Below are positions 1-64,000 of a stretch of 64,000 bases of DNA, piece by piece. The translations under genes were made by a program, and so were the position numbers. The notes beneath the pieces are model-generated. The model was given only the letters and a program-made list of their open reading frames with translations, was not told the origin of the DNA and did not search any database. The stretch spans positions 279,707-343,706 of the forward strand of contig CAWKPB010000001.1 in the NCBI GenBank assembly GCA_963851405.1, in the 5' to 3' direction. Positions within the stretch are counted from its first letter, which is position 1. Each line of letters starts with the position of its first letter. The stretch is from an uncultured Actinomycetota bacterium (GTDB taxonomy: Bacteria > Actinomycetota > Actinomycetes > DATJPE01).

Positions 1-1779
1 CTCCAGCGACTGTCCGACGACCGACGGGTCCGAGACGCCGAGGGCGCCGCCGACTTGGTCCGCCTCCTCGGACCGCTCACGACCGACGAAGCCCGCCAGC
101 GCGGAGCCGAGCCAGCCTGGTTGGTCGATCTCGAGGGCGCGCGCCGGGTGATTCGGGTGCGGCTGGCCGGCGAAGAGCGGTGGGCCGCCATCGAAGATGC
201 TGGACGCCTCCGGGACGCCTTCGGGACGGCCCTACCCGTCGGAATCCCCGAAGCCTTTCTCGAGCCGGTGACCGATCCGTTGGCGGACCTGGTCGCCCGG
301 TTCGCCCGCACTCACGCGCCCTTCACTGCCGCAGAGGTCGGCCGCCATTTCGGAGTCGGGCCGGCGCCCATCACCGACGCCCTTCAGCGGCTGGCCGTGT
401 CCGGTCGGGTCGTCGAGGGCGAATTCCGGCCGGGCGGCTCAGGCAGCGAGTGGTGCGATGCGGACGTTCTACGGCTGCTTCGGCGGCGCTCGCTCGCAGT
501 CCTGCGTCAGGAGGCCGAACCCGTCGAGCCGGCCGCGCTGGCCCGTTTCCTGCCAGCCTGGCAAGGAGTCGGCGGCGCCCTGCGAGGCCCGGACGGAGTG
601 CTGCGGGTCATCGAGCAACTGCAGGGGTGCCAGGTTCCGGCCTCTGCGCTGGAGCGTCTGGTCCTCCCCGCACGCGTGGCGGACTACAACTGCGCCATGC
701 TCGATGAACTGACCACGGCCGGGGAAGTCGTGTGGGCTGGACACGGCGACTTGCCCGGCGACGACGGGTGGGTGTCACTGCATCTGGCCGACGCCGCGCC
801 GTTGACTCTGTCGCTCGTCCCGAACGAGCCCGCCACCACACCCCTGCATGCCGCGCTCCTCGACGCCTTCGACGGGGGCAATGCCCTGTTCTTTCGATCC
901 TTGTCCGACCGAGTCGGTTCGCTGGACGACAAGGCGCTGGCGACGGCCCTGTGGGACCTCGTCTGGGCGGGGCAGGTGACCAACGACACGATCGGCCCGC
1001 TGCGTTCTTTGACGGCATCCGGTCGGGGAGCCCACCGCGCGCGCCGATCGGCTCCCCGGTCGCGGTACGGCCGGCCGGGGCGGGCGTCGCTGCCAGCTCG
1101 CAGTGGCCCCCCGACGACGTTGGGTCGGTGGTCGATGCTCCCGGCTCGCGACCTAGACCCCACCCGGCGTGCCCACGCGTTGGCCGATGGACTGCTCGAC
1201 CGACACGGAGTCCTCACGCGGGGCGCAGTCGTGGCCGAAGGAGTCCCTGGGGGATTCGCCGCGGTCTACCGGGTGCTCGCTGCCTTCGAAGACGTGGGCC
1301 GGACCCGACGGGGATACGCCGTCGAGGGGCTCGGCGCGGCCCAGTTCTTCTCACCGGGAGCCGTGGACCGGCTCCGCACCTACGCCGTCGATCGCCGCGA
1401 AGCCTCTCCCGCGGTCGTCCTCGCGGCCACCGACCCGGCCAACGCCTTCGGTGCGGCTCTCCCCTGGCCCGTGCGCCCTGGCGAGGTGGTCTCCGGGCAC
1501 AGGCCAGGCCGTAAGGCTGGCGCCCTCGTGGCACTCCTCGACGGCGAACTCGTGCTGTACGTCGAACGCGGCGGGCGCACGCTGCTGACCTGGACGGATC
1601 AGCCGGAGCATCTACAACCCGCGGTCGATGCCCTCGCCCTGGCCGTCCGGGACGGCCTGCTTGGCAAGCTTGCCGTCGAACGGTCGGACGGCGTGGCCGT
1701 GCTCGACACCCCGCTCGGGAGAGCCCTGGAGCGAGCCGGCTTCCACCCGACGCCGCGCGGCCTGCGCCTGCGTCACTGA
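1..1779 (+). CDS. Lhr-like ATP-dependent helicase, C-terminal region (5' end of gene lies upstream of the window)
   Basis: Frame 1 is open from nt 1 with no stop before the first ATG at 55 and is continuous with the 55..1779 ORF. The protein, 574 aa here, resembles the C-terminal winged-helix region of Lhr-type large helicases. Confidence 0.5.
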   Translation, partial: LQRLSDDRRVRDAEGAADLVRLLGPLTTDEARQRGAEPAWLVDLEGARRVIRVRLAGEERWAAIEDAGRLRDAFGTALPVGIPEAFLEPVTDPLADLVARFARTHAPFTAAEVGRHFGVGPAPITDALQRLAVSGRVVEGEFRPGGSGSEWCDADVLRLLRRRSLAVLRQEAEPVEPAALARFLPAWQGVGGALRGPDGVLRVIEQLQGCQVPASALERLVLPARVADYNCAMLDELTTAGEVVWAGHGDLPGDDGWVSLHLADAAPLTLSLVPNEPATTPLHAALLDAFDGGNALFFRSLSDRVGSLDDKALATALWDLVWAGQVTNDTIGPLRSLTASGRGAHRARRSAPRSRYGRPGRASLPARSGPPTTLGRWSMLPARDLDPTRRAHALADGLLDRHGVLTRGAVVAEGVPGGFAAVYRVLAAFEDVGRTRRGYAVEGLGAAQFFSPGAVDRLRTYAVDRREASPAVVLAATDPANAFGAALPWPVRPGEVVSGHRPGRKAGALVALLDGELVLYVERGGRTLLTWTDQPEHLQPAVDALALAVRDGLLGKLAVERSDGVAVLDTPLGRALERAGFHPTPRGLRLRH

Positions 1780-1810
1780 CCGCCGCGACACCCCTCGGAC
1801 ACTCCTCGAT

Positions 1811-1839
1811 TTGACTGGCCTTCCAGTAATTCATATATT
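1811..1839 (+). promoter_or_regulatory. Near-consensus SigA-type promoter (TTGACT, 17 nt spacer, TATATT) in an AT-rich pocket upstream of the TauE gene
   Basis: TTGACT at about 1811-1816 and TATATT at about 1834-1839 are read directly. A GGAGG ribosome-binding site at about 1864-1868 lies 6 nt before GTG 1875. Confidence 0.45.
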
Positions 1840-1874
1840 TCCGACCGGATCAGTCATATTTGTGGAGGCCACCC

Positions 1875-2789
1875 GTGCGTACCCTCATCGTCTTTGGCGT
1901 CGTCGGCTTTCTCGCCCAGCTCGTTGATGGCTCACTCGGCATGGCGTATGGCGTCACGACGTCGACGCTGCTGCTCTCGGCGGGGTTTGCTCCCGCCGCG
2001 GCATCGGCCTCCGTTCACCTGGCCGAGCTCGGCACGACCCTCGCCTCCGGCATCTCCCATCACCGGTTCGGCAACGTCAACTGGGCCGTCGTCCGTCGGA
2101 TCGGGGTTCCTGGCGCCATCGGTGCCTTTGCCGGAGCCACCTTCTTGTCCTCGCTGTCGACCGAGGCCGCTCGCCCCTGGATGGCCGCGATCCTGCTGGT
2201 CCTCGGGGTGTACGTACTGGTCCGGTTCGCGCTGGGCATTCGCCCCGCCCTCACCGTGCACACCCCCAAGCGCCGGCTGCTCGCGCCACTCGGCCTGGCC
2301 GCTGGCTTCATCGATGCGACTGGCGGCGGGGGCTGGGGACCGCTGGCCACCCCCACCCTGATGACTGCCGGCCGGATGGAGCCGCGCCAAGCCATCGGCT
2401 CAGTTTCGGCGAGTGAATTCCTGGTCGCGTTGGCGGCGAGCCTCGGCTTCCTCATCGGCCTCGGCACCGCGGGCATCGACTTTCTCGCCGTCGGCGCACT
2501 CTTGGTCGGCGGCGTGCTTGCCACCCCGATCGCTGCCTGGCTCGTCCGCCGACTGCCCACTCCGGTCTTGGGCGCCTTCACCGGCGGACTATTGGTCACC
2601 GTGAACCTGAAGACACTTCTCTCGACCTTCGGCCTTGCGGGGGCGTCGGCTGTCGTGGCCTATCTCGTGGTGGTGGCGATGTGGGGCACCGGCCTCGCGC
2701 TCGCTATTCGTACGGCTCGTCGGACAAAGCCCGGTCCCGTCGAGCTGCCCGCTAACGAGCCGTCGTCGGACCGCGCGCTCGTCGGCTAA
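1875..2789 (+). CDS. TauE/SafE (DUF81) family sulfite/anion exporter membrane protein
   Basis: The ORF runs 1860..2789. The protein has multiple hydrophobic helices and glycine-rich motifs typical of DUF81. The likely start is GTG 1875 behind the GGAGG site; TTG 1860 is the alternative. Confidence 0.7.
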   Translation: MRTLIVFGVVGFLAQLVDGSLGMAYGVTTSTLLLSAGFAPAAASASVHLAELGTTLASGISHHRFGNVNWAVVRRIGVPGAIGAFAGATFLSSLSTEAARPWMAAILLVLGVYVLVRFALGIRPALTVHTPKRRLLAPLGLAAGFIDATGGGGWGPLATPTLMTAGRMEPRQAIGSVSASEFLVALAASLGFLIGLGTAGIDFLAVGALLVGGVLATPIAAWLVRRLPTPVLGAFTGGLLVTVNLKTLLSTFGLAGASAVVAYLVVVAMWGTGLALAIRTARRTKPGPVELPANEPSSDRALVG

Positions 2790-2822
2790 CCCACCGCCGG
2801 AGCACTGAGCAGCTGAAAGGAA

Positions 2823-3779
2823 CTAGCGGCAACCGCCCGCGGCTCGATCGCGCACGTCTCCTGACGGGGCTGCGAGAAACTTGGCCCGCCAGCTCGTGGG
2901 CAACAAGGTCAGCTTCAGCAAGCCGAACGTGTCGCTGATGCGGCGCTCGCTCGCGGCCGTGATCTTCGCGAAGCCACGCAAGTGGCCGCCGCCGGTGCCA
3001 ACGACCAACAACACTGGGCCGGACGCGTTCGGCCGACCGCCAGCCCCCACCGGGCCGATCCGTTCGTAATCGTGTGCATGCCCCGCCAGCACCAGATCCA
3101 CCCCACCTGCGACTGCTGTGCGCCAGATCGCGTCCCCAGACGGGTTGTCGCCGTGCTCCTCGTCGGAGCTGAAGCGCGGCTGGTGCATGGCCAACGCCGT
3201 ACATCGCCCCTTGTCCTTGGCCAATCGCTCCCGCACCCAACGGGTCTGCTTGGAGGAGGCTGAGCAGCCAACCTTCGTGCAATTGGCGTCGATGACCAGC
3301 ACCCGCCAGGTCCCCACGCGGTAGGAGTACCAAGGTTTGGTCGACGTGCCGGAGTCCGGCCACTTGTCGTAGAAGACTCCGCGGTGGCGGTCATCATGAT
3401 TGCCGATGAGGGCCTGGGACCGGCTGCGCAGTGGCTTCCAGCTGGGCCAGAAGCAGTCCCTGTAGTTCGCCCTCGTCCCGTCCGGATAGGCCAGGTCGCC
3501 TAAGAGCAGGATCGGACCCGAGAGATTCTGCGCCAACGCGGCCGTGGCCGCTCCCCCGTCACCGCCCGGCCCACAATCACCGAGGTCTCCGACTGCCAGA
3601 AGCGTCGGCCGGCGCTGGCTGGCGACATCAGTGGCCGAGTCCACCACCTCCTCCGTCGGGGCGATCGTTGCCCGATCCTGCGCCGGCTCACCGGTCGGTG
3701 ACGCGCAGGCCCCGAGCACCAGCACCGCGGCCAACGCCCGAGCAGCCCAGATGGTTGTTGATCTCCGTTCGACGCTCAT
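2823..3779 (-). CDS. Secreted metallophosphoesterase (calcineurin-like) lipoprotein
   Basis: The N-terminus has a signal peptide with an LGAC lipobox. Phosphoesterase metal-ligand motifs are present (GDLGD, GNHD, GHAHDYER). It overlaps the upstream TetR gene by 4 nt. Confidence 0.7.
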   Translation of the reverse strand: MSVERRSTTIWAARALAAVLVLGACASPTGEPAQDRATIAPTEEVVDSATDVASQRRPTLLAVGDLGDCGPGGDGGAATAALAQNLSGPILLLGDLAYPDGTRANYRDCFWPSWKPLRSRSQALIGNHDDRHRGVFYDKWPDSGTSTKPWYSYRVGTWRVLVIDANCTKVGCSASSKQTRWVRERLAKDKGRCTALAMHQPRFSSDEEHGDNPSGDAIWRTAVAGGVDLVLAGHAHDYERIGPVGAGGRPNASGPVLLVVGTGGGHLRGFAKITAASERRISDTFGLLKLTLLPTSWRAKFLAAPSGDVRDRAAGGCR

Positions 3780-4366
3780 GGTCGATCCGCCCCAGTGAGC
3801 TCGCGGAGAGGGACGGGCGGAGCCAGCCAGCCGGCCACCACCCCGGTGACGGCCCGGCGACCGCCCTCGACGTCAGGGGTCACCAGGAAGGACGCGAGCA
3901 ACCGCAGCACCGCATCGACTGCCGCGGCATCATCGCGGGCTCCGTACCGCTGCAGCCCGGCTGCCGCCCCCGTGCGGCTGCCCGTGGCCAGCGGCGCGGC
4001 TGCGACAAGCGCCATCAAGACCCGCGGATCGAGCGCCTCCAAGCCGCCGCGGGCCGGGTGGTCGCCCAGATGGCTAGCGGCAGCGAACAGCGCGGCCTCG
4101 AGATCTGGCTCCCCAGCCGCGGCCACGCACACCCGATCGATCTCCCGCTCAACAAGCGCGGCGAAGATCTCCTCCTTGGACCGGAAGTGGTTGTACACAG
4201 TGGCTTTGGCCACTCGAGCGCTAGCCGCGATCCCGCTCATCGTGGTCCGGGTCGTTCCCCGCTCGGCAATGCTGATCAAGGCCCCGTCTAACACCGCTTC
4301 CCGCGCTCGGCCGCCAGCATTGCCCGAGCGCGAGCGCGAACCCGTGGGGCGCTCGGCGGCCGTCAT
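3776..4366 (-). CDS. TetR-family transcriptional regulator
   Basis: The N-terminal helix-turn-helix reads TRTTMSGIAASARVAKATVYNHFRSKEE. Length is 196 aa. Its 4-nt overlap with the downstream phosphoesterase implies an operon. Confidence 0.75.
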   Translation of the reverse strand: MTAAERPTGSRSRSGNAGGRAREAVLDGALISIAERGTTRTTMSGIAASARVAKATVYNHFRSKEEIFAALVEREIDRVCVAAAGEPDLEAALFAAASHLGDHPARGGLEALDPRVLMALVAAAPLATGSRTGAAAGLQRYGARDDAAAVDAVLRLLASFLVTPDVEGGRRAVTGVVAGWLAPPVPLRELTGADRP

Positions 4367-4381
4367 GGCGTCGTGAAGCCG

Positions 4382-4693
4382 TTATGCGGCGGAGGCAACC
4401 GTGGCAGCAACGGACGGGACGCGATCGGCCAACTGAGGCACCGGAGCCAAGCTGGCGACCTCGACCACTGCGAATTCCTCAGAGGCGGAGCCGAGCAGCT
4501 CCGACAACGGGACATCCAGTGCTGCGCAGATCGATGCGAGGAGTTCGCTGCTGGCTTCCTTCTGGCCGCGCTCAACCTCGGACAGGTAACCCAACGAGAC
4601 CCGCGCGGCCGATGAGACCTCACGCAGGGTCCGGCCCTGACGCAGGCGCTGGGCGCGCAACTCACGGCCGAGAACTCGACGGAGCAACTCCAT
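4382..4693 (-). CDS. clgR: ClgR-like XRE-family HTH transcriptional regulator (clp gene regulator)
   Basis: The XRE helix-turn-helix reads [29 protein letters not shown]. It sits in the conserved pgsA-cinA-clgR arrangement. ATG 4693 has a GGAGG site about 5 nt upstream; the longer ORF to 4741 is less likely. Confidence 0.75.
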
Positions 4694-4809
4694 GTCGCCT
4701 CCTTCAGCCGGTACGTGCCTTGCGGCTCGACCAAGAATCATCCGAGCCGTGCGGCCCGCTCATCACTCCACCGTACCCGCACGGTCCCCGGAACGGCGGT
4801 CGGCGGGCG

Positions 4810-5304
4810 TCAGTTCACCCCAATAGAGTCCGCGAGCAGCGCCAGCGCCGCTCGGACGGCACCAGCACGGACCGCGGCCCGGTCACCCGGGAACGTTCGC
4901 GATTGCCCGATCTCGCAATCGGCGAGGGCCAGCCCAAGACACACCGTGCCTGGCGGGTAACCGTCCTGCGGGTCTGGTCCGGCTACCCCCGTCGTGGCCA
5001 AGCCGTACGTCGCCCCAAGGCGCGTGCGGGCCCCCTTGGCCATCGCCGCCGCGACCTCGACGTGCACCGGCCCGACCCGGGCCACAAGCCCCTCATCGAC
5101 GCCGAGCAGCTGCACCTTCAGGTCGGTGGCGTAGGCAACGACTCCGCCTCGCAAGACGACAGATGCGCCGGGCACGTCCACGATCGCTGAGGCGAGAAGC
5201 CCGCCAGTGAGCGACTCCGCCACCGACAGCGTCTGTCCGCGATCGGTCAGAGCCTGGACAATGGCCCGAGCCAACTCGCTCCCATCGTCGGACGCGCTGC
5301 TCAC
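4810..5304 (-). CDS. CinA C-terminal-domain protein (PncC-like NMN deamidase family)
   Basis: It is 164 aa with the family motifs SVAESLTGGLLA and ATTGVAGP. It overlaps the pgsA stop by 4 nt. Confidence 0.75.
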   Translation of the reverse strand: MSSASDDGSELARAIVQALTDRGQTLSVAESLTGGLLASAIVDVPGASVVLRGGVVAYATDLKVQLLGVDEGLVARVGPVHVEVAAAMAKGARTRLGATYGLATTGVAGPDPQDGYPPGTVCLGLALADCEIGQSRTFPGDRAAVRAGAVRAALALLADSIGVN

Positions 5305-5933
5305 GGTCGGGCCTTTCGACGGGCGCGCTTCATGGCGGCACGATCGGAGGTCGTGCGCAGTCGGTAGGCCTTGACGACGTAGTGCAATCCGGTGATGACG
5401 GTGACGACCAGCGCCGCAGCCATGACCCAGACGCGCAGGGTGTCGAGCGCTCCGCTGACCGGCAGCACATACAGCGAGATGGCTAGCCCCTGCAGCACGG
5501 TCTTGAGCTTGCCGCCGCGGCCGGCAGCGATCACCCCGTGCCTGATCACGAAGAAGCGCAGCACAGTGACGCCGATCTCACGCAAAAGAATGACGACCGT
5601 GACCCACCAGGGCAGCTCACCGAGCAGCGAGAGACCGATCAGGGCTGCACCCGTGAGGAGCTTGTCCGCGATGGGGTCAGCGATCTTGCCGAAGTTCGTG
5701 ACCAGGCCCCGGCTCCTGGCGACAGCCCCATCGATGTAGTCGGTCGCGGATGCGACCACGAAGACGACAAAGGCGGCTACCCGCGAAGGGTCGCTCGTAC
5801 CGTCCTCTCGCAACAGCAGCCAGAAGAACAGCGGGACCAACAGCAGACGGAGCAGGGTCAGGCCGTTGGGCAGATTCCAGTTCGAGGCCGTACCCGCCGG
5901 CGACGCCATGGGGTCGGGAGGCAGCGGCTTCAC
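5301..5933 (-). CDS. pgsA: CDP-diacylglycerol--glycerol-3-phosphate 3-phosphatidyltransferase
   Basis: The CDP-alcohol phosphatidyltransferase motif D-G-x-A-R...G...D-x3-D is present in a multi-pass membrane protein of 210 aa. Confidence 0.8.
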
Positions 5934-7375
5934 GGGCCGACCCTGACCTCAGCGATCAGGTCGACTCCCTCGGTGCCCACGACGACCCCCTCGACCAGGT
6001 CGCCGACACTGAGCGGCGGGCCGATCAACGTGGTGATCCCATCGACTTCGGGGCCTTGATGGTCGGCCCGCCCCTCGGTGACCCCATCAGCGATCCTTTC
6101 GACCAGGACTCGCACGGCCTCCCCCACCCGTTCCTCAGCCCGCTGAGCGCTCAACTCCTCGACCAGCCGGGAGACGCGATCGACTCGCTCTGCGATTTCC
6201 TCAGGCGCCAGTTGGTCACCGAAGGTCGCCGCCTCGGTGCCCTCTTCATCGGAGTAGCCGAACACACCGACCACATCCAACCGGGCCAGGGTGAGAAAGC
6301 GCTCGAGTTCGCCCAGGTCCGACTCGGTCTCGCCGGGGAACCCGACGATGACGTTCGACCGGGCGCCGGCCTGCGGGGCCAGCGACCGCGCGTCGGCGAG
6401 CAACTGGAGGAAGGAGTCGGTGTTTCCGAAGCGCCGCATCCGACGAAGAACACCCGCCGATGCGTGTTGAAAGGACAGATCGAAGTACGGCACCACACCC
6501 GGCGTGCTCGCGATGGCCTCAACCAGCGAGGGTCGGGTCTCGGCGGGCTGGAGGTAGGAGACCCGGACTCGCTCAACCCCTGGCACTGCCGCCAACTCGG
6601 GCAGAAGGGTTTCGAGCAACCGAAGGTCGCCTAGATCCTTGCCGTACGACGTGGAGTTCTCGCTGACCAGAAACAGCTCTTTGACGCCCTGATCGGCCAA
6701 CCACCGAGCCTCGTCGAGCACATCGGTGGGTCGACGAGAGACAAAGGCTCCCCGAAAAGAGGGGATGGCGCAGAAGCTGCAGCGGCGGTCGCAGCCGGAC
6801 GCGAGCTTCAGGGGTGCCGTCGGGCCTCCCTCGAGGCGACGTCGAAGAGTCCGGGGGCCGGACGCCGGGCCCTTGCCCACAAGGAGATCGCCCTGGGCCT
6901 GGGCGTGGCCTGGGACGGCGACCGCACCGGCCTGCGGCGGACGCTCCGCGGGGCTCACCGGCAGGAGGGCGCGTCGGTCACGAGGAACGTGGGACACGTG
7001 GGGCGTCCCCGCCAGGATGGCCCGCAGCCGATCGCCGACCGCGGCGTAGTCATCGAAGCCAAGAACCGCATCTGCCTCGGGGAGTGAGGCTGCCAACTGT
7101 TGACCGTACCGCTCGGCTAGGCAGCCCACGGCGACGACCGCCTGGGGCCGCCCCTCGGTCTTCAGATCCGCCGCGGCCAGCAGCGTGTCGACGGAGTCCT
7201 TCTTCGCTTGCTCGACGAAGCCGCAGGTATTGACCAGGACGGCATCGGCGTCAGCGGGATCGTTGACGAGTTCCCAGCCCTCGGCCTCCAGGCGCCCGGC
7301 CAACTCCTCGCTATCGACCTCGTTGCGCGCGCACCCCAAGGTGACGAGCGCAACGGTACGGGTGGGGCTGGGCAT
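5930..7375 (-). CDS. rimO: Radical-SAM methylthiotransferase, RimO type (ribosomal protein S12 D88 methylthiotransferase)
   Basis: It has an N-terminal MTTase domain ([12 protein letters not shown]), a radical-SAM CSFC cluster with the RimO-like IPSFRG motif, and a C-terminal TRAM domain. The likely start is ATG 7375; the longest ORF reaches 7423. Confidence 0.7.
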
Positions 7376-7433
7376 GATGAGCCAGCCTACGGCGGCGGGG
7401 GCCGTGCTCGGTCCGCATGTCACGGCTCGCGGC

Positions 7434-8279
7434 TCAGCCGCTGGCCGTCAGATCCTCCGGCGTGAAGGTCAACCGGCTCACGTCTCCGTTGCCCCCGGGG
7501 GACCCGAGGTCGTTGCCGTTGACCGTAAGCGTCACCGCGCCGGCGTTACCCACGACGAGCGACACCTTGAGGTCGTCAGAGAACGTCTCGCTCTGACCCT
7601 CTTCGAGCAGGCCCTGAAAAACCTGCCGGTTACCTTCGTTCGCCGAGATCCAACTCTGGCCTCCGACCGCCGTGATGACGACGGTGACTCCTTCATCGGG
7701 CACCTCGGCGATATCGGAGTTGGACGGCTCAGGGGTCGCCGATGAGGTGGGTTCGGTCGACGGCGTGGGGGTCGCCGAGACGCTGGGCACTACCCCCGTC
7801 ATGATCTCGCGCGGGGTCGTCGGGCGGCTGGCCAGTTGCCACACGCCGATGCCCACCACAAGAACGAGGGCCACAGCCATCGCGGCCGCCCAGTTGGGCC
7901 GAGACCGTTCCGCGGCGGAGCCGGTTTCAGCCTCGAACACCCGGGTGGCCGTGGGCGCCGTGTCCACGTGCTCCGCGTCGAACTCGGCAAGCAGCGGAGC
8001 CGGGTCTAGGCCCACCGTGCGCGCGAGGGTGCCGATGTGTCCGCGGGCATAGACATCGCCGCCGCACAACCGGTAGTCATCGGCCTCGATCGCCTCGACG
8101 AGCGTGCGCCTGATCCGGGTGGTTTCAGCCACCTCTGCAGTGGTGAGACCGGCCTCCTGGCGCGCGTGCGCCAAGGTCTCGCCGATGCTCACGGCCTTGC
8201 TCCTCACCCGGGTCTTACGGACCTGTGTGCTCAGCCCGTCACGTGACCCCAGTCTACGGCGCAGGCGGCATATCGACAA
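7434..8279 (-). CDS. RodZ-like HTH (XRE) domain membrane protein with DUF4115 C-terminal domain
   Basis: An N-terminal helix-turn-helix ([22 protein letters not shown]) is followed by one transmembrane helix, a Pro/Thr/Ser-rich linker and a beta-rich C-terminal domain. The start codon is uncertain. Confidence 0.65.
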
Positions 8280-8315
8280 AGAGCGACGAAATGGTCACAC
8301 AGAGTAAGACTCGCT

Positions 8316-10871
8316 TTACTCCCCGCGAAGAGTCGTGAGCACTCCGTCCAAGTCCTCGGTGGTGACCAGCACCTCGCGGGCCTTGGAGCCCTCGGAGGGC
8401 CCCACCACGCCGCGAGTCTCCATCAGGTCCATGAGTCGACCCGCCTTCGCAAATCCCACGCGCAGCTTGCGCTGGAGCATCGACGTCGATCCGAACTGGG
8501 TGGTCACGACCAGTTCGACCGCCTGGCAGAGCAGGTCCAGGTCGTCCCCGACCTCCTCATCCACCTCGCGGCGACTCAGAGTTCCAGCCGTCGTGAGGTC
8601 CTCTCGGTAGGTCGGCTGCAACTGCGTCTTGCAGTGCGCCACCACCTCGTGGACCTCCATTTCGCTGACCCAGGCGCCCTGGATGCGCATGGCCTTGCTT
8701 GCGCCCATCGGAAGGAACAGCCCATCCCCTTGTCCGACCAGCTTTTCGGCGCCCGGCTGATCGAGGATGACTCGGCTGTCGGCCAAGCTGGACGTGGCGA
8801 ACGCCAGCCTGGATGGCACGTTCGCCTTGATCAGGCCAGTGACTACGTCGACGCTCGGGCGCTGGGTCGCCAGCACCAGGTGAATGCCGGCAGCGCGGGC
8901 CAACTGGGTGATTCGAACGATGGAGTCCTCAACGTCGCGAGGGGCCACCATCATCAGATCGGCGAGCTCGTCCACGATGACCAGCAGGTAGGGATACGGC
9001 TTCAGGACTCGCTCGCTGCCCTCGGGAACCTTCAACGCGCCCGACCGGACGGCCTTGTTGAAGTCGTCGAGGTGTCGGAATCCGAAGGCCGAGAGGTCGT
9101 CGTAACGCATGTCCATCTCGCGTACGACCCACTGCAAAGCCTCGGCCGCCTTGCGCGGGTTGGTGATGATCGGCGTGATCAGGTGAGGGATGCCTTCGTA
9201 CATGGTCAGCTCGACCCGCTTGGGGTCGATCAGCACCATCCGGACCTCGTCGGGTGTCGAGCGCAGCAGCACCGAGGTGATCAAGGTGTTGATGCACGAG
9301 GACTTGCCCGAGCCAGTGGCCCCAGCCACGAGCACATGCGGCATCTTCGCGAGGTTGGCGCAGACGAAATGCCCTTCGACGTCCTTACCCAGTCCGACCA
9401 GCATCGGGTGGTGGTCTCCGCGGGCCACGCCCGACCGAAGGACATCACCAAGACTGACGTTCTCCCGATCCGCGTTGGGGATCTCGATACCGATCGCGGA
9501 CTTACCCGGAATGGGACTCAAGATGCGCACGTCGGCGCTCGCTACCGCATACGCGATGTTCTTCGACAACGCCGTGACGCGTTCGACCTTCACCGCCGGA
9601 CCGAGCTCCACCTCGTACCTGGTGACCGTGGGGCCACGCGAGAACCCGGTGACCCGCGCATCGATCTCGAACTGATCAAGGACCCGGGTAAGGCTCTCCA
9701 CCACAGCGTCATTGGCCTTGGTGTGCGACTTGTGGGTGGTGCCCGGCCGGAGCAACTCCGGGGGCGGTAGGTGATACGTGACATCGCCGGACAGGGCCAA
9801 CTGCTCAACCCGAGCCGGGATAGGTTCGATGACCTTGTCAACCTTCGCCGAGCCGGTCACGTCCGCTTCGTCGCCAGAGCTCTCGCCGGAGTCAGCAGCC
9901 ACGGGCGGGATCGTCGTGCGCCGGCCGGCGGGGCCCGCGAGCAGCGGTGACTCGAACGGCTGATCGACACCGTCCTGCTTGTCCTTCGAGAACGCGCCCA
10001 CCCGACGGCGGGGCCTGGTTCGCCGCACGGGCTGATCCGGGTCGGTGAGGTCGATCAGGTCGTCGGCTTCTTCCGATGCGGCCGGTCGGTGGAGGAGGCG
10101 GTCGATCAAGGCTTTGGTTGCGGCCGGCACCCGACGGACCGGTGTGCCCGTGAGAACGACGGCTCCGAATCCGGCAACCAAGAGCAGCAAAGGTGCGGCC
10201 AAGAATCCAGTCACGCCGGCTACGAGCGGGGCGGCAGCCAGGTAGCCGATCCATCCGCCGCCCGTACTTAGCGCTACCGAGCCCTCGGAGGCGAGCGGGG
10301 TTCCGGCCAGGACATGAATGAACCCGCACACGCCAAGCAGCAGGGCTACCCAGCCGATGGCATTGCGCCCGGCCGGGGCGTTGTGCTCGGGATGGCGCAG
10401 GATGCGCCACGCTGCGGCCACGAGTAACAACGGAAGTAGCCAGGCGAGGCGTCCCATCAAGGCGTGAGCACCCGAGTCCACGGCAGCGGTCACCGCGCCG
10501 TTGAAGTCCCACCAGGTGGCCGCGGCCACCAGGATGGCCGCACCGATGACGAACAGACCGAAGCCGTCCCGGCGGAGCTCGGGATCGAGGTCCCCGGCAC
10601 TCGATCCGACCTTGCGCACCGTGCCACCCACCAGGTGCGCCAGGGCCAACCACAGGCCCTTGAACGCGCGCCCGAAGGCCCGCGCGATGCGTGCCAGCGG
10701 GCCAGGGCCGCGTCGAGCGGCGGCGGCCTTGGACGCCGAGGCACTGCGCGATCGGCTCGACGGCCGTCGAGGCGTCGATTTGCTCGACGTGCTCGCCGAC
10801 GATGAACGGACGGCTGGACGCTTCGTCGCAGGCGCACGACGAACCGGGCCGGGGGAAGTACGGCTGGCCAT
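8316..10871 (-). CDS. ftsK: DNA translocase FtsK
   Basis: It is 851 aa: N-terminal membrane domain, a linker, then a RecA-like motor with Walker A (GATGSGKS) and the C-terminal gamma winged-helix. Confidence 0.9.
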   Translation of the reverse strand: MASRTSPGPVRRAPATKRPAVRSSSASTSSKSTPRRPSSRSRSASASKAAAARRGPGPLARIARAFGRAFKGLWLALAHLVGGTVRKVGSSAGDLDPELRRDGFGLFVIGAAILVAAATWWDFNGAVTAAVDSGAHALMGRLAWLLPLLLVAAAWRILRHPEHNAPAGRNAIGWVALLLGVCGFIHVLAGTPLASEGSVALSTGGGWIGYLAAAPLVAGVTGFLAAPLLLLVAGFGAVVLTGTPVRRVPAATKALIDRLLHRPAASEEADDLIDLTDPDQPVRRTRPRRRVGAFSKDKQDGVDQPFESPLLAGPAGRRTTIPPVAADSGESSGDEADVTGSAKVDKVIEPIPARVEQLALSGDVTYHLPPPELLRPGTTHKSHTKANDAVVESLTRVLDQFEIDARVTGFSRGPTVTRYEVELGPAVKVERVTALSKNIAYAVASADVRILSPIPGKSAIGIEIPNADRENVSLGDVLRSGVARGDHHPMLVGLGKDVEGHFVCANLAKMPHVLVAGATGSGKSSCINTLITSVLLRSTPDEVRMVLIDPKRVELTMYEGIPHLITPIITNPRKAAEALQWVVREMDMRYDDLSAFGFRHLDDFNKAVRSGALKVPEGSERVLKPYPYLLVIVDELADLMMVAPRDVEDSIVRITQLARAAGIHLVLATQRPSVDVVTGLIKANVPSRLAFATSSLADSRVILDQPGAEKLVGQGDGLFLPMGASKAMRIQGAWVSEMEVHEVVAHCKTQLQPTYREDLTTAGTLSRREVDEEVGDDLDLLCQAVELVVTTQFGSTSMLQRKLRVGFAKAGRLMDLMETRGVVGPSEGSKAREVLVTTEDLDGVLTTLRGE

Positions 10872-10949
10872 CTCAGCAGGCTAGCCGCTGATCCCACCAA
10901 TCCCAGGGATCTCAGGCGTCACACTTCGGCCAGCCGCGGCCGGCCCGAC

Positions 10950-12632
10950 TCAAACCTCGACCACGACGGGGATGATCATGGGCCGCCGCTTGTGGGTCCC
11001 GCCGACCCAAGAACCCACGGCTCGACGGAGCACCTGCTCGAGTTGGCGGGCATCGGTAGTGCCCTCCCTCAACGCGTCTTCTAGGGCGGTGGTCAGTTTG
11101 GGGAGCACTTCATCGAAGATCGCGTCGTCGAGGCCGAAGCCCCGTGCGTGGATCTCCGGTCCGGCGACGACCTTGCCCGTCCCCAGATCCACGACCACGA
11201 GCGCGGAGATAAAGCCCTCGGACCCCAGGATGCGTCGGTCCTTCAGCGACGACTCAGTCACGTCACCCACTGATGAACCGTCGACATAGACGTACCCGGC
11301 GGGCACCGCCCCGGTGATCGAGGCAATTCCGTCGACCAGGTCGACGACCAGACCGTCCTCGCTCATCATGACCCGGTCCGCAGGGACACCGGTCGCGATC
11401 GCCAGGTCGGCGTTAGCGCGCAAGTGCCGCCACTCACCGTGGACCGGCATCACATTGCTCGGCCGGACGATGTTGTAGCAGTAGGTCAACTCACCGGCTG
11501 CCGCATGGCCGCTCACGTGGACTAGCGCATTGCCCTTGTGTACGACATGGGCACCGAGCTTGGACAGTCCGTTGATCACTCGATAGACCGCGTTCTCGTT
11601 GCCGGGGATCAGGGATGAGGCCAGCAGCACCGTGTCTCCGGGTGAGATACGGATCTGGTGATCGTTGCTCGCCATCCGAGACAGCGCCGCCATCGGCTCC
11701 CCCTGCGAGCCGGTCGACACCAGTACCACCTGGTCGTCGGGTAGGTCCTTGATCGCATCCAGGTTCACGATCAAGCCCTCGGGAAATGTCAGGTAGCCGA
11801 GGTCTCTTGCCACGCCCATGTTGCGGACCATGGACCGGCCCACGAAGGCGACATGCCGGCCGTGGGTATGGGCGATGTCGAGCACCTGCTGGATGCGATG
11901 GACGTGCGAGGCAAAGGAAGCCACGATGATCCGCTTGCTGGCCCGACTGAACACCCTGTCGATGGTGGGTTCGATGTCTCGCTCGGTACGCACGAAGCCA
12001 GGAACCTCGGCGTTCGTGGAGTCGACCAAGAACAGGTCCACGCCCTCCTCGCCCAGCCGAGCGAATGCACGTAGGTCCGTGATCCGACCGTCCAGAGGTA
12101 ACTGATCCATCTTGAAGTCACCGGTGTGCAGCACCAACTGCCCCGCCGGGGTCCGAAGCGCGACGGCCAGCGCGTCAGGAATCGAGTGGTTGACGGCGAT
12201 GAACTCGCATCCGAACGGACCGATCTGTTCGACCTGGCCCTCCTTGACCTCCAGCGTGTACGGCTTGATCCGATGCTCGCGCAGCTTGCCCTCCACGAAG
12301 GCCAAGGTGAGCCGCGACCCGATGATCGGGATGTCGTTACGCTCCCGAAGCAAGTAGGGGACGGCGCCGATGTGGTCCTCATGCCCGTGGGTCAAGACGA
12401 TCGCTTCAACCGTGTCCAGACGGTCTCGGATCCACTCGAAGTCCGGAAGGATGAGATCTACACCGGGCTGATGGTCTTCCGGGAACAACACTCCGCAGTC
12501 GACGATGAGCAAGCGACCGGCGTATTCGAAGACGGTCATGTTTCGACCGATCTCCCCCAGGCCCCCGAGAGCAACGACCCTCAGTCCGTCTTTGGGTAGC
12601 TCTGGCGGCGGGCCCCAATCGGAGTGCGTCAC
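10950..12632 (-). CDS. rnj: Ribonuclease J
   Basis: The metallo-beta-lactamase HxHxDH motif (THGHEDHIG) plus beta-CASP and C-terminal domains are present in 560 aa. Confidence 0.9.
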   Translation of the reverse strand: MTHSDWGPPPELPKDGLRVVALGGLGEIGRNMTVFEYAGRLLIVDCGVLFPEDHQPGVDLILPDFEWIRDRLDTVEAIVLTHGHEDHIGAVPYLLRERNDIPIIGSRLTLAFVEGKLREHRIKPYTLEVKEGQVEQIGPFGCEFIAVNHSIPDALAVALRTPAGQLVLHTGDFKMDQLPLDGRITDLRAFARLGEEGVDLFLVDSTNAEVPGFVRTERDIEPTIDRVFSRASKRIIVASFASHVHRIQQVLDIAHTHGRHVAFVGRSMVRNMGVARDLGYLTFPEGLIVNLDAIKDLPDDQVVLVSTGSQGEPMAALSRMASNDHQIRISPGDTVLLASSLIPGNENAVYRVINGLSKLGAHVVHKGNALVHVSGHAAAGELTYCYNIVRPSNVMPVHGEWRHLRANADLAIATGVPADRVMMSEDGLVVDLVDGIASITGAVPAGYVYVDGSSVGDVTESSLKDRRILGSEGFISALVVVDLGTGKVVAGPEIHARGFGLDDAIFDEVLPKLTTALEDALREGTTDARQLEQVLRRAVGSWVGGTHKRRPMIIPVVVEV

Positions 12633-13567
12633 GCGGCGAACCCGGGGACGCCGCCGTCAGCGAGATCGAGCACCAACTGAGCCAACTCCACCTCGTCGGC
12701 ATCCACCAGCGGCGGGCGGACGGGGCCTGCTGGAAGGCCTAGCTGAGTGAGAGCGGCTTTCACCGTAATGACTCCTTGGGTTCGGAAGATGCCCTCGCAC
12801 ACCGGGAGCATTTGACGGTGGAGGACCAACGCCGTAGCCACGTCGCCTGCCTCGTAGCAGGCCAACATCATGTCCAGCCTGCTGGCGCAAACGTGACCGA
12901 TGACGCTCACGACCCCGACTGCGCCGATGGCGAGCAGAGGCAAGGTCAAGAAATCATCGCCGGAGTAGTACGCCAGATCGCTGCGCGCCATGACCGAGGA
13001 CGCGGCAACCAGATCCGTCTTTGCGTCCTTGTTGGCCACGATGCGCGGATGCTCAGCCAGCCGGATCAAGGTCTCTGTCTCGATCGCGCAGCCCGTTCGC
13101 CCAGGGATGTCGTAGAGCATCACGTCCAGCCCGGAGGCGTCGGCGATCGCCGTGAAGTGCTGGATCAGTCCCGCCTGAGGCGGTTTGTTGTAGTAAGGGG
13201 TGACCGCAAGCAGGCCGTGGGCGCCGGCCTTCTCCGCTTGGCGCGCCAGATCGACGGAATGGGCCGTGTCCGGCGTACCGACTCCAGCCAGTACCCTGGC
13301 GCGACCGCCGACCGCCTCCACCACAGACCGGAGAACCTGTTCCTTCTCCGCATCGCTGGTGGTCGCAGACTCGCCAGTGGTGCCGTTCAGCACCAGCCCG
13401 TCGCATCCCGCACTCACGAGGTGCTCGGCGAGGACGGCCGCCCCTTCCACGTCCAACGAGCGGTCGGCCTTGAAGGGCGTCACCATCGCGGTCAGAACCC
13501 GCCCGAACGGGCGGAACGGGTCGATGCGCTGAGGGCTCGTCGACACTTCAGTGAACGTCTCCGACAT
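12629..13567 (-). CDS. dapA: 4-hydroxy-tetrahydrodipicolinate synthase
   Basis: The DapA family motifs GTTGE and a lysine Schiff-base region are present. There is a 4-nt overlap with rnj. Confidence 0.85.
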   Translation of the reverse strand: MSETFTEVSTSPQRIDPFRPFGRVLTAMVTPFKADRSLDVEGAAVLAEHLVSAGCDGLVLNGTTGESATTSDAEKEQVLRSVVEAVGGRARVLAGVGTPDTAHSVDLARQAEKAGAHGLLAVTPYYNKPPQAGLIQHFTAIADASGLDVMLYDIPGRTGCAIETETLIRLAEHPRIVANKDAKTDLVAASSVMARSDLAYYSGDDFLTLPLLAIGAVGVVSVIGHVCASRLDMMLACYEAGDVATALVLHRQMLPVCEGIFRTQGVITVKAALTQLGLPAGPVRPPLVDADEVELAQLVLDLADGGVPGFAA

Positions 13568-13632
13568 GGTGAGGAGGTTACCGTCCGAGGACTCCCCCGC
13601 AGGGCCGCGCCGGGTCCGGCAGACTCCCTGGC

Positions 13633-14667
13633 ATGCGCGCTGCCTTGATGACCGCCTTTCGCGAACCTCCCTTGGTGGTCACCATCGACGACCCAGAGGT
13701 ACCCAGGGACGGCGTTGTCCTCGAAGTCCTGGCCTCTGGGGTCTGCCGCAGCGACTGGCATGCCTGGCAGGGGCACGATCCGATGATCATGCTTCCGCAC
13801 GTCGGGGGGCACGAGATGGCGGGCCGCGTGGCCGCCGTCGGCCGGGACGTACGAACGCACGCGGTGGGCGATTTGGTCACCGTGCCCTTCTGCTGCGGGT
13901 GCGGCCGGTGTTCGCAGTGCTCGGCTGGACAGACCCAGATCTGCGATGACGAGGTCCAGCCTGGCTTTACCCAGTGGGGCTCCTTCGCCCAACTGGTCGC
14001 TTTGCCACACGCGGACGTGAATCTGGTGCCCCTCGCCAACGATGCGGATCCGGTCGCCATGGCCGCGCTCGGGTGCCGCTTCATGACCGCCTGGGCAGCA
14101 GTGGTTGACGCTGCCGACGTGCGGCCCGGGCAGAGCGTCGCTATCCACGGATGTGGGGGCCTCGGCCTGTCGCTGGTGATGATCGCGGCGTCGCGCGGCG
14201 CAACCGTGGTCGCCGTCGACCTCGACGAGGAGCGCCTCGCCTTGGCCCGTGACTTCGGGGCCGCCGAGACCATCAAGGCGACCGGCGAGGTGGCTGCCGC
14301 GGTGACCGAGGTCACCTCAGGCGGCGCGCACGCCTCCTTCGACGCCGTAGGCAGCGCGAGTACGGCCGTTGCGTCCGTCCTGTCGCTGCGCAAACGGGGC
14401 CGCCACGTGCAGGTCGGATTGATGCTCGGAACCGACCGGGAGGCGTCGATGCCCATGGCCCGGGTGATCTCCTACGAGCTGTCCATGGTCGGCGTCCACG
14501 GAATGGCCGTGGGGCGCTACCCCGCGCTCGTCACGGAGGTCACCGAAGGGCGGCTGGACCCCTCGCTCCTGATCGGTGCTCGGATCGGGCTGGAGGACGT
14601 GGGAGCCGAATTGGAGGCGATGACGTCTTTCGGGCAGCGCGGGCTCAGCGTGATCACCCGGTTCTGA
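13633..14667 (+). CDS. Zinc-dependent alcohol dehydrogenase (MDR family)
   Basis: The catalytic zinc motif GHEMAGRV, the structural zinc cysteines (CGCGRCSQC) and the Rossmann motif GCGGLG are present in 344 aa. Confidence 0.8.
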   Translation: MRAALMTAFREPPLVVTIDDPEVPRDGVVLEVLASGVCRSDWHAWQGHDPMIMLPHVGGHEMAGRVAAVGRDVRTHAVGDLVTVPFCCGCGRCSQCSAGQTQICDDEVQPGFTQWGSFAQLVALPHADVNLVPLANDADPVAMAALGCRFMTAWAAVVDAADVRPGQSVAIHGCGGLGLSLVMIAASRGATVVAVDLDEERLALARDFGAAETIKATGEVAAAVTEVTSGGAHASFDAVGSASTAVASVLSLRKRGRHVQVGLMLGTDREASMPMARVISYELSMVGVHGMAVGRYPALVTEVTEGRLDPSLLIGARIGLEDVGAELEAMTSFGQRGLSVITRF

Positions 14668-14680
14668 TCGAGCGCTGCCG

Positions 14681-17176
14681 TCACATGCGGGCGGGCTCGA
14701 CGTCCTCGCCGGGCTCGACGATGTCTTCGATCTCCGAATCACCGGCCCGCAGATCCTCCTCGGACTCGATGGCGATGTGCGGGAGGATCCGGTCGGCCCA
14801 GTCGGGCAGGTACCAGTTGGCCTTCCCGAAGATCGTCATCAGTGACGGGACCAGGACCAAGCGGACCACGAACGCGTCCAGCAAGACGGCCGAGGACAAC
14901 GCGACCCCGAACAACTTGATGGTCGGGTCGTTGCCCAGCACAAAGGCAGCGAAGACACTGGTCATGATCGCGGCTGCGATCGCTACCACCCGGCCGGACC
15001 CGGCGAGGCCCCGGCGGACCGCCGTGCGGTTGTTGCCGGTAAGCAGCCATTCCTCATGCATCCGACTGACCAGGAACACCTGGTAGTCACACGACAGCCC
15101 GAACAAGATCGCGAACACCATGATGGGCAGGAACGGGAAGATCGGGCCGGTCGCCTCCAGCGCAACCGGGTCGGCAAACCACCCCCATTGGAAGACCGCG
15201 ACCGTGATGCCCATCGCCGCGGCAAGAGACAGCAAGCTGGACAGCACGCCGGTGGCAGGCACCAACAGGGATCGGAACAAGAAGACCAGCGCCAAGAAGC
15301 CGAACCCGACGACAACAAGCAAGAACCAGGGAAGCGCGTCGCCGAGCACCTTCGTGAAGTCTGCAGTCACCGCCTGGAACCCACCCACGTAGGCACGAGT
15401 TCCTGACGCCTCGACGGCCGCCGGGATCACCGTGTCGCGGAGTTCGAACAACAAATCGGTCGTGGCTTCGTCCTGCGGCGCTGTGGTCGGGAACAGCTGG
15501 ATCACCGCGACGGAGGCGTCCTCGGCGACTGGTGCCGCCGCGGCCAGGGCCACGCCGGGGGTGTCGGCCAGGGCATCGGTCAGAGCCGTCAATGAATCCT
15601 GATCCCCCGGCGCCGGCAGCTCCACGGCGATGTAGAACGGCCCGTTGACCCCTGGTCCAAATCCTTCGGCGGTCAAGTCGTACGCGATGCGAGTGGGACT
15701 CCCGACCGGGGTTCCCGAGTCATCGGAGAAACCAAGCCGCAACGACAGCATCGGCAGCGCGATGACCAACATGACCACCAGAGCCAGCGATGCCGTGATC
15801 CACGGACGGCCCTGCAGCCAGTTGCCGTACCGAGCAAAGGCATTCGGTCCGCGATGATCCGGAGCCTTCCCGCGGCGCACAATCCATCGCCAGGCCAAGC
15901 CCACCAGCGTGACCGGGAAGTAGAGCAGCCAACCGAAGTAGCGAAGAACTCGGCCCACAAGGTGCGGGAAGCCGGATAGCCGCTGTTCTGGAATCGCCTC
16001 TTCGTCGCTGATCCACGCCATCCGACCAACGAAGGCCCACGTCCCGAGGAGGGACAGCAAGGCTGGCAGCGGGAGTAGCGCACCGATCATCACCATGATC
16101 ACGGTGATTGCGGAACTCACGGCGATGCCGTCGAAGAAGTTGATCCGCAAGACGAACAGGCCCATCAGGGCGATGACCACCGTCGCGGCGGCGAACTGCA
16201 CGGCACGACCCGAAGTACGCACCGACTCAAGCGCAGCCTCACGAGGACTTCGGCCGTGGATGATCGCCTCGCGATAGCGGTTGATGACGAACAGCGAGTA
16301 GTCGATGCCGACGCCCAGGCCGATCATCGAAGCCAGGATCGGCGCGAACGTTGCGACGTCCCATGTGCGAGCGACCAGCGGCAGGACGAACGTGGTGGTC
16401 AAGGCCACCGAGAGGACGGCGGAGACGATCGGAAGGAAGGCCCCCAAGATCGATCCGAACGCGAACAGCAAGATGACGAGCGCGACCATCACGCCGATGC
16501 TCTCCGACGAGGGCGGCTCGCCGCCCACGAAGGCGAAGACGCCATTCGCGCCGACCTCCAGTCCGTCGGAACCGTTCTGCTCCTTGATCAACTCCAGCGA
16601 TGTCAGGACTTCCTCGGTGTTGATGTCATCGAAGCCGGCGCCGCCGAACTGGACGGTGGCGTAAGCGATGCTGCCGTCCGGGCTCGTACCGGACTGTCCG
16701 AAGTGGGCTTGCGCGGCTTCAGCTTCCGGGGACAGGGCGGGCTGCTCGCCGCCTTGGCCGTTTCCGCCCTGATCCTCGCCACCTTGCTCGTCGCCACCTT
16801 GACTGGGGGCCGGCTCGGGGCACTCACTTCCCATTGGATCACCGAACGGGGTGAGCACACAGGTCACACCGGGCGAGGTCGAGATTTCGGTTAGCAGGGC
16901 CGTCATGGTCGCCTGCGCATCCGCATCGGTGACCTGGCCGGACTCGGCCCTCCACACGACTTGCCCCTCAAGCCCAGATCCGGTGCCCGCCCCGCCGCCG
17001 CTGAGATCGGCCAACAGATCTTGCGCCGTGGTGGACTCGGTGTCGGGCAACTCGAAGTTGTCGTTGTAGTCCCCGCCGAATCGGATCCCCAGGAACCCAA
17101 GGGCGACCATGATCAGCACCCAGGAGAGCAAGGCTCGCCATGGCCGACGAACAGCCCATTGGGAGATGCGACCCAT
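14681..17176 (-). CDS. MMPL-family RND-type membrane transporter
   Basis: It is 831 aa with two 6-helix bundles separated by periplasmic domains, the typical MMPL architecture. Confidence 0.8.
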   Translation of the reverse strand: MGRISQWAVRRPWRALLSWVLIMVALGFLGIRFGGDYNDNFELPDTESTTAQDLLADLSGGGAGTGSGLEGQVVWRAESGQVTDADAQATMTALLTEISTSPGVTCVLTPFGDPMGSECPEPAPSQGGDEQGGEDQGGNGQGGEQPALSPEAEAAQAHFGQSGTSPDGSIAYATVQFGGAGFDDINTEEVLTSLELIKEQNGSDGLEVGANGVFAFVGGEPPSSESIGVMVALVILLFAFGSILGAFLPIVSAVLSVALTTTFVLPLVARTWDVATFAPILASMIGLGVGIDYSLFVINRYREAIIHGRSPREAALESVRTSGRAVQFAAATVVIALMGLFVLRINFFDGIAVSSAITVIMVMIGALLPLPALLSLLGTWAFVGRMAWISDEEAIPEQRLSGFPHLVGRVLRYFGWLLYFPVTLVGLAWRWIVRRGKAPDHRGPNAFARYGNWLQGRPWITASLALVVMLVIALPMLSLRLGFSDDSGTPVGSPTRIAYDLTAEGFGPGVNGPFYIAVELPAPGDQDSLTALTDALADTPGVALAAAAPVAEDASVAVIQLFPTTAPQDEATTDLLFELRDTVIPAAVEASGTRAYVGGFQAVTADFTKVLGDALPWFLLVVVGFGFLALVFLFRSLLVPATGVLSSLLSLAAAMGITVAVFQWGWFADPVALEATGPIFPFLPIMVFAILFGLSCDYQVFLVSRMHEEWLLTGNNRTAVRRGLAGSGRVVAIAAAIMTSVFAAFVLGNDPTIKLFGVALSSAVLLDAFVVRLVLVPSLMTIFGKANWYLPDWADRILPHIAIESEEDLRAGDSEIEDIVEPGEDVEPARM

Positions 17177-17247
17177 CTAGCTCAACCTCCAACTGCACCG
17201 GCTCGGGCCGCGTGCCTTGACGTCCCCGCTGAAGCCTAGGACATCGT

Positions 17248-18009
17248 TCAGGGGGCCACCCGGCCGTTCGAGACGAAGGCCGCGTGGGTGATGGGCATCA
17301 ATTTCGCCCACTCCTGTTCGTACCGCTCGGCGACCATCTCGATCTCACGCTGGGGGTAGGACGGGAACTGCGAGCCCTCCGCGGCACGGCGCAAGGACAG
17401 AAAATTCATCAGACTACGGGCGTTGAGCGTGACGTAGGCCGATGAATAGATCGAGACGGGGAGCACCATGCGCGCGACCTCTCGGGCTACCCCGGCATCC
17501 AGCATCGCGAGGTACGCCGTGTACGACTGCCGCATCGCCGCTCGCATCTGGTGATCCACAACCTGCACCTGCTCTGCGGTGCCGTCGACGAACTCGTAGG
17601 CGCCAGCCTTCCCGATTTGCACCAGCCGCCGGTCGGGACCGGGAACGTAGAACACCGGCCGAAGGACCCGGTATCGGCCCGATTCTTCGTTGTAGGACAT
17701 CATCCGGTGACGCATGTGCTCGCGCCAGACAAAGATCGGCGCCTGCACGTAGAACGTCATCGTGGAGTGCTCGAACGGCGAACCGTGCCGCTCCCGCATC
17801 AGGAAGCGGATGAGGCCCGCCGCGCCCGACGCATCCGCGTCCACATCGGCCAGCGTCTGCTCGCCCAACGTCGACACCCGGGCGGCAAACACGACGTCGG
17901 GGTCTGCCGCCGCGGATTTGACCAGCTCGACGGTCACGTCCGAACGGAACTCCACGTCTGCCACGTCGTCTGGTCGCAGGGTCGGAGAGTCAGAAGTCGT
18001 CTCGGTCAC
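17248..18009 (-). CDS. thyX: FAD-dependent thymidylate synthase ThyX
   Basis: The ThyX signature RHRMMSYNEESGRY (RHRx7S) is present in 253 aa. Confidence 0.9.
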   Translation of the reverse strand: MTETTSDSPTLRPDDVADVEFRSDVTVELVKSAAADPDVVFAARVSTLGEQTLADVDADASGAAGLIRFLMRERHGSPFEHSTMTFYVQAPIFVWREHMRHRMMSYNEESGRYRVLRPVFYVPGPDRRLVQIGKAGAYEFVDGTAEQVQVVDHQMRAAMRQSYTAYLAMLDAGVAREVARMVLPVSIYSSAYVTLNARSLMNFLSLRRAAEGSQFPSYPQREIEMVAERYEQEWAKLMPITHAAFVSNGRVAP

Positions 18010-18070
18010 CCCGCGAGGCTAGCGCCCGGGTCCCCCACTGCCGAGCCCGCCATGCGCAAGGATCGACCAC

Positions 18071-18619
18071 GTGAGCCCCGGTTTCGTACGTCCCGCCCGC
18101 GCTACCGATGCCGAGGCTGCTGCCCAGACCCAACTCTGCGCCTGGCGCGCTGACCGCGAGTTCCCGACCGTCGTCCTGGACGGCTTGGACCCCGCGGAAC
18201 TCGCCGAACAGTGGGCGGCGGCCACCGTCCACCCCCCCTCCTCGCGCCACCGGGTCCTTGTGGCGGTCGACGGCCCAGGAGACCAGGCCATGGTCGTGGG
18301 GGTGGCCGCCACGGCTCCGAGCGCCGATCCAGATCGCGATCCGGCGACCGACGGCGAAGTACTCGCCCTCGCCGTGCACCCCGATCGCCGCAGGCAGGGC
18401 CATGGCTCGCGACTGCTCCAGGCCGTTGCGGACACCCTCACGGCTGCGGGCTTCGAGTCTGCCTTCGCGTGGGTTGAGAACCACAACGACGTTGGACGAG
18501 CATTCCTCGCCGGAAGCGGCTGGGTAGCGGACGGCGCTCACCGGACGCTCGACCTTGATGGCACGGGCGCCGTAACGGTGACCGAAGTACGGCTGGTCAC
18601 CAGCCTGACCGATCCGTAG
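18071..18619 (+). CDS. GNAT-family N-acetyltransferase
   Basis: The acetyl-CoA binding motif reads VHPDRRRQGHGSRLL in 182 aa. Confidence 0.7.
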   Translation: MSPGFVRPARATDAEAAAQTQLCAWRADREFPTVVLDGLDPAELAEQWAAATVHPPSSRHRVLVAVDGPGDQAMVVGVAATAPSADPDRDPATDGEVLALAVHPDRRRQGHGSRLLQAVADTLTAAGFESAFAWVENHNDVGRAFLAGSGWVADGAHRTLDLDGTGAVTVTEVRLVTSLTDP

Positions 18620-18627
18620 CCGCATCC

Positions 18628-18664
18628 CGCGGGGGCACCCGAGAATCTAGGGCGCACCCCCGCG
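18628..18664. terminator. GC-rich hairpin between convergent genes (stem cgcggggg/cccccgcg, about 21-nt loop)
   Basis: The inverted repeat is read from the sequence between the GNAT stop at 18619 and the stop of the minus-strand secreted protein at 18702. Confidence 0.35.
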
Positions 18665-18701
18665 CGCCAGCACTTGGCCGGAGATCAGAAGACGGTGTCG
18701 G

Positions 18702-19430
18702 TCAGTACACCGTGTACTTGATCGTCTTCCTGCTGTCGACGTAGTACTTCGTGCCCTTGAACTTGACGCGGGCCTTTCCACTCTTGGTGACCTTGACCTT
18801 GTCGAAGTTGAAAGTCGCCGTATTCGTCAGCCTGGTTGTCGCTAGCTTGACGAACTTGTCCGTGCCCTTCTTCTTGTACGACAAGATCACCTTCTTGCCC
18901 TTGACGTGCTTGTAGTGGGGGTAAAAACTCCCGTAGAACTTGACCTTCTGACCCTTCTTGGCCGAGCCCGGACTCGCGACCAAGCTCATCTTGGTCTGAT
19001 GAATGACCGTGAACTCGGCTTTCGCCACGTGCCGCTCGGTGTAGGTGATCCCGCTCTTGGGGAGGGCCTCGAACTTGACCCTGTATACGCCCGGGGGATT
19101 GGCGATGGTGGGCACGTACACGCGCGAGAAGGTCTTGGTGTTCCCAATGGTTACCGGGGTCGCATTCGAGGGCCCGTACTTGCCACCGCCCGGATACACG
19201 ATCGTCAGTTGGCCAATTCCAATGGTGTTGTCGGGGTCATCAAAAGCCGCCTCGAGGGTGGTACTGGGCTGGCTCGGGACTTTGACCTTGAGGAGGAGCT
19301 TCTTCGGCGTGGCTGTCGCAGAAATCGCCGTCGGTTCCGTCACTGCCGCTGAGGCGGTTGGTGCCAGAACGACACCGGACAACGAGACAGCTGAGGCAAC
19401 AACCATCGTCGTGAGAATTCTGCGGGGCAT
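18702..19430 (-). CDS. Secreted Lys/Tyr/Thr-rich protein of unknown function, compositionally atypical
   Basis: A signal peptide (MPRRILTTMVVASAVSLSGVVLAPTASA) is followed by a beta-strand-rich mature protein with a lysine-rich C-terminal half. Gene GC is about 55% against about 70% for the window. Confidence 0.65.
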   Translation of the reverse strand: MPRRILTTMVVASAVSLSGVVLAPTASAAVTEPTAISATATPKKLLLKVKVPSQPSTTLEAAFDDPDNTIGIGQLTIVYPGGGKYGPSNATPVTIGNTKTFSRVYVPTIANPPGVYRVKFEALPKSGITYTERHVAKAEFTVIHQTKMSLVASPGSAKKGQKVKFYGSFYPHYKHVKGKKVILSYKKKGTDKFVKLATTRLTNTATFNFDKVKVTKSGKARVKFKGTKYYVDSRKTIKYTVY

Positions 19431-19517
19431 GCGAGACTCCCGTCGTTGTTGGTCTGCTGCTACATGAACCTATGCCCGGAACTTCAGACCTGGCAAGGCT
19501 TTCACCCACACGTGGGA

Positions 19518-20474
19518 TTAGGTGGCCTCGGGAGCCACGACGTTCGCGGACGAAGCTGGGCGAGCACGTTGGGTCCAGACGACGCAGGCCAGCACGGCTC
19601 CCGCCGCCACAATGGTCGGCCATCCCACGACCTCGCCCAGCAGCAGGGTGGACCAAAGTAACGTGAGCAGCGGCTGAAGGAGCTGGACCTGCGAAGCCCT
19701 TGCTACGCCTGCGGAATTCAGCCCCGCGTACCAGGCGAAGAAGCCGAGATACATGGAGATCAGCGCGAGGTAGAGCAATGCGGCCACCGCGTCCGGATCG
19801 GCCACAGCTGGACCATCTTCAATGACCCCCGCAACTGTCGTCGTGACAACCGTCACCGGGAGCATCACGACCAGCACCCAAGAGACGACCTGCCACCCAG
19901 GCATGGAGCGCGTCATCACGGCCCCTTCGACATAGCCGAAGGCAGCGGCCAGCACGGCGCCGAGCAAGAGAAGATCCGCGACTAGGTCTCCCCCTCCGGC
20001 CCCGCCGCGCGTGAAAGCGAAGGCGATCAGGGCCGCCGTACCAGCCAGCGAGGCCAGCCAGAACGCACGCGGCGGATGCTCACCTGCCCGAAGCACCGCA
20101 AGCACGGCCGTAGCGATGGGTAATCCCGCAATCACGACCGCGGCGTGGGCCGACGTTGTGGACTGCAGAGCAATCGTCGTCAGGACGGGGAAGCCGATCA
20201 CGATGCCCAGCCCGATGGCCAGAAACGGCCGCAGTGCTGCCCGTCCCGGCCACGTGACCCGTGCCATCCGAAGGACGATGGCTGCGACGATCCCAGCGAT
20301 GACAGCTCGACCCATGGCGATCACGACGGGGTCGAACCCAGTGAGCGCCACCTTGGTGACCGGAAGGGTGAAGGAGAACATGACGACCGCGGCGAAAGCG
20401 AGGACCAGCCCGCGCGTGACGGGCGGCGTCGAGCGCCCCCCTGCCGGGGCTGCGCCCGGATCAGCCTTTGTCAC
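19518..20474 (-). CDS. EamA/DMT-family transporter
   Basis: It has about 10 transmembrane helices and duplicated EamA domains. The longest ORF start at 20531 would overlap the divergent DUF2461 start, so GTG 20474 is proposed. Confidence 0.6.
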   Translation of the reverse strand: MTKADPGAAPAGGRSTPPVTRGLVLAFAAVVMFSFTLPVTKVALTGFDPVVIAMGRAVIAGIVAAIVLRMARVTWPGRAALRPFLAIGLGIVIGFPVLTTIALQSTTSAHAAVVIAGLPIATAVLAVLRAGEHPPRAFWLASLAGTAALIAFAFTRGGAGGGDLVADLLLLGAVLAAAFGYVEGAVMTRSMPGWQVVSWVLVVMLPVTVVTTTVAGVIEDGPAVADPDAVAALLYLALISMYLGFFAWYAGLNSAGVARASQVQLLQPLLTLLWSTLLLGEVVGWPTIVAAGAVLACVVWTQRARPASSANVVAPEAT

Positions 20475-20514
20475 CGGGTCAGCGTAGGGATCGGGCGAGT
20501 GCGACGATGGCCGC

Positions 20515-21171
20515 GTGCATTTCACCGGCATCCCACCCGCGGCTTTCGACTTCTATGAGGCGCTGGCAGCGGACAACACCAAGTCCTGGTGGCTGGCCCA
20601 CAAGCCCGACTACGACACCGAGGTGCGCGCGCCGCTCGACGCCTTGCTGGCTGAGTTGGAGGAGGAGTTCGGCCACGCCCATCTGTTTCGCCCGTACCGC
20701 GATGTTCGGTTCGCCAAGGACAAGACTCCCTACAAGGACCACCAAGGTGCCTTCGTCGGCGTCGAGGACGCGATGGGCTACTACCTGCAGATCTCCGGGT
20801 CCGGCCTGATGGTCGCCGGAGGCTGGTACTCGCCGCAGGGCCGCCAGATTGATCGGTTCCGCGGTGTGATCGACGGGCCGGCCGGTGGTGAACTCGAACG
20901 GCTGCTGCCTACGCTGGCCCCGAAGCCATACACCATCGATAGCAACTCGCTGAAGACGCATCCGCGGGGATGGCCCGCGGACCATCCCCGCATCGAGCTG
21001 CTCCGGATGCGCCACCTCACACTGTCTCGCAGCTACTCAGCTGCCGCCTGGATGGGAACTCGTGAGGCCCTGAGCAGGGTCCGAAAGGACTGGCGCGCGA
21101 TGCGGCCCCTGGTGGAGTGGTTGGCCGACCACGTCGGCCCGGGTGAGGATCCGCGCGAGCCGGTCCATTGA
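20515..21171 (+). CDS. DUF2461 (TIGR02453) family conserved hypothetical protein
   Basis: The N-terminus (FTGIPPAAFDFYEALAADNTKSWW) and length of 218 aa match this family. Confidence 0.65.
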   Translation: MHFTGIPPAAFDFYEALAADNTKSWWLAHKPDYDTEVRAPLDALLAELEEEFGHAHLFRPYRDVRFAKDKTPYKDHQGAFVGVEDAMGYYLQISGSGLMVAGGWYSPQGRQIDRFRGVIDGPAGGELERLLPTLAPKPYTIDSNSLKTHPRGWPADHPRIELLRMRHLTLSRSYSAAAWMGTREALSRVRKDWRAMRPLVEWLADHVGPGEDPREPVH

Positions 21172-21890
21172 GTACGGCCGCCGAACACTGGCCCACCACC
21201 CGCCGCGCCATCCTGGGTGACTCGGTCGGTGTCGGGTTCGCCGTCGGTGCCTACGGGGTTTCCTTCGGCGCGCTCGCGGTGACCTCCGGACTGAGCGTCG
21301 CCCAAGCCTGCGCGCTGTCCCTTCTGGCCTTCACCGGCGGCTCGCAGTTCGCCTTCATCGGGGTGCTCGCAGCGGGCGGGTCGCCCTGGTCCGGTGCCGC
21401 GGCCGGGCTTCTGCTCGGCGTGCGCAACACGCTGTACGGCCTCCGGCTCGCCACCCTGCTCGGACTACGTCAGATCTGGAAGCGCGCCGCAGGCGCCCAG
21501 TTCGTCATCGACGAGACGACGGCCATGTCCACTCGGTTCGAGGATCCGGGCGACCCGCGGCCGGGGCGGCTCGCTTTCTGGGCCACGGGACTGACCATCT
21601 TCAGCATGTGGAACCTCGCCACCCTGGGTGGTGCGCTCACAGTCTCGGCGGTCGGTGATCCACGGGCCCTCGGCCTCGATGCGGCGGTCCCCGCAGCATT
21701 CCTCGCTTTGCTGTGGCCGCAACTGACCACACGCACGACGCGCCTCGTGGCCGCCGGTGGGGCCGCCGTCGCCTTGGCGCTGACGCCGCTCCTCCCGCCG
21801 GGGATCCCCGTGCTCGCCGCGGGCTTGGTCGCCGTTGCAGTGGGCCTACGCCAGGTCCGGACCCCCGATGAAGCGGTGGCGGGCCCGTGA
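21168..21890 (+). CDS. azlC: AzlC-family branched-chain amino acid exporter subunit
   Basis: It is a 240-aa membrane protein followed, with a 4-nt overlap, by a small AzlD-like partner. Confidence 0.7.
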   Translation: MSTAAEHWPTTRRAILGDSVGVGFAVGAYGVSFGALAVTSGLSVAQACALSLLAFTGGSQFAFIGVLAAGGSPWSGAAAGLLLGVRNTLYGLRLATLLGLRQIWKRAAGAQFVIDETTAMSTRFEDPGDPRPGRLAFWATGLTIFSMWNLATLGGALTVSAVGDPRALGLDAAVPAAFLALLWPQLTTRTTRLVAAGGAAVALALTPLLPPGIPVLAAGLVAVAVGLRQVRTPDEAVAGP

Positions 21891-22201
21891 CGCTGACCTG
21901 GGCTGCAGTGCTCGTCATGGCCGGGGGGTGCTACGCGCTCAAACTGACCGGGTTGTCCGTGCCCCAGCAGGTCCTCGACTCACCACGGGTCCGTGCCGTC
22001 GCGGTTCTGCTACCCATCGCCCTGCTGGCCGCGCTGACCGCCGTCCAGACCTTCTCCGACGGGCGCGGGCTCACCCTCGACGCGCGGGCGGCCGGCGTCG
22101 CAGCAGCGACCGTTGCCTTGGCCCTTCGAGCGCCGTTCCTCGTCGTCATCGTGGTCGCCGCGCTGGTCGCCGCGGGCGTCCGCGCTCTGGGGGTGGGCTG
22201 A
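21887..22201 (+). CDS. azlD: AzlD-family small membrane protein
   Basis: It is 104 aa with hydrophobic helices and overlaps azlC by 4 nt. Confidence 0.65.
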   Translation: MTLTWAAVLVMAGGCYALKLTGLSVPQQVLDSPRVRAVAVLLPIALLAALTAVQTFSDGRGLTLDARAAGVAAATVALALRAPFLVVIVVAALVAAGVRALGVG

Positions 22202-22761
22202 TGCCCAGCGGATGGAAGTTCTGGCCCGAACGCGAGCCCGGGCCCGTGGACGATGCCTTCATCCAGACGAAGTGGGTTCGGCCGTATCGACCTGGACCCC
22301 TTCGGCTGGCTGCTCTGGTGATTCTGTGGGCGCTCGCGGCCTACGCCTGTTTCGCCGGCTATCTGGCGATCACCGCGGAACCCACCCTGGCCGGACGACT
22401 GATCGGGCTCGCGCTCACCTTGGTCATCGCTGGTTCTCTGGCCTTGTTCGGGGCTCGAGTCCTGTCCGCGGGAGTGTGGGTCAACGACTTCGGCGTGCGG
22501 ACGCTGGGGATCGGAAGGTCGGACACCTTCGACTGGGATCACGTGGCCGACGTGCGGCGGGTTCGGGGGGAAGCCCGAGTCCTCGGCCTGCCGTGGCGAT
22601 CAACGGGAGAAACCGTGTGGCTCGTGCTCAAGGACGGAACTGATCGGGAGACCCCCCTCACCAATCACAGCCCGGATTTTCTGGCTAGAGGCGAGGCCTT
22701 CGACATGGCAGCGACGGCCATCGAGCGTTGGTTCGAAGAAACCCGCCCCGAGCAGGTCTGA
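22201..22761 (+). CDS. Membrane protein with two transmembrane helices and a bacterial PH-like C-terminal domain (hypothetical)
   Basis: The ORF is 186 aa. Its start overlaps the azlD stop (TGATG). Confidence 0.5.
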   Translation: MPSGWKFWPEREPGPVDDAFIQTKWVRPYRPGPLRLAALVILWALAAYACFAGYLAITAEPTLAGRLIGLALTLVIAGSLALFGARVLSAGVWVNDFGVRTLGIGRSDTFDWDHVADVRRVRGEARVLGLPWRSTGETVWLVLKDGTDRETPLTNHSPDFLARGEAFDMAATAIERWFEETRPEQV

Positions 22762-22764
22762 CTC

Positions 22765-23307
22765 GTGCCTGAATTCTCGTGGCGCCGAGTCACCGAAACA
22801 GACTTTCCGTTGCTCCAGGACTGGATGGCACGTCCCCATATCCATCGCTGGTGGCAGCACGACTCCACGGCCGACGCCGTGCGCAAGGACTTCGGGGCTG
22901 CTGCCACCGGTGAGGTGCGAGCCGACGATCTGCTCGTCTCCCTTGACCAACGGCCCTTTGGGTTGGTCCAGCGATCGATCATGTCCGACTACCCGGAGTA
23001 CCTAGCCGAGCTGGAACCGTGGGTCGCCGTACCCGAGGGGGCGTTAACCCTGGACTATCTGGTCGCGGACCAGGCCGACACCCACAGAGGTCTGGGAACC
23101 GAAATGGTGAAACAGGTGCTTGGTCAGTCGTGGCAGGACTATCCGCAGGCGCCCGTCGTCATCACCCCCGTGGTCGCAACCAATCGGCCGTCCTGGCGAC
23201 TTCTCGAACGGGTCGGGATGACCCGGATCGCGCACGCAGATCTGGAGCCGGAGAACCCCGATGATCCACGATTGCACTACGTGTACCGCGTGGGGCGACC
23301 CCTTTGA
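22765..23307 (+). CDS. GNAT-family N-acetyltransferase (Acetyltransf_8 / aminoglycoside 6'-N-acetyltransferase-like)
   Basis: It is 180 aa with WW..D and GNAT core motifs. It converges on the dapB 3' end. Confidence 0.55.
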   Translation: MPEFSWRRVTETDFPLLQDWMARPHIHRWWQHDSTADAVRKDFGAAATGEVRADDLLVSLDQRPFGLVQRSIMSDYPEYLAELEPWVAVPEGALTLDYLVADQADTHRGLGTEMVKQVLGQSWQDYPQAPVVITPVVATNRPSWRLLERVGMTRIAHADLEPENPDDPRLHYVYRVGRPL

Positions 23308-23319
23308 CCGCGGGCGAGC

Positions 23320-25447
<2,128 letters not shown>

Positions 25448-25460
25448 CGGGCGCGTCGCC

Positions 25461-27695
25461 TCAGTCGCCAGCCGATTCGCCGCTGCTCGCCTCGTCGGCA
25501 CCGTCGATGACCGGGTGCAGAGAAAGCTTGCCGCGGCTGTCGACCTCGGCGATCTCGACCTGAACCTTGTCTCCGACGTTAACGACGTCCTCGACGTTCT
25601 CGACGCGCTTCCCGCCTGCCATCTTGCGGAGCTGGCTGATGTGCAGCAGTCCGTCACGGCCGGGCATCAGCGAGACGAAGGCACCGAACGTGGTCGTCTT
25701 CACCACGGTGCCGAGGTAGCGCTCGCCAACTTCGGGCATCTGTGGATTGGCGATCGCGTTGATCATCGCTCGGGCAGCCTCGGCCTTCGGGCCGTCGGTG
25801 GCACCGATGTAGATGGTCCCATCGTCCTCGATCGAGATCTCCGCGCCGGTCTCGTCCTGGATCTGGTTGATCATCTTGCCCTTGGGGCCGATGACCGCAC
25901 CGATCTGGTCGGTCGGGATCTTCACGGTGATGATCCGGGGTGCATGCGGGGACATCTCGTCCGGCGCGTCGATGGCCTCGGCCATCACATCCAGAATCGC
26001 CAACCGAGCATCCTTCGCCTGGGTCAGCGCGCCAGCGAGCACCGACGCGGGGATGCCGTCGAGCTTGGTATCGAGCTGGAGAGCCGTGACGAAGTCCCTG
26101 GTGCCGGCGACCTTGAAGTCCATGTCGCCGAAGGCGTCCTCAGCTCCGAGGATGTCGGTCAGAGCGACATACTCCGTCGTCCCGTCGACCGTGTCTGAGA
26201 TCAGGCCCATCGCGATGCCCGCGACCGGAGCCTTGAGCGGAACCCCGGCATTCAGCAACGACATGGTCGATGCGCAGACCGAGCCCATCGACGTCGAGCC
26301 GTTGGAGCCCAGTGCCTCCGAAACCTGCCGGATAGCGTAGGGGAACTCCTCGCGCGGGGGAAGAACCGGAAGCAGAGCACGCTCGGCGAGCGCGCCGTGA
26401 CCGATCTCGCGGCGCTTCGGCGAACCCACTCGGCCGGTCTCACCGGTGGAGTACGGCGGGAAGTTGTAGTTGTGCATGTAGCGCTTGCGGGTCTCCGGCG
26501 CCAGGGTGTCGAGCATCTGCTCCATGCGGAGCATGTTGAGCGTGGTGACGCCGAGGATCTGCGTCTCCCCTCGCTCGAACAAGGCCGAGCCGTGCACCCG
26601 CGGCAGCACCTCGACCTCAGCAGCGAGGGTACGGATGTCGCTGAGTCCCCGGCCATCGATGCGCACCTTGTCGCGAAGCACGCGCTGGCGTACGAGCGAC
26701 TTCGTGAGCGAGCGGTAGGCAGCGCCGATTTCCTTCTCGCGACCCTCGAAGTTCGGACCGACCTGCTCGACGGCGAGCGCCTTGAGCCGGTCGAGCTCAC
26801 CCTCGCGCTCTTGCTTGCCAGCGATGGTCAGGGCAGCGGCCAGCGGCTCGGAAACCGCAGCGGACACAGCGGCCAAGACATCGTCTTGGTAGTCGGGGTA
26901 CAGCGGGAAGCTGCCCGTCTCCTTCGCGGCCACGTCAGCCACCTGCTGCTGAGCGGCACACAAAATCGCGATGAACGGCTTCGCTGCGTCCAGGCCCTGC
27001 GCCACGATCTCTTCGGTGGGCGCGACTGCACCCTCAGAGACGAGGTTGACCGTGGACGTCGTGGCCTCAGCCTCGACCATCATGATCGCGACGTCGTGTC
27101 CGTCCGCGGTCTCCACCACACGACCGGCTACGACCATGTCGAACACTGCGGTCTCGAGCTGTTCGTGGGTTGGGAAGGCCACCCACTGACCTTCGATGAG
27201 GGCCACGCGAACGCCCCCGATCGGACCGCTGAACGGCAGCCCGGCGATCTGGGTCGACATCGACGCAGCGTTGATCGCCACGACGTCGTAGAGGTCCTTG
27301 GGGTCAAGTGACATGACCGTCACGACCACCTGGATCTCGTTGCGCAGGCCCTTGGTGAACGAGGGACGCAGCGGCCGGTCGATCAGGCGGCAGGTGAGGA
27401 TGGCGTCCTCGGACGGACGCCCTTCACGCCGGAAGAACGACCCGGGGATGCGGCCAGCGGCGTACATCCGCTCTTCGACGTCGACCGTCAGCGGGAAGAA
27501 GTCCAGTTGGTCCTTGGGCTTCTTGGACGCGGTGGTCGCCGCGAGCAGCGCCGTTTCGCCGTCGAGCGTGACATAGGTCGAGCCGGCAGCCTGGCGGGCC
27601 AGCCGTCCGGTCTCGAAGGTGATGGTGCGTGTGCCGAAACGACCGTTGTCGATGATCGCGTCGGCGGAGGTGATGATTTCTTCGGGACCCGGCAC
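25461..27695 (-). CDS. pnp: Polyribonucleotide nucleotidyltransferase (PNPase / guanosine pentaphosphate synthetase)
   Basis: It is 744 aa with two RNase PH domains, a KH domain and a C-terminal S1 domain. A GTG start has an AGGAGG ribosome-binding site about 6 nt upstream. Confidence 0.9.
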
Positions 27696-27923
27696 GGGTG
27701 CCCTCCTTCATACGTCTGGGGGCGACGTACGTCGGATGCGGATGGTGGCCCGTCGGTCTTCGATCGAGGCTCTCGGGGCGGAGGCGCGCGTGGCGCGCAT
27801 CCTCCCGAAGGCCACTACCGAGGACCGACCGCCGCCGGTCGGTGCATCCGGCCTACGCGATCGCCCCTGGTGGGGGATGGTGCGGATAGTGCGGGTGGAA
27901 CGAGTAGCGCTGTGGGCGCAGGA
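27696..27923 (-). promoter_or_regulatory. rpsO-pnp intergenic leader with strong stem-loops (candidate rpsO terminator and pnp autoregulatory/RNase III hairpin) plus the pnp ribosome-binding site
   Basis: Inverted repeats accgaccg-ccgc-cggtcggt and ggaggcgcgc-gtg-gcgcgc(at)cctcc are read from the sequence. The position is analogous to the E. coli pnp leader. Confidence 0.4.
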
Positions 27924-28193
27924 CTAGCGGCGCAGACCGAGCCGCTCGATGAGCGTGCGGTAGCGCGTGATGTCCTTCGCCTGGAGGTACTTGAGCAGCC
28001 GACGGCGGCGTCCGACGAGCAGCAGGAGCCCGCGGCGGCTGTGGTGATCGTGCTTGTGCGTCTTCAGGTGCTCGGTGAGCTCCAGGATCCGCGTGGTGAG
28101 CAGGGCGACCTGGACCTCAGGGGATCCGGTGTCACCGTCGACCGTTGCGTACTCGGCCATGATGGACTTCTTGGCATCGGTGTCGAGCGACAT
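27924..28193 (-). CDS. rpsO: 30S ribosomal protein S15
   Basis: It is 89 aa with strong S15 similarity ([19 protein letters not shown]). Confidence 0.9.
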
Positions 28194-28309
28194 CGAGAAC
28201 CCTTCTTTGATCGTTGCGCGGCGCGCCGGGGCAGGTCCACCCGGGCTCTCTCAAGATCCGCGGCCGTCAAACGGCAGGTTGCCAGGGTATCAGCGCAGGC
28301 CAGGGGGCC

Positions 28310-29239
28310 CTAACCGAGCAGTTCACGGGTCCGACGGACATCATCGGCCATCTGCTCGAGCAACGCGTCAACCGACCCGAACCGCTGGGTGTCGCGCAGC
28401 CGGTGAGCGAAATCGAGGGCGACCGCCTCGCCGTACAGGTTGATGGAGTCCTGGTCCAGCACGAAGGCTTCGACCCGGCGCTCGGAGCCGTCGAAGGTGG
28501 GGTTGGTCCCGATGCTGATGGCCGCCATGAGCCGGCTGCCATCGGCCCGCACCAAGGTGCCGGCGTAGACGCCATCGGCGGGGACCGCGAGATGGCGGGC
28601 CAAGGCCAGGTTGGCGGTCGGATAGCCCAGTTCGCGTCCGCGGTGATCGCCGTGGACGACGACACCCTCCAGTCGATAGGGACGGCCAAGCGCCTCGGCG
28701 GCGGCCTCGATATCCCCTTCCGCGACGCATTGGCGGACGTACGTCGAGGACCAGGTCACCCCTCGCTGGCCGATCAGCCCCAGCCCCTCGGTCTCGAAGC
28801 CGTTCTGCGCCCCGAGCTGTTCCAGGAGCGCGACCGTGCCGACCGCCCGGTGCCCGAAGCGGAAGTTGGCTCCGACCACAACCACCTGCGCTCGGAGGGC
28901 CTCGACGAGCACCTGATGGACGAACTCCTCCGGGGTCAACCGCGACAACGAGGTGGAGAAGTGCAGAACCAGGACCCCGTCAGCCCCGGCCCCGCGCAAG
29001 AGCTCCGCCCGGTGGTCCACTGTGGCCAGCATGGCTGGGTGGCTCCCCGGTCGGACCACTTCTGAGGGGTGCGGATCGAAGGTCACTACGACCACCGGGA
29101 TCCCACCCGCTGCGGCCGCCCGCTCGCACGCTCGGTCGAGGATCTGTCGATGACCGAGATGAACGCCGTCGAAGACGCCGATCGTGACGACCGTGGGACC
29201 GAGTTCGAACGGCACTTCGTCGATGCCGCGCCAGGTCAT
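28310..29239 (-). CDS. ribF: Bifunctional riboflavin kinase / FMN adenylyltransferase
   Basis: The FAD synthetase motif GVFDGVHLGH and a C-terminal riboflavin kinase domain are present. ATG 29239 gives 310 aa; the longest ORF reaches 29467. Confidence 0.85.
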   Translation of the reverse strand: MTWRGIDEVPFELGPTVVTIGVFDGVHLGHRQILDRACERAAAAGGIPVVVVTFDPHPSEVVRPGSHPAMLATVDHRAELLRGAGADGVLVLHFSTSLSRLTPEEFVHQVLVEALRAQVVVVGANFRFGHRAVGTVALLEQLGAQNGFETEGLGLIGQRGVTWSSTYVRQCVAEGDIEAAAEALGRPYRLEGVVVHGDHRGRELGYPTANLALARHLAVPADGVYAGTLVRADGSRLMAAISIGTNPTFDGSERRVEAFVLDQDSINLYGEAVALDFAHRLRDTQRFGSVDALLEQMADDVRRTRELLG

Positions 29240-29331
29240 GGAAGGACTCACGCCCCGAAGCCTGCCACCTGGCCATGTTTCCCTCGGGCCCAGAGGCTCT
29301 CGAGCGGATGATCGGACCACCTCCGGGGCGG

Positions 29332-29664
29332 TCAGCGGCTCTTCGTCAGGTCGACCGCCAGGCTCAGGGCGACGGTGTCGCCCACGTGCAGGTCCTCCGC
29401 CTGGCGCACGAAATCCTTGATCGGGACGACGTAGCCCCCGTCCTTGGGAAACAGAGAGGTGGACCACTTGGTCTCCCCCGCCTCTGCCCTGACTGGGATC
29501 ATTCCCCAGCCGTAACTGACCAAAGAAGAGACCGCGTCCAGCTCGGCAGCTTCGGCATCAGGGACGGTGACGAAGTGATAGGGCGCGGGACCGCGCCACG
29601 ACCAGAGCAGGCCAGTGAACCTCAGACGCACGAGGCCAGCGTACGAGCCCTGGACTCGCGTCAC
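29332..29664 (-). CDS. DUF1905 domain protein
   Basis: It is 110 aa with PYHFVTVP and TKWSTSLFP motifs. It overlaps the truB stop by 4 nt. Confidence 0.6.
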   Translation of the reverse strand: MTRVQGSYAGLVRLRFTGLLWSWRGPAPYHFVTVPDAEAAELDAVSSLVSYGWGMIPVRAEAGETKWSTSLFPKDGGYVVPIKDFVRQAEDLHVGDTVALSLAVDLTKSR

Positions 29665-30575
29665 GCGGGAGTGAGGACGACCAGAGTGCGTAGCCAGCCG
29701 TCCCTTGGTTCCATCACCGCCACGGCGTGACCGTCCGGAGCGAAGGCCCCCGTCAATCCGGTCTCCCCCGACAGCTCCAACCGACCACCGTGCGCCACGC
29801 TCCTCGCCTGCTCCTCATCCAGCTCCCGCCGGGGGTATGTCAGGTCCACGACCGCGTCGACGGGCACGAACGACCATGACCGCTCGAGCTGCTCCAGCGT
29901 GAGCGCCGCGTCCAGTCCGAACGGCCCGACGCGGGTGCGCCGCAGCGCCGTCAGGTGACCCCCGACTCCGAGACTCTCCCCAAGGTCGCGCGCCAGCGCT
30001 CTGACATACGTGCCCGTCGAGCACTCGACGACCACATCCAGGTCAATCGGCTCGCCCGGATCGGAACGTCGGACCTCGACCACGTCGAAACGGGTAACCG
30101 TGACGGAGCGGGGTGCCAGTTGTACGTCTTCACCGGCGCGAACCCGCGCGTAGGCGCGCTTCCCCTCCACCTTCACGGCGCTGACCGCAGACGGGACCTG
30201 ATCAATCGATCCGGTGAGCGACGCGACGGCCTCCGCCAATCCGTCGTCGGTCACCGCCGCCAAGGACGAGGGACTGGCCGACGCGACCACATCACCTTCG
30301 GCGTCATCGGTGACCGTCGACGCACCGAGCCTGATCGTGGCCAGGTAGCTCTTGTCAGTCAGCGCGAGGTGCCCCAACAGCTTCGTGGCACGCTCGATCC
30401 CCAAGACGAGGACCCCGGTCGCCATCGGGTCGAGCGTGCCGGCGTGACCGACGCGTCTCGTGCCTGCCAGCCGCCGAACCCGACCCACGACATCGTGCGA
30501 GGTCCAGTCAGCTGGCTTGTCGACCACCACCACTCCTGGCGGAGGCGCCGGTCGCGCAGTTGAGGCCACGCTCAA
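29661..30575 (-). CDS. truB: tRNA pseudouridine(55) synthase
   Basis: The catalytic-Asp motif GHAGTLDP is present in 304 aa, with a PUA-like C-terminus. Confidence 0.9.
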
Positions 30576-31051
30576 CCCCTCGAGAGGCCTGGTTCGTCCG
30601 CCTCGTCCGCCTCGTCCGCCTCGTCCAGCTCGCGCGGCGCTCGATAGGGGTCGGCTTCGCCCGCGAACGTGGCGCCAGCCGCCGCAGCATGGACCTGCTC
30701 ATCGGCCGCCTTGGCCTCCACCAGCAGATCTTCGATGATCCGCGCATTCTCGGGAATGGCGTCAGCGATGAACGCCAGCGAAGGCGTGTGGCGAACACCT
30801 GTCTGGCGACCCACTTCGCTGCGCAGCACCCCCTTGGCACTCTCAAGCGCGGTCGCAGTCAACGCGCGCTCCTCGTCAGAGCCGTACACCGTGTAGAAGA
30901 CCGTGGCCTCTCGCAGGTCGTTGGTGATGCGCGTGTCGGTGACCGTGACGAACCCCAGCCGCGGGTCCTTGACCTTGGTTTCGAGCGTCTCCGCCACGAT
31001 GACCTTGATCCGGTCGGCGAGCTTGCGAGCCCGAGCTTCATGCGCGGTCAT
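30572..31051 (-). CDS. rbfA: Ribosome-binding factor A
   Basis: It is 159 aa with a KH-like RbfA core and a C-terminal acidic tail containing (DEA) repeats. Confidence 0.85.
30594..30629. repeat. Tandem 9-nt repeat (tcgtccgcc x3 plus one degenerate copy) encoding [10 protein letters not shown] at the RbfA C-terminus
   Basis: The repeat is read directly from the sequence. Confidence 0.8.
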
Positions 31052-31344
31052 GCGTCCTCCTCGGAGTGGAATCGGCGCCTGGCCGACAGCAGGTCGATCT
31101 CGGGGCGGGCAGCGACCAACCGTTCGCAGGCATCGAGGATCTCGACACAGTGTGCTTGGTCGGGTGCCACCACCGCGACCCCGAGCAGAGCTCGCCGATG
31201 TAGATCGAGGTAGCCGGCCTCGGCCGCCGCAACCTCGAAGCGCCGCCGCACCTCGGCCACGATGGGCCGCACCACGGAACGCTTCTCCTTCAGCGAGTGG
31301 ACGTCACCGAGCAGCAGATCGAGACTGAGCACCCCGACGAACAC
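31048..31344 (-). CDS. DUF503 (YlxP-like) protein
   Basis: The conserved LHLPGxxSLKEKR-like motif reads [13 protein letters not shown]. The probable start is GTG 31344; the longest ORF reaches 31404. Confidence 0.7.
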
Positions 31345-31408
31345 AGCCTCACCGCCTTGCCCTCTGGTCGTGGGTCCGATGACCGGCCCCTGCGCGTCTT
31401 GCATCCGA

Positions 31409-31428
31409 CGTCGGCCCTTCGGCCGACG
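31409..31428. other. Perfect 8-bp stem with 4-nt loop hairpin (cgtcggcc-cttc-ggccgacg) in the infB to DUF503 intergenic region
   Basis: The inverted repeat is read from the sequence. It may be an internal operon processing or attenuation element. Confidence 0.35.
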
Positions 31429-31516
31429 AGCTCCCTACGAAACGCCCCGGAACCGACCATCGGACCCACGAGCGCGTACTAAACACTCGGAGTCGGGCGT
31501 CGAACCGACCAGCCAA

Positions 31517-34271
31517 CTAGCTTCGAGGCTTTTCTCTCATCTCAAAGGTCTCGATAACGTCGTCGGGCTTGATGTCGTTGTACGACCCGAGGCCGATGCC
31601 GCACTCGAAGCCCTCTCGCACCTCCGTCGCATCGTCCTTGAACCGCTTGAGGGAGTCGATGGTGAGGTTGTCGGCGACGACCACACCGTCGCGAATGAGC
31701 CGAGCCTTGGAGTTGCGGACGATGGTGCCACTGCGCACCAACGAACCGGCGATGTTGCCGAACTTCGAGGAACGGAAGACCTCTCGCACCTCGGCCGAGC
31801 CGAGCGAAGCCTCCTCGAACTCCGGCTTGAGCATGCCCTTGAGGGCCGCTTCGATGTCATCGATGGCCGCGTAGATGACCGAGTAGTAGCGCACGTCGAC
31901 GCCCTCACGATCGATCAGGTCACCCACGCGCTCGGCCGGTCGGACGTTGAAGCCCAAGATGACTGCGTTCGACGCGACCGCGAGGTTGACGTCGTTTTGC
32001 GTGATGGCCCCGACGCCACGGTCGATGACCCGCAAGGAGACCTCTTCGCCGACCTCGATGTTGAGCAGTGCGTCCTCGAGCGCCTCCACCGAACCGGAGA
32101 CATCGCCCTTGAGGATGAGGTTGAGCGTCTCGGTGCGACCCTCTTCGAGGGACTTGAACAAGTCCTCGAGCGTACGACGACCCCTCCGCTTGGCCAGCTC
32201 CGCGTTGCGCTCGCGGGCGGACCGACGCTCGGCGATCTGGCGAGCGACCCGGTCCTCGGGAACGACGAGGAAACTGCCCCCGGCGTCGGGAACCGAGGTC
32301 AGACCGAGCACCAGAACCGGCGTCGCGGGACCCGCCTCTTCCAGGGTATTGCCGTGCTCGTCGAGCATGGCCCGTACCCGGCCGAAGGCTTCACCGGCGA
32401 CGATGGAATCTCCGGAGCGCAGCGTCCCTCGCTGGACCAGCACGGTGGCCACCGGCCCGCGGCCGCGGTCGAGGTGAGCCTCGATCGCCACACCCTGCGC
32501 GTCCTGCGACGCGTTTGCGCGCAGGTCGAGCGAAGCGTCAGCGGTCAACAGCACGGCGTCGAGCAGCGCCTCGATGTTGAGTCCCTCGCGCGCAGAGACG
32601 TCCACGAACATCGTCTCGCCGCCGTACTCCTCGGCGACCAGCCCGTATTCCGTGAGCTGGCCTCGGACCTTCGCGGGGTCAGCGCCTTCCTTGTCGATCT
32701 TGTTGACCGCGACCACGATCGGCACGTTGGCCGCCTGGGCGTGGTTGAGCGCCTCGATCGTCTGCGGCTTCACACCATCGTCGGCCGCAACGACGAGAAT
32801 CGCGATGTCGGTGACCTTGGCTCCACGGGCACGCATGGCGGTGAACGCCTCGTGTCCGGGGGTGTCGATGAAGGTGATCGTCGGTCGATCCTCGTGCAGG
32901 GTGCACCTGGTAGGCGCCGATGTGCTGGGTGATCCCACCGGCCTCGGCCTTGACGACGTCGGTGTTGCGGATCGCGTCGAGCAGTCGAGTCTTTCCGTGG
33001 TCGACGTGACCCATGACGGTGACGACCGGCGGACGGCTCACCAAGGTCGTCCTCGTCGCCTTCGTTCGCCTCCGAACTCAAGGTCGAACGACTCCAGCAG
33101 CTCGCGGTCTTCGTCTTCGGGGAGACGACTGGACGTCGAAGTTGAGCTCGGCACCCAACAGCGTGCAGGGTGTCGTCGTTGACCGACTGCGTCGCGGTCA
33201 CCATCTCGCCCAGGTTGAACATGATCTGGACGAGCGAGGCCGGGTTGGCATTGATCTTCTCGGCGAAGTCGCTGAGAGAAGCGCCGCGCGGCATCCGAAC
33301 GGTTTCGCCGTTGCCGCGAGGAGCCATCACGCCGCCGATCGTCGGCGCCTGCATGTTGTCGAACTCTTGACGCCGCTGCTTCTTGGACTTGCGGCCGCGG
33401 GTCGGACGTCCGCCGGGACGACCGAACGCGCCAGCCGTGCCGCCGCCGCGTCCGCGGTTGCCGCCACCGCCTGGACGACCCGAGAATCCGCCGGGTCGGC
33501 CGGCATAGCCACCGCCACCACCACCGCCGGCGCCACCGCCACCCGGGGCGCCCGGCCGGCCGCCGTACGCCGGACGGGAACCACCGGAGCGCCGCCACCT
33601 GGGCCGGGCGCGTCCACCGGGACGGCCGCCGGGAGCGCCCGGGCCTGCGGGGCCGGGGCGCGTGGGCATCATGGCCGGATTCGGCCGAGGTCCGCCTGGG
33701 CGCGGGGCGCCGGGGACTCCCCCGGGCCGAGGCCCGCCGGGGCGCAGCGCCGTCCGCGGGACGGGCGAGGCGCGGGCGCCTGCCATGCGCGAGGCGGAGC
33801 TGAAGGGGTTGTTGCCGGGGCGCGGAGCACCAGCCGGACGAGGCGTGGGACGCGCTGGCGCGCTGGCGGCCGGAGCAACCGGTGCCGCAGGGGCGGCGGG
33901 CCCGGGAGTGGGCGGCGACCGTGGGGGCAGGCGGAGGGCCCGGTGATGCCGGCTGGCGTTGGCGCGGACGGCGTTGGAGGCGCCACGGGTGCTTGGCCGC
34001 CAACTCGTCGGCCGCGGGGACCTGAGGAGCTCGGGCGGTCAGCTCGGCCGCGGCCTTCTTCGCGGCCTGTCGCCTTCTTCGCCGGGGCGGCGGCGCTTCG
34101 TCGCCTGGGCGGCGGGGCGGGGAAGGCCTCCTTCAGCTTCTTGACGACCGGCGCCTCGATGGTGGAGGACGCCGAACGGACGAACTCCCCCATGTCTTGC
34201 AGCTTGGTCACGAGGACCTTGCTCTCGACGCCGAGCTCTTTCGCGAGTTCATAGACCCGGACCTTGGCCAC
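31517..34271 (-). pseudogene. infB: Translation initiation factor IF-2 (infB), reading frame broken into at least 4 frames, probable homopolymer indel errors
   Basis: IF-2 segments sit in different minus-strand frames. The N-terminal domain ([15 protein letters not shown]...) is on ORF 33669..34271. The G/P-rich linker plus [18 protein letters not shown]...SVNDDTL is on 32770..33786. [19 protein letters not shown] is on 33038..34003. The G1 motif [17 protein letters not shown]...GAYQV is on 32679..33044. [12 protein letters not shown] through the C-terminus is on 31517..32938. Confidence 0.8.
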
Positions 34272-34378
34272 AGCTCTCCTGGTTTTGGTCCGAGCCGGTG
34301 AAGGCAGGGACCGTCGTTACGGGGACGTACTCATCGCTGCGTGCTCATCGAGCGCTCATCGGTGGAACCCGCTTTCGG

Positions 34379-34675
34379 TCACGTTGGTGGTGCGTGCAGG
34401 GTCGTGCGCTTCTGTCGATTGAGCTGGTCTTCCGCTGGCCGCACCGCAGCCGGGTCCGGGGACTCGCTCAGGCGCAGGGCCCGGGCGAACGAACGACGAC
34501 TGATGGCGAGCTCGAGGCAGGTGGTCGTGGAGTGGATGTACGCCCCGCGACCGGGCTGTAGCGCCCGGGCATCGGGGAGCAGAACTCCATCGACAGCCAC
34601 AACGCGCAACAGGTCAGATTTGGCGACCTTCGAACGGCACCCGACGCACGTGCGTTGAGGGCTGATGAGGGCCAC
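34379..34675 (-). CDS. YlxR/DUF448 family protein (nusA-infB operon)
   Basis: It is 98 aa with the RTCVGCR zinc-ribbon-like motif and sits between nusA and infB. Confidence 0.75.
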   Translation of the reverse strand: MALISPQRTCVGCRSKVAKSDLLRVVAVDGVLLPDARALQPGRGAYIHSTTTCLELAISRRSFARALRLSESPDPAAVRPAEDQLNRQKRTTLHAPPT

Positions 34676-34710
34676 CGAAGATCCGGCGCCGCCGAGTCTA
34701 CCTTGCTCGC

Positions 34711-35757
34711 TCAGTCCCCCACGCCCTCGGCTCGCGCATCCGGCATGGGAGGCGCTTCGCCGTTGGCTCCGGCTGGCCCGTCCTCGACCGGAGACGGGGC
34801 ATCGGAGCGGATATCGATGCGCCAGCCGGTCAGCCGCGCGGCCAACCGGGCATTTTGGCCCTCTTTCCCGATCGCCAAGGACAGTTGGTAGTCAGGCACG
34901 GTCACGCGAGCCACGCGGGCCTCCAGGTCCACGATCTCCACGTGTTGGACCTTCGCTGGCTGGAGCGCCTCCGCAACGAAGGACGCAGGATCCGCGGACC
35001 AATCGACGATGTCGATCTTCTCGCCGTGGAGCTCGGTCATCACGGCCCGCGCCCGCGCACCCATGGGGCCGATGCAGGAGCCCTTGGCGTTGACGCCCTG
35101 CCGGTTGGAGCGCACAGCCAGCTTGCTCCGGTGACCAGCCTCTCGGGCGATGGCCACGATCTCCACCGTTCCGTCCGCGATCTCGGGCACCTCCTGCGCA
35201 AAGAGTTTTCGGACCAGGTTCGGATGAGTGCGGGACAGCCCCACCTGCGGACCTCGAATCCCCTTTCGAACGGCCACGACGTAACACTTCAGCCGCAGAC
35301 CGTGCTCGTATTTCTTCCCGGGGACCTGCTCCTGCGCCGGGAGAAGGCCCTCGAGTTTGCCGAGGTTCACCATCACGTCGCGGGGGTGGCTGCCCTGCTG
35401 GATCATGCCGGCGACGATGTCGCCTTCCTTGCCATGGAACTCGCCGAACATCTGCTCGTCCTCGGCATCTCGCAATCGCTGCAGGATGACCTGCTTGGCC
35501 GTTGTGGCGGCGATCCGTCCGAAACCGTCGGGGGTGTCGTCGTACTCGCGCAGGACCGACCCGTCTTCGGCGAGTTCCGCCGCTAGGACCGTGACGTGAC
35601 CGGTCCCCCGGTCCAACTGCACACGACCCTTGGGCTGGGAGCCTTCCGTGTGGTGGTAGGCGACCAACAGCGCCGCTTCGATGGCCTCAACGAGAAGATC
35701 GAGGGACACGTCCTTTTCGCGCACCATGCCGCGCAGGGCATTCATGTCGATGTCCAT
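34711..35757 (-). CDS. nusA: Transcription termination/antitermination factor NusA
   Basis: An N-terminal domain, S1 and two KH domains are present. ATG 35757 (MDIDMNAL...) lies 1 nt after the rimP stop. Confidence 0.9.
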
Positions 35758-35758
35758 G

Positions 35759-36244
35759 TCAGCCTGCCTCTCCGTCGACTGCGGGATCGGTTCGATTGAA
35801 CTCAACCTGAACCTGGGCGCGACGCACCTCGGAGTACGCGAACCGACGGTCGCGGCCCTCGACATCCAGGTCGACCCCAGTCGGGTCGGCCGCCTCGACG
35901 CGACCCACTGTGCTTTCCCCGGTCGTCCATTCGATCTTCACCAAACGCCCCACGGCTCGCCGCCAGTGCTTCGGCTCGGTCAGCGGGCGATCGACCCCTG
36001 GAGATCCCACCTCAAGGACGTACGGCTGCTCGCCGAGCACATCCGTTGCGTCGAGGGCTTCCGACACCCGGCGGGAAACATCCGCCACGTCGTCGAGCGA
36101 GACCCCACCGTCCTTGTCGACCGCGACCCGAACCACTCGGCGCCGCCCAGCCGGGGTGATGGCGACACTGTCGAGATCAAGCCCTGAGGCCGCGACAACC
36201 GGCGACAGAAGGGCCACGAGCTGCTCGGTGGTTGCGACGCTCAT
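35759..36244 (-). CDS. rimP: Ribosome maturation factor RimP
   Basis: The proposed start is ATG 36244 ([13 protein letters not shown]...); the longest ORF reaches 36598. It sits in the conserved position upstream of nusA. Confidence 0.8.
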
Positions 36245-36368
36245 CGGGCCCCTCTTCTGTCGTATCGGCGTTTCACGTGACCCGCCGCGTACGTGCCGGT
36301 GGCCCCACGATAGCCCGTGCGCGGCACCGGCGAGGCTGACGTGGTGCTGGCCGTGACACCATCGGCTG

Positions 36369-36893
36369 ATGCCCCGGGAGACGACGCGCCGCGAGGTGCT
36401 CGCGGCCCTGGGGCTCGGGGCAGCCGCTGTTGGGATGCTCGGCCTTTCTGGATGCACCAGCACAGCCGCGCCACCGCCGCCGGATCCTGTCAAGTCTGCC
36501 GATGAGGTTGAGGCGGCGTCTGCGGCGGCCCGCGAATCGCTGCTCGCAGAGCGGGCGGCCGGTACGGCTCGAAAGCACCCCACGCTCACCTCGGCCACCG
36601 ACGCTTCGCAAGCGCATGCCGCCCACGCCGCCGCCCTGGAGGACGTGGCGCGCGTCGTCGGCGGCCCAAGCGCGAGCGGGTCCCCGACGACCGGCCCGAC
36701 ACTGATCCCGGCCAGCCGTCAACGAGCCGCAACGGCGCTCGCGAACGCCGAACTTGCCGTGGCAGAGGCTCACCAGCAAGCACTCGTGCGGACCGGAGTG
36801 ACCGGGGGGCTCGCTGCCTTGCTGGCCTCCGTGGCCGCTTCCGACGCGTCGTTCGCTCGCTCAATCGCTGGGCAGGGACGAGCGTCCGGGTGA
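36369..36893 (+). CDS. Tat-signal lipoprotein, Ala-rich (Rv2843-like conserved hypothetical)
   Basis: An RREVLAALGLGAAA twin-arginine signal is followed by an LSGC lipobox. It is translationally coupled by a 4-nt overlap to the next gene. Confidence 0.55.
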   Translation: MPRETTRREVLAALGLGAAAVGMLGLSGCTSTAAPPPPDPVKSADEVEAASAAARESLLAERAAGTARKHPTLTSATDASQAHAAHAAALEDVARVVGGPSASGSPTTGPTLIPASRQRAATALANAELAVAEAHQQALVRTGVTGGLAALLASVAASDASFARSIAGQGRASG

Positions 36894-37309
36894 CCCCAAC
36901 CGAGCACTCCAGGTCGTTCTTTCGGGGCGAGCATGCGGCCGTGTACGGCTACGGGGTGGTGGGCGCCCGACTCCGAGGGCAGCCGGACGAGGCGGCCGCG
37001 CGAAGGTCGTACACGCGGCACACCGCGCGCCGGGATCGGGTTGCTGCCCTGATCGTCGCCGCCGGCGACACCCCGGTACCGGCAGCCCCGGCGTACAACC
37101 TGGGAGGTCCCGTGACCGCAGCGGACCAGGCCCGTCGGTTGGCGGCCGAGGTCGAGGCTGCGCTGGTGGCGCCCTACCTCGACCTGGTGGCCGCGACCGA
37201 GGGCCGGGAGCGCTCGGCGCCTGCCGCCTGGGCGAGCGAGGCCGCGTCGCAGAGCGTGTTTTGGGGGGCGGAGCCCACCCCGTTCCCTGGCCTGAGCAAT
37301 CAAGCCTGA
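36890..37309 (+). CDS. DUF4439 ferritin-like domain protein (Rv2844-like)
   Basis: It is 139 aa with the FRGEHAAVYGYGVVGARL motif typical of DUF4439. Confidence 0.55.
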   Translation: MTPTEHSRSFFRGEHAAVYGYGVVGARLRGQPDEAAARRSYTRHTARRDRVAALIVAAGDTPVPAAPAYNLGGPVTAADQARRLAAEVEAALVAPYLDLVAATEGRERSAPAAWASEAASQSVFWGAEPTPFPGLSNQA

Positions 37310-38052
37310 GCAATCACGCCCGAGCAATAGAGCCTGCGTCCATCTACCGCCAAGCGTCGATGAGCGGCATGAGTTCGTCGAGGGTCTGAACCACCGCATC
37401 CGGGTCCCCCTCGACGCGCCCCCGCTGCTCTGGGGGGATCACCGAGTGCGGCACCAGGACGGCCCGCATCCCCACTTCCTTCGCACCGTGCACGTCCTCG
37501 AAGGGTCGGTCGCCGACGAAGACGCACCGTGACGGGGTCGTCGACGCCCAGCGCGTCTACCACCGACAAGAAGGCCTCGGGGTGGGGCTTGGCCCAAGGG
37601 ATCTCACTGGAGAAGACCGCGGCCGTCACGAGGTGGAGCACGCCATCACGAGCGAGAACTGCCTCGTGGTAGTCGCGCGTCCACAACGTGTTCGACAAAA
37701 TCCCGACCAGTACTCCACGATCGCGCAGGCCCTCGAACACAGAGATCACGTGAGGGTCAGTCCAGGTGTGCGGGTCCCAGGCCTCCTGATACGCCGACAG
37801 GGCCTCCTCGTGTCGGGACCCGTACGGCTCGATGCCCACGGAGGTCAAGACATCGTCCAGCGTGCCTGACCTCTGATGCTCTCGGGCCTTGGCCCAGGTC
37901 AACGCTTCGGCTTCGATGAGTTGCCCGGCCAATTCGTCGGCGCGCAACGGGTCGTAGACGGTCGTGTAGGCCCGCCAGATCTCTCGAATGTCGAGGGTGT
38001 GCCAGGGCGTCAACGTGCCACCCCAGTCGAAGATCACTGCATCGACGCCCAT
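37300..38052 (-). CDS. HAD-superfamily hydrolase with an apparent single-base frameshift near 37534-37537 (C4 run on the coding strand); the authentic C-terminus continues in another frame to about 37344
   Basis: Motif I reads VIFDWGGTL. The alternate frame after ALGVDD gives SRCVFVGDRPFEDVHGAKEVGMRAVLVPHSVIPPEQRG...LIDAWR*, a complete HAD C-terminus. Confidence 0.65.
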   Translation of the reverse strand: MGVDAVIFDWGGTLTPWHTLDIREIWRAYTTVYDPLRADELAGQLIEAEALTWAKAREHQRSGTLDDVLTSVGIEPYGSRHEEALSAYQEAWDPHTWTDPHVISVFEGLRDRGVLVGILSNTLWTRDYHEAVLARDGVLHLVTAAVFSSEIPWAKPHPEAFLSVVDALGVDDPVTVRLRRRPTLRGRARCEGSGDAGRPGAALGDPPRAAGARRGGPGCGGSDPRRTHAAHRRLAVDGRRLYCSGVIAQA

Positions 38053-38057
38053 CCAAG

Positions 38058-39800
38058 CTACGCCCGGACCACCGAGACGAGATGGTCCGCGGCCTCGCCG
38101 ACGGCGACCTCGACGCGCTCTCCCGTGCGCCGATCCTTGACCTCGATGACGCCCTCACCCAAGCCCTTGCCGACGACCACGATCGTGGGCACCCCGATCA
38201 GTTCGGAGTCCTTGAACTTCACCCCGGGCGAGACACCGCGACGGTCGTCGACCAGGACCCGCACGCCTCGACCATGCAGGTCGGCGGCGAGTCGTTCGGC
38301 GGCCTCATAGATCGCGTCGTCCTTGCCCGCGGCCACGATGTGGACATCCGCCGGCGCCACCTCACGGGGCCAACAAAGACCGAGATCGTCGTACGTCGTC
38401 TCCGCGACGGCGGCGACGGCTCGGGAAACGCCGATGCCGTAGGAGCCCATCGTCACGACGACCTGCTTGCCGTTCTGGTCCAACACCTTGAGGTCGAGCG
38501 ACTCGGCGTACTTGCGCCCGAGCTGGAAGATGTGACCGATCTCGATCCCGCGTGCCAACTCCAGCGGCCCCGAGCCGTCCGGCGCCAGGTCACCCGCCCG
38601 AACCTCGGCGGCCTCGATGACTCCGTCGCCGTCGAAATCGCGGCCCTTGACCAGATCAAACACATGCCGACCGGGCTCGTCAGCCCCCGTCACCCAACGG
38701 GTGCCGTCGACGATCCGCGGGTCCAACAGGTAGCGGATGCCGCTGGACTGCTTCACGCCCAGCACGCCAGGCCCGATGTAACCCTTCACCAAGCTTGGGT
38801 GCTGGGCGAAGTCGGTATCGGTGAAGGGTTCGACCTCGGCCGGCGAGACCACGGCCTCCAGCCGCTTCTGGTCCACCTCGCGGTCGCCGGGAAGGCCGAT
38901 CACGAGGGGTTCACGTGTTCCGTCAGGGTTGCGCAGCATGACGACGACGTTCTTAAGTGTGTCGCCGGCCGACCATGACCGATCAGGGAATCGCTCGCGC
39001 GCGACAGCCACCAAGGTCTCAATCGTGGGCGTGTCGGGGGTGTCTTCGACATGCGCGGCTGGGGTGTCCGCCCACGAAGTCGCGGCCGGCACAACCGTGG
39101 TCACGGCCTCGACGTTGGCGGCGTAGCCGCCGGGGCTCCGCACGTAGGTGTCCTCACCGAACTCGCATGGCGCCAAGAACTCCTCGCTGGCCGAGCCACC
39201 CATGGCTCCCGACATCGCCGCCACGATGACGTACGGCAGCCCGAGCCGGTCGAACGTCTTGATGTACGCCGCACGATGAGCGTCATAGGACGCCTCGAGG
39301 CCAGCGTCATCCACGTCGAAGGAGTAGGAGTCCTTCATCACGAACTCGCGGCCGCGCAAGATGCCTGCTCTGGGCCGCGCCTCGTCGCGATACTTCGTCT
39401 GGATCTGGTAGATCGACAGCGGCAGATCCTTGTAGGAGGAGCACAGATCCTTGACCAGGAGCGTGAACATCTCCTCGTGAGTCGGACCGAGCAGGTAGTC
39501 GTTGCCCCGCCGATCCTTGAGCCGGAACAGGTTGGCCCCGTACTCGGTCCAGCGGTTGGTCTGTTCGTAGGGCTCCCGCGGCAACAGTGCAGGGAAATGC
39601 ACCTCCTGGAACCCGGCCGCGTCCATCTCCTCACGCACGATCCGCTCCACGTTGCGGTAGACGAGGTAGCCCAGCGGCAGCCAGGAGTAGATCCCCGGAG
39701 CCGCGCGGCGCACATAGCCGGCCCGCACCAGTAGGCGATGGCTCGGCACCTCAGCGTCCGCCGGATCCTCGCGCAGGGTGCGCAGGAACAACGTGGACAT
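38058..39800 (-). CDS. proS: Proline--tRNA ligase
   Basis: Class II aaRS motifs and an anticodon-binding domain are present. ATG 39800 ([24 protein letters not shown]...) gives 581 aa; the longer ORF to 40244 is only open antisense frame. Confidence 0.9.
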
Positions 39801-39890
39801 CCGCAAGATCAAGGGGAGCTCCTTGTGCCGGGCTGGGAGCCCCGAGGATATCCGGGCCGACGCTGTTCGCCGACTGGATAACCTGCGGTC

Positions 39891-40397
39891 ATGCCCGATT
39901 CGCCTCCCGCCGCGCCCTTCACCCCCTTCGTCCCCGACTGGTTCGACGTCCCGCGGCGGCTCGAGACCCCCCGGTTCGTCCTGGTGCCGCTGGGCGCCGA
40001 ACACAACGAACGCGACTACGAGGCGTGGACGACCAGCATGGAGCACATTCACGCCACTCCCGGGTTCGAGACGCACCGCTGGCCGCACCCGATGACGCTC
40101 GAAGAAAACCTCGGTGACCTGGTTCGCCATGAAGAGGACTTCGCGCAGCGTCAGGGCTTCACCTACACCGTCCTGAGCCGCGCTCCAGGCACAGAGCCCA
40201 CAGAGATCGTCGGCTGCCTCTACATCTACCCGGGCGATCCGCACACCGGAGGCCGCGAGACAGTCGACGCTCGCGTGCGCTCATGGACCCGAGCCAGTCA
40301 TGCCGCCCTCGACGTCGAGGTCTGGCGAGCGGTCAACACGTGGCTCGCCGAGACCTGGCCGTTTCGCCACGTGTCGTACGCCCCTCGTCCGGGCTGA
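39891..40397 (+). CDS. GNAT-family N-acetyltransferase (RimJ/RimL-like)
   Basis: It is 168 aa with the [16 protein letters not shown]-terminal motif typical of Acetyltransf_3. Confidence 0.55.
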
Positions 40398-40532
40398 CGA
40401 AGACCCCCTCGCCAGCCGCGAAAGCCGCGAAACTGTCCGATCACGGCCCTGATTCGGGCTGCTTCCCGACCTTCGTAGCTGAAGCCCGAAAGACGCCTCA
40501 ATACGGTCGAACTGCAGGTCGACACACCTTGG

Positions 40533-41495
40533 GTGGCGGGAATGACTAGGTGTCGGATCGGGGCGCGTGCGGTCGGCACGGTGGGGGCCACTGCACTGGC
40601 CGTTGCCGCGGCGCTGTTTGGAGCTGCCCAGGCGCAGGCTGAACCGTCGACTGAAGCGCCGGCTGGGGCAGCCACGACGGCACTACCGGCTCCGGTGCCC
40701 TGCGCGCCCACCTGTTGGCGCCCCGATCTCGACACGAGCTGGCAGTGGAAGCTCAATGCCCCCCCGACCAGGAAGCAGATCGACTCGACCAAGGTCGAAC
40801 TGTGGGATGTCGACGGCTTCGAGACCACGACATCGAAGGTCGCCCGGATCCGGCAGCACAGCGCTGCGGTCTGCTACCTCTCGGCCGGGTCCTACGAGGC
40901 TGGCAGACCCGATGCCACGGACTTCCCAGGAGCTGCCCAAATCCGCAAGAAGACAGGTGCGCACGAAACTCGCGAGATCATCGGCTGGAAGCTGGACGGG
41001 TGGAACGAGCGCTGGCTGGACATCCGGGGGATCAACAAGGCGGGCAGCTCGCTCGCCGCGATCATGACGGCCAGGATCGAGATGTGTCGGGACAAGGGTT
41101 TCGACGGAATCGAGTTCGACAATGTCGACGGGTACACCAACAAGACCGGGTTCCCGCTGACCGGCAAGCATCAGCTCAGCTTCAACATTTGGCTCGCCAA
41201 CACGGCGCACGCCAACGGCCTCGCAGCGATCCTCAAGAACGACGTCGGCCAGATCCCACGGCTGCTGCCGTATTTCGATGCTGCGCTGAACGAACAGTGC
41301 TGGCAGTACCGCGAGTGCACGACCAAACGGAACGGAGCCTTCGGCTACGACCAGTTCGTCGACGCGGGCAAGGCCGTCTTCGGTGTCGAGTACCAGGGAT
41401 CCCGGCAGTCCTTCTGCCCGAAGGCGAACGCGCAGAACTTCAACTGGCTGGAGAAACGGATGGCCCTGGGGAGTTGGCGGAAGTCCTGCCGATGA
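40533..41495 (+). CDS. Secreted glycoside hydrolase family 114-like protein (endo-alpha-1,4-polygalactosaminidase-like)
   Basis: A signal peptide is followed by a TIM-barrel-like domain with WQWKL, YLSAGSYE and GFDGIEFDNVD motifs characteristic of GH114/PF03659. Confidence 0.55.
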   Translation: MAGMTRCRIGARAVGTVGATALAVAAALFGAAQAQAEPSTEAPAGAATTALPAPVPCAPTCWRPDLDTSWQWKLNAPPTRKQIDSTKVELWDVDGFETTTSKVARIRQHSAAVCYLSAGSYEAGRPDATDFPGAAQIRKKTGAHETREIIGWKLDGWNERWLDIRGINKAGSSLAAIMTARIEMCRDKGFDGIEFDNVDGYTNKTGFPLTGKHQLSFNIWLANTAHANGLAAILKNDVGQIPRLLPYFDAALNEQCWQYRECTTKRNGAFGYDQFVDAGKAVFGVEYQGSRQSFCPKANAQNFNWLEKRMALGSWRKSCR

Positions 41496-41618
41496 CCGGC
41501 CACCACCGTTCTGGTGTGTCTCGCGAACAGACCAAATACCGAATCACCCTGCTGGGCTTGGGGAGCCCATGGATCTCGATGCGGTGCGGAGGACGGTCGT
41601 TGCGGCGGTCGGGGCGAT

Positions 41619-42764
41619 CTAGTCCGCGGGCAGCGGTCGCAGGTCAGGGTCTGGCGTCGCCGCGGCGAGTTGCCCGCAGGCACCGTCGATCTCGCGACCT
41701 CGGGTGTCTCGGACGGTGACCGGCACACCGTGGGACTCAAGACCCCGCACGAAGGCACGTTCGTCTTCGCGACGCGACGCCGTCCACTTGGACCCTGGGG
41801 TTGGATTGAGCGGGATCAAGTTGACGTGGACGAGGTGGCCCCGGAGCAATCGGCCCAATAGGTCGGCACGCCAAGCCTGGTCGTTGATGTCCCGGATCAG
41901 CGCGTACTCGATCGAGACGCGCCGTCCCGTCGCCGCGCCGTACGCCCAGGCGGCCTCTAGCACCTCCCCCACCTTCCAGCGGGTGTTGACCGGGACCAGC
42001 TCGTCGCGCAATTCATCGTCCGGCGCATGCAGGGATACGGCCAGCCGGACCGGGATCCCCTCCGCAGCCAGATCATGGATCCTTGGGACGAGCCCGACGG
42101 TGGAAACCGTGATGCCCCGCGCGGACATGCCAAGCCCGTCCGGGCTGGGCGCCGTCAGGCGGCGAACCGAATCCCGGACCGACCGGTAGTTCGCGAGGGG
42201 CTCACCCATACCCATGAACACAACGTTGGATACGCGCCCCACGCCTCCCGGCACCTGATCTCGAGCCAGCGCCCGCGCACCGGCCACGACCTGCTCAACG
42301 ATCTCGCCGGTCGACAGATTGCGGGTCAGGCCAGCTTGGCCGGTGGCGCAAAAAGGGCAGTTCATCCCGCAGCCGGCCTGCGAGGACACGCACATCGTCA
42401 CGCGATCGGGGTAGCGCATCAGGACGGACTCGACGAGGGTCCCATCGAACAACCGCCACAGGGCCTTGACGGTCATACCGTCGTCGCAGCTGATGGTCCT
42501 GACGGGAGTGAGCAACGCCGGTGTCAGCGCCTCAGCCAGCGGTTCCCGCAAAGGGGCGGGGAGATCGGTCCAGGCCTGCGGATCGTCCTCGAGGTGGCCG
42601 AAGTAGTGCGTGGACACCTGCCCGGCTCGGTACGGCTTCTCGCCCAACTCTTCGACGACGAGGCGCCGCTCGTCCATCGACAGATCGGCCAGGTGGCGCG
42701 GCGGCTTGGCACGCCGAGGGGAAGCAAAGACCAACTCCCCCGGCGCGGGCGGCGAGGTTGTCAC
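41619..42764 (-). CDS. rlmN: 23S rRNA (A2503 C2) / tRNA (A37 C2) methyltransferase RlmN
   Basis: The radical-SAM motif CGMNCPFC and RlmN family conservation (GMGEPLAN) are present in 381 aa. Confidence 0.85.
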
Positions 42765-43612
42765 GGCCCGACGAAGGCGCTCAGGAGCAACCAGACCACG
42801 GGTGCCGAGAGCAGCAACGAATCGAGACGATCCATCATCCCCCCGTGCCCGGGCAACAGCCGACCCATGTCCTTCACGCCGATGTCGCGTTTGATCATCG
42901 ACTCACAAAGGTCGCCGACGACGGCCGTGCACACGACGGCCAAACCAAGCAACAGGCCCTCCCACCACGTCGCCTCCAACAGCAGCGGCAGAGCCAGCGC
43001 GCCAGCAGCGCACGAGAACAGCACCGAGCCCGCGAAGCCCTCCCACGACTTCTTGGGAGAGATGGCAGGGGCCATGGGGTGCTTGCCGAACAACACCCCT
43101 AGCGCGTAGCCACCCACGTCGCTGGCGACCACGACGAAGATGAACGTGATGATCCGCTCGGCTCCTTGGGGCTGAGTGACCATCAGCACCGCGAACCCCG
43201 CCAGCAGGGGCAGGTAGGACAAGACGAACAACCCGGCCGAGACGTCGCGAAGATATCCATCCGCACCGTCGAAAAGCCGCCACACGAGCACGGCGAGAAC
43301 CGACAGGGCCATCGCCACCACGAGACCATCGGTGCCGGAGGCGTACGCACCCGCGTACATGACCGTTCCTCCGATGAGGATCGGCCACAGGGGTGGATGG
43401 ATCTCCGCCGTCCCCAGCGCCGTGCACAGCTCCCAGGCGGCGATCCCCAGCGCGACCGCAACGAGGAGGGTGAACGCCGCCGGGTTCAGCAACGACAACA
43501 ACACCAGGAGAGCGAGTCCGAGCCCGACGCCGATGGCTAGGGGCAGGTTGCGGCCAGCCCGCGATGAGGACCCGGGCGTGGTCGCGGCAGAGCTCATCGG
43601 ATCGGCGGCCAT
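42761..43612 (-). CDS. cdsA: Phosphatidate cytidylyltransferase
   Basis: It is a 283-aa multi-pass membrane protein with the C-terminal CTP-transferase signature. It overlaps rlmN by 4 nt. Confidence 0.8.
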
Positions 43613-43615
43613 GGA

Positions 43616-44173
43616 TCAGACCTCGAGCAGCTCGGCTTCCTTGTGCTTGAGCAACTCGTCGATCTGGGCCACATACTTGTGCGTGACATCCTCGAGTTCC
43701 TTCTCCGCTCGGTGGACGTCGTCCTCACCGGCCTCGCCGTCCTTCGCCAGGCGCTCGAGTTCCTCCTTGGCATGTCGGCGGATGTTGCGGATGGACACTC
43801 TGGCGTCCTCAGCCTTGTGCTTGGCCACCTTGATGTATTCGCGTCGACGTTCCTCGGTGAGTTGCGGAAACACCACGCGGATGATGCTTCCGTCGTTCGA
43901 CGGGTTGACCCCAAGATCACTGTCGCGGATCGATTTCTCAATGGCCGCCAGGCTGCCCTTGTCATAGGGGGAAACGATGGCCATCCGGGCCTCTGGGACC
44001 TGAAAGGAGGCCAGCTGCGTGATCGGCGTGGCAGCGCCGTAGTAGTCGACGACCAGCTTGTTGAACATCGCCGGGTGGGCCCGGCCGGTCCGGATGGCGG
44101 CGAAGTCATCCTTGGCCACGGTGACGGCCTTGTCCATCTTTTCCTCGGCTTCGAGCAGCGTCTCGTCGATCAC
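43616..44173 (-). CDS. frr: Ribosome recycling factor
   Basis: It is 185 aa with strong Frr similarity. Confidence 0.9.
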
Positions 44174-44225
44174 CGGGCGCTCCTAGGTCGAGTTGGGTCA
44201 AGCGGCGGGCGCCGCGCTTGCGTGG

Positions 44226-45020
<795 letters not shown>

Positions 45021-45908
45021 TCAGCCCTCGAGCTGCTCGCCCACCTCGAAGCGAGCAAAGCGGGTCACCGTGATGCTTGCTTCGTCGAGAACCGCCTGGA
45101 CGGTCTTCTTCGAATCCAGTACCGATGACTGCTCGGTGAGGACGACATCCTTGAAGAACCCGTTGACCCGCCCCTCAATGATCTTCGGAAGCGCGGCTTC
45201 CGGCTTGCCTTCCTCGCGCGCCGTAGCTTCCGCGATGCGTCGCTCGGACTCGACCGTCGCGGCCGGAACCTCGTCTCGGGTCACGAACTGGGGGCGCATC
45301 GCCGCGATCTGCATCGCCGTCGAACGCGCGGTGGTCGCGTCGTCTCCGGCGAAGCTCACGAGAACCCCGACCTGAGGGGGCAGATCCGACGCCTTCTTGT
45401 GCAGGTAGGTGGCCACGCGACCGTCGAGGACGACGTAGCGCTTGAGTTCCAGCTTCTCCCCGATCACCGCCGAGAGCGCCGTGATCGCATCCTGGACCGA
45501 CTGGCCATCCTTCATCGACTCGGCGAGCAAGTCGTCGAGCGATTCGGGTGTTGAGGCGGCCGTGAGCGCCACGATGTCGCCGGCCAGGGTCTGGAACTGC
45601 TCGTTCTTGGCGACGAAGTCCGTCTCGCACCCCAACTCGACCATGGCACCCTCGGCGGCCGCGATCAGCCCATTACCGGCCGTTCGCTCCGCTCCACGCT
45701 TTTGCACCTTGGCCGCGCCCTTAATGCGAAGCGCCTCGGTGGCTGCCTCGAAATCTCCGTCGCTCTCCTCGAGTGCACGCTTGGCATCCATCATCCCGGC
45801 GCCGGTGGAGTCGCGAAGCTTCTTGACATCCGCTGCGGTGAAGCTGGCCATGGCTTTGCTCAATCCTTCGTCTCGATCGTGCGTTGAATGGCCCATTTCG
45901 AGGGCCAC
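45021..45908 (-). CDS. tsf: Elongation factor Ts
   Basis: An N-terminal UBA-like domain ([24 protein letters not shown]) is present. The start may lie a few codons inside the longest ORF. Confidence 0.85.
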
Positions 45909-45911
45909 AGA

Positions 45912-46809
45912 TCAGGCTGACGGCGCCGCCGGGTCAACCACTGCAGCCGCGGTGGCTTCGATCGGCGTTTCGGCTCCGGCATCTTCGGCCGGTGCGACGA
46001 TCTCCTCGGCAGGCTTGTCGGCGGCGCCACCAGTTGTCAGGAGTTCACGCTCCCAGTCGGCCAGCGGTTCATCGGTCGCCAACTCGGCTCCGGCCGGCTT
46101 CTCATCCTCCGAACCGGCACCCACGCGAGCCATCAGTCCATCGGCCACCGCGTCGGCGATGACCCTGGTCAGCAGACCGACGGAGCGGATTGCGTCATCG
46201 TTGCCGGGGATCTTGTACTCGACCTCGTCGGGGTCGCAGTTGGTGTCGAGAATGGCCACCACCGGGATCCCCAATTTGTGCGCTTCGCCGACGGCGATGT
46301 GCTCCTTCTTGGTGTCCACGATCCACACCGCGCTGGGCACCCGGCTCATGTCGCGGATCCCGCCCAGGATCTTGTCGAGCTTGTTCTTCTCGCGCTCAAG
46401 GACCAGGAGTTCCTTCTTGGTCATGCCCGAACCAGCCACGTCGGTGAAGTCGATGGTCTCGAGTTCCTTCAGCCGCTGAAGACGCTTATAGACGGTCTGG
46501 AAGTTGGTGAGCATTCCGCCCAACCAACGCTGGTTGACATACGGCATGCCGACGCGCGTCGCCTGCTCGGCGATGGCTTCCTGAGCCTGCTTCTTGGTGC
46601 CCACAAACAGCACGGAGCCACCATGGGCCACCGTCTCCTTGATGAACTCATAGGCACGGTCGATGTAGGACAGCGACTGCTGCAGGTCGATGATGTAGAT
46701 GCCATTGCGCTCGGTGAAGATGAATCGCTTCATCTTGGGGTTCCAGCGACGGGTCTGATGTCCGAAGTGGACGCCGCTCTCGAGCAGCTGCTTCATGGTG
46801 ACGACGGCC
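45912..46809 (-). CDS. rpsB: 30S ribosomal protein S2
   Basis: ATG 46809 is proposed ([27 protein letters not shown]...); the longest ORF reaches 47018. An Ala/Glu-rich C-terminal tail follows. Confidence 0.85.
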
Positions 46810-47113
46810 ATAGCCGAAGCACACTCCCTCATAGCGTTCACGGCCCACGGGCGGTGAACGCGCTCTCGGTTCTTCGTCGCGTACGGGTTGTACACGACGC
46901 CTGATGCCCCACACGACCACGACCCTGAACGCGCACCGACGTTCCGATGACTGCGCTCAGAGACCGAGCGGCCTCTCGGCGAACCGAGGAAGGCATGCGA
47001 ATTCGGCTGGTTGCCCAACCGTGGGACGAGTCTACTTCATCCACAAGCCCTCCCCGATCCACAGGCTGGCCGGGGGCACGGTGCCCGCGCGCCGCTTCGT
47101 CCAGGCTCATCGG

Positions 47114-47704
47114 ATGCCCCCCACCGGCCCTCCTCTCGTCGCCTCGCTGCATCGTCGCCTGCGCATCCTTGGATGGGCGGGCCTGGCGATTCTCGGAGCG
47201 CAGGCAGCGACGGCTCCGGCCTCCTCGGCCCAGCCGGTTCCGCCTGACCACACGGTGTGGACAAGGCCGGTGGGGGGCGGCCCCGGCGGCGCTGCGATCC
47301 TTCGCGGCTTCGACCCGCCGACGGAGCCCTGGCTCGCCGGCCATCGCGGCGTCGACCTCGCGGCTGATCCCTATTCCCGGGTCCAGGCCGCGGCCACGGG
47401 CACAGTGGCGTTCGCTGGCCCTTTGAATGGGCGCGGAGTCGTCTCGATCGCTCACTCGGACGGCCTCCGCACCACCTACGAACCCGTAGCTGCCCTAGTC
47501 TCCGTCGGCGCCTCGGTCATCGGCGGCGAGGTGATCGGGCTGCTCGAGCCACTGACCGCGCACTGTGGCCGCTCGTGTCTGCATTGGGGGCTTCGGCGGG
47601 GCGAGGACTACCTCAACCCGCTCAGCGTGCTGGCGCGGTCCCCACCGGTGCTACTGCCGTATGGACCACCCCTGATGCGCCCGTGGCTGGCCAGCCTGAC
47701 CTGA
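47114..47704 (+). CDS. Secreted M23-family peptidase (peptidoglycan endopeptidase)
   Basis: A signal peptide is followed by a LytM-type domain (HRGVDL, HLHWGLR motifs). The start at ATG 47114 avoids overlap with the rpsB start region. Confidence 0.7.
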   Translation: MPPTGPPLVASLHRRLRILGWAGLAILGAQAATAPASSAQPVPPDHTVWTRPVGGGPGGAAILRGFDPPTEPWLAGHRGVDLAADPYSRVQAAATGTVAFAGPLNGRGVVSIAHSDGLRTTYEPVAALVSVGASVIGGEVIGLLEPLTAHCGRSCLHWGLRRGEDYLNPLSVLARSPPVLLPYGPPLMRPWLASLT

Positions 47705-47745
47705 TCGCGCCTGCGCCGGGTCCCTCGGCCCGATCACCGACCCGC

Positions 47746-48032
47746 TTACACGACGACGAAGTGCTCGACCTCCGGAAAGGGGTCGTAGAACGGGTGCAAC
47801 AGCCGCGACCACTCCGCATAGCGGTCCGAGCCTCGAAACCCCTGGACATGGGATTCGACGCTGTCCCACTCCACCAAGAGGAGGTACCGACCAGACCCGG
47901 ACACCCGCCGCAGCAAGCGAAGCCCCTCAAACCCAGGGGTCGCCTCGATCAACGCCCGTGCCTGGGCGAAAGCCGCCTCGAAATCCTGGGCGCGATCCGC
48001 CTGGACGGCGAGCACTGCGTGCTCGAGCACGG

Positions 48033-48036
<4 letters not shown>
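47746..48036 (-). CDS. Antibiotic-biosynthesis-monooxygenase (ABM) domain protein
   Basis: It is 96 aa with a ferredoxin-like ABM fold. It overlaps the sigma factor stop by 4 nt. Confidence 0.6.
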
Positions 48037-48966
<930 letters not shown>

Positions 48967-48992
<26 letters not shown>

Positions 48993-49914
48993 ACGTGGAC
49001 TTCAGCCTCTCGACCGAGACATGGGTATAGATCTGAGTGGTAGCGAGCGTAGCGTGGCCCAGCAGCTCTTGAACGGACCTCAGGTCGGCGCCCCCCTCGA
49101 GCAGATGGGTCGCCGCAGAGTGTCTCAGACCGTGGGGGCCAAGGTCGGGAGAGCCTTCGACGTCGGCGAGCCGCGCGTGCACGAGTGAGCGAACCACACG
49201 CTGGTCGAGACGCCCGCCGCGCGCCCCAAGGAAAAGGGCCGGGCCGCTGACCGCGGTCGCGAGGCTGGGCCGGCCCGCACCGAGCCAGTCATCGACGGCT
49301 CGCAGAGCCGGCGCCCCGATCGGCACGGTGCGCTGTTTGCGGCCCTTCCCCAGCACGCGAAGGGTGCGCCGCCCATGATCGATGTCGTCGATGTCGAGCG
49401 CGACCAGTTCACCGACGCGTAGACCCGAGGCATACAGGACCTCGAGGACCGCCCGGTCACGTAGGCCCACCGGAGACCCGTCGTCGGCGCCGACTGCGGC
49501 CACCCGCATCAACTCGGCTGCCTGGTCTTGGCGGAGTACCCCCGGAAGCGCGCTCCTGGCCCGAGGGACGCCGAGCAGCTGGCCAGGGTCGCTACGCAGA
49601 CGCTGTGTGCGAAAAGCCCACGCCGTGAAGGCTCGAGCCGCGGCGGCGCGGCGGGCGAGGGAAGTGCGAGCCGCGCCGTCGGCCGCCAACGTGCCGAGCC
49701 AGGCACGCATCACCCGAACATCGAGCTCGTGCAGCTGCGTACCGCCGACACCAGCGAGGTGCCGCAACAGCGCCTCGATATCCGAGGCGTAGGCCCGAAC
49801 CGTGTGCGGGGAGCGATCCCGTTCAATCGTCAGGTGATGCACGAAGACGGTCAACGCCGCACGCAAGTCAGGGGGCAGTCCGGCCGCGGTTTGGTCCATC
49901 GGCTGATTCCCCAC
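48967..49914 (-). CDS. xerC: Tyrosine recombinase XerC
   Basis: The R..H..R..Y catalytic residues are present ([39 protein letters not shown]) in 315 aa. Confidence 0.85.
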
Positions 49915-49944
49915 CGTGACAGCCTGACACGAGGGGACCGCGCG

Positions 49945-51063
49945 TCAAGGACCGCGTCGGCGGGTCGGACGGGACCGTGACACGGACGACCCGGCCACCT
50001 CGATCAGGCCCGCAAGCAGCAGCTCTCGGAGGGCGTCGCCCGTCGCGGCCCGCGGCAGCCGGGCCAGGGTGTCCAGATCCGCCAGCGGCAGCCGGTCCAC
50101 GGATGGCAGGGCCTCGTAGACCGCGAGCGCATCGGGGGTCAGCAGGTCCGTGGCTCGCTGCACTCCGCGTCGGGTCGGTTCATCGCACTCCCCCAGCGGG
50201 GCGACGATGCGCACCACGTCTTCGGCGTCGCACACGAGTTCAGCCAAGCGCGAGCGGATCACCTCGTGACATCCAGCCGACAGGGCGCTGGTGGCCGGGC
50301 CGGGCACAGCCATCACGGGACGCAGCAGGGCGTGCGCATGCTCAAGGGTGTTGCGGGCGCCACTGCGCAGCGCCATCTCCACCGCGACCGTGCCGATCCC
50401 GAGGGCCGCGATCAGTCGGTTGCGTTCCAAGAATCGGCTGCGTGAAGGCGTCTCCCCCATCGGCAATTCACTCACCACCAGGCCCTCGTCGGCGATCCGC
50501 GCGAGTAGCGCGTGGTGTCCCCTGGGGTAGGCGTCGTCTACTCCTCCGGCGAGGACGGCGATGGTGCCTCCGCCCATCGCGAGACAGCCTCGGTGAGCGG
50601 CTCCGTCGATGCCATAGGCAGCACCCGAAACGACCACCCACCCCAGATCGGCCAGGCCGGAAGCCAACTCGGTAGCCACGTGGTCCCCGTACGCAGTCGA
50701 CGCCCTGGCACCAACGACGGCCACCGCTCGATCAGCGGGCAGCGCCAAAGGTCCGCGCGCCCACAGGGCATAGGGAGCTCGACCGCAGCGTGCGAGACCG
50801 TCCAGGGCGCGTGCCGGCCAATCCGGGTCGCCCGGGCAGATCAGCCTGGCTCCAACAGCCGCGGCCCGTTGGTCTTCGACGTCCAGATTTGCCCCGCGGA
50901 CCCTCATCGACTGCCGACCGTCGCCGATCGGTGGATGGCCGCGGCGCAGTGCCTCAACAGCCTCGACCGGACCGAGAGACCCCACCAGCGCCGTGAGGCG
51001 ACGATCGCCGGGCTCGCCTGCGTGGAGCAACGTTTGTCGAGCCCGCCGCTCATCAGCATTCAC
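49945..51063 (-). CDS. dprA: DNA processing protein DprA (Smf)
   Basis: A Rossmann-like DprA domain is present in 372 aa. It overlaps comM by 4 nt. Confidence 0.8.
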   Translation of the reverse strand: MNADERRARQTLLHAGEPGDRRLTALVGSLGPVEAVEALRRGHPPIGDGRQSMRVRGANLDVEDQRAAAVGARLICPGDPDWPARALDGLARCGRAPYALWARGPLALPADRAVAVVGARASTAYGDHVATELASGLADLGWVVVSGAAYGIDGAAHRGCLAMGGGTIAVLAGGVDDAYPRGHHALLARIADEGLVVSELPMGETPSRSRFLERNRLIAALGIGTVAVEMALRSGARNTLEHAHALLRPVMAVPGPATSALSAGCHEVIRSRLAELVCDAEDVVRIVAPLGECDEPTRRGVQRATDLLTPDALAVYEALPSVDRLPLADLDTLARLPRAATGDALRELLLAGLIEVAGSSVSRSRPTRRRGP

Positions 51064-52583
51064 GCGGCCCCCCTGATGGTTCCGAGCCGGAAACCCAGGG
51101 CCGCCGACACATCCTGTTCACCGGGAACCGGCCGGTCTGCCAGGTCGGCAAGGGTCCACGCGACGCGGATGATCCGGTCGATCCCGCGGGCGCTCAGCGT
51201 CGATCCACTGATACGCAGGCGCCGCCGCAGCTCAGGCGGGAACGGGAAGTGACGGCGCAAGTACGGCCCCGGAACCTCCGCGTTGAGTGTCCATGGCGTT
51301 TCGACCAGTCGAGCCGCCATCCGGTCCCGGGCAGCCATCACTCGGTCGCGCACCGCTGCCGACGGCTCCCCGGGGCCGCCCTCCAGCAGCGTGGCCTGGG
51401 CCACATCGTGGACCGCCACGTGTAGATCGATCCGGTCGAGCAAAGGCCCTGAGAGACGGGCGGCATAGCGTCGAACCTGCATCGGCGAGCACTGGCAGTT
51501 GGCTGATCGATCCATCGATCGCCCGCACGGACACGGGTTGGCCGCGAGCACGAGTTGAAACCGAGCCGGGTAAGTCACCGAGGTGAACGAGCGCGCCAGC
51601 GTCACCTGGCCCGACTCCAGCGGTTGCCGGAGCGACTCCAGCGCGCCGGACCCGAACTCCGGGGCTTCGTCGAGGAACAAGACGCCGCGGTGGGCCAACG
51701 ACACGGCCCCCGGTCTGGCCACCCCGGGACCACCGCCTACGAGCGCCGCCGAAGACGCATTGTGGTGGGGGGCCCGAAACGGCGGGCGCGTCACCAGCGG
51801 CTGCCCCGACTCCAGCAGCCCGGCGACCGAGTGAACGGCAGTGACCTCGAGCGCATGCTGCTCGGTCAGCGGGGGCAGGATCGAGGGCAACCGCTCGGCG
51901 AGCAGGGTCTTCCCCGCACCAGGCGGTCCCTGGAGAAGGAGGTGATGGGCACCGGCGGCGGCGATTTCGAGCGCCTGGCGGCCTTCGGGTTGACCGACCA
52001 CGTCTCTTAGGTCCGGCAATTCCCGGGCGGGAAGCAGTACCCCCCCGGTGTCCAAGGTTGGCCACTCGTCCTCGCCCCGCAGTGCGGCGATCACTTCCCG
52101 AAGATGACCCACCGCCCTGACCTCGATACCTGGCACCAGGGCCGCCTCCGCGGCGTTGGCGATCGGCACCACCACCTGAGTGCATCCGACGGCGCGAGCT
52201 GCGAGCACGCAGGGAAGCACACCCGGAACGCCACGCACACCGCCGTCGAGTCCAAGTTCGCCCAGACAGACCAGCTCGGCCGCGCCAGCAGCTGGCAGTT
52301 CGGCGCTCGCCGCGAGCACACCGACAGCCAAGGCCACATCGAATCCGGTGCCGTGCTTGGCGATCGAGGCCGGTGACAAGTTGATGGTCACCCGGGTGTC
52401 GGGAAACGCCACGCCACTGTTGGTCAAAGCGGCCCGAACTCGCGCGCGCGCCTCGTTCAGGGCAGCATCGGGCAGCCCGACGAGCACCACCGCAGGCAAC
52501 CCGCGACCCAGATCAACCTCGACCTGAATGACCTGGCCGCGGACCCCGACCAAAGCGACCGAGCGGGTATGCCCCAGTGCCAC
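51060..52583 (-). CDS. comM: Mg-chelatase-like AAA+ protein ComM/YifB
   Basis: An N-terminal Lon-like domain and an AAA+ domain with Walker A (GPPGAGKT) are present in 507 aa. Confidence 0.85.
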   Translation of the reverse strand: MALGHTRSVALVGVRGQVIQVEVDLGRGLPAVVLVGLPDAALNEARARVRAALTNSGVAFPDTRVTINLSPASIAKHGTGFDVALAVGVLAASAELPAAGAAELVCLGELGLDGGVRGVPGVLPCVLAARAVGCTQVVVPIANAAEAALVPGIEVRAVGHLREVIAALRGEDEWPTLDTGGVLLPARELPDLRDVVGQPEGRQALEIAAAGAHHLLLQGPPGAGKTLLAERLPSILPPLTEQHALEVTAVHSVAGLLESGQPLVTRPPFRAPHHNASSAALVGGGPGVARPGAVSLAHRGVLFLDEAPEFGSGALESLRQPLESGQVTLARSFTSVTYPARFQLVLAANPCPCGRSMDRSANCQCSPMQVRRYAARLSGPLLDRIDLHVAVHDVAQATLLEGGPGEPSAAVRDRVMAARDRMAARLVETPWTLNAEVPGPYLRRHFPFPPELRRRLRISGSTLSARGIDRIIRVAWTLADLADRPVPGEQDVSAALGFRLGTIRGAA

Positions 52584-52940
52584 TCAGATCACTCCCTGTC
52601 GATGGTCAACGTGGGCCGCTCCGTGGCGTGCTGAGTGCACCGCGATCACGTCGAAACGAACGGCTCGTGGATGTGCCTGATGGGCCTGCATCCACCGCGT
52701 CGCTGCGATCCGAAGGCGATCGGCCTTGCGTCCGGTCACTGCTTCCACCGGAGATCCGTGGCGGTGGCCGCTACGGGTCTTGACCTCGCAGACGACCAGC
52801 ACGTCGTCCTCACGAGCAATAATGTCGATCTCGCCTTCACGGCAGCGCCAGTTGCGCCCCAGAACCACCAGCCCCTGCTCGTGTAGATAGCGCGCCGCCA
52901 CGTCCTCGCCGTACCGCCCTAGGGCATCGCTGGCCCGCAC
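52584..52940 (-). CDS. yraN: UPF0102 family endonuclease YraN
   Basis: It is 118 aa with the conserved GEIDIIA motif. Confidence 0.75.
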   Translation of the reverse strand: MRASDALGRYGEDVAARYLHEQGLVVLGRNWRCREGEIDIIAREDDVLVVCEVKTRSGHRHGSPVEAVTGRKADRLRIAATRWMQAHQAHPRAVRFDVIAVHSARHGAAHVDHRQGVI

Positions 52941-53041
52941 ACGACCACCTCCACGTTCCAGCCTGGACGAGGTCGGGGTTCGGGCTCGGGCGGGCGAAAC
53001 CAGCTGTGGACGAACGACGGGCTGTGGAGCGAAAGCGCCCG

Positions 53042-53656
53042 TCAGCCGTCGACGAGGGAGTGGTAGTCAGCCGCGGTGGCCGGACGATCCAGCAACCGAC
53101 CGTCCGGAAGCGGTACGGCCAGCGGCGCCCCCTGGGGGTCTGTGAACAGGACGGCCTCGGCCCCGGCCGCGGTCAGGCTGAGGACGACCTGACCCAGCAG
53201 CAGGACTTGCTCATTCGCGGGCAGCGAAGCAAACGCGTCCGTCACAGCCACCGTGACGACGCCGGCCGGCGGCGATGCTCCCGCGTCCGGTCCGGCCGCG
53301 AGGACGAGCGTGCCGCCAGCCGGGTCCGCGACCAAGGAACGCATGCCGACGCCGCCCTCGCGAGGTGGGCCGCCGGCCAGCTGATCGAGCAAACTCTGAA
53401 CCCCCACGACCGAAGCCGCCGTGGGTACCGACACAAGCTGATCGTCCACCACGAAGTAGAGGTCGACGCCCGTGACTGGCGAGTCGTCCGGGGAGGGCTC
53501 CGGTCGGACGACTACCGCACCCGGCAGAGGTGCGGCTGTGTCCTGGGTGCGCACCCCGCAACCGACCAACAGAACTGACACACCCACGACCAGCACCAGT
53601 ACCGCGGTGACCGGGGATCGCCAACGGCCGCTGGTGTCCTCGTGGTTACTCCACAC
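53042..53656 (-). CDS. Short GerMN-domain lipoprotein (mini LpqB-like) downstream of the two-component system
   Basis: GTG 53656 precedes a signal peptide with an LVGC lipobox and overlaps the histidine kinase stop by 11 nt. It is about 205 aa. Confidence 0.55.
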   Translation of the reverse strand: MWSNHEDTSGRWRSPVTAVLVLVVGVSVLLVGCGVRTQDTAAPLPGAVVVRPEPSPDDSPVTGVDLYFVVDDQLVSVPTAASVVGVQSLLDQLAGGPPREGGVGMRSLVADPAGGTLVLAAGPDAGASPPAGVVTVAVTDAFASLPANEQVLLLGQVVLSLTAAGAEAVLFTDPQGAPLAVPLPDGRLLDRPATAADYHSLVDG

Positions 53657-55019
53657 GTTCGGCTCCACCCTGCGTGGCGAGAGGAGGGGTCGCCGGAAGC
53701 TCGAGGGTGAAACGTGCCCCACCCAAGGGCGAGTCGGCGACGAATACCTGGCCACCTATGGCCTCTGCCTGCTCCTGCGCGATCGCCAGCCCCAACCCAG
53801 CACCAGCGATTCCCGCGCTCCTTGACCTCGAACCTCGGGCGAACGGCTCAAAGAGGCGTTCCAACTCAGCATCCTCGACGCCGGGGCCGGCATCGTCGAC
53901 ATGAACCAGGACCGTGTCGTCGGTTCGCTGCACCACCACTTCGCCAACGCCCCCACCGTGCCTTTCGGCGTTTTCGACCAAGTTCACGAGCACGCGCTCC
54001 ACGCGTCGCCCGTCAGTGCGGACGACCGCCGGGTCGGCGCTCAGCAACGTGAAGGACAGGCCAGCTGCACCAAGGACCGAGCGGACGAGTTGGGCTACAT
54101 CGGTGACTTCGGCCTGGACCGGCACGGTGGCATTCACATTTCCGATCTCGAGCAGATCCAAGAGCGTGCTGGAGAGCCTTCGGGACTGGCCCGCTAGCCG
54201 TTCCACCAGTTGCGCATCCACCGGATCCATCCGGTCCTGATGGGACTCCAGGAGCTCCGCGGTCCCGACCACGGTGGTGAGCGGCGATCGCAACTCGTGG
54301 CTCACATTGGCCGCGAATCGGCGCTCCCGGTCGATGCGTGAGCGAACGGCTTCGGTCATCTGGTTGAACGCGGCCCGGATCGGGTCGAGATCCGGGTCGC
54401 CCGTTTCTGGCAGGCGCACGTCGAGATCACCATCGGCAACCTGCCGGGCACCCTGACCCAAGGACTCAACCGGTCTCATCAGCCGCGCGCCGGCCCAACG
54501 CCCCAGCACGATGCCCGCTAGGAAAGCCAAAGCGGCCAGGACTGCGATGCTCCAACCGGCGAGGCCGAGGGCTCGGTCGAGATCCTTCAAGGGGAACAAC
54601 TCGAGGTAGTAGCCGTCATCGATGGCGAAGGCCACCCCGATGTAGGGGTCACTGCCGACCCGAAAGGTCTGTTGCGCACCTCCCGATGCGACGGCTTGCT
54701 CCACCAGGGTGACGGGAATGTCGCTCGGGGACACCGAAACCCCGGCCGTATACCACGTTTCGTTGACCCGGACGAGGGCCTGTGACGAGCCCACCACGGG
54801 GACCGCGGACAACGCCTCGCCTGGAGTTTTCCCCGCGCTCAGAGCCCCGTCTACGGCCCTCCCATCAAGAAGTGCACGGGTCAGCGCCGCGCCTTCTCGT
54901 TGCGAGACGAGATACTCCCGGGCGACCAAATAGGTACTCAGCGACACCAAGAGTGCGACCAGCAAGCTCAGCACCCCGAAGGACAGTGACACCCGCGATC
55001 GCAGTCCCACGCGATTCAT
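53646..55019 (-). CDS. Sensor histidine kinase (MtrB-like)
   Basis: Two transmembrane helices, a HAMP domain, HisKA (SHELRSP) and a HATPase_c domain are present in 457 aa. Confidence 0.8.
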   Translation of the reverse strand: MNRVGLRSRVSLSFGVLSLLVALLVSLSTYLVAREYLVSQREGAALTRALLDGRAVDGALSAGKTPGEALSAVPVVGSSQALVRVNETWYTAGVSVSPSDIPVTLVEQAVASGGAQQTFRVGSDPYIGVAFAIDDGYYLELFPLKDLDRALGLAGWSIAVLAALAFLAGIVLGRWAGARLMRPVESLGQGARQVADGDLDVRLPETGDPDLDPIRAAFNQMTEAVRSRIDRERRFAANVSHELRSPLTTVVGTAELLESHQDRMDPVDAQLVERLAGQSRRLSSTLLDLLEIGNVNATVPVQAEVTDVAQLVRSVLGAAGLSFTLLSADPAVVRTDGRRVERVLVNLVENAERHGGGVGEVVVQRTDDTVLVHVDDAGPGVEDAELERLFEPFARGSRSRSAGIAGAGLGLAIAQEQAEAIGGQVFVADSPLGGARFTLELPATPPLATQGGAERVE

Positions 55020-55024
55020 GGTGC

Positions 55025-55690
55025 CTAGGCCTTCAAGCGGTAGCCGAAACCGCGGACGGTGACCAGGTGGGCCGGCTGCGCCGGGTCATCCTCGATTTTG
55101 CTCCGAAGTCGGTAGATCAGATTGTCGACCACACGCCCGTCGCCGGGGTGTCGGTAGCCCCAGACGTTCCGGAGCAGTTCGTCGCGGCTCAGGACGCGTT
55201 CCTCGGCTTCCATCAGTTCTTCGAGGAGCTTGAACTCGGTCCGGGACAGGGCGACCGCCTGTCCCGCGACGAGGACTTCAGCCGTGGCGGCGCGGAGCTC
55301 ATACGGTCCACAAGACAGTGGCCCGGCCTTGGTCGAGTCATCGGAACTTCGGCGGATCTGGGTCCGGATGCGGGCCAGCAGCTCTTTGGTGACGAACGGT
55401 TTCGTCACATAGTCGTCCGCGCCGGCCTCGAGACCGGCGACCACATCATGGCTGTCCACCTGTGCGGTCACGACGATGATGGGCACTCTGCTGGTCGCCC
55501 GCAGGCTCCTGACCACGTCGAGGCCGTGAATACCAGGCAGCCGGAGATCGACCAGTACGACGTCAGCCGCCTCATCCTGCGTGAGTGTCAGCGCCTGCTC
55601 GCCGGTCTCGCACTCGAGAACCTGATATCCCTCTTCCTCCAGGGCGGTCCGAAGGACGAGGCGGATGCCTTCGTCGTCTTCGATGATCAT
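55025..55690 (-). CDS. OmpR-family response regulator (MtrA-like)
   Basis: A receiver domain (MIIEDDEG...VDLRLP) and a winged-helix C-terminus are present. Likely start is ATG 55690; the longest ORF reaches 55786. Confidence 0.8.
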   Translation of the reverse strand: MIIEDDEGIRLVLRTALEEEGYQVLECETGEQALTLTQDEAADVVLVDLRLPGIHGLDVVRSLRATSRVPIIVVTAQVDSHDVVAGLEAGADDYVTKPFVTKELLARIRTQIRRSSDDSTKAGPLSCGPYELRAATAEVLVAGQAVALSRTEFKLLEELMEAEERVLSRDELLRNVWGYRHPGDGRVVDNLIYRLRSKIEDDPAQPAHLVTVRGFGYRLKA

Positions 55691-55827
55691 CACGGACTTG
55701 GTCACGGGACCATTCAACCCCGGGAGTGGCCCGCCGCCTGCATCCAGCCCTCCCCCGGAGCCGGAGTCGCGACACAAATGCGACATGCGGCCACGACGCC
55801 TCCACCTGACACCCTGGGCGTCGTGGA

Positions 55828-56136
55828 TCAGGGTTCGGGAACCTCGAGGTCCGCCTGCGCGAGTTCCTCGACGTTCACGTCCTTGAACGTGACCACTTTG
55901 ACGTTCTTGACGAACCTCGCGGGGCGATACATGTCCCAGACCCAGGCATCGCTCATGGTGACTTCGAAGTAGACCTCACCCTCAGCGCTGCGCACCTGTA
56001 GATCGACATGGTTGGTCAGATAAAAGCGTCGATCGGTTTCCACCACGTAACTGAACAGGCTGACAACGTCTCGGTACTCCTTGTAGAGGTGCAACTCCAT
56101 CTCAGCTTCGTACTTCTCGAGATCCTCGGCGCTCAT
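55828..56136 (-). CDS. DUF2469 family protein (Rv2901c-like)
   Basis: It is 102 aa and sits in the conserved position upstream of rnhB. Confidence 0.65.
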   Translation of the reverse strand: MSAEDLEKYEAEMELHLYKEYRDVVSLFSYVVETDRRFYLTNHVDLQVRSAEGEVYFEVTMSDAWVWDMYRPARFVKNVKVVTFKDVNVEELAQADLEVPEP

Positions 56137-56139
56137 GGA

Positions 56140-56844
56140 TCACCCCACCTCCGAGAGAATCGGATCAGCCGTCGATTCATCGTCCAACAGATGCCAACTG
56201 CGTCGATGGTGGATGCATGGGCCGTGGGTACGCAAGGCGACCCGATGCTCGGGGGTGGCGTAGCCCTTGTTGACGCTCCACCCATACTCCGGGAACTCTC
56301 GCGCCAAATCGATCATGAGGTGGTCCCGTTCGGTCTTGGCCAGGATGCTGGCCGCCGCGACCCCCGCGCACGTGAGGTCCGCCTTGACCCTCGTTGTTAC
56401 CGGCAGTGCCATGGGAGCACCGGCCAAGTCCGCGTCGAACAAGGTGGGGGGACCGGCGGTCAACCAGTCGTAGGACCCGTCCAGCAACACGGCGTCTGGC
56501 GGACTGGTCAACGCCGCCAGTGCCCGCTCACCCGCTAGTCGCAGTGCCCGCAGGATGCCCGAGGCATCGATCTCATCAGCCGAAGCATGTCCAACGGCGT
56601 AGTCGGTCGCCCATCGACGGACTCGAGGTGCTAATCGGTCCCTCGTGTGCGCGGCCAGCAGCTTCGAGTCCTTCAAGCCTCGCGGCGCGGTCTTGTTGTC
56701 CAGGTCCACCACGACGACTCCAACCGAAACCGGGCCGGCCAAGGCCCCACGACCCACCTCGTCCATCGAAGCGAGGCGACGAAGCCCACTGCGCAGCATC
56801 GAGCGCTCCATCCGAAGCGTGGGAACGGTGTTTCGAGTGACCAT
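56140..56844 (-). CDS. rnhB: Ribonuclease HII
   Basis: The DEVGRG catalytic motif ([13 protein letters not shown]) is present in 234 aa. Confidence 0.85.
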
Positions 56845-57365
56845 CAGCTGATCTCGTACGGCTCAGAGGCGGCGCCGTGATCGAGGACCTTGGCCAAGTC
56901 AGTCGACAGGGCGCAAGGAAACACCTGCTGTTCGGTGCGCGCCAACTCCTCCACGCTCCACCACGCGTGACTCAGGATGGACGAGGCTTCAATGGGCATA
57001 AGCCCCGTCGTATCAACGACCAAGTCGTCGATGCGCACCAGATAAAACCGCTCGGTCTGGCGATACCACTGGGCTGCGAAAAAGAACTCCGCACGCCGCC
57101 ACCACACCGGGCCGCCGAGGAGCGTCCCGTCGATGACGCATCCGGTCTCCTCGAAGACCTCTCTGGTTAAGGCGGCCGTGTCGTCCTCACCAGCCTCCAG
57201 CCCACCCCCGGGCGTGAACCACCAGCGGCCGCGCTCGGGCTGATGCGGATCGAAGCCCTCGAAGAGCAGCACCCGGTCGCGCGGGTCCACGAGCAGCGCT
57301 CGTGCGGCTTGCCGTTCGAGGATGGGCACGCCAGCCGGAGGGCGGGCATCCAAAGCGGTCACCAC
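56844..57365 (-). CDS. NUDIX hydrolase
   Basis: The Nudix box reads [23 protein letters not shown]. Confidence 0.75.
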
Positions 57366-57392
57366 GCCACCCTAGACAGAGCCGAGGCGGGG

Positions 57393-58223
57393 CTACCGAC
57401 TAGCGGCGGGCGAGCCAGCCGATTCCTCCGGAGCCGCGCCAGGCGGGATGTCCTCGAAGGTCGGGGGAACCGGCAACAGCCGCCAGTGGTCTGCCGGCCA
57501 GACGACCGCGACGGCCCGGCCGATCACGTTATCGACGGGCACCATCCCGCCCCCGGGACGCTGTTCCTCGTGGTACCTGGAGTCTTGGCTGTTTGAGCGG
57601 TTGTCGCCCATGACCCAGACGTCCCCGTCCGGAACGACAATGTCGAACGGCGTCTGGCTCGGGGCATCGCCTGCGTCGAGGTAGCTGGACTCGTCCAGGG
57701 CGACCCCATTGACGGTGATCCGGCCCTGGTCGTCGCAACAAACCACGCGGTCACCTCCGACGCCGATCACCCGCTTGACCAGGTCATCACCGGTATCGGA
57801 GGGCAGCAGGCCGATGAAGGTCATCGCCGAAACCACCGTCTTGCGCAAGCCGGTCGACGTCGTCGTCGGCGGGTCGAGCCAGTCCCCAGGGTCCCTGAAG
57901 ACCACCACCTCGCCGCGGTCGACCCCACCCAGATCGGTACTCAGCTTGCTCACGACGATGCGATCGTCCTTGAGGAGGGCCGGGACCATCGACTCGCTCG
58001 GGACGAAGAACGCCTGAACGATGAAGGTCCTGAGCACCACGGCAAGTCCGAGCGCGAGGACCAACAAGATGGTCGTCTCGCGCACGCCGGCCCAGAACCT
58101 GCCGGAGGAAGTCGTCGGAGGCGAGCCGGGGAAGTCGGATCCGGACACTGAGGATCCGGACACTGAAGATCCGGACGTTGGCGTGGTGGGTGCGCCCTCG
58201 GGTCGAGCGGCGTGCTTGCCCAT
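57393..58223 (-). CDS. lepB: Signal peptidase I (first of two tandem paralogues)
   Basis: SPase I boxes are present (SESMVP, KRVIGVGGD, GDNRSNSQDSR) in 276 aa. The N-terminal cytoplasmic region carries SVSGS repeats. Confidence 0.85.
   Translation of the reverse strand: MGKHAARPEGAPTTPTSGSSVSGSSVSGSDFPGSPPTTSSGRFWAGVRETTILLVLALGLAVVLRTFIVQAFFVPSESMVPALLKDDRIVVSKLSTDLGGVDRGEVVVFRDPGDWLDPPTTTSTGLRKTVVSAMTFIGLLPSDTGDDLVKRVIGVGGDRVVCCDDQGRITVNGVALDESSYLDAGDAPSQTPFDIVVPDGDVWVMGDNRSNSQDSRYHEEQRPGGGMVPVDNVIGRAVAVVWPADHWRLLPVPPTFEDIPPGAAPEESAGSPAASR
58138..58179. repeat. 15-nt tandem repeat (about 2.8 copies of gatccggacactgaN) encoding SVSGS-SVSGS in the LepB N-terminus
   Basis: The repeat is read directly from the sequence. 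Confidence 0.7.
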
Positions 58224-58951
58224 CAGCGGGATTCCGTCGAGGCCGCGGGCGCGGGCACCCCGTCAAATGCATCCGGTGCGGCGAGCCGGCCGATGCGGGC
58301 CAACGGCCAGGTCAGCAGGAAAGCACGACCGACCACGCGGTCTTCTGACACGGTTCCGCCGCCGGGATCGCCGAGATGGGAACGGCTGTCCGCCGAAGCA
58401 GCGCGATGGTCACCCATGACCCAGATCCTGCCCTGCGGCACTATCACGTCGAAGCTGATGTCGGAGGGGCTGTCGCCCGAACGGACGTACGCCTCATCGA
58501 GGGCCTGGCCATTCACGCTCACCCGACCTTGTTCATCGCAACAGCTCACCCGGTCCCCACCCACCCCGATGACCCGCTTGATGAAATCGGTTTCGCGGGC
58601 CGGACCAAGGCCCAGCACCGAAGTCACGGGCGCCAGCGCGCGGGTCACTGAGTTGCCGGACGAACTGGCATCGATCTCCGGGCTGAAAGAATCCGTACCG
58701 TCGAACACCACGATGTCTCCGCGTTCGATCGTGCCGAGACGAGGAGTGATCCGTTCGACCAAAACCCGGTCGCCGATCTGCAGCGTGTCTTCCATCGACG
58801 CGGAGGGGATAGAAAAGGATCGCGCGACGAACGCGGTCACGAACCACACTGCAAGGAACGCAACGACGGCCAGAATCATCGCTTCCTGCCACCACGGGCG
58901 GTGGCCGCGCAGCGCATTCGCAGGCTCATCGACCTCGCTGGATCCGGTCAC
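58223..58951 (-). CDS. lepB: Signal peptidase I (second tandem paralogue)
   Basis: SPase I boxes are present (SASMEDTL, KRVIGVGGD, GDHRAASADSR) in 242 aa. There is a 1-nt overlap with the downstream paralogue. Confidence 0.85.
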   Translation of the reverse strand: MTGSSEVDEPANALRGHRPWWQEAMILAVVAFLAVWFVTAFVARSFSIPSASMEDTLQIGDRVLVERITPRLGTIERGDIVVFDGTDSFSPEIDASSSGNSVTRALAPVTSVLGLGPARETDFIKRVIGVGGDRVSCCDEQGRVSVNGQALDEAYVRSGDSPSDISFDVIVPQGRIWVMGDHRAASADSRSHLGDPGGGTVSEDRVVGRAFLLTWPLARIGRLAAPDAFDGVPAPAASTESR

Positions 58952-59004
58952 CGGGCGAGTCGAGGACGTTCGAGGGTTCTGGGGCTGGGTTGGAGCGGCG
59001 GCGG

Positions 59005-59358
59005 TCAGTGGGCCGGCTCGCGCTTCTCCTTGATCTTGGCCTTCTTGCCCCGCAGGTCGCGCAGGTAGTAAAGCTTGGCCCGGCGGACGTCACCGCGCGT
59101 CACGACCTCGATCTTCTCGATGACCGGGGTGTGTACGGGGAACGTGCGCTCGACGCCGACGGAGTAGGACACCTTGCGCACGGTAAACGTCTCGCGCAGC
59201 CCATCTCCTTGACGTCGGATGACGACGCCTTGGAAGACCTGGACCCGTGACTTGTTTCCTTCGATCACGCGCACGTGGACCTTCAGGGTGTCACCGGGAC
59301 GGAAGTCCGGGATGTCGGTGCGCATGGAGGCGACGTCGACGAAATCCAAGGTATTCAT
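59005..59358 (-). CDS. rplS: 50S ribosomal protein L19
   Basis: ATG 59358 ([29 protein letters not shown]...) gives 117 aa; the longest ORF reaches 59391. Confidence 0.9.
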
Positions 59359-59495
59359 GAAATCTCCTCGTCGGTGCCACAGGTCACCCACGGTGATCGT
59401 TGCTGGTCAGAAGTGCCGACGCGATCGCCGTACGCTCCCCCTGCGGCAGGGGCACGGTCGGCCGACGGATTGATCCGGCGACGCCGGACCTCGGC

Positions 59496-60296
59496 CTAGT
59501 CTGCCACAGCGGGCGGCCTCCACCGAATCCTGCCGGCGTCATCGGGAAGCCAACCCAACTCGGCCAAGACCTCACGATCGCGCAGTGAGAGATCGGTCGC
59601 GTCGAGGGCCTCGATGAGGTCTGGGCGCAGCCTCGCCGTCCGCCGCAACGCGTGCTCGCGACGCCAAGCTGCGATCCGGGCGTGATCCCCCGACATCAAG
59701 ACGGGCGGCACATCGAGGCCCCGCCAGGTCGCTGGCTTGGTGTAGGCGGGGTATTCCAATAAGCCCCCCACGTGGCTTTCCTCGACGAGCGAATCGGGAT
59801 TGCCCAACACACCCGGGAGGAGGCGGGTCACAGCCTCGATCATGACCAGGGCGGCTGCCTCGCCGCCGGCGAGAACGTAGTCCCCCACGCTGAGTTCGCG
59901 CACCCGCCCTCGCACTCTGAGGTGCTCGGCCACTCGGGCATCGATGCCTTCGTAGCGGCCGCAGCCAAAGACCAGGTGCTGTTCGGCCGCCAGTTCGGCG
60001 GCGACGGCTTGATCGAAACGTTCGCCGGATGGAGTAGGCAGGATGAAGACTGGGGCAGGCGCTGGTGCCTGACCGAGAAGAGCGTCGAGCGCCGCACCCC
60101 AGGGCTGCGGGCTCATGACCATGCCAGCGCCGCCGCCGTACGGCGTGTCATCGACGCTTCGGTGACGATCTCGGGTGTGCAACCGCAGGTCGTGGACGGC
60201 GACCTCGAGCTGTCCCAGGTCACGTGCGCGCCCGATGAGGGAGAGTTCAAGAGGAGCGAGATACTCGGGGAAAATCGTCAGCACATCGATACGCAT
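59496..60296 (-). CDS. trmD: tRNA (guanine37-N1)-methyltransferase
   Basis: It is 266 aa with SPOUT-fold TrmD motifs. Confidence 0.9.
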
Positions 60297-60298
60297 GC

Positions 60299-60814
60299 TT
60301 ACTCCTGGTCGAACAGGCCGCCCGGAGGCAACAGCCGGAGGCGTTGGTTGCCGATGTCCACCTCGGTCACCACCGCAGCGACGAAGGGAACGAGAACCTC
60401 AGCTCCGGAGGGCGTTTCGACCGCCAACAGGTCGTGCATGGGCAGGTGAACCACCTCCGTGACCAGTCCAAGGGTCACGCCGGTGTCGTCGACGGCCGTC
60501 AAGCCGACCAACTGATGGTCGTACCACTCATCCGCGTCGCCCGGGCTGGCCTCGCTGTCGACGTCGACGAGCAATTCGGTGCCCCGCAGCGCCTCCGCTG
60601 AGGAACGGTCTTCCACCGACTCGAAGCCCAGAAGCAGGCGGCCGCTGTGCATCCGGGCTTCGACCACCGTGAGCTGCGGCCCGCGGTCGGTGTGAAGCAC
60701 GGCACCGACCGCGAATCGTTGCTCCGGCTCGTCCGTACGCACGTCGACAGACACCAGCCCGTGGATGCCATGAGCGCGTCCCACGCGCCCGACTACCACG
60801 CGCCGAAGCGCCAA
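60299..60814 (-). CDS. rimM: Ribosome maturation factor RimM
   Basis: It is 171 aa with an N-terminal RimM domain and a PRC-barrel C-terminus. Confidence 0.85.
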
Positions 60815-61054
60815 CTACCGCTCGTCCGCGTCGAGGAAGTCCACGCGCACCGGACGCCCGGGGGTGACTGCGCCAAGAACCGCCCGCAGCGCCTTGGCCG
60901 TACGCCCGGACCGACCGATGACCTTGCCCATGTCGTCAGGGTGGACGCGGACCTGCAGCACCCGACCGCGCCGCAGTTCGCGATCACGGACATCGACGTC
61001 GTCTGGGTGTTCGACGATTCCCTTGACCAAATGCTCGAGCGCCTCAGCCAGCAT
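60815..61054 (-). CDS. KH-domain RNA-binding protein (Rv2908c-like)
   Basis: It is 79 aa with the KH core GKVIGRSGRTAKALRAVL. It lies between rimM and rpsP as in other actinobacteria. Confidence 0.8.
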   Translation of the reverse strand: MLAEALEHLVKGIVEHPDDVDVRDRELRRGRVLQVRVHPDDMGKVIGRSGRTAKALRAVLGAVTPGRPVRVDFLDADER

Positions 61055-61710
61055 CAGGACTTCTCGGCCTCGGTCGCGTCGGTCGCTTCTCCTTCGACGA
61101 CCTCGATGACCTCAACCGCATCAGTGACATCGCCCTGGGCGTCAACGACGACCTCTACGACGTCTTCGACGATCACCTCGGCGTCCTTGGTCTCGATCAC
61201 CTCGACGACCTCATCCACGATCACGGCCCCGCCATCCGGTGTCTCGGCAACCTCAACGACCTCGATCACGTCGACGACCTCAGCGGACTCGGCCGAGGCG
61301 TCGGTCTTGGCGGCCTTGGCCGGCTTCGAGGCCTTCTTCTTCGGAGTGGTCGCGGCGCCCTGCTCCTCGAGAGACTCCTTGGCGGCGGCTTCGAACATGG
61401 CCTTCTTGTTGGCCCTGGGTTCGGCGACGCGAAGCGTGCCTTCGGCGCCGGGCTCGCCCCGGAACTTCTGCCAGTCGCCGGTGACGCGAAGGATGGCTGC
61501 GACCGGTTCGGTCGGCTGAGCGCCGACACCCAACCAGTACTGCGCGCGATCGGAGTCCACGACGATGAGCGACGGGTCCTCCTTGGGGTGGTAGGTCCCG
61601 ATCTCCTCGATCACCCGTCCATCGCGCTTGGCGCGGGCGTCGGCCACGATGATCCGGTACTGCGGGTCGCGCTTCTTGCCTAGGCGCTTGAGTTTGATCT
61701 TGACAGCCAC
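61054..61710 (-). CDS. rpsP: 30S ribosomal protein S16 with a long acidic C-terminal extension
   Basis: GTG 61710 ([20 protein letters not shown]...) is proposed. The core of about 110 aa is followed by about 100 aa of V/E/D/A-rich quasi-repeats. Confidence 0.85.
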
Positions 61711-61890
61711 GGGTGAAACCGCTCCTTGCTCGATGGGGGCGGAAGACGACACGGCGCGTGGGGTTGCGCGATGCGGACCTTCCAGGGTGGACCTGACACG
61801 AGGCGGGTAGAGGGCCGCGTCGCGCCAGTTCGACGGGCCTAGTGTGCCAGAGCGAGTGGCCCTAGACGAAACCGAGTCTTCCTACGGCGG

Positions 61891-63462
61891 TCAGCCGAGG
61901 AGTCCCTTGAATTCCGCGGGCAGTTCGAAATCCTCGATGCTGCCGCCGTCGGGCCTCGGACCGGCTTCGACTCCGACGTCGTCCAGTGGCCCCTCGGCCT
62001 GACGAGCCGCGGCGACCCGCTCTTGTTCTGCGCGCCGGGCCGGGTTCCCACTCGCCCGGCCCTTCTTGGTCTTTCCGGACTTAGCGGCCTTCTTCCGGTT
62101 GCCACCCAGCCCGGAACCACCAGGCATCCCGGGCATCCCGGGCATCCCGGGCATCCCGCCCCGCTTGGACATCTGAGCCATCATCTTGCGAGCCTCGAGG
62201 AACCGCTCGACCAACCGGTTGACGTCGCTGACCTCACTCCCGGATCCCTTGGCGATACGCGCCCGCCGGGACCCATTCAGGAGCTTGACGTCCTGCCGTT
62301 CGGCTGGCGTCATCGATTGGATGATCGCGGCAACCCGATCGATCTCTCGCTCATCGAGATTGTCGATCTGTTCACGCAGGTCGCCCATCCCGGGAAGCAT
62401 GCCGAGCAACTTCGACATCGAACCCATCTTGCGTACGGCCTGCATCTGCTGAAGGAAATCATCCAGCGTCATCTCACCGGGGGCGGACACCTTGGCCGCC
62501 ATCGCGGCGGCTTCGTCGGCGTCGAAGGCCTTCTCGGCCTGCTCGATGAGAGTGAGCATGTCGCCCATGCCCAGGATCCGCGAGGCCATCCGCTCGGGAT
62601 GGAAGACATCGAAGTCCGACAGCTTCTCGCCGTTGGACGCGAACATGACCGGACGGCCTGTGACGGTGGCGATGGAAAGCGCTGCCCCTCCGCGGGCATC
62701 GCCGTCCAGTTTGGTGAGAACCACACCGTCGAACCCCACGCCATCCAGGAAGGCGGCGGCCGTGGTTACGGCGTCTTGGCCGATCATGGCGTCTACGACG
62801 AACAGCACTTCGTCGGGCGAGACGGCCGCCTTGATGTCGGCGGCCTGCTGCATGAGCTCTGTATCGAGACCGAGTCGCCCAGCCGTGTCGATGATGACCA
62901 CGTCGTGAAGCCTGAGCCCAGCCTCGGCAAGAGCCGAGGACGAGACGACCACGGGGTCACCGACGCCATTGCCAGGTTCGGGTGCAAACACCGGGACTCC
63001 GGCTTGTTCCCCGACCACCTGCAGTTGGGTGACGGCGTTGGGGCGTTGAAGGTCAGCGGCCACGAGCAATGGGGTGTGCCCCTGCTCCCGGAACCAGACG
63101 GCGAGCTTGCCGGCGAGCGTGGTCTTTCCCGCTCCTTGCAGGCCGGCGAGCATGATCACGGTCGGTGGGCTCTTGGCGTAGCGGACCCGCCGCGTCTCCC
63201 CGCCGAGCACCGCGACGAGTTCGTCGTTGACGATCTTGATGACCTGTTGCACAGGGTTGAGCGCCTGGGAGACCTCCGCGCCAGTCGCCCGCACCTTGAC
63301 CGCCGCGACGAACTCCCGCACCACGGGAAGGGCTACGTCAGCCTCGAGCAGTGCGATCCGGATCTCGCGGCAGACCTCATCGACGTCTGACTCGGTCAGC
63401 CTTCCCTTGCCCCGGATGGACTTGAAGGTCGCCGCCAAGCGGTCGCTAAGGGTCCCAAACAC
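61891..63462 (-). CDS. ffh: Signal recognition particle protein Ffh (SRP54)
   Basis: N and G domains (GLQGAGKTT) and a Met-rich M domain are present in 523 aa, with a C-terminal (MPG)4 repeat. Confidence 0.9.
   Translation of the reverse strand: MFGTLSDRLAATFKSIRGKGRLTESDVDEVCREIRIALLEADVALPVVREFVAAVKVRATGAEVSQALNPVQQVIKIVNDELVAVLGGETRRVRYAKSPPTVIMLAGLQGAGKTTLAGKLAVWFREQGHTPLLVAADLQRPNAVTQLQVVGEQAGVPVFAPEPGNGVGDPVVVSSSALAEAGLRLHDVVIIDTAGRLGLDTELMQQAADIKAAVSPDEVLFVVDAMIGQDAVTTAAAFLDGVGFDGVVLTKLDGDARGGAALSIATVTGRPVMFASNGEKLSDFDVFHPERMASRILGMGDMLTLIEQAEKAFDADEAAAMAAKVSAPGEMTLDDFLQQMQAVRKMGSMSKLLGMLPGMGDLREQIDNLDEREIDRVAAIIQSMTPAERQDVKLLNGSRRARIAKGSGSEVSDVNRLVERFLEARKMMAQMSKRGGMPGMPGMPGMPGGSGLGGNRKKAAKSGKTKKGRASGNPARRAEQERVAAARQAEGPLDDVGVEAGPRPDGGSIEDFELPAEFKGLLG
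62123..62158. repeat. Tandem 9-nt repeat (GGCATCCCG)x4 encoding MPGMPGMPGMPG in the Ffh C-terminal tail
   Basis: The repeat is read directly from the sequence. Confidence 0.85.
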
Positions 63463-63486
63463 GCAGTCAGGGTATCCGGGGCAGGG

Positions 63487-64000
63487 TCATCCTCTGGTCG
63501 GCACGGGGACCATCATGGTGAGGGTTCCCCGCACGGCGCCCAGCACGCGCTCCCGGACGAGCGGTTCCAGAGGCTTCCCACCGTGGACGAGATAGAACAC
63601 ATCAACGGCTTCGGCGCCGAGCGTCGTGATCCGAGCCGCTCGCACATCAACGCCGGTCTCAGAAAGCGTCGCACCAAGCTTGAAGAGCAGAGCCGGTCGG
63701 TCATGAGCACGCACCTCTAGCACACTCGCGGTATCCGAAACGTCCTCCAGGAAGCCGACGCAGGGCGGGGCCGAACCCAGACCCCGGCGGTCAGGCTCGG
63801 CGTCCTCGCGGCGCTGGAGCCGCAGTCCGGGATCCAACGCTCCAGCCAGGACGCGCCTGACATCGTCTCGGATCACCAGCGGGTCCGGGGGTCGACCGAA
63901 CGTGGGCACCACTGTCCACACCTGGACCGCGCGAGCACCCCTCACGACCGTGTCCGCGGACCGGACGGTCAGCCGATGAAGGCACAACACGCCGGCCACG
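63487..64000 (-). CDS. glnD: [Protein-PII] uridylyltransferase GlnD, C-terminal ACT-domain region (gene continues beyond the window end)
   Basis: The tandem ACT-like C-terminus (ALLFKLGATLSETGVDVRAARITTLG) is present. The ORF is open to the window edge, and glnD sits next to ffh in actinobacteria. Confidence 0.6.
   Translation of the reverse strand, partial: VAGVLCLHRLTVRSADTVVRGARAVQVWTVVPTFGRPPDPLVIRDDVRRVLAGALDPGLRLQRREDAEPDRRGLGSAPPCVGFLEDVSDTASVLEVRAHDRPALLFKLGATLSETGVDVRAARITTLGAEAVDVFYLVHGGKPLEPLVRERVLGAVRGTLTMMVPVPTRG

What the first reader, a model, noticed from the sequence alone, without database searches (positions are those of the whole stretch)
31517..34271. infB (IF-2) is fragmented across at least four reading frames while all neighbouring essential genes are intact
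The conserved IF-2 blocks (N-terminal domain, Gly/Pro linker plus KKQRRQEF...[24 protein letters not shown], the G1 motif [10 protein letters not shown]...[17 protein letters not shown] to the C-terminus) lie consecutively on ORFs 33669..34271, 32770..33786, 33038..34003, 32679..33044 and 31517..32938. These are in different frames. Local amino-acid conservation is near perfect on both sides of each break. That pattern indicates recent +/-1 indels rather than decay. IF-2 is essential, so the most likely explanation is homopolymer indel error in this G/C-run-rich stretch, especially the GGGG-rich linker. A genuine pseudogene is possible only if a second infB exists elsewhere.
Basis: seen in the sequence. 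Interest (0 to 1): 0.55.

Follow-up and report, generated by a model that had tools for sequence, protein, structure and literature searches.

The report
infB broken by assembly indel errors
The essential translation factor gene infB really is chopped into several reading frames here, but the breaks look like a local patch of insertion/deletion errors in a long-read metagenome assembly rather than a dead gene.

Summary
Observation confirmed and more severe than described. infB (minus strand, 34271..31517) lies in its normal nusA-ylxR-infB-DUF503-rbfA-truB operon. Reading it as one IF-2 needs at least 7 frame corrections (alignment optimum 11). All fall between 34107 and 32875. The first ~165 nt and last ~1.39 kb are clean. 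Stitched together, the pieces give a 913-aa protein matching the IF-2 equivalog model end to end.

The breaks are almost certainly not biological:
- dN/dS against the closest intact relative is 0.055 in the broken part and 0.056 in the intact part.
- Window-specific substitutions are not elevated; only indels are.
- The gene is essential and sits at its syntenic locus.
- Four related Nanopore/Flye-type contigs carry 1-3 frameshifts at other positions in the same gene. Short-read and isolate assemblies of relatives have one open ~915-970-aa ORF.
- A second conserved gene 3.3 kb away (HAD hydrolase) has an isolated +1 base.

The homopolymer mechanism does not: the resolvable indels sit in runs of 1-2 bases (one possibly in C4-5), and five breaks lie outside the G/C-rich linker. 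The clustering (about 1 indel per 100 nt against 1 elsewhere in the window) suggests a local consensus or polishing failure. Reads are needed to prove it. Low interest.

The parts
31517..34271 (-). infB (translation initiation factor IF-2), complete in content but split over the three minus-strand frames
   Evidence: The stitched 913-aa product hits TIGR00487 at 767 bits over profile 6-584/587.
34108..34271 (-). N-terminal IF2_N block ([14 protein letters not shown]...EAFPAPPP), in frame, with no indel relative to relatives
   Evidence: dN/dS vs L082 is 0.12.
32875..34107 (-). Indel-dense block that holds every frame break of the gene (minimum 7 events, alignment optimum 11)
   Evidence: Clustering statistics.
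33400..34067 (-). Pro/Ala/Gly-rich hypervariable linker, 81% GC. It has at least 1 net frame change and 6 in the optimal alignment. Exact indel positions are ambiguous because relatives differ in length here.
   Evidence: Short tandem repeats at 33508-33576.
34074..34115 (.). 22-nt tandem near-repeat (1.9 copies, 90% match) that coincides with the first frame breaks. 22 is not a multiple of 3.
   Evidence: Window-specific insertions at 34107, 34098 and 34070.
33163..33163 (-). Extra C (CTGCA[C]GCTG), absent from L081/L082/L087. It shifts the frame between SVNDDTL and [11 protein letters not shown].
33118..33129 (-). Two 1-nt deletions. One is a G missing after 33129 (CCAGGTC becomes CCAGTC). 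The other is the third base of the Pro codon, missing between 33119 and 33118. They bracket the VVSP codons.
33045..33068 (-). Two 1-nt insertions (near 33067 and near 33045) flanking the acidic variable patch between EFG and LVSRPPVV
32875..32903 (-). Last frame break, in the variable loop between GAYQV and [10 protein letters not shown]. It is either one extra base plus a 6-nt shorter loop, or three deletions of 2, 2 and 1 nt.
31517..32902 (-). Intact 3' part (G2-G4 motifs, domains II and C-terminal domains). It has no indel against three relatives. The source assembly's own gene call (P0002, 439 aa, 100% identical) starts inside it at MRARGAKV.
   Evidence: dN/dS is 0.056.
37344..38052 (-). 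HAD-family hydrolase gene with one extra G at 37528/37527. It is 709 nt against 708 nt in three relatives, and its last ~60 residues are in another frame. This is an isolated indel elsewhere in the same contig.
34379..35865 (-). Upstream operon genes nusA (34711-35865) and ylxR/DUF448 (34379-34675), both intact
29661..31404 (-). Downstream operon genes DUF503 (31048-31404), rbfA (30572-31051) and truB (29661-30575), all intact

Best explanation
This is the organism's single, normally functional infB gene. In this assembly, a ~1.2-kb stretch (34107-32875) carries a dense patch of small consensus insertion/deletion errors.

The most likely origin is a long-read (Nanopore-type) metagenome assembly whose consensus or polishing failed locally. 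The failure sits around the hypervariable, 81% GC linker of IF-2. Possible causes are too few usable reads there, or collapsed or cross-mapped reads from co-occurring related strains that differ in linker length. Either would leave near-raw-read indel density (about 1 per 100 nt), while the rest of the contig is polished to about 1 indel in 60 kb.

Shown: the breaks exist, they are indel-only, selection on the gene is unrelaxed, and the same class of defect recurs at different positions in related long-read contigs.

Inferred: the sequencing technology of this particular contig, and the specific cause of the local failure.
For: 1. After frame correction, codon substitution patterns are the same in the broken and intact parts: dN/dS 0.055 over 189 codons against 0.056 over 453 codons.
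2. Window-specific substitutions are not elevated in the broken part (19 in 557 columns against 69 in 1354). Indels are 5-8 against 0 (Fisher p = 8e-4 to 2e-5).
3. Nucleotide identity to the three relatives is the same inside and outside the block.
4. The stitched protein is a full-length IF-2 by TIGR00487, in the canonical operon with intact neighbours.
5. Related contigs with Flye-style 'contig_N' names carry frameshifts in the same gene at other positions: L081 has 3 and L087 has 1. Two MFD MAGs do too: L005 has 3 and L009 has 2. L081 also has split proS, nusA and ribF.
6. MFD MAGs are Nanopore-only metaFlye assemblies polished with a single Medaka round (PMC12313526).
7. Relatives from short-read assemblies (L085 from JGI, L086 from a k141 MEGAHIT-style contig) have one open ORF of ~950 aa. 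So do some long-read contigs (L082-L084).
8. Among 64 loci from genome contigs, a truncated in-frame upstream ORF was seen only in 3 of 8 MFD MAGs and in 0 of 56 others (Fisher p about 0.001).
9. A second conserved gene in the window (HAD) has an isolated +1 base.
10. There is a published precedent: collapsing alleles that differ in internal repeat length introduces frameshifts and indel errors into a consensus (PMC8445201).
Against: - No reads are available, so nothing is proven at base level.
- The window's source record could not be identified. Exact look-ups of four of its proteins found nothing. Its sequencing technology is therefore inferred from relatives and from the 510-kb contig length attached to P0002.
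- The clustering is extreme: 11 events in 1.2 kb against 1 found in the rest of the 64-kb window. The other affected contigs show only 1-3 events.
- Five or six events lie in ordinary 65% GC, non-repetitive coding sequence, where long-read consensus is normally good.
- The ~60 other genes have full-length domain matches, so this is not a generally poor assembly.
Confidence: 0.9

Rival explanations
1. Genuine, very recent pseudogenisation of the syntenic infB. Translation initiation would be served by a second infB copy elsewhere in the genome, or the sequence would come from a non-viable lineage or relic DNA.
For: The frame breaks are really in the deposited sequence. The HAD gene could equally be a real pseudogene. 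The rest of the genome cannot be inspected.
Against: - IF-2 is essential in bacteria (established knowledge).
- The broken copy sits in the canonical operon. No second infB-like sequence is present in the 64-kb window; only low-complexity linker hits appear.
- dN/dS is 0.055, identical to the intact part. Neutral decay long enough to gather 7-11 indels should bring many tens of substitutions, mostly nonsynonymous, yet substitutions are not elevated.
- Neutral indels should also hit the 3' half. P that all 11 fall in 1165 of 2755 nt is about 8e-5.
- The same defect class appears at different positions in other long-read contigs of different species. That would require repeated independent pseudogenisation of an essential gene.
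Confidence: 0.03
2. Classical homopolymer-length miscalling in the G/C-rich linker, is the sole cause.
For: The linker is 81% GC with GGN/CCN repeats. Six of the 11 modelled frame changes lie in it. In L081, L087 and L009 the frameshifts are confined to the linker. The deletion at 33119 may be a C5-to-C4 change.
Against: Five or six events lie downstream of the linker, in 65% GC non-repetitive sequence. Their contexts are single bases or 2-base runs. The longest conserved homopolymer nearby (GGGGG at about 34190) is read correctly. Homopolymer error alone does not explain a sharply bounded 1.2-kb block.
Confidence: 0.05
3. Biological recoding: programmed ribosomal frameshifting, or a naturally split IF-2 expressed as separate polypeptides.
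For: E. coli infB naturally yields shorter isoforms from internal starts (own knowledge). Many database IF-2 entries from this lineage are '613 aa'.
Against: The 613-aa entries are gene-caller truncations: the ORF is open for ~950 aa in the underlying DNA. Close relatives have a continuous ORF at every position where the window is broken. Seven to eleven shifts of mixed sign with no shared slippery motif is incompatible with programmed frameshifting. The largest piece starts after the P-loop (G1), so it could not be a working GTPase.
Confidence: 0.005

Closest known systems
Gene-fragmenting indel errors in long-read (Nanopore/PacBio) assemblies
   Same: Small insertions and deletions split conserved genes into adjacent ORFs in different frames, while amino-acid conservation on both sides stays intact. 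They are seen preferentially in Nanopore-only MAGs (PMC12313526; PMC12007338). The related contigs L081, L087, L005 and L009 show the same defect.
   Different: Published profiles stress homopolymers and a roughly genome-wide scatter. Here 11 events are packed into 1.2 kb, mostly outside homopolymers, in an otherwise clean contig.
Consensus artefacts from collapsing divergent haplotypes or strains
   Same: In a collapsed Trypanosoma assembly, ORF truncations arose from internal repeats of different length between alleles, and from nearby variants that caused wrong read alignments and indel errors (PMC8445201). The IF-2 linker is such a length-variable internal repeat. Several related species or strains co-occur in the same samples: L081 and L082 both come from ERZ25039539.
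   Different: That case is a diploid eukaryote and this is a metagenome. Strain heterogeneity at this locus is inferred here, not shown.
Bacterial IF-2 (infB) of Actinomycetota, in the nusA-infB-rbfA-truB operon
   Same: Domain order is the same: IF2_N, Pro/Ala/Gly linker, second IF2_N, G domain, domain II, C-terminal domains. Synteny and the equivalog-model match also agree.
   Different: It is not a single ORF in this assembly.
Programmed frameshift genes (prfB, dnaX) and real pseudogenes of reductive genomes
   Same: The coding sequence continues in another frame.
   Different: Programmed sites are single, conserved across relatives and tied to a slippery motif. Real pseudogenes show relaxed selection and scattered lesions. 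Neither holds here.

Membership tests
Bacterial translation initiation factor IF-2 (infB) | Full-length match to the IF-2 equivalog model above its curated cut-off | tested here: met
   The stitched 913-aa protein scores 767 bits on TIGR00487 (cut-off 424) over profile 6-584/587. The separate ORFs hit profile positions 6-58, 84-131 and 132-584.
Bacterial translation initiation factor IF-2 (infB) | GTPase motifs G1 (GHVDHGKT) and G3 (DTPGH), plus the IF-2 C-terminal domains | tested here: met
   Both motifs are visible in the translation. The precomputed Pfam domains of P0002 include PF00009, PF11987 and PF22042.
Bacterial translation initiation factor IF-2 (infB) | Canonical operon context rimP-nusA-ylxR-infB-(DUF503)-rbfA-truB | tested here: met
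   tblastn of L082 proteins against the window; Pfam YlxR hit.
Intact (functional) gene as assembled | One uninterrupted ORF from start to stop | tested here: not met
   At least 7 frame corrections are needed, 11 in the optimal alignment.
Genuine pseudogene | Relaxed purifying selection (dN/dS rising toward 1) and excess substitutions in the disabled gene | tested here: not met
   dN/dS is 0.055 in the broken part and 0.056 in the intact part. Window-specific substitutions are 3.4% against 5.1% of columns.
Genuine pseudogene | Lesions scattered along the gene | tested here: not met
   All lesions lie in 34107-32875 and none in the last 1386 nt. P is about 8e-5.
Genuine pseudogene | A functional paralogue elsewhere, since IF-2 is essential | not testable with these tools
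   There is no second infB in the 64-kb window. The rest of the genome could not be retrieved.
Programmed ribosomal frameshift / recoding | The frame change is conserved at the same site in relatives | tested here: not met
   L082-L086 have a continuous ORF. The indels are window-specific in the 4-way DNA alignment.
Long-read consensus indel artefact | Indel-only discrepancies against close relatives, with a normal substitution pattern | tested here: met
Long-read consensus indel artefact | The same class of defect recurs at different positions in independent long-read assemblies and is absent from short-read or isolate assemblies | tested here: met
   L081, L087, L005 and L009 carry 1-3 frameshifts each. 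L085 and L086 are intact. The count is 3 of 8 MFD MAGs against 0 of 56 other loci.
Long-read consensus indel artefact | This contig was itself assembled from error-prone long reads, and the reads disagree with the consensus at the indel sites | not testable with these tools
   The source record was not found. The only clue is the 510-kb contig length, with NCBI and ENA as sources, for P0002.
   Of the six events placed exactly, five are in runs of 1-2 bases. One (33119) may be in a C4-5 run.

The most novel reading that the evidence does not exclude
The indels are real. The syntenic infB of this uncultured actinobacterium would have been inactivated very recently by a burst of small indels confined to its 5' half, for example through localised error-prone repair. 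The cell would then rely on another IF-2 gene, or the contig would represent a non-viable or relic-DNA lineage.
Probability: 0.03. Interest if true: 0.6.

Novelty: not a real feature. Interest (0 to 1): 0.08.

Why it matters
As biology it does not matter: the organism almost certainly has a normal IF-2. It matters for data quality.
- The source annotation keeps only a 439-aa C-terminal fragment (P0002) of an essential marker gene. That affects completeness estimates, marker-gene phylogenies and pseudogene counts for this MAG.
- The IF-2 linker appears to be a recurrent weak spot of Nanopore-only metagenome consensus in high-GC Actinomycetota; five independent contigs are affected here.
- Even in correct assemblies, gene callers often truncate IF-2 to 613 aa at this linker.
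- Only if the indels proved real would this become a remarkable case of losing the canonical copy of an essential gene.

Tried and rejected
- A naive GC3-phase plot to find frameshifts across the window was too noisy. I replaced it with a codon-usage Viterbi segmentation. Its flagged places were then checked by translation and Pfam. Only infB and HAD were truly frameshifted. The other flags were adjacent genes in the same frame (trmD/rplS, rpsP/KH/rimM, yraN/comM, rnhB/DUF2469, clgR/tetR).
- Attempts to identify the window's own source contig by exact protein look-up failed. I tried P0002, PNPase, Frr and S15. The cluster look-up gave no accession.
- A regular-expression test for the N-terminal motif across 64 loci was too narrow. 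I used the length of the in-frame upstream ORF instead. This cannot see compensated double shifts, so the count of 0 of 56 is a lower bound.
- The frameshift-aware alignment of L064 failed because the gene end was wrongly set. L064 is counted as broken only from its 113-aa upstream ORF and its out-of-frame N-terminal motif.
- A plain tblastn of full-length IF-2 ran through the shifts as one low-identity HSP, so it was not used for mapping.
- I looked for a change in nearest relative across the block as a sign of a chimeric join and found none.
- I looked for one methylation-type motif shared by the indel sites. CTGCAG and CCAGG occur at two sites but there is no common motif, so the idea was dropped.
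- The idea that the 613-aa IF-2 entries mean a naturally short or split IF-2 in this lineage was rejected: the ORF is open upstream in the DNA.

Full report
**What is there**

The minus strand of 31517-34271 encodes IF-2. It sits in the standard actinobacterial operon, between nusA/ylxR (34379-35865) and DUF503/rbfA/truB (29661-31404).

NCBIfam's IF-2 equivalog model (TIGR00487) hits three of the ORFs at complementary positions: 6-58, 84-131 and 132-584 of 587. A protein stitched across the frame breaks (913 aa) matches it at 767 bits over positions 6-584. The gene content is therefore complete. Only the reading frame is broken.

**How broken**

The closest relatives found are 91-93% identical in protein over the C-terminal part. 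They lie on ENA metagenome contigs.

One of them, L082, has an uninterrupted 915-aa IF-2. A frameshift-aware protein-to-DNA alignment of that protein to the window needs 11 frame changes, all between 34067 and 32903.

A four-way DNA alignment (window, L081, L082, L087) places the window-specific indels in conserved sequence:
- an extra C at 33163
- a missing G after 33129
- a missing base at 33119/33118
- extra bases near 33067 and near 33045
- a net +1 (one to three events) in 32903-32875

In the linker (33400-34067) the relatives differ in length, so events cannot be placed exactly. At least one net shift is required there, and the optimal alignment uses six.

My conservative count is 7 events and the optimal count is 11. 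The first ~165 nt and the last 1386 nt have none.

**Is the rest of the window clean?**

Mostly. A codon-usage segmentation flagged several places. I checked these by translation. I also ran tblastn of the relatives' proteins against the window and Pfam scans of 40 ORFs.

About 60 genes have full-length matches. There is one exception. The HAD-family hydrolase gene (38052..37344) is 709 nt against 708 nt in three relatives, with an extra G at 37528/37527. This puts its last ~60 residues in another frame.

The contrast is stark: about 1 indel per 100 nt in a 1.2-kb block, against one detected elsewhere in the window (binomial P about 1e-18).

**Real or artefact?**

Several independent lines point to an artefact.

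1. After frame correction, dN/dS against L082 is 0.055 for 189 codons in the broken part and 0.056 for 453 codons in the intact part. Selection is not relaxed.
2. Window-specific substitutions are no more frequent in the broken part (19 in 557 columns) than in the intact part (69 in 1354). Indel events are 5-8 against 0 (Fisher p between 8e-4 and 2e-5). Identity to each relative is the same inside and outside the block. A mutational process that makes many indels and no extra substitutions, in half of an essential gene, is not what decay looks like.
3. The same class of defect recurs at other positions of the same gene in other contigs of the same assembly style. L081 has 3 frameshifts and L087 has 1. 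L005 has 3 and L009 has 2. L081 also has split proS, nusA and ribF.
4. L005 and L009 are Microflora Danica MAGs. These are Nanopore-only metaFlye assemblies polished with one round of Medaka (PMC12313526). L081, L082 and L087 have Flye-style contig names and come from ENA assemblies.
5. Relatives from short-read assemblies (L085, L086) have a continuous ORF of about 950 aa.
6. Among 64 loci from reference genomes, a truncated upstream ORF was seen in 3 of 8 MFD MAGs and in none of 56 others (p about 0.001). The caveat is that compensated double shifts would be missed.
7. The isolated extra base in the HAD gene shows that this contig carries sporadic single-base indels elsewhere.

**Mechanism**

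- Five of six sit in runs of one or two bases.
- They lie in ordinary 65% GC coding sequence downstream of the 81% GC linker.

The sharply bounded, near-raw-read indel density suggests a local failure of consensus or polishing. Two causes seem plausible: too few usable reads across the linker, or collapsed or cross-mapped reads from co-occurring relatives that differ in linker length.

Two observations fit the second cause. Related species co-occur in single samples: L081 and L082 both come from ERZ25039539. Collapsing alleles with length-variable internal repeats is documented to create frameshifts and indel errors in a consensus (PMC8445201).

This sub-mechanism is inference. I could not retrieve the source record or its reads.

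**Rivals**

- A genuine pseudogene needs a second infB (none in the window), an indel-only burst confined to the 5' half, and repeated independent occurrence in other species. I give it about 3%.
- Programmed recoding is excluded by the lack of conservation.
- A naturally short or split IF-2, suggested by the many '613-aa' database entries, is a gene-calling artefact. In the underlying DNA the ORF is open to the canonical N-terminus. The caller instead accepts an antisense shadow ORF of about 195 aa in the linker.

**Verdict**

The artefact interpretation is right in kind but wrong in mechanism. The finding is not a biological feature, and interest is low. It is useful as a warning about this MAG's annotation and about the IF-2 linker as a weak spot for long-read consensus and for gene callers.

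Noticed in passing
window 37344-38052 (-), extra G at 37528/37527: The HAD-family hydrolase gene is frameshifted by a single extra base. It is 709 nt against 708 nt in three relatives, and its conserved C-terminal ~60 residues continue in another frame.
   Followed up: yes
L083-L086 (e.g. L086 4936-7842) and proteins P0003-P0073: Dozens of public IF-2 entries from this lineage are exactly 613 aa and start at an internal Met (MQAPS...). In the DNA the ORF is open for ~950 aa. Gene callers truncate it and call an antisense ~195-aa shadow ORF inside the GC-rich linker instead.
   Followed up: yes
L081 (ERZ25039539 contig_21508), L087, L005, L009: Other long-read contigs of related Actinomycetota also have 1-3 frameshifts in infB, mostly in the linker. 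L081 additionally has split proS, nusA and ribF. The IF-2 linker looks like a recurrent error hotspot in Nanopore-only MAGs.
   Followed up: partly
protein P0001 (777 aa, ENA contig of 4.4 kb): This IF-2 entry contains a tandem duplication of ~164 residues of the G domain ([15 protein letters not shown]...TGIDQLL appears twice, with a few differences). It is probably a misassembly.
   Followed up: no
window 34074-34115: A 22-nt tandem near-repeat (1.9 copies, 90% match) lies exactly where the first frame breaks of infB occur. Its length is not a multiple of three. It could be a consensus duplication artefact or part of the natural PAKK repeat.
   Followed up: partly
window 27752-27829 (-): Actino-pnp RNA (Rfam RF01688, 60 bits, full length) lies between rpsO and pnp, as expected for Actinomycetota. 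It was the only Rfam hit in the window.
   Followed up: no
window 39886-41500 compared with L082 600-3100: The gene content between proS and the next conserved gene differs from relatives. The DUF4081/acetyltransferase gene present in L081 and L082 has no counterpart in the window, while the GH114 gene and a 168-aa ORF are shared with L082.
   Followed up: no
window 61054-61752 (-): Ribosomal protein S16 has a long acidic C-terminal extension rich in V/E/D repeats (VVEVIE...), giving a 232-aa ORF.
   Followed up: no

Follow-up and report, generated by a model that had tools for sequence, protein, structure and literature searches.

A predicted secreted GH114 glycoside hydrolase and a GNAT-like neighbor at a variable site beside proS in an uncultured soil actinobacterium

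What do two plus-strand genes adjoining proS, the proline-tRNA ligase gene, contribute to an uncultured soil actinobacterium, and do they act together? The original prediction described them as a RimJ/RimL-like GNAT and a GH114-like hydrolase that had arrived as a pair, and took them as a sign that the organism makes or degrades a hexosamine polymer. Our analysis of the window, by which we mean the whole 64-kb stretch of DNA examined, leads us to favor, with moderate confidence, an explanation in which a secreted, stand-alone GH114 enzyme degrades exogenous galactosamine polymers and the GNAT-like gene is independent of it.

The interval between proS and rlmN

Both ORFs lie at the coordinates originally given for them, and the identity of the two flanking genes is confirmed by profile matches. 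On the left, proS (38058-39800, minus strand) scores 755 bits against NF006625 (cut-off 558) and is 100% identical to the database protein P0241, although the database call begins 4 codons further upstream; it is divergent from the GNAT-like gene (39891-40397, plus strand), which encodes 168 aa from an ATG start in the program-generated ORF list. The gene for the GH114 family glycoside hydrolase follows at 40542-41495 (plus strand, 317 aa) according to the database gene call, while an alternative upstream GTG start would extend it to 40533-41495 (plus strand, 320 aa). The public call, identical to our translation (P0121, 317 aa, 100% identity), uses the ATG three codons inside the 320-aa ORF, and a GGGTGG sequence lies 5 nt upstream of this ATG. 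On the right, rlmN, encoding a radical-SAM RNA methyltransferase (41619-42764, minus strand; TIGR00048, 311.8 bits against a cut-off of 290), is convergent with the GH114 gene. The successive intergenic gaps from proS to rlmN measure 90, 144, and 123 bp.

Neither plus-strand ORF is a chance ORF, because homologues of each number in the hundreds to thousands, and both show a coding-type composition with a GC3 of 0.82. This value is similar to that of their neighbors and provides no signal of recent transfer for either gene; the overall GC of the GH114 gene is only slightly lower (0.646 versus 0.67). A promoter and terminator consensus scan of positions 39600-41800 yielded no match, such consensus sequences being uninformative for a high-GC actinomycete. 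The pair does interrupt the minus-strand synteny, as proposed, but is not the only interruption: a second plus-strand segment at 36369-37309, containing a 174-aa ORF and a DUF4439 gene, also breaks the minus-strand block and is kept in relatives.

Comparison of ten related proS loci revealed that the two genes are distributed differently. The GH114 gene is present beside proS in four of them (the window, L001, L002, and L003) and absent from L084, L085, L086, L087, L088, and L006, whereas the GNAT-like gene occurs in 7 of the 10; the GH114 gene is therefore a variable accessory insertion at a site where, in many cases, the GNAT-like gene is already present. Its accessory character, which had been anticipated, is evident from close relatives whose proS is 86-89% identical and which have no GH114 gene. 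The idea of a single insertion carrying both genes, however, finds no support: the GNAT-like gene stands beside proS without GH114 in L084, L085, and L006, the last with a proS only 72% identical. Because of these three loci, we regard the GNAT-like gene as the older resident and the GH114 gene as one that came and went.

The gene order is swapped between the window and L001 on one side and L002 and L003 on the other, and the two genes are still adjacent and co-oriented in all four genomes, which could be a hint of a link. The gaps between them in these four loci, ranging from 33 to 302 bp, offer no evidence of an operon. Of 80 GTDB loci that carry the GNAT-like gene, just one has a GH114 gene within 10 kb, and no neighbor of the GNAT-like family across 80 genome loci is conserved above 8 of 83.

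Family, active site, and export of the GH114 protein

The GH114 protein covers the entire Pfam GH114 model, PF03537 (profile positions 1-231 of 231; E 5.9e-68, 229 bits against a cut-off of 27); the accession first cited for this family, PF03659, was incorrect. A PDB sequence search retrieved Ega3 (6oj1/6ojb, E 1.5e-33) and FsGH114 (9ep6, 8e-6), and no GH191, PelA, or Sph3 chains at E<=1. The AF2 model has a pLDDT of 88.5, rising to 93-98 within the barrel, with extra strands at residues 117-119, 147-150, and 156-159. Foldseek placed Ega3 first (E 9.9e-24, TMt 0.87, rmsd 2.2 A, 33% identity over the barrel), followed in order by FsGH114, GH191, and PelA. From the sequence search and the structure ranking combined, we place the window enzyme in GH114 proper, nearer to this family than to GH191, GH166, or GH135.

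Alignment to 6oj1, with equivalent residues counted by hand on the pairwise alignment, equates Asp193 (codon 41118-41120, plus strand; FDNVDGY motif) with Ega3 Asp189, and Glu251 (codon 41292-41294, plus strand; LNEQC motif) with Ega3 Glu247. Both residues are invariant in the 25 homologues aligned, and the Ega3 pair has been experimentally verified as catalytic (PMC12054363). As modeled, the protein is a (beta/alpha)8 hydrolase with both catalytic carboxylates. The profile search and the inspection of catalytic residues, either of which could have overturned the GH114 assignment, thus gave a full-length PF03537 match and an intact Asp193/Glu251 pair.

Eight cysteines are conserved in the protein (residues 54, 58, 111, 182, 253, 259, 292, and 316), at least six of which align with cysteines of Ega3, and a conserved disulfide pattern has been reported for GH114 (PMC12054363). 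Directly after beta3, within the beta3-alpha3 insertion subdomain, lies a 14-residue insertion, AAQIRKKTGAHETR (residues 131-144; 40932-40973, plus strand), which is confined to the window's own clade and corresponds to a gap in Ega3 and in all homologues of the Nonomuraea, Microbispora, and Gaiellales type. The structural study of GH114 and GH191 links this subdomain to ligand binding (PMC12054363).

The N-terminus is of the export type, with recognizable n-, h-, and c-regions: three arginines fall within residues 1-9, a hydrophobic core spans residues 10-27 (Kyte-Doolittle of about 1.8), and an A-x-A site follows. The predicted Sec-type signal peptide, MTRCRIGARAVGTVGATALAVAAALFGAAQAQA (40542-40640, plus strand), has its proposed cleavage point after AQA; comparable N-termini occur in all aligned homologues, and pLDDT falls below 50 for residues 1-16 and 27-33. 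The protein contains no twin-arginine motif, lipobox, or C-terminal sorting signal. A poorly conserved, low-complexity Pro/Ala/Thr linker, EPSTEAPAGAATTALPA (40641-40691, plus strand; pLDDT of about 48-74), connects the signal peptide to the catalytic domain. We would accordingly picture a soluble, Sec-exported, disulfide-stabilized enzyme, and the original description of a GH114-type TIM-barrel with a signal-peptide-like N-terminus agrees with the PF03537 and Ega3 matches and with the AF2 and Foldseek results. The gene is a routine accessory one whose product is a secreted enzyme of ordinary type from an established family; it does not represent a new system.

The GNAT-like protein

The 168-aa protein matches no Pfam or NCBIfam family, even at E<=1, and PDB sequence searches with it, both singly and as a 30-sequence profile, returned chance-level matches only. 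Its relatives are more informative: 26 of 30 match PF13302 (Acetyltransf_3) at E<=0.1, and five relatives scanned singly pass its cut-off of 25.4 bits only marginally, with 25.7-32.2 bits. In the relatives the match begins at profile position 1 and goes no further than about position 114 of 138. The AF2 model (pLDDT 90.7) retrieved only GNATs among its top 50 Foldseek matches in the PDB, which are partial (130-146 aligned columns) and have TM values of 0.5-0.6; the best is at E 2.6e-5, and the top matches are of the RimL/RimJ/MccE type, with 12-16% identity. On the strength of the model, the protein is a GNAT at the level of fold only, belonging to a widespread, uncharacterized family of about 150 aa that comprises at least 2,203 clusters at 50% identity (E<=1e-3); its closest match in the collection of species-representative genomes is 61% identical. 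The protein carries a conserved N-terminal FVPxxFxVP extension and appears cytoplasmic, with no signal peptide and a pI of 5.4.

GNATs bind the pyrophosphate of acetyl-CoA through motif A, Q/R-x-x-G-x-G/A, in the beta4-alpha3 loop. A comparison by hhalign between the 30-sequence profile and one canonical GNAT from a neighboring locus was uninformative (probability 0.1), so the expected position of motif A was placed from the secondary structure of the model only, between beta4 and alpha3 (40290-40307, plus strand). The sequence found there is R134-A-S-H-A-A139, and the glycine-rich motif is absent from the protein; the family consensus, R-A-S-x-A-x, has no conserved glycine. The model appears to end at a short beta5 (residues 161-163), the point at which all family members stop, and does not display the complete GNAT topology beta1-alpha1-alpha2-beta2-beta3-beta4-alpha3-beta5-alpha4-beta6(-beta7). 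Because the protein, as modeled, has neither a recognizable motif A nor the alpha4/beta6 found at the C-terminus of canonical GNATs, even its use of acetyl-CoA is uncertain. Of the description as a RimJ/RimL-like GNAT, the fold is thus retained (TM of about 0.55), whereas no HMM matches the protein, which is at most a putative acetyltransferase. RimJ/RimL orthology was considered and rejected, there being no NCBIfam equivalog match to RimJ, RimL, or RimI and only 12-16% identity to RimL/RimJ structures.

Probable role and comparison with known systems

In line with the original statement, no linked biosynthetic genes emerged in the window: the 48 ORFs scanned, a subset of those in the window, include no polysaccharide-biosynthesis Pfam families and only housekeeping or unrelated ones. 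Similarly, the flanks of L001-L003 (+/-10 kb) resemble the window in containing housekeeping or unrelated families, with no sign of genes for a synthase, a deacetylase, or export. Across 80 metagenome GH114 loci, no glycosyltransferase or deacetylase recurs as a neighbor; the commonest neighbors, argC and RmuC (7 loci each), reflect lineage synteny and not function. A different context surrounds the homologues of Nonomuraea pusilla and Tenggerimyces flavus (57-60% identical), where the GH114 gene is the last after those for a solute-binding protein and two ABC permeases, and genes for a GH4 glycosidase and a PfkB kinase adjoin this operon. By analogy, such an importer/GH4/sugar-kinase neighborhood points to catabolism. 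Among the 80 metagenome loci, this context recurs only in L113, with GH4 and PfkB genes directly upstream of GH114, and in L141, with PfkB. Of about 46 informative loci just 3 show it, and the window does not, so the catabolic-operon argument rests on few genomes.

Our preferred explanation combines these observations as follows. By homology, the enzyme would be a retaining endo-alpha-1,4-galactosaminidase in which Asp193 and Glu251 cleave de-N-acetylated, cationic GalN stretches, such as those of fungal galactosaminogalactan (GAG) or polygalactosamine and of bacterial Pel. The gene may have entered the variable slot beside proS as a stand-alone accessory, within a single sub-lineage of uncultured Kineosporiales/'Nanopelagicales'-like Actinomycetes. 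The enzyme's targets would be the polymers of other organisms, attacked for nutrition or biofilm antagonism, rather than a polymer of its own in need of processing. The 168-aa gene would then encode an independent cytoplasmic GNAT-fold protein that shares the slot by chance and is no dedicated partner of the GH114 enzyme. The substrate assignment, drawn from sequence homology, is weak, since bacterial GH114s could not be made soluble and the fungal FsGH114 showed no activity on Pel (PMC12054363).

That the host itself makes a Pel- or GAG-like cationic exopolysaccharide from a locus elsewhere, and uses the GH114 enzyme to trim or release it in the manner of Ega3, Sph3, and PelA, seems unlikely to us. 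In characterized systems, GAG- and Pel-degrading hydrolases are integral to the biosynthetic machinery (PMC12054363), and only 64 kb of this genome were inspected; yet synthesis genes are missing from the scanned window ORFs and from the surroundings of L001-L003, no synthesis-type neighbor recurs in the metagenome loci, and close relatives that keep the same locus do without GH114. The window enzyme is also predicted to be soluble and secreted, whereas Ega3 is membrane-bound (PMC12054363), and homologues occur within uptake and catabolism operons. We see a similarly small chance that the fold and catalytic pair serve another specificity, for instance toward another alpha-linked amino-sugar polymer or a heteropolymer, owing to the 14-residue insertion. 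The insertion does count against a galactosaminidase, lying as it does in the subdomain implicated in ligand binding, as does the calculated pI of 8.6 for the mature protein, an overall value that is a poor guide to the electronegative substrate cleft expected of a GH114 enzyme. The sequence is no more than 33% identical to Ega3; FsGH114 does not act on Pel, and for most of the family little is known about specificity (PMC12054363). Set against this, the active-site motifs FDNVDGY and LNEQC are common to Ega3, which is specific for deacetylated GalN stretches, and all characterized GH114 members act on alpha-1,4-GalN/GalNAc polymers (PMC12054363).

The two genes might instead form a module in which GH114 frees GalN oligomers outside the cell, while in the cytoplasm the GNAT-like protein acetylates the amino group of imported GalN, or otherwise modifies the product, for amino-sugar metabolism, a reading suggested by their co-oriented adjacency through the order swap. 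We judge this very improbable, given that GH114 is missing from 79 of the 80 GTDB loci of the GNAT-like gene, that the GNAT-like gene occurs alone beside proS in three of the related loci, and that GH114 homologues elsewhere lack it; the incomplete GNAT architecture and the variable gaps between the genes weigh in the same direction. The most speculative version, a module conserved in this uncultured actinomycete clade and kept together in either gene order, in which an insertion-bearing GH114 frees cationic GalN oligomers and a motif-A-less "half-GNAT" processes them non-canonically in the cytoplasm, strikes us as a far-fetched prospect. Were it true, the GNAT fold would gain a functionally new branch in the family of about 150 aa, with its 2,200 or more clusters at 50% identity.

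Under the preferred explanation of a stand-alone secreted enzyme, the main value of this work is correct annotation. Judging by its GH114 gene, this uncultured soil actinomycete probably consumes or disrupts cationic galactosamine exopolysaccharides such as fungal GAG and bacterial Pel; the gene provides no evidence of polymer production by the organism, and nothing at the locus points to the synthesis suggested originally. The divergent clade with its insertion in the substrate-binding subdomain is a modest addition to candidates for enzymology and anti-biofilm use, because no structure of a bacterial GH114 has been solved and attempts to express these enzymes in soluble form have so far failed (PMC12054363). 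Two by-products are also of interest, namely the ABC-importer/GH4/PfkB/GH114 locus of Nonomuraea and Tenggerimyces and the large family of truncated GNAT-like proteins.

Among known systems, the RimL/RimJ/MccE-type GNATs (PF13302) come closest in structure to the 168-aa model (TM of about 0.55, 12-16% identity), but the protein differs from them in having no motif A and in ending after beta5, which leaves profile positions of about 115-138 and alpha4/beta6 unmatched. For the GH114 protein, GH191 (Env-GH191 9EP5, TM1410), GH166 (the PelA hydrolase domain), and GH135 (Sph3) have the same (beta/alpha)8 barrel with corresponding catalytic carboxylates, and are far more distant (14-15% identity; Foldseek 5e-13 for 9EP5 and 1e-10 for 5TCB). 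The PF03537 domain also occurs in sequences that have since been assigned to GH191 (PMC12054363).

Closer likenesses are found within GH114. The endo-alpha-1,4-polygalactosaminidase of Pseudomonas sp. 881, likened here by its description only, is the one partly characterized bacterial member, endo-acting and retaining (PMC12054363), and supplies the functional model adopted for the window enzyme. The proteins annotated as "endo alpha-1,4 polygalactosaminidase" in Nonomuraea, Microbispora, Tenggerimyces, and other actinobacteria match 80-95% of the query at 50-57% identity and agree in length, cysteines, and catalytic residues, but lack the 14-residue insertion; the genes of at least two of them close an operon for an ABC importer, with GH4 and PfkB genes alongside, which is not so for the window copy. 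Ega3, the Aspergillus fumigatus endo-alpha-1,4-galactosaminidase (PDB 6OJ1/6OJB), shares with the window enzyme the PF03537 domain, the catalytic Asp/Glu pair, most cysteines, and a beta3 insertion subdomain. Whereas Ega3 is membrane-bound and modifies the polymer of the fungal GAG pathway (PMC12054363), the window enzyme starts with a signal peptide of the cleavable type, is encoded by a stand-alone gene next to proS, and carries 14 extra residues after beta3.

The variable slot between proS and rlmN

Two plus-strand open reading frames (ORFs) lie between proS (38058-39800, minus strand; NF006625 score 755 bits, cut-off 558) and rlmN (41619-42764, minus strand; TIGR00048 score 311.8 bits, cut-off 290), and their coordinates and flanks confirm what was originally observed. 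The first, at 39891-40397, begins with ATG and encodes a GNAT-like protein of 168 aa. The second was listed as a 320-aa form with a GTG start (40533-41495); since the public call (P0121, 317 aa, 100% identical) begins at the ATG at 40542 and GGGTGG precedes this start codon by 5 nt, we adopted 40542 as the start of this GH114 gene. Both ORFs have the same GC3 as their neighbours (0.82) and large sets of homologues, and are therefore real genes. Beyond rlmN come cdsA, frr and pyrH, followed by tsf and rpsB.

The source organism is an actinomycete, as indicated by its nearest named proS sequences (Candidatus Nanopelagicales, 84%; Angustibacter, 81%; Kineosporiaceae, about 80%) and by an Actino-pnp RNA element (RF01688; 27752-27829, minus strand; 60.2 bits, gathering score 47.7). 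This element, the only Rfam match in the window, is located within the pnp leader (pnp itself at 25461-27695, minus strand).

Comparison of the proS slot in the window with that of nine related contigs shows that the GNAT-like gene is the earlier and commoner resident of a variable slot, and that GH114 is a patchy accessory addition. The order found in the window (proS 100%), GNAT-like gene then GH114, recurs in L001 (proS 89%) and is swapped in L002 and L003 (both 89%). The GNAT-like gene stands alone in L084, L085 and L006 (89%, 87% and 72%, respectively), and neither gene is present in L086, L087 and L088 (86%, 84% and 82%). In all nine contigs a DUF4081-acetyltransferase gene comes next after the slot, and then ispG, rseP and dxr wherever the fetched flank extends that far. 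This block, common to the relatives, is missing from the 64 kb of the window, where rlmN-cdsA-frr-pyrH directly follows GH114, which places a rearrangement breakpoint at the 3' end of GH114 (41496-41618). The original prediction had read accessory function from the interruption of the minus-strand block; a second plus-strand pair, a 174-aa ORF and a DUF4439 gene (36369-37309), also breaks that block and is conserved in all relatives, so a strand interruption alone is no mark of insertion. At its N-terminus the 174-aa ORF has a stretch similar to a lipoprotein signal or a signal peptide (…RREVLAALGLGAAAVGMLGLSGC…).

Outside this clade the GH114 and GNAT-like families are unlinked. Of 80 loci with the GNAT-like gene, only one has a GH114 gene within 10 kb, and this copy, 32% identical, is encoded on the other strand. 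No neighbour recurs beside the GNAT-like gene, and nothing was found that links its truncated family functionally to GH114.

Several genes in the region have broken frames. The HAD-family hydrolase gene beside proS (37347-38052, minus strand) occupies two frames split near 37535; its L001 orthologue aligns over residues 1-173 and then 173-235 in the other frame, with the C-terminal CVFVGD motif out of frame, so that the gene is either a pseudogene or carries a single-base assembly error. The relatives are long-read-style metagenome contigs with similar broken genes. The GNAT-like copy of L085 (5431-5921, minus strand) aligns as two separate segments, suggestive of a frameshift, and that of L084 (5421-5846, minus strand) is called with just 141 aa; decay of genes in this slot, or assembly indels there, may explain both. 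Similarly, infB appears as two long ORFs about 730 bp apart, the C-terminal part of IF-2 (31517-32938, minus strand) and IF2_N (33669-34271, minus strand); the gap may be a low-complexity Pro/Gly-rich linker that fails the ORF filter, or another frameshift.

The GH114 protein and its probable role

Membership of the 317-aa protein in GH114 is near certain from its sequence and predicted structure. Its sole Pfam match is PF03537 (Glyco_hydro_114; E 5.9e-68, 229 bits, profile 1-231 of 231); PF03659, to which it had been assigned, is another family. Because PF03537 also spans sequences since assigned to GH191, a new CAZy family (PMC12054363), we checked the placement between the two. A sequence search of solved structures detected only Aspergillus fumigatus Ega3 (6OJ1/6OJB), the closest at E about 1e-33, and the Fusarium enzyme FsGH114 (9EP6), with no GH191, PelA or Sph3 chain at E<=1. 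Foldseek, run with an AlphaFold model derived from 25 homologues (pLDDT 88.5, barrel 93-98), ranked its matches as follows: Ega3 (E 9.9e-24, TMt 0.87, rmsd 2.2 Å, 33% identity), FsGH114 (E 1.8e-15), Env-GH191 (E 5e-13) and the PelA hydrolase domain (E 1e-10). The catalytic residues of Ega3, established by mutagenesis, are Asp189 and Glu247 (PMC12054363). Both are kept, aligning with Asp193 (FDNVDGY) and Glu251 (LNEQC) by positions counted by hand in the printed alignment, and both are invariant among the 25 homologues. The original prediction was to be refuted by a profile search placing the protein outside GH114 or by loss of the catalytic Asp and Glu, and it survives both. The mature protein has eight invariant or near-invariant cysteines, of which at least six have a cysteine counterpart in Ega3.

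Three of the first nine residues are Arg; a hydrophobic core 18 residues long, an AQA site and a Pro/Ala/Thr linker follow, and this N-terminal region is disordered in the model; no twin-arginine motif, lipobox or C-terminal anchor was found in the protein. Directly after beta3 lies a clade-specific 14-residue insertion, AAQIRKKTGAHETR (residues 131-144), which is missing from Ega3 and from Nonomuraea-, Microbispora- and Gaiellales-type homologues. The insertion subdomain that houses it has been tied to ligand binding (PMC12054363).

The original interpretation as a whole, which extends to the organism making or degrading a partially de-N-acetylated hexosamine polymer, is partly supported. Regarding synthesis, a Pfam and NCBIfam scan of 48 ORFs across the window returned solely housekeeping or unrelated families (among them lhr, ftsK, rnj, dapA, thyX, pnp, truB, rbfA, infB, nusA, rimP, tsf, rpsB, a sigma factor, a response regulator, a signal peptidase and ffh), with a few ORFs left without a match. 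No glycosyltransferase, deacetylase or export genes occur in the flanks of L001-L003, and no synthesis gene recurred when the neighbours of 80 metagenome GH114 loci were clustered; the genes met most often, argC and RmuC (7 loci each), represent lineage synteny. Regarding degradation, the predicted soluble secreted architecture, the patchy presence among close relatives and the activity of the Pseudomonas sp. 881 enzyme all fit action against exogenous cationic GalN polymers, and we consider the role of GH114 as a degrader of exogenous polymer moderately likely. In Nonomuraea pusilla (L089, 367-8906; 57% identical) and Tenggerimyces flavus (L090, 938-8741; 60% identical), the GH114 homologue comes last in an operon, behind genes for a solute-binding protein and two ABC permeases, and genes for a GH4 glycosidase and a PfkB sugar kinase lie divergently alongside; the former adds a DeoR regulator and a second GH4, the latter a DUF4832 gene. 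The arrangement is that of a locus for taking up and catabolising a polymer, and both are candidate polygalactosamine utilisation loci; keyword searches of a limited set of papers found no description of one with this layout. In a metagenome contig (L113), GH4 and PfkB lie immediately upstream of GH114. Since such a context is rare (3 of about 46 informative loci) and missing from the window, it is supporting rather than decisive.

The truncated GNAT-like family

The 168-aa protein had been described as a RimJ/RimL-like GNAT. A GNAT fold is supported by its AlphaFold model (pLDDT 90.7), whose top 50 PDB structure matches are all GNATs (RimL, RimJ, MccE, Rv1347c and others), with modest scores (best E 2.6e-5, TM about 0.55, 12-16% identity). 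A RimJ/RimL-like acetyltransferase is not demonstrated: the protein has no Pfam or NCBIfam match even at E<=1, and PDB sequence searches, with the protein alone or as a profile, returned nothing significant. PF13302 (Acetyltransf_3) was matched by 26 of 30 relatives at E<=0.1; five scanned singly scored 25.7-32.2 bits (cut-off 25.4), and their matches run from position 1 of the 138-position profile no further than about position 114. The modelled topology is beta1-alpha1-alpha2-beta2-beta3-beta4-alpha3 plus a three-residue beta5, after which every aligned family member stops at the same place, whereas canonical GNATs continue with alpha4/beta6(/beta7). GNAT motif A reads Q/R-x-x-G-x-G/A; the corresponding loop here is R-A-S-H-A-A, with no glycine conserved across the family. 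What the family does conserve is an N-terminal FVPxxFxVP segment and invariant polar residues that include His52, Asp76, His80 and Cys109, and it may be something other than a conventional acetyltransferase.

The family (about 150 aa) comprises 709 clusters at 90% identity and 2,203 clusters at 50% identity (E<=1e-3), and species-representative genomes hold 589 or more of its loci, chiefly in Gaiellaceae, other Actinomycetes and Chloroflexia MAGs; some sources name its members "RimJ/RimL family" or "GNAT family." One relative, a JGI metagenome protein (P0077, 287 aa), carries a canonical Acetyltransf_1 GNAT domain (residues about 23-125) followed by the truncated domain; it resembles tandem-GNAT proteins, and could alternatively be a gene-calling fusion.

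Relation to known enzymes

The only bacterial GH114 enzyme even partly characterised, a polygalactosaminidase from Pseudomonas sp. 881, was purified from its native source and is endo-acting and retaining; no bacterial member has yet been produced in soluble form, and the fungal FsGH114 shows no activity on Pel (PMC12054363). CAZy GH114 is reportedly mostly bacterial (PMC12054363), and many actinobacterial homologues are already annotated as "endo alpha-1,4 polygalactosaminidase." The GH114 gene of the window thus adds one member to an already known family; of the two families, the truncated GNAT-like one is the more unusual.
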